The translations under genes and the position numbers were made by a program. Positions 1 through 64,000 of a stretch of DNA of 64,000 nucleotides are shown here, one piece after another. The notes beneath the pieces are model-generated. The model had not been told where the DNA came from. It ran no database searches and was given only the letters and a program-made list of their open reading frames with translations. This stretch comes from Hemiscyllium ocellatum (lineage: Eukaryota), in contig NC_083429.1 of the NCBI RefSeq assembly GCF_020745735.1, forward strand, positions 23,975,877 through 24,039,876, in the 5' to 3' direction. How positions within the stretch are numbered: position 1 is the stretch's first letter; each line of letters starts with the position of its first letter.

Positions 1-3
1 TGC

Positions 4-291
4 ATGGTTGCTGACATTTCCCCTAGACATGTCATATTGAAAGAGACTGGCATCCTGCTTTGTGGTCAGAGACCTGGAGGTTCTTTAGAATGGGATGGTC
101 CATTGCAGGATTTCCTTCCTCTTCACCCAGGACCAGCAGTGGAGGCCACAACACCAATAGCAGCCTGGTCCAAGGTTGCCACTCAAGTTAAGGTATCCTC
201 AGCCATCTCAAAGTTTGATCAGCAATGTGGCAAGAGGGTCAACGACCTTCTCCTCTCTGCCAACATAGGTGCCACCATTTTCTCTCCGTAA
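4..291 (+). mobile_element. Degenerate Myb/SANT-like domain, probably the DNA-binding gene of a PIF/Harbinger transposon
   Basis: Translation AAWSKVATQVKVSSAISKFDQQCGKRVNDLL fits the W..IA..V...S...R...QC.KR.NDL pattern of Harbinger/MSANTD Myb domains. A possible continuation (KTAQNGTERIK..GG) follows a CAG at ~4124. Confidence 0.45.
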
Positions 292-339
292 CCTCACTAT
301 CTGGCTCCCCCCTCCAAAACTAAATTACTGAGCATACCG

Positions 340-582
340 GGGAAAGCCTCAGCAGCCAGGTCTCTGGCACTGAGCCTGGCTCTGTAGCTCAGAAGAGAAG
401 GGGAAGGGGGAGAATAGGAGAGTGATACTGATGGGAGATTCAATGGTTAGAGGAACAGACAAAAGATTGTGTAGTCACGACAGAGACTCCTGGATGGTAT
501 ATTGCCTGCTGAGTGCCAGGGTTAGGAATGTCTTAGATCAAGACTACAGGAATCTCAAGGGGGAGGGTGAACAGCCAGACGC
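340..582 (+). mobile_element. CR1-clade LINE ORF1 fragment (SGNH/GDSL esterase domain)
   Basis: Reads VILMGDSMVRGTDKRLCSHDRDSWMVYCL, the GDS motif block of CR1 ORF1 esterases. Confidence 0.7.
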
Positions 583-583
583 C

Positions 584-860
584 ATACAGTCATAGCGCCA
601 TTGAGACGTACAGCATGGAAACAGACCCTTCGGTCTAACTCGTCCATGTCGACCAAATATCCAACCCAATACAGTTCCAACTGCCAGTACTCGGCCCATA
701 TTCCTCCAAACCTTTCCTATTCATATACCCATCCAGATGTCTTTTAAATGTTGCAATTGTACCAGCCTCCACCACTTCCTCTGGCAGCTCATTCCATACA
801 TGTAGTACCCTCTGCGTGAAAAAGTTGACCCTTAGGTCTCTTATATCTTTCCTCTCTCTT
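584..860 (-). mobile_element. CR1/HER1-type LINE 3' end
   Basis: ORF 635..874 contains FFTQRVLHVWNELPEEVVEAGTIATFKRHLDGYM (CR1 ORF2 C-terminus). The same 3' UTR recurs many times in the window. Confidence 0.88.
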
Positions 861-869
861 TGTACCTTT

Positions 870-1615
870 CTCACACTTGCTGTTGGGATGCCTGTAATAC
901 AGCTCCAACATTCTTAGCATCCCCTTCCGATTTCTGAGCTCTACCCATAGCGCCTCACTGCTCGAATCCTTCATAGTGCCCTCCTTCAGCACAGTTGTGA
1001 TATTCTCCCTGACCAGTCATCCAACTCCTCCACCCTTTTTACCTCCCTCTCCATTCCGCCTGAAGCATCTATATCCTGGGATATTTAGTTGCCAATCGTG
1101 CCCTTCCCTCAACCAAGTCTCAGTAACAGCAATAACATCATACTCCCAGGTACTAATCCAAGCCCCGAGTTCATCTGCCTTACCTTCTACATTCCTCGCA
1201 TTAAAACAAATGCACCTCAAACCACCTGTATCCTTTGCGTTCATCATGTGGTCCCTGTCTACTCTTCCCCTCAGTCACACTGGCTTCATGATCTAGTTCC
1301 TTACAGGCTTTAGTTACTGCCTCCTTACTGCCCACTAATCTCTTCATTTGGTTCCAATCCCTCTGTCACTTTAGGCTAAATCCTCCCCAACAGTGTTAGG
1401 AAAAGCACCCCCTAGGACATTGGTTACAGTCTTGCCCAGGTTAAGACCTTTGGATTTGTAATAGTCCCACCTCTCCCAGATTTGGTCCCAATGTCCAAAC
1501 ATCTGAACCCTTCCATCCTGCACTATGTCTGAAGCCATGCATTCATCCTGCCTATTCTTTCATTTCTACTCTGACTAGGACGTGGTGCTGGTAGCTGGCC
1601 TGATATTACTGCCAC
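870..1615 (-). mobile_element. CR1 LINE fragment: end of ORF1 and AP-endonuclease start of ORF2
   Basis: ORF 1017..1247 CICFNARN..KADEL..YDVIAVTETWL..LNIPGYRCFRR..GGGV is the APE N-terminus; ORF 789..992 continues with SEALWVELRN..YYRHPN. Confidence 0.85.
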
Positions 1616-1817
1616 TTTCTCTTTTTATCTTTCTCTCGTCTCTTTGTTTATTCTTGTCCCCTCAAAGTTTGACCACCTGACTGTGCCCCCAACTTTGCCC
1701 CCCTAATACCCCACTGTGACTGTATACAATGTGCAGGTGCAGACTGTCAGTGACCTTTACATTGATTATGATGGGGCACTGCAAGATCCCACTCCGTCAT
1801 TTCCCCTCACTGAGAAA

Positions 1818-1846
1818 GTTATGAAGTTAAAAGTGTATACTCTAGC

Positions 1847-1889
<43 letters not shown>

Positions 1890-2228
1890 CGGCTCCCGTC
1901 ATGTGACCGACGCGCAGAAACAAAGTATATACTAAAACCAATCGAGTTGGTATTTTACTGTTTTGACAGCAGTTTTGGGTATAAAAAGCAGGCAATTTTG
2001 TCAATTAGCCAGGAGAAAGAGCACCAACTATTATTGTCAGACAGACTGTCTTAAAAAAAATCTCTATCAAAGGTAACTTTTACCTCTGAAACACCTTTGT
2101 AGCCAAATACCAAAGACAACCCAGGGAGATCTACAAACAGAGGAAAATCAACGCCGGAGACAACAGCTGCTTTCTGGTTTTGAAAATTAAGTTGCTGTAA
2201 ATTTAATAGGGGCTTTATTGGACAGTGT
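1818..2228 (+). mobile_element. Partial LTR related to the solo LTRs at 18468 and 29906, containing a (GA)18 microsatellite at 1850-1885
   Basis: Starts gttatgaag like the 29906 copy; has gggtataaaa (TATA) and shares ctggttttgaaa and similar blocks with that copy. Confidence 0.5.
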
Positions 2229-2231
2229 CCA

Positions 2232-2915
2232 TCACCATAAAGGGGTAGGTGGCTGTGTAATCATGAAGGAATGATGGGGGGTTGGGCAGTATGGGAAAGG
2301 GACTAAAGCGGCAGAGAGGGAGGGGTATTCAAATGGGGGAACAATATTCAGGGGAGCAAAGTATGAGGGAAGCAGCAAAATAGTCAAGGGGACTGGAATT
2401 GGGGGAATGTAAAATCTGGGGGAAGCAAAATTGTAGGGGCTGAATAATGGGAAAGGGGTTTGCATATTTGGGGGAGTTGCAAGAGGTGGTGGGAGAAGAA
2501 AATAGAGCTACTAACAAATTGAGGGCAAATATGTTCCCACACCCTTATTTTTGATTGCCCAACTCTGGGCCACACAATCAGAAGTAGTAAATATGTGGCG
2601 AGAGGGGCAAAATATGGGGAGTACGATTTTGGTGGGGGAGGGGGCAAAATTGAGATGGTAAATTGTGGGTATTGCAAGATGGCAGGGACATAAAGTTTGT
2701 GGAGTGGTAAATTTGGGGGGGGGGGGGGAAGCCTTGCAAGGAAAGGAGGGCACGGTTAGTAGAGGGGAATTAAAGTACACCAGAGTGGGCAATTACACGG
2801 TGAGTGGGGGAAATTTTGGGTGAGGGATGCCAAGTTGGGGACAGAAAACATCTGGTAGCGGGGCAAAACTTGGGGTGGGCACACAGTTGAGACAGGAATA
2901 TTTGGGGTAAACTGG
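2232..2915. repeat. Degenerate G-rich tandem repeat (ggggcaaaat-like units)
   Basis: Recurrent G-runs followed by caaaat/gaaat/aaat every ~15-25 nt, with strong purine skew. Confidence 0.6.
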
Positions 2916-2917
2916 GC

Positions 2918-3895
2918 AACCGTATTCAACAGGGATCTGTTCTGGAGCCTCTGCTCTTTTTGATTTTTATAAATGACTCGGATGAGGAAGTGGAAGGGTG
3001 GGTTAGTAAATTTGCCGTTGACACAAAGGTTGGTGGAGTTGTGGACAGTGTGGAAGGGTTGTAGGTTGCAATGAGACATCGACAGGATGCAGAGCTGGGC
3101 TAAGAAGTGTCAGATGGAGTTCAACCTGGAAAAGTGGGAAGTGATTCATTTTTAAAAGACCAAATTTGAATGCAGAATACAGGGTTAAAAAGGTGGGATT
3201 CTTGGCAGAGTGGAGGAACAGAGGGATCTTGGGGGTCCCTCAAAGTTGCCACCCAAGTTTATAGGGTTGTTAAGGCAGTGTATGGTGTGTTAGCTTTAAT
3301 TAGTGGGAGATTTAGTTTAACAGTCGCAAGGTTAAGGCATAGATATAAAGCCCTGGTTAACCACACTTGGAATATTGTGTTCAGTTCTGGTTGCCTCAAT
3401 TATAGGATGTGGAAGCTTTAGAGAGGGTGAAGAGGAGATTTACCAGGATGCTGCCTGGACTGGAGAGCACGTCTTACAAAGAAAAGTTGAGGGAGCCATG
3501 GTTTTTCTCATTGGAACGAAGAAGGATGAGAGGTGACTTGATAGAGGTATGCAAAATAATGAGAGGCATAAATAAAGTCGATAGCCAGAGACCTTTACCC
3601 AGGACAGAAAGAGCTATCATGAGGGGGCATAATTTTAAAACTTGTAGGAAGGTTTAGGGGAGACGTCAGAGGTAGGTTCTTTACACAGAGTGTGGTGGGT
3701 GAGTGGAATGCACTGCCAGCAGTGGCAACAGAATCAGATACTATAAGGACATTTAAGAGACTCTTGGATAGACACATGGATGATAGTAAAATGAAGAGTA
3801 GGTAGGTTAGTTTGATCTTAGAGTAGGATAAAAAAAGTTGGCACAACATCAAAAGTAGAATGGCCTGTACTGTGCTGTACTGTTCTATGTTCTAT
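2918..3895 (+). mobile_element. 5'-truncated CR1 LINE (RT to 3' end), decayed
   Basis: FINDS..VSKFAVDTKVGGVVDS (RT motif region), LERVKRRFTRMLPGL and FFTQSVVGEWNALP; ends in a gttctat tandem tail. Confidence 0.88.
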
Positions 3896-4529
3896 CTCTA
3901 CTGCCATACCCAACTTGCACCAAGGCTTATGTTCTACAAGTCACATTACTGTCTTCAGCATCTTGCCTCACTTACTCTCAATCACCTCAACTCTGACACC
4001 ACTAACCCTGTATGTCCTCTGTGCTGTCCACTCACTTGCTCAGAACACCACCACTTCTGCACCAACAGTAAATGCTGTGCCACACTTTCTTCCTCTGTTA
4101 TACCAAACTGTCTCATTCCATCAGGAAAACAGCTCAGAATGGGACAGAAAGAATCAAGGCAAGGTGGTGATCTGCTTGTCATCTGGCTACTCACTGCTTA
4201 TAAGGACAGAATTCAGACTCAAACCACACTGAGTAAGTCCTGGTCGTATCAGAAGCTGTCATTGATTTCCTGTTCTAGTAAAAGCTAACCCCCTTAATTT
4301 GACTGAGAATTCTGACAACTATGAAAAGCTCGCTGATTTTGTGTTTGTGTTAAATAGCACGGCAACAACACTAAACCTGGCTTCTCTGGCTGAGAGATCA
4401 AAACAAGGCAACAGAAAGCAGGAATGCTGTGAGCAGTGAACAGCCCAAAAGAGAAGCCTGGCCCAATCCTCGAACTGGGTATGTGACACGATGTGCTTTG
4501 GGTCCTCGCAGCAGCCACACAATGGGAAG

Positions 4530-5620
4530 AGAGAATGACAGCCTTTGACATCAGGCTACATTCAACCAAATGTAGCATTAAGGAGCCCTGGCAAAGCTGG
4601 AATGAATGGGAATCTGGGGGCAAATTTTCCACTTGTTGACGCCATATCTGACATATAGGAAGATGGTTGGGGTTACTGGAGGTCAGTCATCTCTGCAGGA
4701 GCCCCTCAGTAATGTCTTAGGCACAAAAATGTTCAGCTACTTCATTAATGACTTTAAGGTCAGAAATGGAGATGTTTGCCAATAACCGTGCAGTGTTCAT
4801 CACAATTTGCAACTTCTCAAATGCAACAGTGTCTGAACAATAACCAGGCTTGGGCGAACAAGTGACAGTAACATTCACGCCATACAAATGCCAGGTCGTG
4901 ACCATCTCCAATAATAGACAACCTAATCACCGCCCCTTGACATTCAATGATGTTACCATCACTGAATCCCCATTATCAATATTCTATGGGGGCACCATTG
5001 ACCAGAAACTGAACTGTACTCACCATATAAATATAGTGATTACAAGAAAAGGTCAGAGGCTAGGAATTCTCCAGTGAGTAACTTGCTTTCTGACCCCGCA
5101 AAGCCTGTCTGCCATTTACAAAGCACAAGTCAGGAAGGTGATGGAATGCACCCACTTGCCTGATGGGTACAGCTCCAGCAACACTCAAGAAGCTTGACAT
5201 CATCCAGGACAAAGCAGCCTGCTTGATTGGTATCACATCCACAAGCACTTGATCTGTCCACCACCAATGCGGAGTTGCAGAAGTGTGTACTATCAATAAG
5301 ATGGACTGCAGAAATTCACCAAAGATAGTTTGACAGCACCTTGCAAACCCACAACCACTCCCATCCAGGTGGACAAGGGCAGCAGATGCAGGTGAACACC
5401 ATCACTTGCAAGTTCCCCTCTGAACCTCTCACCGTCCTGACTTCACTGTCACGGAGTCAAAACTCTGGAAATCCTTCTCAAAAGGGTATTGTTGATCAAT
5501 TTTCACACATGAACTGCGGTGGTTCAAGAAGGCAGCTCACCACCATCTTCTCAAAGACAACTCAGAAGGGCAATAAATGCTGCCCAGACATCAATATCCA
5601 CATTCCACAAGTGAATAAAA
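4530..5620 (+). mobile_element. Old decayed LINE (CR1/L2 group), RT to 3' end
   Basis: Homologous to the minus-strand copy at 40700-43040 (TALDIKAAF, FINDL, LKKLDIIQDKAACLI); ends cacattccacaagtgaataaaa. Confidence 0.7.
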
Positions 5621-6211
5621 ACAGTTTCCCAGTGCATCCCAAGGTGCAGCACTGAAATGCAGAAGCATCCTCTAAGTTGCCTGGAGATGTGCCATGAGCG
5701 TTCTTTAAGACTGGCAGATGGCAAATGCCATGAAGTCATTCACAACAAGCAATGAACTAAATCTCCCAGGTGCCTGCTCTAGTTTCCTTGTTGCAGTTTC
5801 TCAACATTTAGCTAGATTGGCAAGTTTGATAAGATGGTTGGCTGAAAATCAATCAGGTCAGCTGTGCTGTTAACAAGGCATTTAACAAGTGCTCCTCCCC
5901 AACAACTGCTATCTTGCCACAGGGGTGAGAATCTTCCCATGTGACTTGTGAAGATGAAGAAAGATGGTTTGAATTGCTCTAACCATCGACATAGGCCTTG
6001 CTACAACTGTTACACAATTTTGCCACACACCTCGCTATCGGCCACATTGCTCAGATCCCTTCAAGATTCCACCCATTGTCCTTCTTCTTCTGCCATTCCA
6101 GGCCTCACTTAACAATGAAATCAAGATTGACAGTATGGGATCCTTTTGTAACTTACTCCTGTGCAGAACTTTAAACTCTGGAACTTCATATCACTCACCA
6201 CCTATTCCTTA

Positions 6212-8008
6212 CCGACAAAAGGGTAACTAGGGAGAAAATAGGGCCCCTCAAAGATCAGGAAGGCTGCCTTTGTGTGGAGCCGCAGGAGATGGGACAGATA
6301 CTAAGTGAGTATTTTGCATCAGTATTTACTGATGTGGAAAAGGACACGGAAGATATAGAATCTAGGGAAATAGATGGTGACATCTTGAAAAATGTGCACA
6401 TTACAGAGGAAGAAGTGCTGGTGCTTTGAAACGCATAAATGTGGATAAATCCCCAGGACCTGATCAGGGGCACCTTAGAACTCTGGGAAGCTAGAGAAGT
6501 GATTGCTGGGCCTCTTACGGAGATATTTGTATCATCAATAGTCCCAGGCTGAAGTCCATAAGTCTGGAGGTTGGCCACATGGTGCCACTGTTTAAGAAAG
6601 GTGGTAAGGAGCAGCCAAGGAACTATAGACCAGTGAGCCTGACCTTGGTGGTGGGCAAGTTGTTGGAGGGAATCCTGAGGGACAGGATGTACATGTACTT
6701 GGAAAGGCAAGGACTGATTAGGGATAGTCAAAATGGTTTTATGCGTGAGAAATCATGTCTCACAAACTTGATTGAGGCTTTTGAAGAAGTAACAAAGAGG
6801 ATTGATGAGGGCAGAGCAGTGAATGTGATCTATGTGGACTTCAGTAAGGCATTCGACAAGGTTTCCCATGGGAGACTGATTAGCAAGGTTAGATCTCATA
6901 GAATACAGGGAGAACTAGCCATTTGGATAAAGAACTGGCTCAAAGGTAGAAGACAGAGGGTGGTGGTGGAGGGTTGTTTTTCAGACTGGAGGCCTGTGAC
7001 CAGTGGAGTGCTACAAGGATCAGTGCTGGGTCCATTACTTTTCTTCATTTATATAAATGATTTGAACGTGAGCATAAGAGGTATAGTTAATAAGTTTGCA
7101 GATGACACCAAAAATGGAGGTGTAGTGGACTGCGAAGAATGTTACCTCAGATTACAACGGGATCTTGATCAGATGGGCCAATGGGCTGAGAAGTGGCAGA
7201 TGGAGTTTAATTTAGATAAATATGAGGTGCTGCATATTAGGAAAGCAAATCTTAGCATGACTTATACACTTAATGGTAAGGTCCTAGGGAGTGTTGCTGA
7301 ACAAAGAGACCTTGGAGTGCAGGTTCATAGCTCCTTGAAAGTGGAGTTGTAGATAGATAGGATAGTGAAGGCGATATATGGTATGCTTTCCTTTATTGGT
7401 CAGAGTATTGAGTACAGGAGTTGGGAGGTCATGTTGCAGCTGTACAGGACATTGGTTAGGCCACTCTTGAAATTTTGCGTGCAATTGTGGTCTCCATCCT
7501 ATCGGAAAGATGTTGTGAAACTTGAAAGGGTTCAGAAAGGATTTACAAGGATGTTGCCAGGGTTGGAGGATTTGAGCTAGAGAGAGAGGTTGAATAGGCT
7601 AGGGCTGTTTTCCCTGGAGTGTCGGAGGCTGAGGGGTGACCTTGTTGAGGTTATAAAATCATGAGGGGCATGGATAGGATAAATAGACAAAGTCTTTTCC
7701 CTTGGGTGGAGGAGTTCAGAACTAGAAGGCATTGGTTTAGGGTGAGGGGGAAAGATATAAAACAATCCTAAGGGGCAATTTTTTTCACGCAGAGGGTGGT
7801 ACATGTACAGAATGAGCTGCCAGAGGAAGTGGTGGAGGCTGGTACAATTGCAACATTTAAAAGACATCTCGATAGGTATATGAATAAGAAGGGTTTGGAG
7901 GGAGATGGGCCGCCTGTCAGGTGGGACTAGATTCGGTTAGGATATCTGGTCGGCATGGATGAGTTGGACCGAAGGGTCTGTTTCTGTGCTGTACATCACT
8001 ATGACTCT
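6212..8008 (+). mobile_element. CR1/HER1-type LINE, 3' 1.8 kb with a relatively intact RT domain (ORF 6579..7352)
   Basis: Contains NYRPVSLT, YVDFSKAFDKV, GVLQGSVLGPLLF, YINDL and KFADDTK. Stops and frameshifts flank the ORF; ends in a ctatgactct tail. Confidence 0.95.
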
Positions 8009-8648
8009 TCCTATATTCTAAATACTTTTAAAAGGAATGTGTGTTAACACCTAACCAAAACTTTAACTGCCTCTTGTTTTCTTCTACTTTCTTGACATTG
8101 CTTCTGCAGCACAGGCTTTGACCTGGGATTCTCAATTTCAAAAAAGGGAAAACATCAGAGATCAAGATTGCACAAAAGGAAGAGATCGGTTTACAATAAA
8201 ATTCTGATCCTAATCGGAGACTCTAGTGTGCTGACATAATTTATAAATTGAAGAGCACAGGTCATAGCAACTCAAGAGACCTCAATAAGTGAGCTTTGTT
8301 GCTGTGACCAGAGGAACGCATACAGGCCCAGAAGCACTCACTGTAATTAAGTGGATAGAGCGAGGGAGTGATACAGTGAAGGGAATCATTTACTGCTGGG
8401 GTTTAAGTTTACTTTTAGTTTAAACCTTTGATTTGTTCTTTTGGGAGTTTTGTCTGGATTTATGCTGCAAGTACAGTACTTCATCCTTCACGGAAATCAA
8501 TATGTTGTGCACTGCATGTGTGAGAAATGGGACTGCCTGAGGGTTGATAAGGTTCTGTTGCCTGCACACGGTTCATTGTTTTTAATAAAAGCTCAGGGGC
8601 AGGTTATGAAAGGCAATATAAAGCAACAGATATAAACACTGTTCTTAC

Positions 8649-8754
8649 CACGTCTTCAGTCACTGACTCAGGTGTCTCTTTGGCCCGGGGAAAGAAGATG
8701 AGGATCAAGGTGATCATCAATGCAAGGAAGAAAACCAATATAATCGAAAGCCAG
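8649..8754 (-). CDS. TMEM218: TMEM218 second coding exon (106 nt)
   Basis: Acceptor ttattttatctag|C (AG at 8756-8755), donor GTG|gtaaga. Encodes (S)WLSIILVFFLALMITLILIFFPRAKETPESVTEDV, aligning with human TMEM218 [34 protein letters not shown] (recalled). Phase is compatible with the 16046 exon. Confidence 0.92.
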
Positions 8755-9155
8755 CTAGATAAAATAACACAAGATATTCCCAATGAATCTGTACTGCACA
8801 ACAGATGATATTTTATTATACTGGTTTATCAAGCAAGGGGCCCAGTGAGGGTATCAGAGCACCAAAGCTGAGGAGCGGAAGATCAATTTAAAATCAAAGA
8901 AAACTGGTACCAAATTGATGGTACACTGGCTCCAGCTAGTCAATTGCAGTTTGTGTCAATCAGACCAAGCTTTCCCCTTTCTGTCTTTTAGGTTTAACTA
9001 TGTTTTTGATTTTCAGAAGTATCTCTGGTTTCCTCCCTGTGCTTTATTAACTTAGCACAGTCTCTCCCAAACGGTGAACAGCCCAACCTTAGTTCTGCTA
9101 CAAGTTTGTTCCACAACCCTGACCTAATCACTCTGCTCTTGCTGTGTTCCTTTTA

Positions 9156-10783
9156 AAGATTAGAGTGGTGCTGGAAAAGCACAGCAGGTCAGGCAGCATC
9201 TAAGGAGCAGGAATATCGATGTTTCAGGCAAAAACCCTTCATCAGCAATGAGCCTCCAGGGTGGAGAGATAAATGGGAGGCGGGTGGGGCTGGAGGAAGG
9301 TAGCGAAGAGTACAATGGGTGGATGGAGGGGAGGATGAAGGCATTAGGTTAAAGAGGAGGGTGAAGTGGATAGTTGGGAAGGAAGATTGGCAGGTAGGGC
9401 AGGTCATGAGGGTGGTGCTGAGTTGGCAAGTTGGAACTAGGGTAAAGTGGGGGGAGGGGAAATGAGGAAACTAGTAAGGTCCACATCGATGCCCTGGGGT
9501 TGAAGTGTTCCGAGGTGAAAGATGAGGCGTTCTTCTTCCAGGGTGGTAAGGCAGTGGTGGTGGAGGCGGCCCAGGACCTGCATGTCCTCAGCAGAGTAGG
9601 AGGGGGAGTTGAAATGTTCGGCCACAGGGTGGTGTGGTTGATTGGTGCAGGTATCCTGGAGATGTTCCCTAAAGCGCTCTGTGAGAAGATGTCCAGTCTC
9701 CCCAATGTAGAGGAGACTGCATCGGAAGCAACAGATACAATAAATGACACTGGTGGATGTGCAGGTAAAAAACTTTGATGGATGTGGAAGGCTCCTTTGG
9801 GGCCTTGGATGGAGGTGAGGGAGGAGGTGTGGGCGCAGGTTTTACAGTTTCTGCGGTGGCTGGGGAAGGTGCTCGGACGGGAGGATAGGCTGTTGGGGGG
9901 CACAGACCAGGTAGTCACGGAGGGAATGGTCTTTGCGGAAAGAGGATAGGGGTGGGGAGGGAAATATATCCCTGGTGGTGGGGTCAGTTTGGAGGAGGTG
10001 GCGGAAATGTCAACGGATGATGCCGTTTATATGGTGGTTGGTGGGGTGGAAAGTGAGGACCGGGGTGTTCTGTCCTTGTTGCAGTTGGAGGGGTGGGGTT
10101 TGGAGGGTGGAGGTGCGGGATGTGGACGAGATGCGTTGGATGGCATCTTCAACCATGTGGGAAGGAAGAGGCCATCTGTGGTGGAACTGGTCCTCCTGGG
10201 AGCTGATACATTGGAGGCGGAGGAATTGAGAATACGGGATAGCATTTTTGCAGGAGGTAGGCTGGGAAGAGGTGTAATCCAGGTAGCTGTGGGAGTCGGT
10301 GAGTTTGTAAAAAAAATCTCAGTGTTAAGTCAGTCATCATTGATGGAGATGGAGAGGTCCAGGAAGGGGAGGGAAGTGTCGAAGGTGGCCCAGGTGAATT
10401 TAAGGTTGGGGTGGAATGTGTTGGTGAAGCTGATGAACTGCTCAACCTCCTCACAGGAGCACGAGGTGGCGCCGATGCAGTCATCAGTGTAGCAGAGGAA
10501 GAGGTGGGGAGTTGTGTAACTACAGAGGATGGACTGTTCTATGTAGCCAACAAAGAGACAGGCATAGCTGGGGACCATGCGGGTGCCTATGGTTACCCCT
10601 TTCGTCTGGAGGAAGTGGGAGGATTCGAAGGAGAAATTGTTAAGGGTGAGGATCAGTTCAGCCAAACGAATGTGTGTGTCAGTGGAAGGGTACTGTTGGG
10701 GATATCAGGTGGGCTTGCAGGTCCTGGGTCATGGCCCTTTTCCAGCACCACACTAATCTTGACCCTGATCTCCAGTCCTCACT
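9156..10783 (-). mobile_element. Penelope-like element (RT + GIY-YIG), 5'-truncated, with an inverted pseudo-LTR piece and 12-bp TSD
   Basis: RT: LILTLNNFSF..FLQTKGVTIGTRMVPSYACLFVG..CYTDDCIG. GIY-YIG region: CKTCAH..GPKGAF and LEEERLIFHLGTLQPQGI. aagattagagtggtgctggaaaag (9156) is inverted at 10737-10760. ttccttttaaag occurs at 9147-9158 and 10784-10795. Confidence 0.92.
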
Positions 10784-11194
10784 TTCCTTTTAAAGTAACT
10801 CAATCCCAACCTGTTCTTTGAGTTTTTTTTAAATCAGTGACCAAGTCACCCAAACCATTAACCATTAGCAACACGTAGTTCACTGGAAATAAAGATGAGA
10901 TTAATTACATTTTATTTGCAAATAAATAATGAAGAATGGACACCACCCTTGGGGATGTAATCTCAACACAATGTGCATGGCAGATGGCACATACCTTCAT
11001 CAAAAAGTATGATAAAAATTAATTAGTGTGTGTTTATCATCATTCCATGGTTTACTTCTTGACGACTCAACAGTGGCAGGTTTTTGTTAAGTAATTCAAA
11101 GGAGAAGTAAGTTTACATGCATTCAGTGTGTTTGAGAAGATTTATCGCTCAGGTTGTTTGATGAGATTGTTGACTTGCTCATGTGCTTGCACCT

Positions 11195-11375
11195 GTTCCT
11201 TATACACAAACCACTAAGAAACAGAACCAGCAACAAAACCAGAAATGACACCACTAACCCCAGCAAACAGGACAGAACACCAATGCTTCACCAGAGGCGC
11301 ACTGATGAGGTTACCCAGAATGGCAATGAAACGCCTGCGAACAAACTTACTAGCTCAGCCATTAAGTAAATAACC
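11195..11375 (+). mobile_element. Penelope-type 3' fragment with a hammerhead-ribozyme core
   Basis: CTGATGA-ggttacccagaatggcaat-GAAAC at 11302-11332. Confidence 0.55.
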
Positions 11376-11844
11376 TCAGATATTGTTCAAGTGTATTAAA
11401 ATGTTTTGATATGGAAAACTATTTTTGTCAGTAGATAGCATAATCGAAAAATTAAGAACCAGATTTTTCAGGAAATTAGGAAACACGTCTGCATCAAAGG
11501 TTGGCAGAAGCTTGAAATCTTTCAGTAAATGGCAATTGATGAGAGATAAAATATTAATACTAACATCATGAGTGGTAAGATTTTTGTTAATCAAAGATTA
11601 AAGGGATATGGATAAGCACACTTTTATGGAGTCATGGGGCAGATTACCATAATCTCTCAGATAGGCGGAATAAACTCAAAGGGTTAAATAGCCCACTTCA
11701 GTTTCTATATTTTCCAATAGAATTGTTGCAAGTGGTCAAAGTTCTGATTCCTACACTTGTAACTAATTACTAAATTCCACTAGATAATGCTATCCTGAAC
11801 CACTCCCTCTCAGTGCATTCACTGCTCCATTGCCTGACTATTTA

Positions 11845-12080
11845 GTCACAGAGTCATAGAGATGTACAGTACCAAACCAGACCCTTTGGTCCAACTCGTC
11901 CATGCCGACCAAGTATCCCAACCCAATGTAGTCTCACCAGGCACCTGGCTCACATCCCTCCAAATCCTTCCTATTCATATACCCATCCAGGTGCCTTTTA
12001 AATGTTGTGATTGTACCAGCCTCCACCACTTCCTCTGGCAGCTCATTCCATACACGTACCACCCTCTGCGTGAAAAAGAT
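11845..12080 (-). mobile_element. CR1 LINE 3' end
   Basis: FFTQRVVRVWNELPEEVVEAGTITTFKRHLDGYM; tail agtcacagagtcatagag. Confidence 0.88.
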
Positions 12081-12084
12081 CCCA

Positions 12085-12992
12085 TCCAGTCCAACACTGT
12101 TCGCTCCCCCCTGCACCTCCTAATCCCACTCGGGCAGCCAGACTGGACACTAACAAGAAGACTGCTGCGAGTCTCCAAATAGCGCATGCACGCACGCACA
12201 CACACCCTTTTACTGCAACGTTTTGACAGGTTCCATCTTTGCCCTGTACAGGTCAATGTTGGAGAGATTATTTGGGGAAGGGGGGTTTAGGGTACACAGC
12301 TGTGTAGAACTCCAGGGAAAGTGTGTGGGGGGAGAGAGAGGGTGGGAGGTTAGTCATTTGGAGATAGTGCAGGGGGCAGATAGGGGGCAGTGTGCTGCTG
12401 CCTAGTCTCCTGAATGGGGAGCGAATTTAATAGAAAACTCCTGCGCTAGAGGAAGGGCATTGAATCAATTAACCAAATAATCAATTATCTGAACGGAATA
12501 GTGCCCACCCATCTCATTCAGATAATCGAGGTTCCTCTGTATACTTAAGTGGAGAATCAGGAGAGCAAAAAGGGGACATGAGATAGCTTTGGCAAATAGA
12601 GTTCAGGGGAATTCAAAGGTTTTTACAAATACATTAAGGACAAAAGGGTAACTAGGGAGAGAATAGACCCCTCGAAGATCAGCAAGGCGGCCTTTGTGTG
12701 GAGCTGCAGGAGATGGGGGAAGATACTAAACAAGTACTTTGCATCAGTGTTTACTGTGGAAAAGGACTTGGAACACAGAATGTAGGGAAATAGATGCCTG
12801 GGCTCCCATCAGTCCAGGATGGTTCTCGGCAGCATTTCAGGAAGCAGAGTTCACTTTTAATCACTGTAAACAAAAGGCGCGATCAGTGCTGGAAACACAT
12901 CTTTGATGTAATGTATGTATCGTGACCTCGAGATCTCCTTCAGATAATCGATATTCGGATAATTGATAATCAGATAATCAAGGTTCCTCTGT
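12085..12992. mobile_element. Two Tigger/pogo-like non-autonomous DNA transposon ends with an intervening CR1 fragment (12545-12795, +)
   Basis: The same terminus cagataatc(g/a)aggttcctctg|ta occurs at ~12519-12541 and ~12971-12992. This is the reverse complement of a CAGAGGAACCTCGATTATC-type TIR followed by TA. The middle part matches the CR1 sequence at 6212-6375. Confidence 0.55.
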
Positions 12993-12994
12993 AC

Positions 12995-15780
12995 TCCTAC
13001 TGCCTTTATGCTCTAAGGATTCATTTCATCTATCTGGTCTATACCTGACATATGCAACTTTTTTTTCTTAACCAAATCCTCAATTTCTTTAGTCATCCAA
13101 CATTCCCTACACCTACCAGCCTTTCCTTTCACCCTGACAGGAAAATACTGTCTCTGAACTCTCATTATCACATTTCTGAAGGCTTCCCATTTTCCTGCTG
13201 TCCCTTTACTGCGAACATCTGCCCCCAGTCAGCTTTTGAAGCCTAATACCGTCAAAATTAGCCTTCCTCCAATTTAGAATTTCAACTCTTAGATCTGGTC
13301 TATCCTTTTCTATCACTATTTTAAAACCAATAGAATTATGGTCACTGTCGCCAAAGTGCTCCCCCAATGACACCTTAATCACCTGCCCTGCCTTATTTCC
13401 CAGAGTAGGTCAAATTTTGCACCTTCCCTGGTAGGTACATCCACACATTGAATCAGAAAATTTTCTTTTGCACACTTAACAAATTCCTCTCCATCTAAAT
13501 CCTTAACACAATGGCAGTCCCAGTCTATGTTTGGAAAATTAAAATCCTCTAACATTAGTACCCTATTATTCTTACAGATAACTGAGATCTCCTTACAAAT
13601 CTGTTTCTCAATTTCCCTCCGACTATTAGGAGGTCTATAATACAATTGTAATAAAGGTGATCATCCCTTTCTTATTTCTCAGTTTAACCCAAATAACTTC
13701 CTTGGATGTATTTCTGGGACTCTCCTCCCTCAGTACAGCTGTAATGTTATCCCTTGCCAAAAATGCCACTCCTCCACCTCTCTTGCCTCCCTTTCTGTCC
13801 TTCCTGTAGCATTTGTATCCTGGAACATTAAGCTGCCAGTCCTGTCCGTCCCTGAGCCTAGTTTCTGTAATTGCTATGATATCCCAGCCCCATGTTCCTA
13901 ACCATGCGCGGAGTTCATCTGCCTTCTGTTAGGCCTCTTGTATTGAAATAAATGCAGTTTAATTTATCAGTCCTACTTTGTTCTCTGCTTTGTCTGGCCT
14001 TGTATACCCTTGAGTTTAGAAGACGGAGAGGGGATATGATTGAGACGTATAAGATTATGAAAGGATTGGACACTCTGGCAGCAGGAAACATGTTTCCACT
14101 GAGGGGTGAGTGCCGAACCAGAGGACACAGCTTAAAAATATGGGGTAGACCATTTAGGACAGAGATGAGGAGAAACGTCTTCACCCAGAGAGTGGTGGCT
14201 GTGTGGAATACTCTGCCCCAGAGGGCAGTGGAGGCTCAGTCTCTGGATTCATTTAAGAAAGAGTTGGATAGAGCTCTCAAAGATAATGGAATCAAAAGTT
14301 ATGGAGATAAGGCAGGGAGTGGATATTGATTAGGAATGATCAGCCATGATCATATTGAATGGCGGTGCAGGCTCGAAGGGCTGAATGGCCTACTCCTGCA
14401 CCTATTGTCTATTGTCCCTGCCTGCTCTGACTGTTTGTTCTCAACTGTACCAGTCTCAGATTAATCTCTTTCCTCACTAGCTCCCAAGTCCCACCCCTCC
14501 ACCTTAATAGTTTAAATTCTCCTGAGCAGCTCTAGCAAATCTCTCTGCCAGTATATAGTCCCCTTCCAATTTGGGTGTAAGCCGTCCTTCTTTTACAGGT
14601 CACTTCTACCCCATACAAGATTCCAATGATCCAAAAGTGTGAATCCTTCTCCCATATACCAGCTCCTCAGCCATGCATTCATCTGCTCTATCCTCCTATT
14701 ACTGTCCTCACTAGCTCGTAGCACAGGGAGTAATCAGATATTATTACTCTCCAGGATCTCTTTAAATTCCAGGCTCTCTACATTCTCCCTTCAGAATCTC
14801 ATCCTTTTCCCTTCCTATGTCATTAGTTCCAATGTGTACAATGACCTTTTACTGGTCCCTCTCCACCTTGAAAACATGCTGCACTCTCTCTGAGACATCC
14901 TTGATCCTGGCACCAGGGAGGCAACACCATTCTGATTTTTCACTGCTGGCCACAGAAACGTCTGTCTGTGCCTCGGACGAGAGAGTCCCCTAACACAATT
15001 GGTCTCTTGGAACTTGGCGTGCCCCTCATTGCGTTACAGCCAGTCTCAATACCAGAAACTTGGCTGTTCTTGCTACGTTTCCCTGAGAATCCATCACCTC
15101 CTACATTTTCCAAAACAGTATACTTGTTTGAAATGGGGATAGCTACAGAAGACTACTGCAATACTTGCCTATCTCTTACCTTCCCTGGAGTTAACCCATT
15201 TATGTGATTGTATCTGCAATTTTTTTCCCTTCTTATAACTGCCATCCATCACACCCCCTTGCTCTTGTAAATTCCTCACTGCCTCTAACGGTCCCTCTAA
15301 CCAATCCATTCAATCTGAAGGATTTGCAACCAATGACATTTATTGCAGATATAATTCTCAGTAAACATGTAAACTCTCCCTCAACTCCCACATCCAACAA
15401 GAAGAGCACATCATTCTACTAAAGGTAATTTTTGCTTCTTCCAATCTACAGACACAGAAAATAGCACTGTTTTATTCCTCTATAAATACTGCTCCTGACC
15501 AACTTAATACTTCTGGCTTATATTTTAAAGTTTAATCAAGAGACGTATCTCAACAAAACATAATCAAGAATCCACTCTACACACTACTGCAGACTTACTG
15601 TAAGGCCACACTTAAAAATATTCACTTATCTGTTTCTGTGCTGTGACCTTGCCCAAACAGGTTCTTCCAAAATTAGTTGTGAATTTCAGTGTTTTTAATT
15701 TTCCCAGACACACACTTGAATGTCCAACAATACATGACTTCAAACAGCAAAGGCAGTAACTGCGCAGGTTCACTGCTGTG
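12995..15780 (-). mobile_element. 5' half of a CR1 LINE (5' UTR, ORF1 zinc finger + esterase, ORF2 endonuclease)
   Basis: YYRPPNS..DFNFPNIDW..VDVPTREGA (APE) and LNCIYFNTRGL. ORF1 Cys motif CWMWELRE..NYICNKC near 15340-15405. Confidence 0.85.
13995..14416 (+). mobile_element. Young CR1-subfamily 3' end nested in opposite orientation inside the previous LINE
   Basis: LYTLEFRRRRGDMIETYKIMKG..FTQRVVAVWNTLPQRAVEA, uninterrupted; ends in a (ctattgt)2 tail. Confidence 0.9.
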
Positions 15781-16044
15781 TCAGTTAGCAGTATTTCTCT
15801 CTAGCTCTATTCATTCCCACTCTCTATGTTTCTTAATCAATTATGTGATCCATTCATCCTTACTGTGTGTGTTAACAGGCACATACAAGGAGAAAAACAG
15901 AGGTTGGGCAAAGTTTGATGCAATTAAATTGATTTCAAGCTAATCTCCAAAACAATAAAGATGCAATATTAAAAACAGGCAGAATCCAGAATATTCTCAA
16001 TATTACATTTAAGTAGTGGACTGAAGCAATAAATAAAGGCCTTA

Positions 16045-16386
<342 letters not shown>

Positions 16387-16499
16387 CTAAATATTGAACA
16401 GTGTGCAAAGTGATTCAGGAATATTGCCTCAATATCTGATCATCTTGATGAGAAAAGGCTGTTCAGACTCCACAATACAATGTCTTTCTCCCGGATTGT

Positions 16500-17850
16500 C
16501 CAAGCAAACATGTTGCCCTGAAAGAAAATCTACTGAGCATATTACCTCATCAAGCTGACAGGAAGGAACTCGGTTACAATTTTCTCACCCCTTGCAAACG
16601 AAAGAAGAAACATTCAGCTGGACACTGCTGCATAGAGAGGACATCAGATATAGAGAATTGCAACTTCGACACATTCAGACCTTGGGCAGTAATCTTTAGA
16701 GAGTAATGTTCCACAGTGTTTTTGAAATATTTCTTTTTCAAGTCAATAAGAAATGCACCACATCTGAATGGACCCTCTATGCCACCCCATTCATTGTCAT
16801 TAGCAGGTTACAAGAGCCAAAGCATGTCGCAAAGCTGTGAAGAGTTTGAAGAGCAGTATTTGGAACAATTGAACAATTTGCTAACCTCTGTCTATTAGAG
16901 ATACGATAAATTGTGAATTGTTTTCCATATCATTCTGCACAAGTAACTGACGCATTTTGAAGTAATTCCTTATTCTCTAAGTCTATAAACAATGGAAAAG
17001 ATTCACCAGACAGAAAGGCAAAGACTTATCAAGACAATTATATTTCCCTTTTAATTCTTCCTCTCTGCATTTAGTCCTGATCTACCTACATCTACAATTT
17101 TTTGACATTCTCCAACACTTGAACAAGTATGTTTATTCAAACCCATCCTTAGATATAAAAAGTGTGTAATAAGTGGTAATGAATTGATTGTCTATTATAT
17201 ACTCAAGCGGATTTTTATACACTATAGGAACATAAAAATGGTGCAGCCCACTACATCTGTGATACTTTGCCAGATGACCATTCCTGGAGTTTGTGGTCTT
17301 TGACACCGCTATTTGTATGTGGTTGTTTGAGGCTGTTACCTTTACTTTACCTTGGGCCTATCTAGTGATTCGTGGTAGTGGATAAACTACCACAAAGTAC
17401 CTACTTAGATGGCACTGTTCTTGGATAACAAGGCGGCTTACTGCATGATATCAATAAGTACAACTTGGTCAGGAACATTACTGAGACCTTCGGGACAGAT
17501 ACATCTGCTCGCTGAAAGCTAGTGTAGATCACCTGCAGATTGTATGTGACATCAGTCCAATGGGTGGAACCAATGTAACAGAAACATTAATCTCATTACA
17601 GCCACTATGTTATGCATCATCTCCCACTCCAAATTTTATTTTCCATAGTTAACTCCATTGTACTTGTAAAAGTATACTACATTTATCAGCACCCTGGAGG
17701 TTCCACCATGTCTAGGAAGCCTAATGAAACGCTCCCCATGATCAGCTGGTTCAGAACTGTTTGTTTCTGGATCAATTGTTCTCTGGGAAGTAGTCAAACT
17801 CCTTTGAATATCTGAAGAAATTTGTACGTGACATGCATGCCAGCTCAAAG
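16500..17850 (+). mobile_element. Highly decayed Ty3/Gypsy pol (integrase region) relic
   Basis: Scattered, correctly ordered motifs: RV..P (~16700), VKSLKSSIW..IEQFANLC (integrase zinc finger, ~16837-16895), IHYRN (~17215) and GTVLG..VDHL (~17410-17535). Confidence 0.4.
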
Positions 17851-18149
17851 TGAAGTTGTTTGATTGTGAACAATTTACACATTTTCAACTTTTTTCTGTG
17901 TATTTTAATATATTGTAACTTGTAGTATTTATATGTTTCTGACAGTTATTCCATCTAGACCATGTGAAGTCTGATTGATAGAGGCATTGCCATGCAGAAT
18001 AGACTGGTTAGAAAATGACCATCAGTAACTGCTAAACTCTTTCAAATTCTGACCAGGCAGGTTGACTCAGATTGGTCAAGACTTTGCCAAGGAATGAACC
18101 AAAAATTACTTATCACCTATTTTGTTAATATAAAACAGGCACACTGTGT

Positions 18150-18440
18150 GTACATGTTAGCACTGCTGCCTCACAGCGCCAGGGACCCAGGTTTGATTCC
18201 TGCCTCGACAACAGTCTGTGTGGAGTTTGCACATTCTCCCCGTGTCTGCGTGGGTTTGCTCCAGTTTTCTCCCAAAGTTCAAAGGTGTGCAGGTTAGGTG
18301 AATTGGCCATACTAAATTGCCCACAGTGTTCAGGGATGTATAGGTTAGGTGCATTAGTCAAGGGAAATGCACTTACAGGGTAGGAGAATCATGTGGACTT
18401 GTTGGGTCAAATGGCCTGTTTCCACATTGGAGGGATTCTT
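18150..18440 (+). mobile_element. HE1-type tRNA-derived SINE
   Basis: gttagcactgctgcctcacagcgccagggacccaggtttgattcc head (B box) and a CR1-like 3' tail. Confidence 0.88.
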
Positions 18441-18467
18441 TCTGTCTGCAAAGGATATGGTAAGTGG

Positions 18468-19124
18468 TATTACCACACAGGTAAACTCCCCTGCTTAATT
18501 TAAACCAGCAACACAGAAAAGATTTAACCTGTGCAGTAATCTGTGAAAGTTCATGAGGCCAAGAACTATTTAAAGTAAAAATTAACAACTTTATTTCTTA
18601 AAATATAACAAAAAAATTCACTAACAATCATTTACAAATCCTTCCTCTAACCTTTTATTTTCCCTTCTAGTCTGATTAAATACCTCCCCACCCCCCGAGT
18701 AAGATTTACCTAAAATTCAAATTTCAAAACTAGACAGCTGTCGAATCTTCCCTTTGTGTCTTCCTCTGTAGATTTTCTGTTTCACAGGTCATCGATAATG
18801 GTACCTTTATCAGAGCTGTGTTTCCGGCAGTCTTTACATGCTGGCGGTTTGGCAGCCAATTTTTCCTACTCTGAAACAATCCAATGCTTTGGGGTATAAA
18901 TGAATTTAGTATATTGACAATATTAAAACCCAAACTTGATTGGAGGTTGGTATTTTGGGGTGTAATTTAAATTGATTGGCTGAATTCATTTTTTTCCTCA
19001 TAGCAACACAGCCAGTGCTAGCTGCTGGACCAAATGCTACATTGTAAATTCTCCAGCACTGTGTGTGCTTGCTAAGTCTTTCACTCTCCTAAAAGGTACA
19101 GTACACTTCTACACCCTCATAATA
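18468..19124 (-). mobile_element. Solo LTR (Gypsy-type)
   Basis: Reverse-complement homolog of 29906-30614, with decayed TG..CA ends and 4-bp flanks gtgg/gtag (near-TSD). Confidence 0.75.
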
Positions 19125-19842
19125 GTAGTTATTGTGTCAAACAGCATGACTTAACAATTGGGCTCAGTGTAATGCATATGTGTATGTACTGGAAGCTTCA
19201 TGTATCAAAACACAGGATTTCTTTTAAAAAAAATAAAAATCAAGAGTTCATTTGCCAACTAATCTACACTCCCTTCTCATGTATTAACTAAAGGTTGTAT
19301 CCCTTTATGATGCTATTCTTGTGAACAGCATGCTGAGTGTAAAACAATAAGCTTTGAAGAAATGTCTCTTTTTTCAGCAATATCATAGTTATTGCTTGTT
19401 TAGCCATGTTAAGTGATCTGACAGGATAGCAAACATTGCATTTCTATTAAACTTATATTTAACAGTGATGTCCATTAACAAAAGCAAGTTTTTTTTTTAA
19501 ATCCCAGATTGTTGGGATCACCAATTTAGTCTCTAAAACCTCAGTTATATTTTCTAAAGGTCCTTGCTAAAACAGTATAAAACTGCCTCACTTTCTCCAA
19601 CTGCGACTGTGTGCTACTTCTGCACTTAATGCTTGATTTTGAAGCAATCCTGTGTCTTAAAACTGTCATCTCCAATTAAATTCAATCTTGTGCTCTTCAT
19701 GCTCTTTCTCAGACCTTGAACTGCTTGAAAGTATTTTTACATCTTTATCAATTGCTTCTCAATGTTAATGTAAATGAATTTTAAATCTCAGTTCAATATT
19801 CTATAATTGTTCTTTAAAATTGCATTCTCCAATCCAATTTTT

Positions 19843-20058
19843 AAGATTAAATTCCCTACAGTACAGAAACAGGCCCTTTGGCCCAACAAGCCCACACCGA
19901 CCTCCGAAGAGTGACCCATTCTCCCACTCATGCACCCATCTCTATGGGCAATTTAGCCTGGCCAATTCACCTGACCTGCACATCTTTGGACTGTGGGAGG
20001 AAACCCACGCAGACAGTGGCCTGAAGCTGGAACCGAACCAGAGTCCCTGGCGCTGGGT
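19843..20058 (-). mobile_element. HE1-type SINE (internally deleted)
   Basis: Reverse complement of the 24462 SINE (ggcaatttagcctggccaattcacctgacctgcacatctttggactgtggga). Confidence 0.85.
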
Positions 20059-21299
20059 TTCTTTATAATTCTATATCTCTGTACTGTTTATAAGGTTTTC
20101 ACAGCATTTTTAATAATCAGAATGGATGGATACCTACTTCTTTGACAACTTTCCAACTTTCTGCAGCCCAGATGCAATTTTTACACATCTTTTCAGGTGA
20201 AATGGACATTTTCCTTCCTTTTCTCAGCCTAAAACACCACGCATCACTTCTACATATCGTTTTAAATGTTTTCTGGCTGCTTTCTTTAAAAATGTTCAAG
20301 TTGAAATTGCACTATAATTACTTAATTTCAGCTGATTTAAAATCTTTGATTATTCCTGACCTTTCTTTTTCTGCTACTCCTTTGACTGGATTTATTTAAG
20401 TATATTTTGATTCCGGATTCTGACACCTTCCCAATTCATAGATGTGGTTTAAATGTATTTTCTGGCTCTTTCATAGTTCCTCACAACTACACAACATAGA
20501 GTCTAATGTCAATGATAATTAGATAAACTTGTTCTTTTATTCTTAAAAAAAATTAACACCACGCACTTCCTCTAGGTAAAAGCTATTGCCATTCTACCCC
20601 TGAAAGTTCTTTCCCTTCCCTTTCCTACTGCAGAATATTTTGAGCTTCCTCTACCCATTCTCTTTAAGATCAATTTCAAGCTCCCCCACACCCCCAGGAC
20701 AAATTTCTGTTTGTTACTTCACTTCCAGTCTGGATTTTATTTTTCATTAACTATGCTTCAGAACCACCTTTCTCTGTAAGTTTGTTTTCCGGTTATGAAC
20801 TACATGTTCACCAGTACTAAACAAGTCCTACTTAATAGAGTCTTTCCACTCTACTTCATGCAAACCCCCCAAATTTCTCGCTCCAAGTTTCTCAATTGCT
20901 GAATCTCTGATGGAGACAAGGATCATTCCCAAAGGATCGGTGATGCTTATTTATTAAACGCCGTGAGTTGCAGCTGACCCCGGAAATGTAAGTATTGCTA
21001 TCGCGTATTTTGTTCATTGTCCCCTCACATCTGTACAAGAACCTCTAGTACACACCTTCCAGCTTAATAAATCTTGTTCTCAAGAATTACACAGCCAACT
21101 TTTTCAACTGTTACGATATTAAAGCTGATTAAATATGGGCTGCTTTGTAACTATGCAAAGGCAGGGCAAACTGCCTTCCAAAAGTGCTTTGCAATTTGAT
21201 GTAGTTGCACGTCTCCCCCCCCCCCCCCCGTACCGTGTGCAGTCCCTCTGGGAGACTGCCCTACACCCGCTGCGCTATAATCTTGTCAGACAACACCCA

Positions 21300-21560
21300 G
21301 TCTCTACTCAAACTCTTTCAAAAAAGCCAATTGTCCCACACATGCCGTTTCCGACCTGAGAAACTAGCTCAAATATTAAAGTTCTCCAAAGCTCTCCCCG
21401 AATGAAGTGAAATCTCAGACCTTGCGACGTCCACCCTAACAACTCGGAGCAGCAGCACCTCGCAACATCCACCTCACCTATTGGCTGACACCGGACAGCG
21501 ACCAATAGGAGGCTCCGATACATGTAGGTTAACACCCCATGGTAACCGTATAAGACTGAG
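21300..21560 (-). promoter_or_regulatory. TMEM218: Candidate TMEM218 promoter and non-coding first exon
   Basis: Local CpG enrichment; CCAAT boxes at 21480-21484 and 21502-21506; RFX X-box-like GTTACCATGG (minus strand, 21546-21537); candidate donor AG|gtgagg ending an exon at 21478. The ATG exon begins at a splice acceptor, so an upstream exon is expected. Confidence 0.62.
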
Positions 21561-21576
21561 TGCAACGAGAGAATAG

Positions 21577-23010
21577 CTAGAGTTAATATACACAGAGTTA
21601 ATGAAGTGATCTAATACACAGAGTTAATATACACAGTTAATAAAATGATCTAATGTAGAGTTAATATACACAATAGAGTTAATATACACAGAGTTAATGA
21701 AGTATTATAATACAGAGTTAATATACACAGTTAATAAAGTGATCTAATACAGACATAATGAAGTGATCTAATGTAGAGTTAATATACACAACTAATAAAG
21801 TGATCTAAAACAGATAATGAATTGATCTAATATAGAGAGTTAATATACACAGTTAATAAAGTGATCTAATATAGAGTTAATATACACAATAAAGTGATCT
21901 AATGCAGAGATAATGAAGTGATCTTATATAGAGTTAATATACAGAGTTAATAAAATGATCTAATACACAGAGTTAATACAGTGATCTGATATAGAGTTAA
22001 TAAACAGAGTTAATGAAGTGATCTAATATAGAGAGTTAATATACAGAGTTAATAAACTGATCTGATATAGAGTTAATATACAATTTAAAGGTAATCTGAT
22101 ATAGAGAGTTAATATACAGGTAATAAAGTGATCTGATATAGAGACAACGTACAGAGAGTTAATAAAGAGTTACCAGAGTTAGTATACTAGAATTAATAGA
22201 TTGATCTGATATAAAGAGTTAATTTACAGACAGTTGATGAAATGATCTGATATAGAGTTAATATACAGAAAGTTAATAAAGTGATCAGATATAGAGTTAA
22301 TATAAAGAGTTAATAACGTGATCTACTATAGAGAATTGATATAGAGATCCTATAGGTAATATACAGTGATCGAACATATAGTTAATAAGCAGAGTTAATG
22401 TACAATCATCTTGTTTAGAGTTACACAGAATTAATATACGGTGATCTAAATAGCATAGTTAATATACAGAAAATTAGTGATATAAAGTAGAGTCTTAATA
22501 TACAAAAGATTAATATGAAATTATCAATTGATGATGATCGATCGCTCATTTAATATATAGTTAATATATAGAATTATCTAATATCCAGAGTTAATAGACA
22601 GAGTTAATATACAGGGACTTAATATGAAGACTTAATTTTCAGAGAGTTGATATGCAGAACAACCTAATGTATATAGTGTTAAAATGCTATGGTAAACAGA
22701 GATCTAATATACATAATGTTCATATCTATATTAATATGCATATTTAATATACAGCATGACCTAACATAGAGCTAATGGATCGTGGTGTAAGAAACAGTTA
22801 ATCAATAAGTGCTCTAATATACAGTTTCTGTGCAGCGTTGATATATAGTGAGTTAATATACAGAGTGATCTAATATCTAGAGCTTATGTACACATAGTCA
22901 AAGGATAATGGCTCAATTTACAGTTATCTAATTTAAAGAGTTAACATACCCTGAGTTATTATATGCAGACTTAATGTACAGAGAGTCAATATAGAGAGTA
23001 ATCTAATATT
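21577..23010. repeat. AT-rich satellite built from AGAGTTAATATAC / AGTTAATAAA / GTGATCTAAT subunits (~37-bp higher-order unit); remnants resume at ~24765-25065
   Basis: Dozens of visible copies, e.g. agagttaatatacacagttaataaagtgatctaatat at ~21836. Confidence 0.9.
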
Positions 23011-23124
23011 ATGATGACAGGTCACAATCCCAAAATATTAGAAACGTGCTTTACTTCTAAATACCATTTTTTAAATTAAGTAACTGCTACAGAACAGGAA
23101 TAGCAGGAGTACAGAACAGTGCAG

Positions 23125-23712
23125 TATAGTGGCTGTTAGCACTGCTGCCTCACAGCACCAGGGACCCAGGTTCGATTCCAGCCTCAATTGATTGTGCAAA
23201 CTTCACACAGTCTCCCCATGTCTGTGTGTGAGTTCCTCCCACAGTCCAAAGATGTACAGATTAGGTGGACTAGCAATGAACTCTGGCTATGAGGAATGCA
23301 AGGTAACATGGATAGGGCTGGGTCTGGGTGAGAAGTTCTTCAGAGAGTCAGTGCAGACCCGATGGATCAAATAGCCTGGAGGGATTTTGTGATTCACTGA
23401 GTTCTTTAAGGCAACACAGTGGTTAGCATTGCTGTCTCACAGCACCAGGGTCCCAGGTTTGAATCCAGCCTCAGGTGACTGTGTGGAGTTTGCACATTCT
23501 CCCCGTATCTGTGTGGGTTTCTTCTGGATATTCCGGTTTTCTCCCATAGTCCAAAGATGTGCAGGTCAGGTGAATTGGCCATGTTCAATTTTCCATAGTG
23601 TTGGATGCATTTGTCGGAGGGAAATGGGTCTGGGTGGGTTACTCTTCGGACGGTTGGTGAAGACTACTTGGGCTGAAGGGCCTGTTTCCACAATGTAGGG
23701 AATCTAATCTAA
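23125..23712 (+). mobile_element. Two tandem HE1-type SINEs (~23125-23395 and ~23410-23712)
   Basis: Both have gttagca..gctg.ctcacagcaccaggg.cccagg heads; the second ends in aatct repeats. Confidence 0.85.
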
Positions 23713-24461
23713 ACTAACTCCATATGTAAACTCAATGACTGGCAAAGTCCTGTGTGAAACCAGTGGAACACCATATCTGCAAAGTCAGGGAATCAGGAAG
23801 AGAATTAATAAGATAACAAGGGACAAAATCAGAAATTGCTGGAAAAACCTGGCAGAGAAAAAACAGAGTTAACATTTTGGATCTAGTGACCCATCTTCAG
23901 ATCATCTTCAGAGAGATAGTGAGCAGGCTGACTAACTTCTCTCTCAACAGAAAACCACGTCTTGCAGGCACATCTGTTTTCCCCTTGAGAAATATTTAAA
24001 GAAAGAGTTCATAAAATTCATGAAACACTAGTCTGCATATGTTGTTGTCTGAACATCTTAATGTGTTGGTGAGACAGCTGTGAAAGCTCCAGTTTTTAAT
24101 CCTTTTTTTAAAAATACCTGCACTGCTGGTAAAACAAAACGATAAGATTGTTTTTCACTCTGACCAGTTCAAGATGAATCAGGTCAAAGGAATTTCAACT
24201 GCCTTACAAAACAATGAATCTCGCGATCAATTGCTCAATGCCAAAGTTGATGCTATTCATGCTGCAGCGTCGTCTTATCTGCTCCTCATGAACAATTCAG
24301 AGATTGATCCATATTTCATGACTGAGTTGTGACTGAGAAGTTGGGTGAATAAAGAAAGGGAGCCTACTCATTCCTCACCCAGGAACTTAACAATTTGAGG
24401 TATCCCATGTTGTGCTGTAACAAATTGGACAACCTCACCTCAAGTCTGGTTGCAACATTAA

Positions 24462-24770
24462 GGGCGGCGCAGTGGCACAGTGGTTAGCACTGCTGCCTCA
24501 CAGAGCCAGAGACCCGGGTTCAATTCCTGCCTCAGGCAACTGTCTGTGTGGAATTCGCACATTCTGCGTGGGTTTCCTCCGGGTGCTCCGGTTTCCTCCC
24601 ACAGTCCAAAGATGTGCAGATTAGGTGAATTGGCCATGCTAAATTGCCTGTGGTGTTAGGTGAAGGGGTAAATGTAGAGGATGGGTCTGGGTGGGTAGCT
24701 CTTCGGAGGAGCGGTGTGGACTTGTTGGGCCGAAGGGCCTGTTTCCACACTGTAATTAATCTAATCTAAT
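24462..24770 (+). mobile_element. Full-length young HE1-type SINE
   Basis: A box TGGCACAGTGG, B box GGTTCAATTCC, CR1-like tail (gggccgaagggcctgtttccacactgta) and an (aatct)n end. Confidence 0.92.
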
Positions 24771-25536
24771 ATCCAGAGTTAACATACAAGGACTTAATAG
24801 ACAAAGTTAACCAAAAGAAGAGACGTTTAGGACAGTGTTAATAAATAGAATAATCCACAACAATATACAGAGTTAATGTATATAGTAAGATAATTTACAG
24901 AGATAACACCTGATGTAGAGTTAATATGTAGTTAAATATATAAAAATGATGATTAATGTCCCACCAACCCCCAAAGTGTGATCCTCAGCCTAAACTCGGC
25001 ACCAATCATGGTCTTCTGGGGACTATGGTGACTTTACTTTTTACAGAAGTGATCTAATATATAAGGTAGTCTGATGCCTGGTTATTATCTCTTTACCATT
25101 TGTAGAATTGGGCTGAATGGAAATAGTCTTGCATTTTTGTTATGTTACAACATTTCAGGTGAACGTAATTGGCTGTGAACACTTTGGAAAATCCCAACGA
25201 TAAGAAAAGTGATATTCAAATGAAAGTTCTTCATGAAGCACAATATAAACAAAATAAAGCCTTGCATTTACAAAGCACTTTTCATAACTGCCAGAAATTT
25301 CATTACATTTTATGGTCAATGAATTAGGTTTTGAAATATATTTGAAGTTGTAATAGAAGAAATGTCATAATCCATTTGCACACATCAAACCACCATGAAC
25401 AGCAATGTAATTGAAATAACTCCATGAAGGCCGGTATCCTATCACCAAGTCACTCGTTATTTACATGTAAATAGTACATGACACTGACCCAGCTATCTCA
25501 GGGCCAGCTCTGAGTGAGCAGGACCTCAGACATTCC

Positions 25537-26897
25537 TTTTTTAAAATATCTTATTAAACAATACACAGTTTACAAAACAATTAACATTAACAGCTATACA
25601 TAGAGAAACAGCAATTTTACAAGGGAGAGGAGCAGCAAAGCCAGGCCCCAAACCTTACCATTCAACCAGTTTTCAGGGAAGTGAGGACAAACCTCAAATC
25701 CCAGTTTCAATCATTACAAAACAGTAACAATGACATTTGTACATAAAATAAACAGTCCAATTATATAAGGAAGTGCATACTATACAGACCCCCAGCAACC
25801 CAACAAGCTACCCATCCCTCCCACCTTCCAGCTACTCCTAAGGCAGCCCCCCACCCCCACCCCCACCCCATGCCCCTTCCGGCTCTCAACCCACCCCATT
25901 CCCCTTCTGGCTCAAGGTCCACCCTGACATACGTTCCGAACACCTCTAGGACAGCACATCCTGCTTCCCAACCCCCCGCAGGATGACAGCGGTCAGGATG
26001 ACCTACCCACCTTCCGGCCACCTGTAGGATAGCCCGCCTCGGTACCTGCCCAGGGTGACAGCGCTGAGGACGGCCTACCCGACTTCCGGTTACATTCCTT
26101 TTTTTTATTTTATTAAACAATTCACAGTTTACAAAACAATTAACATTAACAGCTGTATACAGAAAAACAGCAATTTTACAAGGGAGAGGAGCAAAGCCAG
26201 GCCCCAAACCTTACCATTCAATCAGTTTTCAGGGAAATGAGGACAAACCTCAAATCCCAGTTTCAATCATTACAAAACAGTAACAATGACATTTGTACAT
26301 ACAAGACAATCCAATTACATAAAAAAACAGTGCATACAATACAGACCCCCAGAAACCCAGCAAGTACCCCCAGTCCCTCCCATCCTCCGGCTAATCTAAG
26401 GCAGCCCACCCCTACGCCCCTTCTGGCTCTCGGTCCACCCTGTGTCCCTTCCAGTTCTCGGTCACATTCCTGGTTATTTTTTTTCATTTCCTGCAGTCAG
26501 GAGACTCTCTGAATCTCCTGTTTATTTATTTTTTATTTCATTAAGCAATTACAAAACACAAGTTTACAAAAAACAGTTAACATTTACAGCTGTATACAAC
26601 AGCAGTTTTACAAGGGACAGGAGCAGCAAACCCAGGCCCCAAACCCTACCATTCAACCAGTTTACAGGAAGGTGAGGACAAACGTCAAGTCCCAGTTTCA
26701 AACATGAAAAGGCATCAACGATGACATTTGTACATAAAAAGCCAACCCAGTTACATAAAAACAGTGCATATAATACAGACCCCCAGAAACACAGCAAGCA
26801 CCTCCCGTCCCTCCCACCTTCCAACCACTCTAATGCAGCCCACCCCTATGCATCTTCCGGATCTCGGTCCACCCTGTGCCCCTTCCAATTCTCGGTC
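25537..26897 (-). mobile_element. Three head-to-tail 3' ends of a poly(A) retroelement, family A (25537-26091, 26099-26463, ~26521-26897)
   Basis: Three diverged direct repeats (attaaacaa..acagtttacaaaacaattaacatt..ccaggccccaaacc), each starting with a T-rich tract on + and ending at an ACATT(C/T)CT motif. No recognisable ORF; probably a 3' UTR. Confidence 0.75.
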
Positions 26898-26909
26898 ACA
26901 TTTCTGTTT

Positions 26910-28463
26910 ACTTCTTTATTTTTTTAAGACACAAGGTGCATGAATCTTTGTTTGGTTTCCAATAAAGGAAGAAAGGAAACACCTGAGTGGCCAGTGACAA
27001 GCAGTGCCCTTCACATCAAAGGGCAATGCTGTGTGATCAAACAGTGAAGGGGAGGGCAGGGACTAAATCAAAATAGAGTTGGAGGGGGAAATAATGCACT
27101 CCACACCCTGCGGCGCCCACCTCTCCCTGAACAACTCCAGGGTGCTGGTGGACATTGCATGCTCCTTCTCCAGAGACACCCGGGCTCTAACGTAACCACG
27201 GAAGAGGGGCAGGCAGTTGGCCCTAATGACTCCACACATTTCTGCTTTTTTTCAAAAGGAGAGTCCTTGACACTGGTCCAGCTTCCTCAGAGCCAGCTCT
27301 CAGAATGACAGAATGTCTGACCCTCCGGTTTTTTTTGACACTCATGTTCTTTTTTACATTTCTGTTTATTTCTTTTTTATCTTTTTTTCTATTCTTTTTC
27401 TTATTCTTTTTTTCTTGCCCACAATACTGCCGAACTGCGGTAGTGCTTATTTATTCCCCAGCACCCATGTGTGTGTGTGCAGGTGTGAGACACAGTGAAA
27501 GACACAAGGTGCACGAATCTTTATTCAGTTTCCACCTCCAGGAAGAAAGGAAACACCCGAGTGGCCAGTGACAAGCAGTGCCCTTCACATCAAAGGGCAA
27601 TGCTGTGTGATCAAAGAGTGAAGGGGAGGGCAGGGGCTAAATCAAAATAGAATTGGACAGGGAAATAATGCACTCCACTCCCTGCATCGCCCACCTCTCC
27701 CTGAACAACTCCCCGGTTTAGGTTGAGACCGCGTGCTCCTTCTCCGGACTCCAACGTAACTGCAGAAAAGGGGCAGGCAGTCGGCCCTAACGACCCCATA
27801 CATTTCTGTTTTTTTTCAATAGGAGAGTCCTTGACACTGGTCCAGCTTCCTCAGAGCCAGCTCTCAGAATGACAGGATGTCTGACCCTCCGTTTTTTTTT
27901 GACACTCATGTTCTTTTTTCCATTTCTGTTTTTTTTAGCAGTGCCCTTCATTCCCCATTTTTTTATTAACCCCCACACTACTGCCTAACTGCGTTAGTGC
28001 TTATTTTTCCCCAGCACTCATGGTGTGTGTGTGCAGGTGTGAGACACAGTGAGAGACACAAAGTGCACGAATCTTTATTCAACTTCCACCACCAGGAAGA
28101 TGGAAAAACACCCAGGTGGCCAGTGACAACATTTCTGTTTCTTTTTTTTTCTTTTTTTTGTGAGACACAGTGAAAGACACAAGATGCATGAATCTTTACT
28201 CAAATTTCCACCACCAGGAAGAAAGGAAACACCCGAGTGGCCAGTGACAAGCAGTGCCCTTCACATCAAATGGAGTTTGTTTTTTTTTTCTTTTTAAATT
28301 AACCCCCGCACTACCGCCTAACTGCGGTAGTGCTTATTTTTTTCCCCAGCACCCATGGTGTGTGTGTGCAGGTGTGAGATACAGTGAGAGACACAAAGTG
28401 TATGAATCTTTATTCAATTTCCACCACCAGGAAGATAGGAAAACACCCAGGTGGCCAGTGACA
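26910..28463 (-). mobile_element. Stack of 5'-truncated Tx1-clade (L1 group) LINE 3' ends, family B (at least 5 copies)
   Basis: Minus strand 27233-27063 reads GVIRANCLPLFRGYVRARVSLEKEHAMSTSTLELFRERWAPQGVECIISPSNSILI*, resembling the C-terminus of fish/amphibian Tx1 ORF2. The 3' UTR is repeated at ~26925, 27415, 27965, 28160 and 28297, each preceded by poly(T). Confidence 0.8.
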
Positions 28464-28475
28464 ACATTTCTGTTT

Positions 28476-29042
28476 TTCTTTGGAATTTCAAGTAGTCAAG
28501 TTTTATTTGTATTGTACAATTCTATTCACATTATCCACAATCAACAATGGTAATAGTAGAGGATGGCTTGCCACCTTCACTGCCACATTTCTCTATCATC
28601 TCCACGACATCATAGCCTTTTACAACTTTACCAAATACGACATGCTTCCCATCCAACCAACTAGTTTTGTCAGTACATATAAAGAACTGTGACCCATTTG
28701 TATTTGGCCCAGTATTGGCCATAGACAGGAGACCACGTTCAGTGTGCTTTAATTGGAAATTCTCATCAGCAAACTTCTGTCCATAAATGGACTTCCCACC
28801 AGTGCCATTGCGGTTTGTGAAGTCACCTCCCTGGCACATGAATTTAGGAATGATTCTGTGGAATGTTGAATTCTTATAACCAAACCCCTTCTCATAAGTG
28901 CACAGTGCACGGAAATTTTCTGCAGTTTTTGGGACCACATCAGCTCTGAGCTCCATCTCGATGCGCCCCACGTTCCTGCCGTTGATGCGATGTCCATGAA
29001 CATGCGCGGGTTCCTGTTCGCCATGACGCCTGCACAAGAACA
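28476..29042 (-). pseudogene. PPIA: Processed pseudogene of cytosolic cyclophilin A (peptidyl-prolyl isomerase)
   Basis: Intronless. ATG at 29024, [12 protein letters not shown], then a 1-nt frameshift at ~28988, then [71 protein letters not shown] at 28507-28502, A-rich tail remnant at 28481-28473, flanked by a direct repeat acaacatttctgttt (28461-28475 and 29040-29054). Confidence 0.92.
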
Positions 29043-29905
29043 ACATTTCTGTTTCTATCTGTCAACCAGGACTCCCTGATTGGCCCAGCTTAACAGTTCC
29101 AATCAGGGAACTAATATTCTATGATATCCACCTGGCTGATCTCATTCCAACCACAACAGCGATAATGACCAGATGATCTGTTTTTGTGACTTTGATTGCA
29201 GGATTAATATAGGCCAGAACATCAGGCATAGATTCCTTGCTCTCCTCAAGACTGCCATGGGATATTTGGCATCCACACAAACAGGGGCTGTGTTTTAACA
29301 TCTTATCACAAAGACAGCTTCTCTGCACTACATCAAACTGTTAACATTTGTCCTTCACTCTTAGAATGGGATTTAAATCCAAAACCCATTAATTCAGAGG
29401 TGTGAGTGTTACCAACGGAACCACAACTGAAAGGTCAGTGCAAATTGTTTCTTCAGAGTGTTGGCAACCAGGCAGTTAATGGTAGAACCATACAATATTT
29501 AAACTGATTTCCCTTATTGTAATTATTATGCCATTGGTTTTAAAATATTCAACCTTACCCTCCTCTGATTTTAGGGATAAAATCTTCACCCAAAACCATT
29601 AAAACTGACATGAGGGACCCTTACCCATGTATGACTTCACGTGCCATTTTATCCTTTCACATTTTTTGTATTTTTTTTTACAGCTATTGCACCTATAGTG
29701 CACTTTCCAAGCACGAAAAGAGTGTGTGAGGACTTTAGGTTTTGTGGTGAGGTTTTAACTTTATGATTCTGTATGTATAAACCACCAATCCTGTATAAAG
29801 ATACTGATTTATTGATAGCAAATGGATCAGAAAAATATATAACCCAGCTACTTTAGTGCCTCAGACCTGATCATTGGGGGTCAGTCCTCCAGCACAGCAG
29901 GCGAG

Positions 29906-30614
29906 TGTTATGAAGATGTGGGTGTATTGTACCTTTAAGAGAATTAAAAGCTAGCAGAACTACCTGACAGCACCAAGTGTTCTGAACAAGATATAATGTA
30001 ACATGAAGTTCAGTAGCTAGGGTAACTGGTTGCCTGGAAGCGACAAAACAGATTCAAATTAGGCCAATCATTTAAGTTATATCCCAAAAAATACCAAACT
30101 CCAATCAAGTTTGAATTTAGTATATTAACAATCTTATAAGCCAATGATACAATCCAATGCTTTGGGGGTAGAAGACCAGGGAACACTAAACAGTTGGGAG
30201 GAGAACTGCCAAGCCATCAACATCTGCAGACTGCTTAGAGAACAGCTCTCTTAAAGATGCCTTTATTGATCAGTTACCTGTGAAACAGAAATCCGTAAGA
30301 AAAAGAAAAGAAGAGGAAGGAAGAGAAGATTCGACATCTGGCTGGTTTTGAAAACTTGAATTTTTGGTAAATCTTAATTGGAGAATTTTATCAGACTCGT
30401 ATTGTAGAAGGGGAAGGTAAAAGATAGGTCAGAGGAAGGAATTGTAAATAGTTGCTAGTTAACTATTCTCTGTTATACCTTAAGAAATAAAGTTGTTAAT
30501 TTGTACTTTAAATAATTCTTGGCCTCTCAAATTTTCACAGGTTACAGCACAGGATAAATCTCTTCTGCATTGCTGGTTTAAATTAAGCAGGAGGGTTTAC
30601 ACCATGTCGTAATG
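29906..30614 (+). mobile_element. Solo LTR (Gypsy-type, ~710 bp)
   Basis: Starts tgttatg and ends cgtaatg (decayed inverted ends); AATAAA at ~30486; same family as 18468-19124. Confidence 0.75.
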
Positions 30615-33600
30615 CATGTCCAAACGTTGTTTAAAGGTGCCCTAAAATTTACTTCTCATTTCATACACTCTCCATGCACCCTCTGCCAGCACATGGCTCT
30701 TAGATTTTTCTGTATACCAGCATATATTCGCCATATCTTCTCTGATTCCTTATTGTACCTCCATAACTTTTATGTTAAAACCACTCCTCTATTATGCACC
30801 ATGTGGATTCCTCTAAAGCCATATCAATGCGATTTATTTGAATATCATTGGAAAACAATGAAACACTCCCTCAGTAGCGGCCTGCAGAGCTGGCATGAAT
30901 TATGCATTAAAATCTCTGACACCATAGGCCTCTGACTCTGGGGTATGAGTGCTACCTGTGACCATTTATTATTTAAGGAGGGCTGAGACTAACCAGGGTG
31001 GGAAAACCTAGTGTAGTACCCAATGTCTAGGTAACTGTATCTCACAGTTGTACAGGATTTATTTATGTAAGTAGTATTTAGATTTGCATCATGGAGGCAA
31101 TTGTCAACAATAACAAACAAAAAATCCAACATAGATTGTTCTGATTCAGGCCCAAAATTTATTTAACCATAAGCAGAAACTTGTTCAGGTGACTGAGCTA
31201 ATTCAGTTGCTTTATGTCAACTGTGGATTCTAGAATTCGTCATTTACCAATGAAAACAAAGGAGATGTCTTCTGATCTTTGGCAACTCACTGAACTCATG
31301 GTGGACACGTTACCAAGAAATAGGTATTAGATTTTAACTTTGACTCTGTGTGTATAAACAACTAATCCTATATACAGATATTGATTTCATAATAGCAAAT
31401 AGATCAGAAAAAATATGCAAACCAGCTCCTTTAGTGCCTCTGATCTGATCATTGAGAGGTGGGAGGGCAGCTGGACTGCAAATCCTTTCACCTAATCACA
31501 CTGCCACCCTCCCCCCCCCCCCCTGTGTGGGGAGCCACTAAATTACAACCTGAGAGTCTCCCTTTCTGTTTTGTTACCAGATGTTATTTTTAATTGATAT
31601 CAGTTATTCATAGACTCAAAAACAGTTGAGGAATTTCACATGAACTGAATCAATGCTTGTCTGCTGTTGTTGGTAGCTTGGAATCATTAGCAACAAGTTG
31701 ATCAGAATCTAAATGAGGAATGGCTGATTGGTGGTTAAGTATTGATCAAGCTGTTTTGTTCTAATGGTGTTGATTCAAGCAAATTCTTTCTGAAGCAGTT
31801 TAAAAAGAGATAAATGTTATGATCGTTGAACCATCCTACAGCAATTCAGGTATTCCTGCCAGTCTGATTTGTCATGAGCTCTGGGACACATAACAGTAAG
31901 CCATGTTTGTCCTATCTTGGCTAGCATGTTATAAAAGAATGTTTCATCAAAAATTTCAGCTGACAATGTAACATGGGATACATGAGTTAAGTGTTTGATT
32001 TAGATGAATTTTCATTATTAAGTAATATTAAACTCACCGCAAATATTTTCATGTTTAAAAAAGCAGCACGCCTCTGAGGGCAATCATGTTGGAATGAAAA
32101 GTCAGAATTACCAGGGGTCTCAAAGTGATGTCTCCCACATGAAACGTTGGAAATTAAACCTTTTTAGAGGTAAGGATCCAGAGAACCTTCTCAAATAAAA
32201 TGTTGTATCTTTAGAGCTGACCCTATTTCAGTAAATTCCAAATTCATCACTTTGACATTCTGTGCTCTGAGTACTTAAGCTCTTTCCACTGCAATTAAAG
32301 TGATGGATTGTTGACTATATCCATAGGTAAGTTATAACAAGCTCACATCCTATTGCACTTAAAGACTGCCTCTTTGTCATCATTTATGTAATAGGGCTGT
32401 AACAGGGTTTTCATCTTTTTGATTGCTGTGCCTTTTTTTTTAAAGCTTTTGATTTCCATCTGTTAATTTTCTAGGCTGGCATATATGGGGGAACTAACGA
32501 CAGCTCCACCACCTGTCTCAGGAGGACACCTAAACCATTGTGCTGCTGTATGCTACATTATGGTCAGTAGCTCAAAACCAACAGAAACAATTCCCTCAAA
32601 TTTGTGGAGAAATACCTGCAGGCAAAGTGAACTTACACTATCCCAGCTACACATTCTCGGATCATCCTGGGCCAGGGTTTGATATAGTAAGAAATTAGGA
32701 GTCATGCATACCCTGTTATGATATTGTGTTGATCAGCAATTTGTAGTGAGGAGGAGATACGGTAAAAGTTGCGAATCACCACGGTTGTTGTATGATTTGA
32801 ACTGCTCCCCCATTCTCCACACACACAGAATCTTGCTATTGGTCTCCCTGTGAATTTCAAGTGTTCGTTCTATTTATGTAGTTATAATAAATTAAGCTTG
32901 CTGCTGAAAGTTAGGGGTAATAGGTAATGATATAAGGACCCTTAATGATATTTATTTTTCTGCAACATTACTTAACCTTTCCAGTCCAGAAAGAGAATAA
33001 CTGAAATTGTGGAGCCTCATTTGTTTAGGTAGTAACTATAAACAATAAAAGAGCATTTTCAAAATGTAAAATCATGTTTGTTTTTTACTTTTCCTTTCTG
33101 CCTCACTTTTCACTTTTTCTTAATCAATCTTTCAACCTCTTTGTTTCTATTTCTGTGCCAATTTGACTCAGACTCTATCTCCCCCTCCATCATTTGTTTG
33201 TTTCTCCTCTAAGATCTCATTGCTTAGAGAGTTAGATTGTTGATTCCATTGTTCATCAAGGTCTCCGATGTCCTTTTGACCTTGGCTTGCCCTTACCGGC
33301 CTGCGCTCTCAGCAATTCGTGATGCAAAAATATTTTGGGCTGAAGGGTAACCAAAAAATTTAATGAATGCTGCAGTAAATTCTGATTCAATAAATTTTGC
33401 CAAGATTTGAATCAAATCATTGAGCTAATATTATCACCAGACTTATGACTTTCGTTTCTGAGCAGATTTGTTCGGATTGGCGTTTTGCCAGATGAAAGCA
33501 AGGATTTCGCATTTATGTTGCACTTTTCATAGGCTTGGGCCACCTTGAAAGATTTTGCACCTAATGAACCACTTCTTAAAATTAGTCATATCTGTAATCT

Positions 33601-34727
33601 AGGAAAAAGTGTCAATATTCTACAGGCAACAATGATAAAAATGGCCACATTAGCTGCTCCTTTGGGTTCAAATGCTGCCCTGGGAATGTTCATGTTCATT
33701 TGATACTGTGGTTCGGGTCTTGATTTAACGTTTCATCTTGCAGATTGCACCTCTAACAGTGTAACATACCACTTATAAATTAGCCTTGATTGAATACTCC
33801 ATTCTCTGGGCCAGATTTTCATCTTTGAAACATTAAATTTGGAGTCTTAGGCTGGCCTGTCACTCAGTGAAGACAACCATCTAGTGAGCAAGAATGTCGA
33901 TTGTTCAGCAATCTTCAAAGGCTTCAATGTATTTAGTTTGAGAGCCTTTGTTGACACAGCTGTGAAGGGGACTTTTACCTTTTTGTTTCTTGTTAGTTTT
34001 AGAACTTTTCAAGACTTTATCTTTCCTTGAACTGATTTTCCATTATCAGGTTGTTCATTTTTTGCAAAATTGATAGATGATAAGAAAAACAAAGCTTTTA
34101 TTTTCCCATGAGAGGATGAATTTGATTAGCAATTTTATGAGCTTGGAAGAGGGGTACTTTTTCAAGCAACTTTTGTTTATTGCAACAGTTTCATGGGTAT
34201 TTCTAAGAGTTGCCAGTGTTTACAGGGCTCACCGATTCTGTACTTCCTGGATAGCGGAAGACTGTTTCAAAAGCTAAGCAGCTGCAAGGACATTAAACCA
34301 ATGTGAAAATCAAGAAAAAAACTCCTCAACACATGTTTATGAAATCTCATCTCAACCTTCCCTTCTGTACGAAGGACAACTCCAGCTTTTCCACTCTAAT
34401 TTAGTAACTGAAATCCCTTATCACCAGAGCCATTCCAAACCCTCACTGGGTGAGGAGAGGTTATGGGAAGTTTATACACACCAAGGACTTAGACTGGATG
34501 GACTCTATGACTTTGAGTGATGTGATGCTTTTTCACAGGTGATAGTTGTGGCAGAGCCACATTGCTTAATTCTTTTATCCTTACTAATACAGAGGAAGAT
34601 ACAGGATGATCAAGAGATATCAAGTTAATGAAGTTACTTTTGGATTATTAGCAGACTCTGCAATGACCAAAAAAAAAGGCTAAATTGTTTTCATGTGTGC
34701 TGTTAACTTTTTTGTAGTTATAGAATC

Positions 34728-34896
34728 TTAGTCATAGAGATGTACAGCACGGAAACTGACCCTTTGGTCCAAATCATCCATGCTGACCAAATATCCTATT
34801 CTAACTTGGTCTCATTTGGCCCATATCCCTCCAAACCCTTCCTATTCATATACCCATCCAGCTGCCTTTTAAATGCTGCAATTGTACCAGCCTCCT
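34728..34896 (-). mobile_element. CR1 LINE 3' tip
   Basis: agtcatagagatgtacagcacggaaac..., as at 11850 and 590. Confidence 0.85.
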
Positions 34897-37140
34897 TCTG
34901 AGCATTTATTTTGTAATACTTTTTTTAAAATAAGCAATCAAGGGATTCATCCTGATCATTCAAATTGATAAATAGATCACATGGTGTAAAATGGAACTTG
35001 GAATTCCTAGGGTTTAGTCCCAAGCAATGTTGAATTAGTTGATCTCAATGAAGATTCTGGCACAAAATTAGATGTTAGGGCTCCTTTAACAAGTAGAGAA
35101 CAGTCAGCCAGAGATTCTGCTCCTTGTTGCTACCCAATGACCTCTCCCCAAGGGACAAAGGTGAGTTGGGACGGGTGTTAAGTGAGGACACGTCATGCAC
35201 AAAGACTGGGCACTTGGATATGTGTCACGACTTGCGGTGGTGCCAAGCTGGAAAGCAGGTCCTGCTATTTCTGGATATGACTCTATGACTCTAAGTTGAA
35301 GATTTTAAAATAAGTACACAAAATTCCCCACTTTTCCTGATATTCAGACATACGCTGATAGAAAACACAATCCGATTTTCTGTGTTTAATATAAAATATT
35401 GTTTACCACAAGTAATTTAGACATTAACTGCATATTAACAGTTATAAACTGTCAGCATAGAACACAACAAATTAAAACTCTAAACTCCTTGTACACAAAA
35501 AGGAAGGGGAGTCTGAAGGAGTCAATACAACCAGCAGATTCAAGATGAGCTGAATAGTTAGAGATATAAAAATACCTGAAAATAAAACAATACCTAAAAA
35601 TAACTGAAGGCAGTTCTAACCTTGAAGTAGGAAGATCAAAGGTATAAAAGACTGAATTTTACTTTAATTCCTAACAAACTGAACCAGTTACATCAAAAGA
35701 TTCTTTTCCAGCCCTGACACACCAACTCATTAATGCTTTGATGACTTGTGCAGCTTGTAATTACTATCAGTCATAAACAGAATTTCCCCTGCTTCTTTTC
35801 TGGCTTGTGATCTTGATGTATTTAAGTACCTCATGATAGGTAGTAAGCAATTGGACTGTTATTCATTTCTTGCAAACAGTATGTTCTCAAAGTCAATTAA
35901 GATACCTAGCAGTGGAGGCACCAAATTCAGTCAAGACTCTTCCCCCACATGGAAGGGACAGAGGATGACTTGAGGACAAAACATGTTCTAGGTGGAATTC
36001 TCCCTACTAGCAAGAGAGGATGGTTGCACAGTCCTTCATCCATAAATCCTGAAACTGTTTCCCAAGATAAAAGAAAAATATTAATACCACAAATAACTAG
36101 AGGTGACAAATGTCCTTCAGTATATATGTAGCATAGTTAGAAGTCACTTGTTCTCAATACAGCTCCCACATAAATTCATTAGGAGAGTGTTCATAATTGT
36201 CCTCTTTATATGAAACAATGTGAATTACCTACATTCAGTAATTAATATTATCCTAACCTTCAAGCAAATCTGCTCTGAAAGCATGGTCTTTGAATATAGT
36301 TTCAGCAAATCCTTGTGGGACTTTAGAATAATGCCAATTAGATATCTACTCCAGTAACGTTACCTTAAATGTCCCAAAGAAGCTCCATTGCAAATGGCAC
36401 GTATGACATATTACATCGGCCAGAAGGTCATTCTGGGACCAGGATAGAAGCTTCCAGGTCTTGAGTGAGCTTTTCATGAGTAGGTGGCTCAATATTGGCT
36501 TGTAATATGATTTAAAGAAAATACTTCCACCCACAGTCCCATCCTAGGCTTGCTACGTCTCTAATAATGAGACATCACCTAGATATTTTCTCATCAACCT
36601 CTTCAGAGATCTAATGACACACATCTGGAATAGATTGGACTTGAACCCAGGCCTACTAGCTCAGGACTTGGGACCTACCACTGCACCACAGTGGCCAACA
36701 CTAGGGTTACCTAAATGGGAGATGCATCATATGATCAAGTTAATGTCCCATTTTCCTAGGAGGAATGTGACCCTAGTTCTGGATCAGGAATCCAGAGGTG
36801 ATCATGCGAGGAAGTTGGACACATGATGCCCCTTTGAAGGTGGCCAATTCAGAAGGTTGGAGTTCCTTGTAAAAGGAAGGGAGGGCAGCTGTTGGCAAGA
36901 TGAGAGCTCAGTTCTCCATAGCCCATAAATGTGGGGTGACTTACGCAGCATCCTGCTGCCTGACTAGCTTACATGAAGAAACTACAATGACATCCCTCTG
37001 TTTGAGGACATCTGAGTGCTATATGTGCTCCCCCACCTTCTTAAAACATATGTATGTAGCTTAGACACCCTGTACTTAATTGCTGGGCTTCTGAAAGAAC
37101 ATTGCAGGTGGTGAAAAGGAAGGGTGAACTGTTATAAAAA

Positions 37141-37370
37141 TTGCGGTTCACTTTCGTGAGTGGATTTTAATCGTATCTCCCCAAAACCCCGTGGAATGCC
37201 CCCTCAGTTGGCTACCTGCTGCCGCCAAGTGGGTAACAGTCACTATACTGAGAAAACTCCGCAGCGACAAGAACATGAACCAGAACAATAGCATTTCCCT
37301 TCCCCACGCTAAAGCCATTGCTCCTGGTCTGGGAAAATGCAGCCATAGGGATTTCAAAAAAAAAAATTTG
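37141..37370 (+). other. Short poly(A)-tailed insertion of unknown origin
   Basis: CpG-retaining ~215-bp segment ending in A11 (37356-37366) and bounded by aaaaattgc / aaaaatttgc. Confidence 0.4.
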
Positions 37371-38324
37371 CAGAAATATCTACACAGGATGTAATTCCCA
37401 CCTTTGTGTTATGTTGAACAATATATGCAAATGATTAGTTTTTTTCATCACAGTGTTCTTTGTGAAGCTGGTCGTGAGCATTCGCCTGGTCAATATCTCA
37501 CACATCTTGATGGCAGTAAGGAATAATGCAGAGGGAAAGATGAGCTGAATAACTGACCAGTTGGCTTTAGGATTAGAAGTCAGAGGAATAATCTAAAGAT
37601 TGACATATGAAATTGAAACACAGGTAAAGGTCAGCGCAGTATTCAAACCTGCTTCACAGTAGCTGCAACATCACAGCGGAATACTTCTCATCTTGCCTCC
37701 TGCCCAATTTCCAATTCCCAACCTCCAATTCCCTCATCTCCCCACATAGGCTACATAGTTGTGGCCAACCAGAAGACACTTGTAATTATATAGACCTTGT
37801 ATGACTGCAGCATATTCTAAAGTGCTTTGAACCCGCAATGGTATGTTTATGAATTGTTGTAATGCAGTGAAATATAACAATCAAGTGACAAACACAAGTG
37901 ACTACAATAAAAAAAATTAAATGTTGGTTAAGATTGAAATGACCACAAATGCTTCAAGACACTGTGAAGATGATGTCCTATTTGGAGAGTAGCCAGTCTG
38001 AGTTAGTAATAGTACAGTGGAGATGGTGGATCCATATTCAGGAATTGTGCTTGGCTGCCCTGGTGTTCTCTCTGCCTTTCACATGTATAATTTCTAGTGT
38101 AGTTGCTCAAATGTTAGCATCAGGAAAGTCAACTGAAACTAATTTTGCATTTCTGAAATGTTAGGCAATAAATGAATAATAACATAACCTGGAGGAGTAG
38201 TATTAGTGTTACCTCCTATGCTTTCATCCTAACATCAAAAAAACTACGTGTTAGAGCCCTCTTGTGGCACAGTTGTAATATCCTTACCCCTGGTCCATGT
38301 GACCTGGGTTTAAGTCCCACCTAC

Positions 38325-38748
38325 TATTGATTGACTGATTTATTGTTGTCAAATGTACCGAGATACAGTGAAAAGTGTTTTGTCTACTACGTAATCAGAT
38401 TGTACCATACAAAATGCATCAGGGTAGCAGAACAAATTGCAGAATACACTGTTGCAGCCATAGTGAAGGTGCGGAAAGAGATCAGAATTAACGATTGTGA
38501 GATTCATTCAAAAGTCTGATAACTGAGGGAAAGAGGCTGTTCTTGAATCTATTTATGGAATCATAGAACTCAGAGAATATTTGTCATGTATTCAAACTTT
38601 TATATCTTCTGCCCGGCGGAAGAAGTCGGAAGAGAGTATAACCAGGGTGGGAGAGGTCTTTGTTTATGTTGGTTGCTTTCCCGAGGCAGTGGGAAATACA
38701 GATAAAGTCAATGGATGGAAGGCTGGTTTTATGTGACGGACTGGGCTT
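38325..38748 (-). mobile_element. Rex1/Babar-like LINE 3' end
   Basis: Starts with a (ttga)n tail, then tttattg..tacagtgaaaag..gctgttcttgaatct..cttctgcccggcggaagaag, typical of Rex1 3' regions (recalled). Confidence 0.55.
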
Positions 38749-39619
38749 AAGGTGTGGACTAACATGTCTGAGCAGGTAGATTGAACCATCATTCTAAATC
38801 ATAGCTGATCATCTTTCAAATTGCCCAGTATTCTTCTAAACTCCAGAGAATACAATGCACTTCAAAGGACAGTCCCACCATCCAAAGAATCATAATGCTG
38901 AACCTCTGCAACATTCCTCACATGGCAAGGATATCCTTACTTAGGCTCGAGATATTCCAGGTGCAGTCTCACCGTGATTTATATAATTGAAACAAAACAT
39001 CTTTGCTCTGTTCTTCAATCTATTTACAATATACTCATTCTTCATTACACATGGATTCATTACCTACAGATTTATATCCTTGTGAGGTTGGCTCGACTCT
39101 GACTTCTTTTTTCCTAGTTGACAAGTCTTGATGGATCACATGGTCCTTCATGGTAGATAGGAAATTTCTATTATAGTGCTATCCATGTTTTTGTTTTATT
39201 GGTGGGAGATCTGTGCCCCTATTCCTTGTGGATTACAAGGATTTAGTATAAAGACTAACATGCTGTTTGCTTTTTGCATTTCTTGCTGTACCTGAATGTT
39301 AGCTTTCAGTAATTTTTGAACAATGACATCTAGTTCCCTTTGGACATCAATGTTTTTCGATCGTAAAAATACACTGCACCATCTTTCCTTTTGCCACAGT
39401 GGATAACCTCACAATTAATTACATTATATTCTATCCACCATGCTCTTGGCACTCACTCAGCCTGTCTAATGCCCCTTGAATCTTTTTTACATCACATCTC
39501 ATATTCCCACATATCATTTGCATAGCTTGAATGCTTAGCTGCTAAATAAGTTCCTATACTTCCCTAGCTTAACCTCAAGGTCCGAATACTTCATATGAGG
39601 TCAAGAAGAAGGCATTATT

Positions 39620-39862
39620 TTCATTTATTTACAGAATGTGTGCATTGTTGGCTAGGTCAGTGTGTATTGTCCATCTCAAATTGCCCAAAGGGGAGTTAAG
39701 AATCAAACACCTTGCTGTGAGTCACATGTAGATCAGACCAGGAAAGGATGGCAGCTTGCTTCCCTTTAGGGAATTAGTGAACCAGATTATTTTTTTCCAG
39801 GGTCCCCAGAATATGAGCTGTGTCTCTGGGTTAATAGCCTAGCGAATATACAACTAGGCCAT
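39620..39862 (-). mobile_element. Old tRNA-derived SINE, same family as 59905-60282
   Basis: Reverse-complement similarity (gaccaggaaaggatggcagcttgcttcccttt; terminal ttatttacagaatgtg). Confidence 0.6.
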
Positions 39863-40149
39863 CTCCTCCTTGTACATTTATATCCTTGACTTCCTGTTAC
39901 CAGGGAGAAACTGAAGTTAGAAAGCAAGGAAGAAATATAGGCGCTACTATTTCACTTTTTTATTATCTTTTGTCATCGTAAATTCTTAATGCGGTGAGAC
40001 TTGCAATAGGATAGTGAAGCATGTGCAAGATCTCTGATGAGCTTTGCAGATGCACCCTGGATTCCTAGGGAGAAAGAACTATCAATGAACTATTGCTCTT
40101 TCTTATATTTTCCCAATATTATTTTAATGCGATAGCTAATATTTAAACA

Positions 40150-40680
40150 TTTTTTGTTTTTAAAATTTTATTGACATATTAATACAGTTCCTCATGAAGC
40201 CAAGTTAAATAATACCAATCTTATTTGCAACATCTAACACATCGTAGCCTTAAGCCAGTCAGACATATGCTTGGTTTTCACTATCTGGCCTCATAAGAGT
40301 GTTGACTTTAGCTACATCAATATCATATAATTTCTTGACAGCCTGTTTGATCTGGTGTTTCCTAGCCTTGATGTCAACAATGAAAAGCAAAATATCATTG
40401 TCCTCAATTTTCTTCATAGCGGACTCAGTGGTCAGAGTGAACTGAATGATAGCATAATGGTCCAATTTCATCTTCCTGCGAGAACTTTTTCTCAGATAAT
40501 CTGGTTTGCTTCTCAGCCTGGGTGTCTTTGTTCTCTTGAAGATAGGTGTTGTCCTAATTTTCTTCTGCCTGTGACTATGAATTCCCTTCAAAATGGCTTT
40601 CTTTTCTTTCAAGGCCTTGGACGTAGCCACAGTTTTGACAGGAACAGTTTCCTTCTTTGTCATCTTAAAAAAAAAGCTTG
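40150..40680 (-). pseudogene. RPL23A: Processed pseudogene of 60S ribosomal protein L23a (uL23)
   Basis: Intronless ORF 40663-40259 ([60 protein letters not shown]). It continues YV*LA*GYDVLDVANKIGII* to 40205 (two premature stops). AATAAA at ~40172-40167, A-tail at ~40160-40150, and a pyrimidine (TOP-like) leader before the ATG. Confidence 0.95.
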
Positions 40681-40699
40681 CATTTTATATATGGCTTTT

Positions 40700-43040
40700 T
40701 CAAAACCTTAGAACATCTGTTGCCTTTGTCCTTCTAGGTGGAAGGGGTTGTGAGTTTGGAAGGAGATCTCTAATCATCTTTGGTGAATTTCTGAGTGCAT
40801 CTTGTGAATAGCGCACACTGCTGCTGCTGAGCATCAGTGATGGAGGAAGTGGATGTTTGTGGGTGCGTGCTAATCCAACGAGCTGCTTTCTCCTGGATGG
40901 CGTCAAACTTCTTGAGTGATGTTGGAGCTGCCTCCATCCTGGCAATTGGGGAATATTCCATCACACTCCTGACTTGGGCAATGTAATTGATGGAGAGTCT
41001 TTAGAGAGTCAGAAGCTGAGTTCCTTGCTTTACTTTCCGAGACTTTCACCTGTTCTTGTAGCCACTATATTTATATGGTGAGTCTCGTTGAGTTTCAGAT
41101 CAATGCTAACCCCCAGGAATTGATGAATGGGGATTCAGTGATGGTAACACCATTGAATGCCAAGGGGCAGTGGTTAGATTGTTTAAAATTGGAGATGGTC
41201 ATTGCCTGGCATTTGTGTGGCATGCACGTGACATGCCACTAGTCAGCCCAAGGCTGGATGTTGTACAGATCTGTTGCAATTGATCATGGAACTGCTTCAG
41301 TGTCTGAGGAGTCACAAATAGTGCTGAACATTGTGAAGTCATCGGTGACCTTCTATTGGAGGGAAGGTCATTGATGAAGTTAGGACACCATCCTGAGGAA
41401 TTCCTGCAGAGATATCCAAAGCTGAAATGACTGGCCTCCTGTGACCACAACCATCTCCCTATGTGCCGGGCATGTCTTCAACCAACAGCAAGTTTGCCTC
41501 TGATACCCAATGTTTCCAGTTTTGCTAAGGCTTCTTGATGCACACTTGTTGAATGCTGCCTTGATGTCAAGGGCTGTCACTCACACCCCACCTCTAGAAT
41601 TAAGCTCTTGTGTTCATGTCTGAATCAAAGCTGTAATGAAGTCAGGAGTTGAGTGGCCCCGGCAGTATTCAAACTTGGCATCAATGAGCAGGAAATTGCT
41701 GAGCAGGTACTGGCTGATAGCTGTTTTGATGACACCTTACATTACTCTGCTGAAAATCAAGAGGATACTGATGGGGCAATAAATGGTTGGATTTGTCCTG
41801 CATTTTGTGTATGGGACATAGCTGGGCAATTTTCACATTTTTGGGTAGATATTAGAGTTGTAACTGGAAGAGCTTGGCTAGGAGAACACACCTTCTGGAG
41901 CACAAGTTTTCAGTACCATTGCTGGAATATTGTCAGAATCCATAGTCTTTACTGTATCCAGCACCTCCAACCATTTCTTGATATCACATGGAATAAATTG
42001 AGTTGGCTGAAGACTGACAAATGTGATGCTGGGGCCTACTGCAAGAGACTGAAATGGATCATCTACTCAGCATTTCTGGCTGGAGATTGCTGTGAATGCT
42101 TCACCTAATCCTGTGCACACTTCTGTTGTCTCTTCCATCATTGAGGATGGGGATATTTGTAGAACCTCCTCCTCCAGCATCATTCACAACTGGATATGGT
42201 AGGACTGCAGAGCTTAACTGTGATCTGTTGATTGTGGAATCACTTAACTCTGTCCGTCACTTGCTGTTTAACATGCAGGCATCCTGTTTCATAGCTTCAT
42301 CAGATTGACACCTCATTTTTAGGAATGCCTGGTACAGCATGTGGTATGCCCTCCTGCACTCTTCCTTGAACCAGATTGATTCCCTTGCTTGAATGTAATG
42401 GTTGAGTGGGGGATATGCTAGCCATGAGGTTGCGGATTTTGCTGGAGTACAATTCTTCTGCTGCTGCTGCTGGCTCCCAGTGCATCATGGATGTTGTGTC
42501 TTGAGTTTCTAGATCTGTTCAAAGTCTATCCAATTTAGCTCACAATGGAGTGCATTCCCAAAGTGAAAGCGGGACTTCATCTCCACAAGCATTGCGCGGT
42601 GGTGACTTTTGCCAATACTGTCATAGAATCTCTATAGTGTGGAAACAGGCCATTTGGCCCAACAACTCCATACCAAACCTCCAAAGAGTATCTCACAATG
42701 ACCCATTCCCCTACCCTATTACTCTACATTTCTCCTGACTAATGCACCTAGCCTACACATCCCTGAACTCTATGGGCAATTTAGCATGACCAATTCACCT
42801 AATCTGAACATCTTTGGACTGTGGGAGGAAACTGGAACACCCAGTGGAAACTACATGCAGACAAGGGGAGAATGTGCAAACTCTACACAGATAGTCACCC
42901 AAGGCCAGAATGAACCCAGGTTCCTGGCGCTGTGAGGCAGCAGTACTAACCACTGTGCCACTCCGACATGGACTTTGCATCAGCAGCTGTCAGATTGGTA
43001 AGGATGAGGTCAAGTATGTTTTTCCCTTGTATTGGTTACA
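40700..43040 (-). mobile_element. Old decayed LINE ORF2 (CR1/L2 group) interrupted by a SINE
   Basis: MTALDIKAAF, FINDLPS and MEYSPIARM.AAPTSLKKFDAIQEKAARWI appear in shifted frames. Confidence 0.78.
42622..42964 (-). mobile_element. HE1-type SINE
   Basis: Reverse complement of the 24462 SINE, including the A/B-box head. Confidence 0.88.
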
Positions 43041-44087
43041 TGGGACTGATCAATCACTCTATTTGTTGTTGGCTTAAAATAAGCTTTAAACATGTTTTGT
43101 TACTTTTTGTCTCGATTTAAGGGTGTTTTGTTCACCTGAAATAATTAATTGGGAGTGCAATCACAGTCATCTGCATCCTTTTAGCTGATCCCGCTACCTG
43201 TGTGGTAGCATGTTCCAATTTTATCCACAGTTCTCACCTGTACACTGCCTTTGTGTGCAGGCTAGTTAAATCTGTCAAGAGTCAGGATGATAAGACAAAG
43301 CGTTGCCATTTTGAAGAAAAATGTGTTGATGCATGTGAACTCTCTACTATCCGAATAGCATCAAGTCATATTCTAACTCTGATCTAATACACACAATGGG
43401 TTGGATATTTCGGCTCCTCCACTGACAGATTTAGGTGCAACATTATGACTGTCATCCCCTGTGCCTACTTACCAATACTATTGCAATTTTATAGTGGAGG
43501 TAGACGTATTGGGAGGTTTTCCTGTCTGCCTGCTAATGAGCCAATTCAACCCATTTAGCAGCCCATTAATAACCATTTAAAAGCTGCATCCTGCAGCTGT
43601 TGGGGTTTGATCTGTGGTAGGAGAGGCCCAAACCAAGTTGGCAGAGTCACACAGTAAAGTAGAGCCAACCTTCACCCCTGCGGGTTATCAATTCACCCTT
43701 CCTCCTGTCTCTGTTCCTCCACCACTTCCAACAATTGTAGTCCATTATTCAATGATACAAACATTTGGTGTGCATCTAGTGATAAAATTCATCATAGTAA
43801 TGGCAATGGGGTGATATTAAATGAGAAAGACTGTAAAAAATCCAAATTCGTTTCTTGGTTTCGTACTAAGCTAACAAATTTCAATCATGTCAACAACATA
43901 AGTGCTATTGGTAGCTTCATCCTGAGGGACAAAAAAAATTGTTGTGATTGTGGGGTTGATAGTGGGATTAATCTTGGCTGTGATGGCACTAATGCCCTTT
44001 CCCACACTCTTGCATGTCATACCCAAAGGAGTGGCACTCTCCTCAGGCAACAGTCCAAAGTCATAAAGCCAAAAATGTTTTTATTTG

Positions 44088-44845
44088 GATCTTGATCAGA
44101 TGGGCCAATGAGCTGAGAAGTGGCAGTTGGAATTTAATTTAGATAAATGTGAGGTGCTGCATTTTGGAAAATCAAATCAGGGCAGAACCTATACACTTAA
44201 TAGTAAGGTCCTTGGTGTGCACGTTTGTAGTTCCTTGAAAGTACAGTTGCAGGTACACAGTACAGTGAAGAGGCGTTTGATATGTTTGCCTTTATTGCTC
44301 AGTGTATTGAGTATAGGAGTTAGGAGGCCATGTTGTGGCTGTACTGGAGTACTGTATTCAATTCTGGTCTCCCTTCTATAGGAAGGATGTTGTGAAACTT
44401 GAAAGAGTTCAGAGAAGATTTACAAGGATTGGAGGCTCTGAACTGTGTGGAGAGGCTGAATAGCTTGAGGCTATTTTCCCTAGTGTGTCGAAGGCTGAGG
44501 GATGACCTTATCGATTTAAAATCGTGAGGAGCATGGATAGGGTGAATAGCCAGGGTGATGAGTCCAGAACTAGAGGTAAGTTTAAGGTGAGAGGGGAAAA
44601 ATTTAAAAGGGACTTACCGGGCAACTTTTTCACACAGAGGGTGATACATGTGTGGAATAAGATGCCTGAGGAAGTGGTGGAGGCTGGTATAATTAAAGGA
44701 GTCTGGATGGGTATACGAAGAGGAAGCATTTAGAGGGAAATGGGCCAAATGCTGGCAATGGTCTATATTAATTTAGGATATCTGGTTGGAATGGACAAGT
44801 TGGATCAAAGGATCTATTTCCATGCTGTACAGCTCTATGACTCTG
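44088..44845 (+). mobile_element. CR1 LINE 3' part
   Basis: EFNLDKCEVLHFGKSNQ..FFTQRVIHVWNKMPEEVVEAG; ctctatgactct tail. Confidence 0.88.
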
Positions 44846-45209
44846 TGGCTGTAAAAATCAATACTTTCATATAATTTGCCTGAGTTTCATGTAGTACTGA
44901 GGGACTGCTGCACCATCAGAGGTGCCAAATTTTAGATGAGATGCTATTCAAGGCCTTGACTGCTCTCTCCAATAATATGAAAATGCCTGGTCATTATCTT
45001 GTTTTTGAGATCTTGGTGCTTCTTTCTTCCCTATAGTACAGATAAAACATTTCATCAGCTGTACAACATCATGGTAATGATACAGGATCTATATTAATTA
45101 TGTAAAGATTTTCCAGCCAACCTGCTCATGGATATTTTTATACATCACTGGACCTGTTGGGACTTGAAGCAAGGCCTCCTTGTTCAGAGATGGGGACGCT
45201 ATTACTGTG

Positions 45210-45670
45210 CCATAACAGCCCTTCAATTGAGTGTGTATATGTGTGTAGAGTCGGGTCTATCACCATCTGTTGGCAGGTGTCAGTATCTGTGAGTAGTGAG
45301 TTCACCTTTTCAATATGTTCTGTTTCGGATGATGGTCATGCACCCTTTGTCTGCCAGTAGGATTACAATATTTCTGACTTTTCTGAGTCCTTCTAGAACT
45401 TTCCTTTCCTACGCGTTGAGTGCGTTCTCTTTTTTCTTCCTGCTTAGTGTTGGTGCTACTGTCTGTCTGATGGTCTGCTGAATTTTTCCGTCAATCCGTT
45501 GTCTTTCAGGGTTGATTCAAGTGCTGCTAGGAAGTCTTTTTTGTCCGCATCTCTGTGGTTAAGTTCATCCCTCATACTCGGACGGCTTTATCTGTGCTGT
45601 GAGTGGTCGGTTGGACAAGTCTCTGAATTGTCTGTGTTGTCCTTTTGTGCATAAGGTGAATAGAAGACCC
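45210..45670 (-). mobile_element. Probable Penelope-type ORF fragment
   Basis: CpG-retaining, coding-like segment resembling the RT-proximal region of fish Penelope elements. Motif support is weak. Confidence 0.35.
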
Positions 45671-45671
45671 T

Positions 45672-45985
45672 CTACCCAGGGGAGGGGAGTCCAAAACTAG
45701 AGGAAATAGGTTGAATGTGAGAGAGAAAAGATTTTAAAAGGGACTTGAGGGGCAACTTTTTTGCAAAGAGGGTGGTGAGTGTATAGAATGAACTGCCAGA
45801 GGAAGTGGTAGAGCTGAGTACAGTTACAACATTTACAAGGCATATGTACAGGTACACTGATAGGAAAGGTTTAAGAGGGATATGGGTCAAACACAGGCAA
45901 AGGAGACAAATTCAGTTTAAGAAGCCTGGTCAGCATGGACAAGTTGGTCCAAAGGTTCTGTTTCCATGCTATATGACCATGACTC
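45672..45985 (+). mobile_element. CR1 LINE 3' end
   Basis: gtatagaatgaactgccagaggaagtggtagag block and catgactct tail. Confidence 0.85.
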
Positions 45986-47419
45986 TTTTATATATGGATG
46001 TTTATCAGATTAACATTTTGAGGCATCCGTACATCGTGTTGGGTGCTATATCAAGGCAAGTCTTTTCTTTCTTGAAACTTGGGGAATGGAGACCAATGAA
46101 GAGGAAGACACCATCTAATACAGTCAGAAGATAAATGGGAATTGAAAATCAATATAATGAATTATGATGCAGTTTAATTTGTTTGGATGGATAAGGAAAC
46201 CACTTGCACCTCAGCTGGCTAAAAACTAAAAACTAATAAAGGAACAAAGAGATCTGGGAAATCAGATGCATAACTCCATAAAAGTAGCAACTGTAGCTGG
46301 TAAGTCCATAAAGAATACAACCAAAGAGGAATAGCATACACAAGTGGGGAGATACTTTTAAATCTTTATAGATTCTTGGTTAGACCACATGCACTCTATT
46401 TTTCGCTGGTCTGGTCTTTGTACGACAGAATTGATATTAAAACCCTGCAGAAAGGATTTACAATCTTGCTGGCAGAATTAAGAGTCTGTCATTAAAGAGT
46501 GAGCTATCCTGTCTGGGAAAGAGAATCCTGAGCTTTGATGTTGGTCTTTAAGATGGTGAAAAGTTTTGAAAGGATAGACAAACTGTTTCCACTTTGTGTT
46601 CAATAAGTCTAGAACATGGGGGCATGAATTTAAGGTAGCATTGACAAATCAGAAAATAGTTTACTTTTTTTAAAAAATGTGCAACACTGTTAGATGGTTA
46701 GAACACAGAACACGCTGGCAACATGAAGTGACAAAAGCTCACATCCCATGAATGGGTAATAACATAAGTGATGCATATAGAGGATGTTTATTAATAAAAG
46801 AGTGAGAAGGAATTAAAAAATATATTGGAGGAGGGATGGAAGGGCAAATTAGGTTGAAGGAGGTTTATGTGGATTATAGAGTACACTGGGCCTGAATGAT
46901 CTGTTTTGGTGCTGTAAACCCTATAATTCTGTGGAAACTGCAGAATTAAGGAATGTCTTGCTCCTCGTAAATGCCATCATAATTTTTAAATATTTACTCT
47001 ATACAAATTAACACAAGTGACAAAGGCTCTATTTATATAGAATTGCAAATAATTTACACCACAGAAACGGGCCAGAGGTTTACCAAATTAAATTCAATAA
47101 AATTGATATTAAATAAAATTAAAAGTTCATTGACATAAATTGGTTTAAATATTTGGTTTCTGGTGTTAATTTAAAACTGTGGGGCAATTTTACAAGTTGG
47201 CTGAATATGGAATATTGGAATATCGATTCTAAAACATGGAATATTAGTATATAGAACATGACTCCAATGTGGGTATTACAGTCTACATTTTGAGGCATAG
47301 TCATCCTGATAATCCTTATGATGGATTTGTAAGCTCGCCAGAAAATGTAGAAAGCTAAAACATGATTGATGTAGGTCCTTCTCTTTGCAGGCTGTAATCT
47401 TGACTATATATTTTTCGTA

Positions 47420-47985
47420 TTTCTTATTTTGGGCAGTTCCTCAAGGTGTAAGATAACTTTCTTCCACTATGGTTGCATGGGTTCCAAAATGGCTGAAGAA
47501 TCCAATATGGGGCATGCATAGCTTGAAGGATTGAGAAAGTGAAGTCTTTGGAGGTATATGGGCTCACTCTAATACCTTGATTTTACATCTGCATGTTTCT
47601 ATTGAAATTGGTTGATGTGTGGGTTACCTTCCTGAATGAGTTTTTTCCAGTTCAATTGATTGTAAGCCAGGGTCTCCCAAGGGAATGTTTAATTCTCTTG
47701 AGACATTTTGAGGACATTCCTAAAATGTTTTTATTGTTCTGCTCAAGTCTCCTGCATTCCAAGTACAGCAATTCCTCTGGCAGTCTATTGTCAGACCTAA
47801 GAGTGACATGCCTCATCTGATGGAACTTTGTTTTTGACTGAACAACACTTCAATATTGGATATTTTGACTTGGAGAAGATGCTATTGTTGGACAGTCTTT
47901 CTTGCCACCAGATTTGGAGATTCTTGCCAGTGCTACTTCTCCAGTACTTTGAGATGTCTGCTGGAGGTTATCCAAGTCTTTGAAG
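47420..47985 (-). mobile_element. RTE-clade LINE relic
   Basis: Minus strand gives RHLKVLEK..ILQIWWQERLSNNSI..RHVTLRSDNRLPEELLY, matching the RTE post-RT motifs I.WQDR..N and GHV.RM.D.RLPK.LLY. Confidence 0.6.
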
Positions 47986-47994
47986 CAAGGAGGA

Positions 47995-48327
47995 GTGTGG
48001 CATTCAGTACTGCTTTGTAAACCCTGGCCTCACAACATCAGGGGCCCGGGTTTGATTCCAGCCTCAGGCGACGGTCTGTGTGGAGTTTGCACATCCTCCC
48101 CGTGTCTGTGTGGGTTTCCTCCAGGTGCTTCGGCTTCCTTCCACAATCCAAAGAAGTGCAGGTGAGGTGAATTGGCTGTGCTAAATTTGCCCACAGTGTT
48201 CAGGGATGTGTAGGTTGGGTGCATTAGTCAGGGGTAAATGTAGAATAATGGGAAATAGGTTTGGGTGGAATACTTTCTGGAGAGACGGTGTGGACTTTTG
48301 GACTGAAGGGCCTGTTTCCACACTGTA
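47995..48327 (+). mobile_element. HE1-type SINE, followed by a Penelope pseudo-LTR scrap (~48345-48470)
   Basis: gggtttgattccagcctc..ggagtttgcacatcctccccgtgtctg body, followed by gtactgcagatgctgga..ggcagcatctgtg. Confidence 0.82.
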
Positions 48328-51304
48328 AAATCCTGGTCCTCAAGTAAAATCCAGGTACTGCAGATGCTGGATATCTGAAAGATAAACAGAACGTGCTGGG
48401 GATAAGGCAGCATCTGTGAGGAGAGAAAGGGAGTTAACTTTTTGAGTCCAATATCCAATCTTTGGAACTCCTTGAGGAAGAACTAAAGAGGAACCTCTTT
48501 ACTCAGTTAACTGAAGGCTTAGCTATCACATTGAAGGCAATGATGAATTTTGAATGTTTTATTTAAAAGCTTGAGTCAATAATCAAAACACATTGTGACC
48601 CAGTCCATCAAGATGAGAAGATCAGGTAAATCAACAAATAGCGATTTGTTGACAGCACAGCCAGAGTTTAAAAGTCCCACAGAAATTCTAAAAGTTTTAA
48701 AGGACACTTTGTTGAAGGGAAACCAGTGAAAATGATGAGGTGAAGGAGAAGATGGTCTTTTGAGCATTGACTTTGATGTACTGAGGGTATTGGGAGAAGG
48801 AAAAACCATGCTGTACAGTATGCTTTGTATCTTCTTATTTGAGGCACTCTCCTCTGAATCAAATGATTGTGATCCTAAGCCCTACTCCACATATTAGAAT
48901 ACAATATGCTTTTGAAGGACTGCAGCATTGTTAGTGATGCCATTTTCAACTTGTATGTTAAGCTTAACTGTTCAGATGGATGTTAATTATCCCATTACAC
49001 TTAACTGAATATAAGTAGGAAGCTCTCCTCGTGTGACCACATTCCTCCCTGAACCAACAGCACTGAAAGGCAGAACAATTGTACATTCACCTCAGATACC
49101 TGTGGGAACTTGCTGTGTATAATTGTTTGCCCATAATAATTGCACTTCAAGGGCAATTAAGTTTTTTCCAAATCACTCAGGATGTTGTGGAGATTTGATA
49201 AGGCATTGTATAGGGTTAGTTTCTCCTTTATTCCTTGTTTTCCATTTGTATGTTAAATTTAGGAGGAACCTGACAGCGACAACAAGATTAATATGAATAA
49301 GAAGAATGTTGCAGGCTAAAGGAGACAATAGTCATGCATTTTCTTTTTGCCTTCTCCACAGATTAAATCCCAGTCCATTTGGAACACTCAAATTTGACTT
49401 TCATTATCTCCTACCTTAAAGCTGACTACACTTTTAAAGTATTCCATTGGCTGTGAAGTGCTTTGGGACATCTTGAAGCTATGAAAGATGCTGTGCAAAT
49501 GAAATTCCATCTTTCTTTGAAACTTGCATTTACATGGTGCCTTTCATGGATTCAGGATCTCCAAGTGCTTTATAGCTAATGAAATAATTTTGAAATGTGG
49601 TTACTTGATATTGTTGAAAAGCGGAAAGGAAATATCCAAGAGCCATCTTCCTCCAAAAATGAAATAACACACCCTAATTAGTTTTAGTTATAATTGATAA
49701 TGATGAATAGTTTTCAAGTACTGGAATATTTTCTATGGATTTCATTTTGGTACTTGATGTATATTGTAAATATTTGGAAACCTTATGCTTCTTGCTCATG
49801 GGGCTTCTTCAGATATTAAAGGGTTTGTCCTGCATTTACAGTTTAAATATTGTTGAAATTAAAATGCCAGATAGCCTCATTATTATTGCCACATTTCCCA
49901 ACTCATTCATAATTTTTTTTTGTCTTGAAGTCAAGGTAGCTGTCTTTATGCTTTCCTACTGTAGAAAATGTACTGTTTACTTTTGAAAGAATGAACAGCG
50001 ATGAGTAGGCGTGTGATTCCACAAACCCAGTGACCATAATTTCTGATAGTTCTCATTTTGTTTTGTGCAAAACTCCTTTCATTCATTTTAAAATAATTCT
50101 TGCTTGCTGTGCTTGGCTTTGCTACATTTCTGGTTTGACAGTGAGCTAAGAAAAATTGTATTTGACTTTCCCTTCAAGACATTGCATAAAAGTTGTCAAC
50201 TGTAATAGCCCAACAATTTATGTCTGATTAATCCTTAAAACAAATCTCAAGTTTAATTATTTTATAACAAAAATGAACTGAGAGTTTTATTGAGGTTTGA
50301 AAAAACACATTTCAAACATCATTTTATTTATCAGCAGTGAATGTGACACATACAAGTTTCTAGTGCACTCAGAGCATCATCATATTCAGTCTCGACAGAT
50401 AATGAGAATACATCAATGCAGTTTTACCTACTATTAAATCAAAAATGTCTTCTGCTACTTATGTATTCTCTCTAATCTAGTCCATAGAATTCCTTGGGAT
50501 CTCAGAAAGAATGCCATATTTGATATAACATATTGCTATGAGATTGAAGGTGAACAAAAACTCTTTATATTCCCTTTAGCTGTATGCCTTCAGTTATTAC
50601 ATTATTCTCAAAACGATAAGGGGGGCAGAATTTCAAGGAATAGTTTAGTTGAACTGCAGATGAAGTGTGGTGAAGGTAAATTCAGGATATAATTAATACC
50701 TGTGAAATAAGAACTTTGTAATATTGGTTAAACCCTTAAGAAAAGAACCTAGTTGGACTGGGATTAAGAAAGGAGAAAGAAGAACATTCATTCTCATGTT
50801 CAAAACCCTTTTCATCCAATTAAATACTTCTGAAGTACGCAAGTGAATGTGGCAGTCAATTTGTGTCCTGTAAGATATCACAAATAGCTATTTTTAAGGA
50901 TAGAATGGAAGCTAGGAAATTGGGACAACTGTAGCTACAGACTTTTTTTACTCCCACTAGAAGAGACAGAGAGCACCTCAGTTTAACTTCTCATCTAAAA
51001 TTAAGATAGAAAAGAAACCATCTGTGTCCCTTGCACTTAAATCACCTACTTTTTAAAAAAAATTGTAACATGGAGTTGTATATAATCTGAACTGAGAATA
51101 AGGGAGAAGAGTTTAATTTCTTTTGCTAACATTACCATTATAATAATCATTCGTTTCCTATTGTCTGACAGATTTCTGATTCAAGTGGTCCACCTCTTAT
51201 GTTTATCAAACTGAAACACTTCATTTATCAGTTCTTTAAATCTTTTTTTTCCTCATTAACTTTAGTCTGGAATTCTCTGTGAGACTATTTTTGGGAATGT
51301 TCTG

Positions 51305-51790
51305 TCAGAGTCTCACAGTACAGAAATGGACCCTTCAGTCCAACCAGTCCATGCCAAACACAATCCCAAACTAAACTATTCCCACCTGCCTGCACTTTGG
51401 CCCATACCTCTCCAAACATTTCTTATTTATGTATTTATCTAAATATCTTTTGAATCTTGTAACTGTACCCACATCCACCATTTCCTCTGGAGGTTCATTC
51501 CACACATAAACCATTCTGTGTAAAAAAAAATGCCCCTCATGCCTTTTTTAAAATCTTTCTCCTCTCACCTTAAAAATATGTCTCGTGGTCTTGAAATCCC
51601 TCCTTAGGGAAGAGATACCCGCCATTCAACTTATCTAAACCCCTCATGATCTAAACCCCTCAATAAGGTCACTTCTCAACCTCTTGTGCTCTCGTGAAAA
51701 ACGCCCCAGCCTATCCATATAACCCTCCATTCCTGGCAACATTCTGGCAAATCTCTTCTGAACCCTCTCTTGTCCTTCCTATAACAGAGA
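51305..51790 (-). mobile_element. CR1 LINE 3' end
   Basis: Reverse-complement similarity to 45672-45985 and 7600-8008. Confidence 0.82.
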
Positions 51791-54094
51791 AATCATGTGA
51801 AATATTCCATCAAGCCTACCTGTATTGCATGAGAAGGAAGTAAGTGCAGACCTACAGGGCAAATGGCACGAGGTAAACTGCTCCTTCAGAGTGCAAGCAT
51901 GGACACAGTATGCCGAATGGCCTTTTTCTGTGCTGTAACCATTCTGTGATACCTTGTTTCCTGTCCTAACATATGCTCTGTGGTTCAGTGTTTGATAAAG
52001 CTCCCCTGAAGCATTTTCAGATATTTTACTAAGTTAAACTCACTATATAAAAACAAATGAATTGTGAAACCAAAGTGAGAAAGAATCACTCAACTCCCAC
52101 TCACAAAGAATAATGCTTGTCACTTAATAAACTTTACCATGCAAAGATTCAACACCAATAAAAAAATTAAGGAAGATCATAGAGAAAGTTATTACATTGC
52201 CATTATTTCACACACATGAAATAATTTGATTGGGGGTGTGGCATGACAATATTTCCTCAAACGGTGACTTAAGTCAGTTTTTCTTCTCTCGATATTTGAT
52301 TCAGGTCTATTTCCTGCTTTCTCTCACTCAGCATTATTGTTTGCTTCCAAAAAACAAGCAAATACAAAGTTACTTCAGCTAATTTTTTACCCTATGGCCA
52401 AAGATCCATTTTCCTTTCAATTTTCATTTGTGCAGACTGAGAGATTTATTATATAATAAAGAAGCAATATAAATGTAAATCACTGTTTGTGTTCCTAACC
52501 CGTAACAAGATTATTTGTAGATATTTTAGGTGGAATTCACAGACTGTTATTTTCAACTTCTTACCCAAAAGTGTAAGTGTTGACTGTGTGCTAAAACAGG
52601 TCAAGGTGAAACTTGAACTTCATTGTTACCTCTCCAGTTATAGGTAAGCAATCTCCTCAATAGGCTTTTTTCCTTATTTTGCAAAGTTTGCCATCTGTTC
52701 CTCAGCAATCTGCTGGTCATCGGTAACGTCATCTGAAAATGCATCATCAATTTCCACATGTACACAATTTTGCATGCCTCTAGCTATCATTTACTTTTAT
52801 TGATATTGTTACCTTCTCTAATCATTAGACTATTTATATGCTGACTATGTGAGCAGAAATTTCCTCCAGCTGAATATTGGGTAAACAAAAATATTGTCTT
52901 CAGTCCTCATCTGTAAATCTGTTCCTTTGTGACCAACTTTAACCCTCCTTCTGCCAATGGTCTGAGGCTGAGCCAGACTGCTTGCAATCTTGGTGTTACA
53001 TTCACTCTAAATTGAACTTCCTACCACATTTGTGCCCCATCACTAAGACTGCTTATGCTTGTTCAAAGATGTCATTATGCACTTCTAAAACAGACGGAAC
53101 TTGAACTCTGTCCTCCTGGCTTAAAGGTCAGGATGCTGCTACTGCATCACCAGAACTTGCTATGCCATAGCCCATGAATATTACACTTATGCATCTCACT
53201 GACTTAATTCAGCACAGATAGGCAACACCTTGGTTTTAGAATTCTCATCCTCGTTTTCAAATCCCTTCCCTATTACTGCAATCTCTTTCAGCCCTGGCCT
53301 TTTTACCCCTTAAGAATTGTACCTCACCAACTTTGGCTCCTTAAGCATCTGTAATTTTAAATGCTTCTCTGCTGGCAGCTTTAGCAGCTACGGCCCTAAA
53401 CACTGGGATTTCCTCTTAGTTTTCTTCCCTCTTTAACTTACCATTCCTTCTTCAATACATTGCTTAAAATTCAAAGTAAGCTTTTGATTATTTGCACAAA
53501 TATTTTTTTCTTATACGTGGCTCAGTGAAAAATCCTGCGAAACATCTTGGGAAATTTAATTACATTAAGATACTATGTAAATATACATTGCTTTTCTTCT
53601 GTTTAGGTTGGTTGTCCAATTCAGTATTTTGAGATAGATACAGTTACTGGACTTAGAACTTCTTGGCTTTGTCTACTCTGAAAGAGAAATGACCTACCTG
53701 GCAACTATTTATGGTATTTGTTGGCAGCTCCTTCCAAGTTAGAAATTACGTGACACATGGAAATTTACCGTGGAGGCACAGAGAAGGAAATTAAAACAGT
53801 AGCAATAACTTGATTCTGACTCTCTCACCACAGAGAGAAAAAAGAGCTGAAATATTCATACATTTTTAATTATGTTTCTTTAAAATATAATGCGTTGCAT
53901 CTCTGATGTTTTACTTCACCTATTAGGGAATTGAAAGCTGGGTGGCCCAATGCAAATTTGCACTATTCCTCAATGCCCCTCATCAGTTTGGAGGCTATGG
54001 GCTTTTAGGCATGCTCATGGGTCCCTTTATAAATCCCCAACTGATGAATATTAATATCTTTAGGGCAACAGGCGTCATGGCAATGGTTGATGGA

Positions 54095-54735
54095 CAGCGC
54101 TGCGGCCCAATCACAGTGACAAGGATGGTGGGATGGATGTATCTAGGGCGGGCCCCTCAAGCCCAGTCCCTGTTGGGGTGGAGGGGCGGGGCCAGCTGGA
54201 AAGGGTGGACCAAATGACACAATTGCACTTTCCACTCTCACCAATGCCCAAGATTGGTTCCAGGGGGCGGGGGCAGCGGGTGAAGGGGTTGGGTTAAATG
54301 GCACACTTTCTCATTCGCCCCAGCACCATCCACGTTTCTAATCGGGTAGGGGGCGGTCCCTGCGGGAAGGGATGGACTTAATGACACAATTGCTCCTTCT
54401 CCCGGCTCCAGCTGGGGTGGAGGGGGCGGGGCCATTTCACTGGCTAGGTCCAATGGGCGCGTGGGGCGGGGCGTGGGCGGGCGGTAGCGACCAATGGGAG
54501 GAGACGGGGCGGAGTGGAGGGGGTGGGGCCGGGGCGCGCTGACGTCATGGGGATGTATCGATGTGGGCGCGTGGCGGCGCGGCGGCGGTGTCAGTCTGAT
54601 GAAGATTGGCATGAAGGTAAGCTGTCATTCACAGGCAGAGTCACCGCGGTGCAACACTGTATCACGGGGCAATACAGTGTAACCAGCGGCGCACACGGAT
54701 ACATTGCGCACAGGAGCTCGCAGCTCGAGACACTT
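54095..54735 (+). promoter_or_regulatory. CpG-island promoter of a plus-strand gene, probably PKNOX2
   Basis: Dense CpG; several GGGGCGGGG GC boxes (~54182, 54264, 54423, 54462); CCAAT boxes (~54107, 54241, 54450, 54491); perfect CRE TGACGTCA at 54540-54547. TMEM218(-) and PKNOX2(+) are divergent neighbours in human (recalled). Confidence 0.85.
54550..54616 (+). other. PKNOX2: First exon (5' leader) ending at a strong donor AAG|gtaagc; probable PKNOX2 exon 1 (start approximate)
   Basis: Donor at 54616/54617. The end of the exon (gtgtcagtctgatgaagattggca) resembles the PKNOX1 leader as recalled, and synteny points to PKNOX2. No PKNOX coding exon is visible in the window. Confidence 0.6.
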
Positions 54736-57700
54736 CATTTCACTCATTGTCCCAGCCGGAAGAAAGGGCACAGCTTTATTTATCCATTGCTCTTACATCT
54801 CTCTCTCTCTCTCCCCCTCCGCCTTTCCATCTCTAATTTTTTTTCCCCTTTTCTGTCTACCCACCTCTTTCTTCTTTCCAGTTTTACAGCTGATGGGTGG
54901 GAAAGTAGCTGCATTGTTAAGCGATGAGCGGGGGAGTCTTTTCTGTGTGCGTCTGCAAATAGAATCTTTCCACATTAGCTGTCTGATCATTGTACTGTGT
55001 TGGGCGCCTCAATCTCAACTTCTCAACATTGTCGACTTTTCAACCGGGGAGCCACTGAGTGATGCATTTACAGAATGCATTAATCAGACTCCTGAAATGT
55101 TTTGTTTTGTAATCTTTTTGCAACCGATTCTGTTTTATACATTCTCCCTTCCACTTTCTGGATGCAAATAGGGAGGAGATTCCCATTCGCACTATCGGAA
55201 GAACCTTTTCGATGTTTTTTTTTCCTTTTTACGCTCTTCATCCCCCCCCCACATTCTTCCCCCCCCCCCATCTATTTGATACAACTGTTGACCTGATCTA
55301 ATTTCTTTCTGTGTCAAGAGGTAGTATTGATTAATAAGAGCATTTGATCAGTTATCTTTCAATACATTTCAGATTTTTTTTGCCAATCTTAATTAAGTTT
55401 GGTTTCGCAAAATTATTTTATTTTTTAAGCACAATAAGAGGGGGCGCTGGGTACTTCCGAGCAGAGTTTGAAGCTATGATATCTTTGCTCTGTGCTTGTA
55501 AATCACCAGTCAGATTTTCGAATGGATTTGAAATTGTATCGTTTCATACGTTTATGTGATGGAGTGAATTCAGGGGATGTTATTTTCTTGAAAAGTGCTT
55601 TTTTTTACCCTTTTTGATGTATCATCAGGAATGTTGCAACACATTTGTTACAAATTAATATTTGCTCTATATTCTGTTACTATGGAAATGAAGCAAGAGG
55701 AAATGGAACAACTTGCTTATCGGAGAACTTACATTGTAGATTTCAGAAACGGTTTATTTTGGCTGGCATACTCTTCTTAAATTCCACTTTTAGATGTGCC
55801 TCGTGAAATGCGTTTAAATGATTAATTAAAAGGAAATAAATCGATTTCAGTCTCCTCCTTGCAACCTCTGTGTATAAAGTCTCGCCATGCAGCTTCTAAT
55901 ATCTACTCGCCTCTAACATTCGGTACCTTTTTTTAGGGGAGGTGGGAGAGGAAGCTGCGAGCCGCTTGCAATCAAGCGTGGAGTTAATTTGCGAGCGCAA
56001 GCCCCAGTTGTTGACTTAAAGCGAAGATATTGTGAGGAATTTGTTTAGCAGTATCAATAAATTAGCATGCTTCCTCACAGAATCGGAGCCTCCGATCAGT
56101 AGGGCGATGGAGCTGACTGGACAACGGATGTGTTCGCTTCAGGCCAGTCCCACCAAACGCAGAACTAATTTGCTCAGAATTTCTATGTTGCTATTAGGGT
56201 TTTGCTGGGATCGCAGTGGCTCCTATGCAATGGGAGTGAACCAGAACGGCATAGTGGAATTCTGTGCAGGAAGCAGGTATGCAGTTAGAGAGCCGAAGCT
56301 TGATTGTTACATACAGTATACATGTTTTGACACCCTGCGCCCGTAGGTGTATCTGGGTATGTGTTCGATGTGAAATGGGGTGTACCTCCAGTTCAGGGCT
56401 TCAGTCACTGTTGGTGCACACAAAGTAGTATTTGTCATTTCAGCATTGTTTTCTATCTAGTTCTCTGATCCAACTCTCCCTCTTTAAAGGCTCAGAGCTC
56501 GTGCGAGAGCAAAACAGAAAGTCACAGCCAGGCAAGATGTTTATATCTGGAGTAAAAAAAAGTTGTATGATCAGGTTAGCTCTGATCATGTAGCCTTGAC
56601 ATGTTGAACTTTTTTTTATTTGCAGTGCTATTGTCAAAGGAAACTTTGCATAAAATATAAATGTGTTGCATTTTGCTAACCTGTTTTAAATTGGAGGCTC
56701 CCAGCTAAAATTAAAAAGGCAAGCATACAGTCAATAACTTTGCTTTCAAATCATTCACCTCCTTAAGGAGATTAGTGTCTACTTCACGGTTTTATTGCAT
56801 GATCTTTTGCGTGGAAATAACCAATTTCCAAATCCAAACTTGCTTGTGTGCTGGCTGGGGAAGGAGAGGCACCACAAGACATTATCATTGGTGTTCCCAA
56901 TTCTTTGCTGTTTCATTTCCTGTTTTCTTCAAGATGATGTGAAGTGTGTGCAGAAATCTGGAGGAGGAATCACTAGCTGGATTACTGAACTATTTATAGG
57001 TAGGGATTGGGGGAGGGTATATGTCTCATCTTGCAGAGTGCATGTGTATTGCCACCCACTCTGCAACTGTGTAGAGCTAAATACCCCTCCAATAATAGAA
57101 TGCAAAATTCAACGTGTTTCTGAGAGACAGCTTTCACTGAGGAAATTTTGGAGAAATGCTAACTAATTCATCGTGTTGAATTTTTGGAGTTTTGGTTTGG
57201 TTTTGCAAGTGAGCAGAGGGCATGGGGATAGCATCCTGGAGTGAGGTAAAGCTGCAAATACAAGGGAACTGAATGAGTCCAAACAGTTGGATTGAGATTG
57301 TTACAGAAGCACACCCTCTGTCAATGACCAGCACTCGTGATCTCCATGGGCTCGTGTGTGCCATCAACTTTAGGCTCATCTTCCTGCAATACTGTAAAGG
57401 TGGTTGGACCTCAATTTTTTAAAGTGGTTTATATATAGAATACCAAAAACTCTTATCAAATACCTGTATCCTTGAAATTAGTGAAGATGAATCGCATTCC
57501 TGTATCAGAGGAGAAAATAGATGAGACACAAGGCTAATTAGAGTAGAAGGATCATTAATCGCATTGGAAGGAGCTTGTATGGAGTATGTATACAGGTACA
57601 GAACCATTAGGCCTTGTCATTTTCTGTACTATAAATATTGTACTATGTAAAATACCTGAAATTCTGTAGTGTGGAAATAATGCCTCATTTATTTTCAATA

Positions 57701-59904
57701 TAACTTTTCATTCAATATTCTCTTTTACACATTTAGAAAAATATATGGTTTAGCTGCAGCCACAGACACATGTAGTGCAATTTCTGCAACAGCTGCTGTT
57801 TTATGCTGTAGTCAATAATATTTTCACTCTTTATTTTCTCTTTGTGCAGTTCAATCTGAAACCAGCAAAATAAATGTTCACTGTTAAAATGTGAAAGTTC
57901 AGACTAACTTACTTTTATTAATATGTTGTGTTAATGATCATTTCAGTCAAGAATATTCAGGAGCTTAAGGCCAAGTCTTGATGATAAATGTGAGCCATGA
58001 GATTTTTTGTTTTGTATTGCTGAAAATGTTTTGGAAATTCTTTGATTTCTGCCGTTTATTGAACATTGTTCCTTCACTCATATATCCCAGTAGCTGGGCA
58101 GTATAGCTTGTGATTTTTGATTCCTTTCTTGCTTGTTAACGTCAGAGATATTATTGCCCTGTGTAATTTTGAAATCCTGCCCAGGTTGAATTGTGCTTGG
58201 CTTTCACTGTTATCTAAGTGAATATGGTACTGCAGAGTAACTTGTCCTTCTCCAAAGGTTACGCCAGCTGGCCAGCAAAGTACTGGTGGATCTTTTGTCA
58301 CTTCTACTTCCACCTTTCCAGTCTGTTTTGCAAAACAGTAACTCTGTGTGGCACATTCTATCAATGATTTAGTCTTTGAGTTGTGCAGTTATTGTGTGTA
58401 ATGCAATTTTTCAGCATTGGTGGGCACTGCATATTTAACAGAGAAGTTCCATTAAAATCTTAATCCAATAGGTACTTTGTTTTGAAGATATCATTCAAGA
58501 TTCATAGCATTTGAACTGTATTAGTACCTGTGTAATGAAATTAAATGTGTTTTTACAGGCTGATTGTCCTGCCTGAATTTGAAGGATGTTTACAGATTTA
58601 GTCTTGTGTGAATCTGAAACAGATTGAATGTTAAATCAATTAATGTTTAGTAAGAAGCACACTCTCTGTTCTCATATGATTTTTATTTGTTTTGTTAACC
58701 TGTAAGCTGCTAGCAGGTCCGTCAAATTCGACTTTCCATGGAAAGTAGGAACAGAATTAGGTCATTCATCCCCTTGAGTCTGTTTAACAATTCAGTGGAA
58801 TCACGGCTGATCAGGATCTTAACTCCATGTTCTTCTTACCTTTTTCCTCAAACACATTATGCTGATCTTAACCTGGGGTACTCCATTTGCCCCAGTATCC
58901 CACAACCTTTCTTTGTGGGAGGAGGTGGTTGCGTGATCTGGATTTCCACTCATTTGTGTGTATGTGTGCGTGTGTAAAATAGGCTTTTAGATTTCATTCC
59001 GGAATGCTCTTGCACTGGTTTACCTGTTTGGAATTTCCTTGGTCTTGGGTTCACTGTTTCAGTTTTTGAGGTTCAGCAGTGAGCTCTAATTTTCAGTTAA
59101 GTCTAATTACATTTTTGGTATATGTGTCATTGTGAAGACTGAAAATTAAACAGCTTCAAATATTTAACCTTCTTTTTCCCCTTGTAGCTTTGCTTGTTTT
59201 TTTCTTCTATAATCCAGGCTTTTTGAGATTCATGGCAATTGGTTTCCCTCAGGTACTGGCCCTAACGAGAATATCTAGTGAGAGAGAGTCCGATCTGTTT
59301 ACGATCTGTCCACACCACTAAATAGTTTGCATACAGTTTATAAGGGAAAGGTGTCAGCAGCGATTTTCAAATTTACTTTTAAAAGAAAGCATTGCGCAAT
59401 GGGCTTTTGAGTAATTGTTTAATGCTGATGAGGAGGAGAGGAGCCATTGAATCTGAAGTAGCACAACACAACCTAGAGAACTGGAGGGCTGATCTTGAGT
59501 AGAACAAAACTGGTTCTAACAAACACTTGTCCATTCTAAGCAGTTTGGCGTAAGTAACACTTGAGCACAGGACAGACAGTTGAATACCTCCAGGTTGTGA
59601 ATCCAAGACCGTTGGTAGTATTGTTGTGACCGATGGGTAGACTGGAGAGTAGAGGGAGGAATTCTAAAATGGAAATCAGAATGCTGGTAGTCCATCTGTA
59701 ACTTGTGACCAGTCAAATTTATTTTACCTATTTGATCATGACTTAAAGCAGCCTTTGTGTGTTTTACAAGTGATTGGAACATTGTGCCTTTGTTACAGTG
59801 ACTGATATTTCAGTCCTCAACAACTTAAGACTGACATAAGATGTGTGGTAAATTAAGCCAAGTTTTCTGACTCAGTTCTTTGTTAGCATCAGAAAAAAAA
59901 CGCT

Positions 59905-60282
59905 AGAATGAAGTGGAGTTGGTAGCATAGTGGAGCTGCCATGGATAATGATCTAGAATCTCAGGCCAATGCTCCAGGAACATGGGTTCGGATTCTACTA
60001 TGAAAGATGGCACAATTTTTGAATTCAGTAACTATCTGAAATGAAGAGTTGGCCGAATGATGACCATGTCACCATTGTTGATTAGTTCATCAGATTTTAT
60101 TTTAAAACTATAATGTCCATTTTTAGGAAAGGAAATCTGCTGTCCCTGCCTAGTCTGGCCGAGATGTGACTCCAGACCCTAAGCAATGTCATTGACTCTT
60201 AATTGCCGTCTGAACAATTGGGATTGAACAATAAATGGTGGCCTAGCTGGTGATGCCCACATCCTGTGAATAAATTAAAAGA
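59905..60282 (+). mobile_element. Old tRNA-derived SINE whose tail matches the LINE at 4530-5620
   Basis: A-box-like ggtagcatagtgg, B box gggttcggattct; tail caataaatggtggcc..cccacatcctgtgaataaattaaaa. Confidence 0.65.
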
Positions 60283-61669
60283 AAAATTCCTTGATTTCTT
60301 TTTGGCAACAACACTCCAGCAATTTAGTTATAATAAAGTACAGGGTAAATCCTTTAAAATAGATCCAGGATTTAAGGTCAAGAGATATTTGCTATATTAA
60401 AAAATAGGATGGAGAATAAATTTACGTCTTTGTATTGTTGATGGGTAAATTCCATTCAACCTGACCACCTTCAGTCCCCATGTTGTTGTGAAACTGGGCA
60501 GTGACTATTCATGAAGGCATGTCACTATGAAATACCATTGTTTAACTTTGCCATTAATCTGTTCAAAATAAATGTTACAATTAGTAGATAAAAGCATTCC
60601 TGGTGAGCATTTTGAGAGTCTGTATGTTGATATTCATAGGGCCCAATTTCGGGCCATTGGTCTTTAAGATTGGAACTTTAAAGGTATATGTCCAAGCCCA
60701 TTGAAACAGCTGTCTGTGGCATTTAATACCTAGTGACCACTTGAGTTTAGACAGTGATTGCAGGTAGATTATTTTATTATGGAGTAATTATAGTTGAACC
60801 CAATCCTGTTTATGCTGAGCATCTGGGCTCGGTCATTGGACAGTGATCTGTTCAAAATCTTTTTTTAAAGATGATCACTGCACCTTTGACACCTCTCCTT
60901 GCACTGCATTGGCTTGCCATCCTAGATTCGGTGCTCTGGTATGGAGTACCACATGAGCTGCCAGTTTTTTGAACTCCAATTTGAGAATAAATGGCATCAG
61001 TTGCAGCAATGCTCAGCTACATATTGTGGTTAAATATGTAAATGCTGAGTACGCCGTTTACTGAGCATCTAATCTAGTCTATAACTGACCTTGCTTAGAT
61101 GAACAGCATGCTCTCTAAATGTTAGGTGTTCAACGTAGTTAGATACAAATATAGTTTTAAACACTTCAAGGCCAGTTATAGAATAGATTAGGTACAGAGT
61201 GATATTCCAAGTTTAGTATTTGTTATTCTTGCAGAAGAGCAGAGAAGTTCTCCCTCAACTTCTGGGCGAAACCTACCCTTTAACTTGCACCAATAAAAGG
61301 TTTATCTAGCCACTATCTAACCACTGTTTGTGGAAACTTGCTGAATGCAAATTGGCTGTGACATTTCTTGCGTTGCAAAATGATTACACTTCCAAAATGT
61401 TGGACGTAAAAGTTTTTAAGAAACCAGAGATCAGGAATGTGCTACCTAAATGTAAGTCCATTCATTTTGTGGAGTGTGTATCTGGTTAAAGGTCCGAATT
61501 ATATCTGGCATAAGTGAAATATAAGAAGGCTTCCTTGTGCCAGGAGTTTCATTGCATCTCATTCCAGTACCTGATAGGAATATGATTCCAAATTCAGACG
61601 ACAGTTACATTCTAACTGTAACATTAGTGTAAAATGGAACAGCATCATCGATTCCTGGTGTGAATCATT

Positions 61670-64000
61670 CCTTAATCTTTTCCCTTCCACCTGCCTCCCA
61701 CTCTCTCTCTCTTCTTTGTCTCCCTTTCTTTTTCCCCTCTCTTTTTCTTGCTCTCACCGTCTTTTCTCTCTCTCCCTTCTCGTTCTCTCTCCCCCTTTTG
61801 TTCTCTCTCCCCATCTCGCTCTTTCTTCCGCTTTTCACTCTCCCCTTTTGCTCTCTCTTTCAGTGCTTTCGCTCATTCCCTCCCTCTCTTCACTCTCTCC
61901 CTCTCTTTGTTCACTCCCCCTTTCTTGCTCTCTCCCTCTTTTCGCTGTCTCTCACTTTTCATGCCCTCTCTTTTTACGCTTTTTCTCCCACTCTTTTTGC
62001 ACTCTCTCTCTCTCTTTTCGCTCCCTCTCCCTCTTTTCGCCCTGTCCCTCTCTCCCTTCCCCTTTTCACTCTCTCCCTTCCTCTTTTCATCTCCCTCCCT
62101 CTTTTTGCACTCTCTCCCTCTTGTCACTCTCTGTCTTCTCTCTCTCTTCTCCTTTTTGCTCTCTGTCTTTTCACTGTCCGTCTTTTCGCTCTCCCTCCAT
62201 CATTTTGATCTCTCTCCCACTTTTCTCTTTCCCACTCCGTCTTTTTCTCTCCAGCTTTTTGCTCTCTCTCTCTTTCTGTCTCTCCTTTTTTTCTCTCTCC
62301 AGTTTTTCCCCTCCCACCTTTCTCTCTCTCTCCCTCTTTTCTCGCTCTCTCCTCCCTTTTGCTCGTCTCCCTTTTGCTTGTCTCTCTCGTTGCTCTTGCT
62401 CGATCCACTCTTCACTCTCGCCCTTGCTCTTCTCGCTTACTCTTTTTCCCTCTTGCTCTTCTCTCTCTCTTTCTCTCTCACTCTCACTTTGTGTTCACGC
62501 GTGCTCTCTTTTCTCCCTCATGCACTCTCTTGCTCTCGCCTCCCTCTTGCCATCTTTTCGCACTGTCTCGCTCTTCTCTTGCTCACTCTTCTCTCTCTCT
62601 CGCACTCTGTTCTCTCTCTCTCTCACTCTCTTTTCTCTCTCACTCACTTTTTCTCATTCTTTCTTCTCTCTCTGTTGCTCTCTCTCTGCCCCCACTTTTC
62701 TCTCTCTTGCTCTTCCCCCTCTCTTTTCTCTCCCTCACTCTTATTCTTCTTGTGCTCTCTTTTCTCTCGTGCTTTTTTCTTGCGCTTTTTCTCCCGCTCT
62801 CTTTTTTCGCGCGCTGTCTTTTTTCGCGTGCTTTTTTTTCGCGCGCTCTCTTTTCTCTCACATGCTCTCACTCTTCTCTCGTGCTCTTCTCCCTCCCTTT
62901 TATCTCGTGCTCGCTTTTGTTCTCCTCTTTTTTTTCTCTAGCTCTCTTTTCTCTTTTGTCTCGCTCTTGCAGTCTTTTTTCTCACTCTCACTCATCCTTC
63001 TCCCTTTTGCTCTTTTTCTGTCTCACTCCCTCATGCTTGCTCTCTTTTCTCTCGTCTCTTTTCTATCTTGTCTGTTTTCTCTCTCCTCTCTTTTTTATCT
63101 TCTCTCACTCTTGCTGTCTTCTCTTGCACTCGCTCTTGTCGCGCTTTCACTCATCTCTCGTGCTCGCTCTCGCTTTCTCTCGCTCTCGCTCTGTCACTCT
63201 CTCTCCCACACACTTTTTTCTCTCTATCTTGTCCTCTCTCTCTCTTGCTCACCCGTGCTCCCTTTTCTCGAATGCGCTTTTTTTTCGCTCTTACGTGCTT
63301 TTTTTTGTCTCACCATGGTTTTTTTCTCTCTTGTCTCTCGCTCTCTTTTCTGTCTGTCTCTCCCTCGCTCTCTCCTCCCTCGCTCTCTCCTCCCTCGCTC
63401 TCTCCTCCCTCGCTCTCTCCTCCCTCGCTCTCTCCTCCCTCGCTCTCTCCTCCCTCGCTCTCTCCTCCCTCGCTCTCTCCTCCCTCGCTCTCTTTTCTCT
63501 TCTTGCTCGCTGTCACACTCTCTGACTCCTCTCTGTCTGTCTCTTGCTCTGTTTTACTCTCTTGCGTGCTCTATTTCGCTCTTCTCTGTCGCGCTCTTTT
63601 TCCCTCTTGCGCTCTTCTTTTGCTCTTGCTCTCTCTCTACTCTCTGGCTTTCTCTCTCGCGCCCTTTTCTCTCTCGCGCCCTCACTCTCCTCTCTCGCCT
63701 TCTCCCTCTCTCGCTCTCTTTTCCCACTCTCGCGCTCTCTTCTCGCGCGCTCTTCTTTGCTCTCGCCTTCGCTCTTGCTCTCGCTCGTCTGTCTCGCTGT
63801 TCACTTGCATTCTTTTCTCTCATGCGCTCTTTTTCATGTCTCTCATGCTCTCTTTTCTCTCTTTCACACTTGGCCTTTACTCTCTCGCTTGATCTTTTTT
63901 CTCGCGCTCGCTGTTTTTTGTCTTTCTCTCATCGCTCGGTCTTTCCTCTCGCTCGCCTTCGCTGTTTTCTCTCTCGCTGTTTTCTCTCTCTTCTCTCGCT
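61670..64000. repeat. Polypyrimidine (CT-rich) low-complexity tract >2.3 kb, running off the window
   Basis: Almost exclusively C/T on the + strand, with recurring ctctct, ttttcgct and tcact motifs. Confidence 0.97.
63361..63493. repeat. Perfect 15-bp minisatellite (tccctcgctctctcc), 8 full units plus a partial unit
   Basis: Directly visible; gives the ESEGG and SSLAL repeat pseudo-ORFs. Confidence 0.97.

Follow-up and report, generated by a model that had tools for sequence, protein, structure and literature searches.

The question raised by this locus is how a 3.5-kb stack of inserts, all lying in the same direction and made up of repeat tails and one cyclophilin mRNA copy, could have accumulated at one point of a short shark LTR, within its promoter region. 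We approached it by dissecting the stack and its host element within the whole stretch of DNA analysed (64 kb, referred to as the window) and by comparison with contigs from other samples and from related species.

A repeated LTR-like element carrying an 11-fold motif

The host of the stack is a repeated LTR-like element, ~236 bp long, with the minus strand as its sense strand. Its left part (25412–25529) represents the R/U5 side in the LTR sense and includes a decayed AATAAA region, which reads AATAAC here and which, according to the sister-family consensus, is suggested to be AATAAA in other copies. The right part (29054–29158), the U3 side, contains the inverted pair TCCCTGATTGG / CCAATCAGGGA, i.e., two CCAAT boxes, and an element at the TATA position, GATAGAAA, that adjoins the motif described below. 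At the left end, 150–200 contigs per run begin to match at 25411/25412 and have unrelated flanks (agreement 0.36). Contig depth in the left part exceeds that of the single-copy flank by a factor of tens to hundreds, and in the right part it drops from 60,544 in bin 29052–29185 to 221 in the next bin. As anticipated for a solo LTR, we are thus dealing with a dispersed repeat with sharp TG...CA ends and unrelated flanks, its right ...CA end at 29158 being taken from the sequence alone, as placed in the first-pass annotation. The latter had rejoined the two parts to a TG..CA element of ~245 bp; contigs of other copies move its left end from 25406 to 25411/25412 and reduce the length accordingly. 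The sequences flanking the element, GTAAT and GCGAT, are identical at 3 of 5 positions, and no full-length element with linked gag-pol was seen.

The motif (A)CATTYCTGTT occurs in 11 same-strand copies between 25530 and 29053. A scan of both strands of the entire window with at most one mismatch recovered every copy that had been listed before, with plus-strand matches to CATTYCTGTT at 25531, 26093, 26465, 26899, 27237, 27357, 27801, 27921, 28130, 28465, and 29044; 7 of the 11 are exact, and an exact match outside the array was found on neither strand of the 64-kb window. Counting all matches with at most one mismatch, the window contains 32, compared with 16.2 ± 4.3 in shuffled sequences. The first copy (25530–25540, ACATTCCTTTT) retains the original left context, and at the same place the LTR family consensus carries the motif as GACACTCCTG. 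It is followed by copies at 26092–26102 (again ACATTCCTTTT), 26464–26475 (ACATTCCTGGTT), 26898–26908 (ACATTTCTGTT, exact), 27236–27246, 27356–27366 (exact), 27800–27810, 27920–27930 (cCATTTCTGTT), 28129–28139 and 28464–28474 (both exact). A T-rich tract directly follows each of these ten, as noted in the first-pass annotation; the exception is the last copy (29043–29053), which has the original right context and continues into TCTATCTGTCAACC, the host element's own sequence. The possibility that the junctions are assembly artefacts was rejected, as two of them are crossed by contigs from another sample and another study, at 26642–26995 (from a family-A tail through the motif into family B) and at 29005–29149 (from the cyclophilin copy through the motif into the right part of the LTR), with 0 differences in each case.

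Composition of the inserts

Between the motif copies lie minus-strand poly(A) inserts, namely three family-A tails, five family-B pieces, and one cyclophilin A-like (PPIA) retrocopy, which confirms the inventory drawn up at first sight (three family-A ends, at least five family-B ends, and one cellular mRNA copy, all on the minus strand). The retrocopy (28475–29042) lacks introns; its coding sequence is preceded by a 5'UTR and followed by a 3'UTR that contains AATAAA, and its A tail is very short. Proteins of Pfam PF00160 match it, the best shark matches being at 91% (Chiloscyllium, Hemiscyllium), and its frame is open save for a single base pair deleted near the N-terminus. For contigs of related species, the match is confined to 28481–28658 or reaches up to 29039 before the sequences diverge, which indicates that they derive from other PPIA loci. 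AAACAGAAATGT is found on either side of this retrocopy; as a PPIA mRNA cannot contain the motif, this supports the view that the motif is a duplication re-created with each insertion.

The three family-A tails differ in length. The longest, A1 (25541–26091, 551 bp, ending in poly(A)), shares 84% identity with A2 and 81% with A3; a 164-bp contig from a related species covers 25417–25580, thus running from the LTR into A1, with 8 differences. A2 (26103–26463) has the 5' end GACCGAGAAC, and A3 (26524–26897, start approximate; 82% identity to A2) begins at the same 5' end, GACCGAGAAT. Adjacent to A3, at 26476–26523 and likewise on the minus strand, a poly(A) tract is accompanied by 27 nt from a third LTR variant, together with the site variant belonging to it, AATCTCCTGTTT; we read this segment as sequence carried on the 3' end of the A3 RNA. 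Elsewhere in the genome, the flanks of 10 other A copies give the consensus ...CTATTCCTGTT, ending ATTCCTGTT, followed by a T run. Among the matches listed, the longest A-bearing contigs have a 3' flank that does not align to the left part of this LTR at ≥85%, suggesting that many A copies have a different neighbour, be it a sister LTR, a further stacked insert, or unrelated DNA.

The family-B pieces (26909–27235, 27367–27799, 27931–28128, 28140–28279, and 28280–28463) are arranged in a more intricate manner. Composite unit 1 (26909–27355, minus strand) consists of the first piece, ending at the proximal poly(A) site of B, the motif copy at 27236, and a 110-bp piece (27247–27355) with poly(A), the variant GACACTCATGTTC, another poly(A), and then a sister-LTR fragment ending GACCCTCCGG. 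Composite unit 2 (27367–27919, minus strand) combines the second piece, which has the distal 3' end with a long impure poly(A), with the motif copy at 27800 and a corresponding 110-bp piece (27811–27919); its B copy is 5'-truncated, as contigs show other B copies to extend 5'-wards past 27797. A 652-bp alignment connects 26926–27574 with 27499–28129, and the homology between the two units starts exactly at a motif and stops exactly at the proximal poly(A) site of B. These bounds are the signature of an RNA copy, and the two ~570-bp units, judged by their sequence, would be copies of one composite RNA. By the same token, the motif copies at 27236 and 27800 and the ~110-bp pieces apparently arrived as passengers. 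Leftward from 27258/27822, 54–95 contigs per run read CCATCACCAAGTCACCCTTTATTTACACGT, a sister LTR family, and these loose ends identify the sister-LTR fragments of the array as members of a separate abundant LTR subfamily. The looser motif variants reported at ~26511, 27319/27883, and 27337/27901 are real by alignment, while the ‘poly(A)-only inserts’ postulated alongside them are better read as passenger motif variants within a composite insert.

The next family-B copy, S8 (27931–28128, minus strand), has the 5' end TGTCACTGG and ends at the distal poly(A) site, followed by a 21-nt B fragment and a second poly(A). The adjacent insert S9 (28140–28463, minus strand) is chimeric: the poly(A) of S9b (28280–28463, 5' end as in S8) joins S9a (28140–28279) directly, with no motif at the join. 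Segments 27958–28146 and 28291–28481 are 91.6% identical. In a contig from a related species, a B 5' end is followed by the site variant TCCCCTGGTTCTAT, then by a T run, and finally by a B 3' end. Word depth shows family B to be far commoner than this LTR, so that the LTR family cannot be the sole target of B. Coding sequence of family A or B was not found within the 64-kb window, translations of the tails being broken; the sole reverse transcriptase in the window (6579–7352) is CR1-like. The Tx1-like affiliation given to family B in the first-pass annotation is accordingly no more than putative.

A probable landing site used repeatedly

The motif is a fixed 11–12 bp target-site duplication at one position of the repeated LTR-like element. 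At all junctions the duplication starts on the left with the A of ACATT and has CTGTT(T) on its nick side, so that 11 copies share common borders, and successive same-direction insertions sandwich one duplication copy. Three sister-LTR site variants within the array break at the homologous column of the alignment and abut poly(A), which indicates that this position was hit in other LTR copies as well. The first-pass annotation had each insertion regenerate the site. Re-creation of the duplication with constant borders holds; not all inserts are independent, though, given the homology of units 1 and 2, the passenger motifs at 27236 and 27800, and the common 5' ends of A2/A3 and S8/S9b. We count at least 5, and probably 8, separate insertions at the exact position.

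We consider it likely that the LTR served as a landing site for target-primed reverse transcription and that the stack was built by repeated hits together with passenger read-through RNAs. The preferred site would lie just downstream of the CCAAT and TATA-position elements of the LTR. The endonuclease of a putative LINE would nick the plus strand after ...ACATTTCTGTT(T), the T-rich 3' end would prime on the poly(A) of any RNA held by the reverse transcriptase, and a second nick 11–12 bp away would duplicate ACATTTCTGTT. One complete site with the original U3-side context would survive each insertion, permitting a renewed hit. The events would then have been the three family-A tails (A3 together with the sequence carried on it), the two composite units, the family-B inserts S8 and S9, the latter a chimera, and the PPIA mRNA. 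The choice of template would be relaxed and poly(A)-dependent: the presumed templates are a host mRNA, a chimera formed by template switching, and two abundant non-coding tails, of which B terminates at three points, two following AATAAA-type signals. Some of these RNAs may have been read-through transcripts of elements residing in the same site of sister LTR copies; the passengers that they brought along would be the LTR fragments, the diverged variants of the site, and two of the motif copies.

The most serious competitor of this view is that only 3–4 primary insertions took place (A, B, PPIA, and a sister-LTR piece) and that unequal crossing-over or replication slippage generated the rest, mostly by tandem duplication at the DNA level. 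The two long alignments described above, the identical 5' ends in A2/A3, S8/S9b, and the two unit B copies, and the same internal poly(A) structure in both 110-bp pieces are what such a process would leave behind. However, crossover at the motif would yield identical ends, whereas unit 1 stops at the proximal site of B with a poly(A) of its own and unit 2 continues to the distal 3' end. The 47-bp carried tail on A3 is absent from A2, S8 and S9b differ in sequence after the poly(A), and 11 bp is very short for homologous exchange. A tandem duplication or satellite should furthermore display uniform units with borders unrelated to RNA ends; here, unit contents differ and the block borders are the motif and poly(A) sites. 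Even under DNA duplication, 4–5 different RNAs must have been inserted at the very same nucleotide, and we regard this explanation as unlikely. Less credible still is a satellite of element plus motif, with the motif being the elements' own 3' end (poly(A) plus ACAGAAATGT). It is true that composite inserts carry the variants and two of the motif copies (27236 and 27800), but the PPIA copy has the motif on both sides, and the outermost motif copies each belong to one half of a single repeated LTR, in whose consensus the motif is present. Moreover, contig depth has a trough exactly at the junction of LTR, motif, and family A (1,385 versus 5,000–60,000 on either side), so that no fixed repeat unit spans this junction. 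The concern that the motif might belong to the elements' own consensus is thereby largely dispelled, leaving this reading with hardly any probability.

It may also be argued that no sequence-specific enzyme was at work and that L1-type machinery re-used the A/T-rich tail of the first insert, as Alu elements do with older poly(A) tails, the motif merely falling within the usual duplication length. The T tract that follows each occupied motif copy offers an L1-type enzyme a good place to nick, and processed pseudogenes such as the PPIA copy are classical products of an L1-type enzyme (PMC3747384). Against this, neither border of the duplication shifts from one junction to the next, and its length is 11–12 bp each time. 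Target-site duplications of L1 vary in length, and the nick here falls between CTGTT(T) and CTAT rather than at TTTT/A. The duplications are without tail sequence, sister LTR variants without an earlier tail were hit at the homologous column, and a second such cluster is missing from the 64-kb window despite the many T tracts there. Re-use of tails by L1-type machinery therefore seems quite improbable to us, although not to the degree of the satellite.

Returning to the landing-site reading, the site variants differ at 3–5 of 11 positions, implying that recognition cannot rest on the 11-mer alone. One might speculate that the site is recognised via its U3/TATA-side context. In that case, only the promoter-adjacent duplication would stay a target, the array would grow at one end with the newest insert next to the promoter, and 5'-truncated inserts ~10 bp behind the TATA-position element could be transcribed from the LTR promoter. 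We put this forward tentatively. If true, occupied LTRs would be launch pads for the promoter-less A and B, for composite read-through RNAs, and occasionally for host mRNAs, the stack would document, in order and in a self-renewing manner, which RNAs one LINE has handled, and promoter-bound factors, not just the sequence itself, would possibly direct the targeting.

Published precedent and implications

If the site preference holds genome-wide, the locus would be a natural deep example of LINE machinery with a safe-harbour target in an LTR promoter. With several layers per locus, the order of events and the template range of the enzyme (own tails, composite read-through RNAs, host mRNAs) would become directly readable. 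Host retrogenes could land at a predictable site, the very high copy number of promoter-less, 5'-truncated tails would find an explanation, and a site-specific enzyme taking any poly(A) RNA would provide a model for targeted RNA-templated insertion.

Several known systems share features with the one proposed here. As with L1 pseudogenes and Alu or L1 insertions in old poly(A) tails, target-primed reverse transcription would act on foreign RNAs in a poly(A)-dependent manner, and 5' truncation, 3' transduction, and template-switch chimeras are common to both; L1, in contrast, uses a loose TTTT/A site with variable duplications, as opposed to one nucleotide position and one duplication length here. 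R2/R1 in rDNA and TRE5-A at tRNA genes likewise have a safe-harbour target that is repeated and on whose transcription they rely. Their type of endonuclease or their principle of targeting is a different one, and no rRNA or tRNA gene is involved here. Xenopus Tx1L, whose endonuclease cuts one sequence inside the piggyBac-type Tx1D to yield composite elements (as cited in PMC4494074), is also LINE machinery aimed at one sequence within a DNA repeat. Its target is a DNA transposon instead of an LTR, and stacks of several unrelated RNAs do not figure in the description of Tx1L consulted here.

Published precedent exists for each ingredient of the stack, and the supposition that such an arrangement had not been described does not hold. 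Kojima 2015 (PMC4494074) reported Tx1-Mar LINEs and SINEU retroposons that target the Mariner-N4_AMi transposon of crocodilians, with non-autonomous partners sharing the Tx1-Mar target and SINEU-3 tandem insertions sandwiching a duplication, as well as two families, Tx1-8_Crp and Tx1-4_AMi, that insert preferentially into LTR retrotransposons; target specificity was ascribed where >20% of genomic copies are flanked by the same target. Common to those systems and ours are a target at a defined position inside another transposon, a fixed-length target-site duplication with tandem insertions around one copy of it, and the occurrence of 5' truncation and template-switch 5' additions; transcription from the flanking target was proposed there. 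The present locus thus mainly extends the published pattern to cartilaginous fish. Unlike the crocodilian Tx1-Mar/SINEU system, the host is a shark, by its PPIA matches one of the bamboo/epaulette shark group, and no LINE coding sequence linked to family A or B was seen. Relative to the systems of Kojima 2015, the stack is deeper (8 or more layers), includes a host mRNA retrocopy and nested passenger fragments of sister targets, and occupies a site at the TATA position of an LTR promoter.

Insertion stack in an LTR-like repeat

Reading the region 25200-29400 directly as sequence and searching the window by pattern gave 11 plus-strand matches to CATTYCTGTT with at most one mismatch within 25531-29053, seven of them exact, while the exact motif was absent from the remainder of the 64-kb window. 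Over the whole window the count of matches was 32, versus 16.2 ± 4.3 in shuffled sequences. A T tract directly follows 10 of the 11 copies on their 3' side; the exception is the last copy (29043-29053), which continues into TCTATCTGTCAACC. On the minus strand, each interval therefore reads as an insert with a terminal poly(A), followed by AACAGAAATGT, and the stack of motifs and equally oriented poly(A) inserts described in the first-pass annotation is real. At this locus, retro-insertions have piled up at one preferred position of an LTR-like repeat, and the resulting stack, well preserved, consists in part of composite, passenger-carrying inserts. Neither a second stack nor, at E<=1e-5, further copies of the LTR or of the insert families A and B were found in the window. 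An assembly artefact was ruled out by contigs from independent samples that cross two junctions, namely A3/motif/family B and cyclophilin retrocopy/motif/right part of the LTR.

To delimit the host repeat, contigs of four public runs were compared; organism A, the window's species, is represented by two samples, and two relatives, organisms B and C, by the other two runs. Each run yields 150-200 contigs whose match starts at 25411/25412 and which are unrelated before that point (agreement 0.36), so the left part forms the terminus of a dispersed repeat beginning with TG; such a repeat had been proposed, with a start at 25406 that has to be moved six bases rightward. The right part (29054-29158) is highly repeated as well, with a depth of 60,544 in its bin versus 221 in the adjoining one. 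In other copies, the family consensus continues through GACACTCCTG, which assigns the motif to the host element, and the 30-letter consensus at 25510 ends right at the motif.

On the minus strand the order is an inverted CCAAT pair, about 20 nt, GATAGAAA at the TATA position, the motif, an AATAAC region, and the end; the consensus of a sister family has AATAAA where the host has AATAAC. As judged from sequence, this layout likely represents a short solo LTR, oriented like all the inserts, although the label 'LTR' is not proven. Given an LTR layout, the landing site would fall downstream of the TATA-position element but short of the point where transcription is expected to start. The flanks GTAAT and GCGAT are unconvincing as the LTR's own duplication, and no full-length version of the element was seen in the window or the contig data. 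The two CCAAT boxes, TCCCTGATTGG and CCAATCAGGGA, are inverted 11-bp elements 14 nt apart (29073-29108, in the U3-side part), immediately before the landing site when read in the LTR sense.

Inserts and number of events

All inserts are on the minus strand. The three family A 3' ends noted earlier are present as the tails A1 (25541-26091), A2 (26103-26463) and A3 (about 26524-26897), the latter two with a common 5' end. The 5' part of A1 (25836-26091, minus strand) consists of degenerate tandem units CCGGAAGGTGGG... with a period of about 28 (TRF), and the contigs contain it far less often than the last 150 nt of A.

For family B, sequence comparison yielded five pieces (26909-27235, 27367-27799, 27931-28128, 28140-28279 and 28280-28463), in agreement, as far as the count goes, with the at least five 3' ends previously claimed. 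Their termini fall at three different points: a proximal end about 20 nt after AATAAA, a distal end after AATAAATAAG and a hairpin, and an intermediate one. Positions 27958-28146 and 28291-28481 are 91.6% alike. The insert S8 and S9b, one part of the insert S9, agree in their 5' end, TGTCACTGG, and in having the distal end, but are followed by unlike sequences. In S9 itself two B pieces meet, poly(A) to 5' end, and no motif separates them, which resembles a chimera formed by template switching. A stem-loop lies just 5' of the poly(A) in the distal 3' end (28300-28335, also 27411-27470 and 27958-28015, minus strand); in S9b a perfect 10-bp stem, GCACUACCGC-AGUUAG-GCGGUAGUGC, is predicted (-19.8 kcal/mol, z = -4.4), and in the other copies the stem-loop is decayed. 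Since B copies with the proximal end and the cyclophilin retrocopy lack it, the stem-loop is not needed for insertion.

Not every motif interval is a separate event. Positions 26926-27574 align with 27499-28129 over 652 bp. In an alignment of the two ~570-bp units, read on the minus strand, the homology begins exactly at a motif copy, covers a 110-bp piece followed by an internal motif and a B copy truncated at its 5' end, and ends exactly where B has its proximal poly(A) site. From that point unit 1 shows a poly(A) of its own and then the following motif, whereas unit 2 runs on into the distal 3' end. With borders of this kind, a motif at one end and a poly(A) site at the other, the two units are best read as retrocopies of one composite RNA, each unit being one insert, and the internal motif (27236 or 27800) accordingly as a passenger. 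Tandem duplication at the DNA level, by unequal crossover between motifs, could also repeat such units, but we consider this unlikely, as a motif-to-motif crossover would leave two identical ends and those of units 1 and 2 differ. On this reading, the notion of separate insertions holds for several units but not for all. The primary events are probably eight (A1, A2, A3, unit 1, unit 2, S8, S9 and the cyclophilin copy), and at least five even if every common 5' end is assigned to DNA duplication.

Among the matches listed for the two related species, the orthologous locus is represented by the left flank and the junction of LTR, first motif copy and A1, both in organism B (X5). The A copies are the most diverged (81-84% alike). 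Outside CpG-rich parts the B blocks agree at about 91-94%, and the cyclophilin frame, adjoining U3, is nearly intact. A left-to-right age trend as coarse as this is compatible with growth from the promoter end without proving that growth is polar.

The cyclophilin retrocopy

The one cellular mRNA copy postulated for the stack proved to be a cyclophilin A-like (PPIA) retrocopy at 28475-29042 on the minus strand, with PF00160 protein matches. It carries a 5'UTR as well as AATAAA, its A tail is very short, its frame is open except for a 1-bp deletion near the N-terminus, and its best shark matches are 91% (Chiloscyllium, Hemiscyllium); an exact-protein look-up found no protein identical to the frame. 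AAACAGAAATGT stands on either side, and because the mRNA cannot contain the motif, the pair is a target-site duplication, which bears out the claim that insertion duplicates the motif.

In the window's species, word depth over 28496-28926 is several times single-copy and contigs break at 28658, so that there seem to be several near-identical PPIA-like copies (parent and further retrocopies). The idea that the related-species contigs represent only the parent gene was dropped, as one X5 contig (28481-28769) spans the putative exon border at 28658. The longest open frame, 171 codons (28531-29046, minus strand), begins at an ATG within the motif AACAGAAATGT, which means that the landing site supplies the start codon, and crosses the frameshifted N-terminal part before it enters the intact cyclophilin frame.

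Site preference, mechanism and known systems

Preference for the site seems to extend to other LTRs. About 70 nt of the 110-bp pieces match a different, abundant LTR subfamily: 54-95 contigs per run extend leftward from 27258/27822 as CCATCACCAAGTCACCCTTTATTTACACGT, the counterpart of host 25439-25468. Aligned to the host LTR, this sister fragment ends at GACCCTCCGG, in the same column as the motif (ACATTTCTGTT), and then a T tract follows. The variant GACACTCATGTTC, close to the family consensus, and the variant AATCTCCTGTTT, accompanied by 27 nt from a third LTR variant (26485-26523), are likewise broken at the motif column and followed by a T tract. Together with the host site there are thus four site versions, each broken at one column and joined to poly(A). 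Furthermore, the 3'-flank consensus of ten other A copies of the window's species ends in CTATTCCTGTT before a T run, and one related-species contig reads B 5' end, TCCCCTGGTTCTAT, T run, B 3' end. The longest A-bearing contigs among the matches listed had no 3'-side match to the host LTR at >=85%, and B word depth in the contig data is many-fold above that of the host LTR, which makes this LTR family at most one of several targets. With 3-5 of 11 positions changed in the site variants, the 11-mer by itself cannot be what the machinery recognises; a candidate is the unchanged U3-side context, kept only by the promoter-adjacent motif copy.

Insertion would proceed by target-primed reverse transcription through the endonuclease and reverse transcriptase of a LINE, with the first nick falling on the plus strand after CTGTT(T) and the second 11-12 bp away, and any poly(A) RNA might serve as template. 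That ordinary L1-type machinery built the stack is very improbable, since it fails on both the nick sequence and the constant duplication length. For a site-preferring LINE machinery, the passengers would be best explained as read-through transcripts of elements occupying the same site in sister LTRs; the carried LTR piece ends about 10 nt before the LTR's AATAAA, a detail that fits a read-through origin less neatly.

Such an arrangement had been thought undescribed, which does not hold. Tx1-clade families with target preference include Tx1-8_Crp and Tx1-4_AMi in LTR retrotransposons (Kojima 2015, PMC4494074), SINEU partners use the Mariner-N4_AMi target together with Tx1-Mar, and tandem insertions that sandwich one duplication have been explained by sequential insertion; transcription from the flanking target was also proposed (PMC4494074). 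The present locus works alike; no coding sequence linked to A or B was seen, and 'Tx1-like' is a putative label for family B. A literature search on Tx1 or retrocopies in these shark genera gave nothing relevant. The locus goes beyond the published pattern in three respects: a host mRNA was copied into the site, fragments of sister targets are nested in the stack, and the position is promoter-proximal.

Elsewhere in the window, a CT/CTCTC-rich simple repeat (61600-64000) gives rise to several long ORFs (182-397 aa) that are spurious and match nothing in Pfam. The sole reverse transcriptase in the window is CR1-like, a LINE fragment at 6579-7580 on the plus strand (Pfam RVT_1, E = 1e-26) unrelated to A and B, and positions 3409-3657 hold another CR1-like tail peptide.
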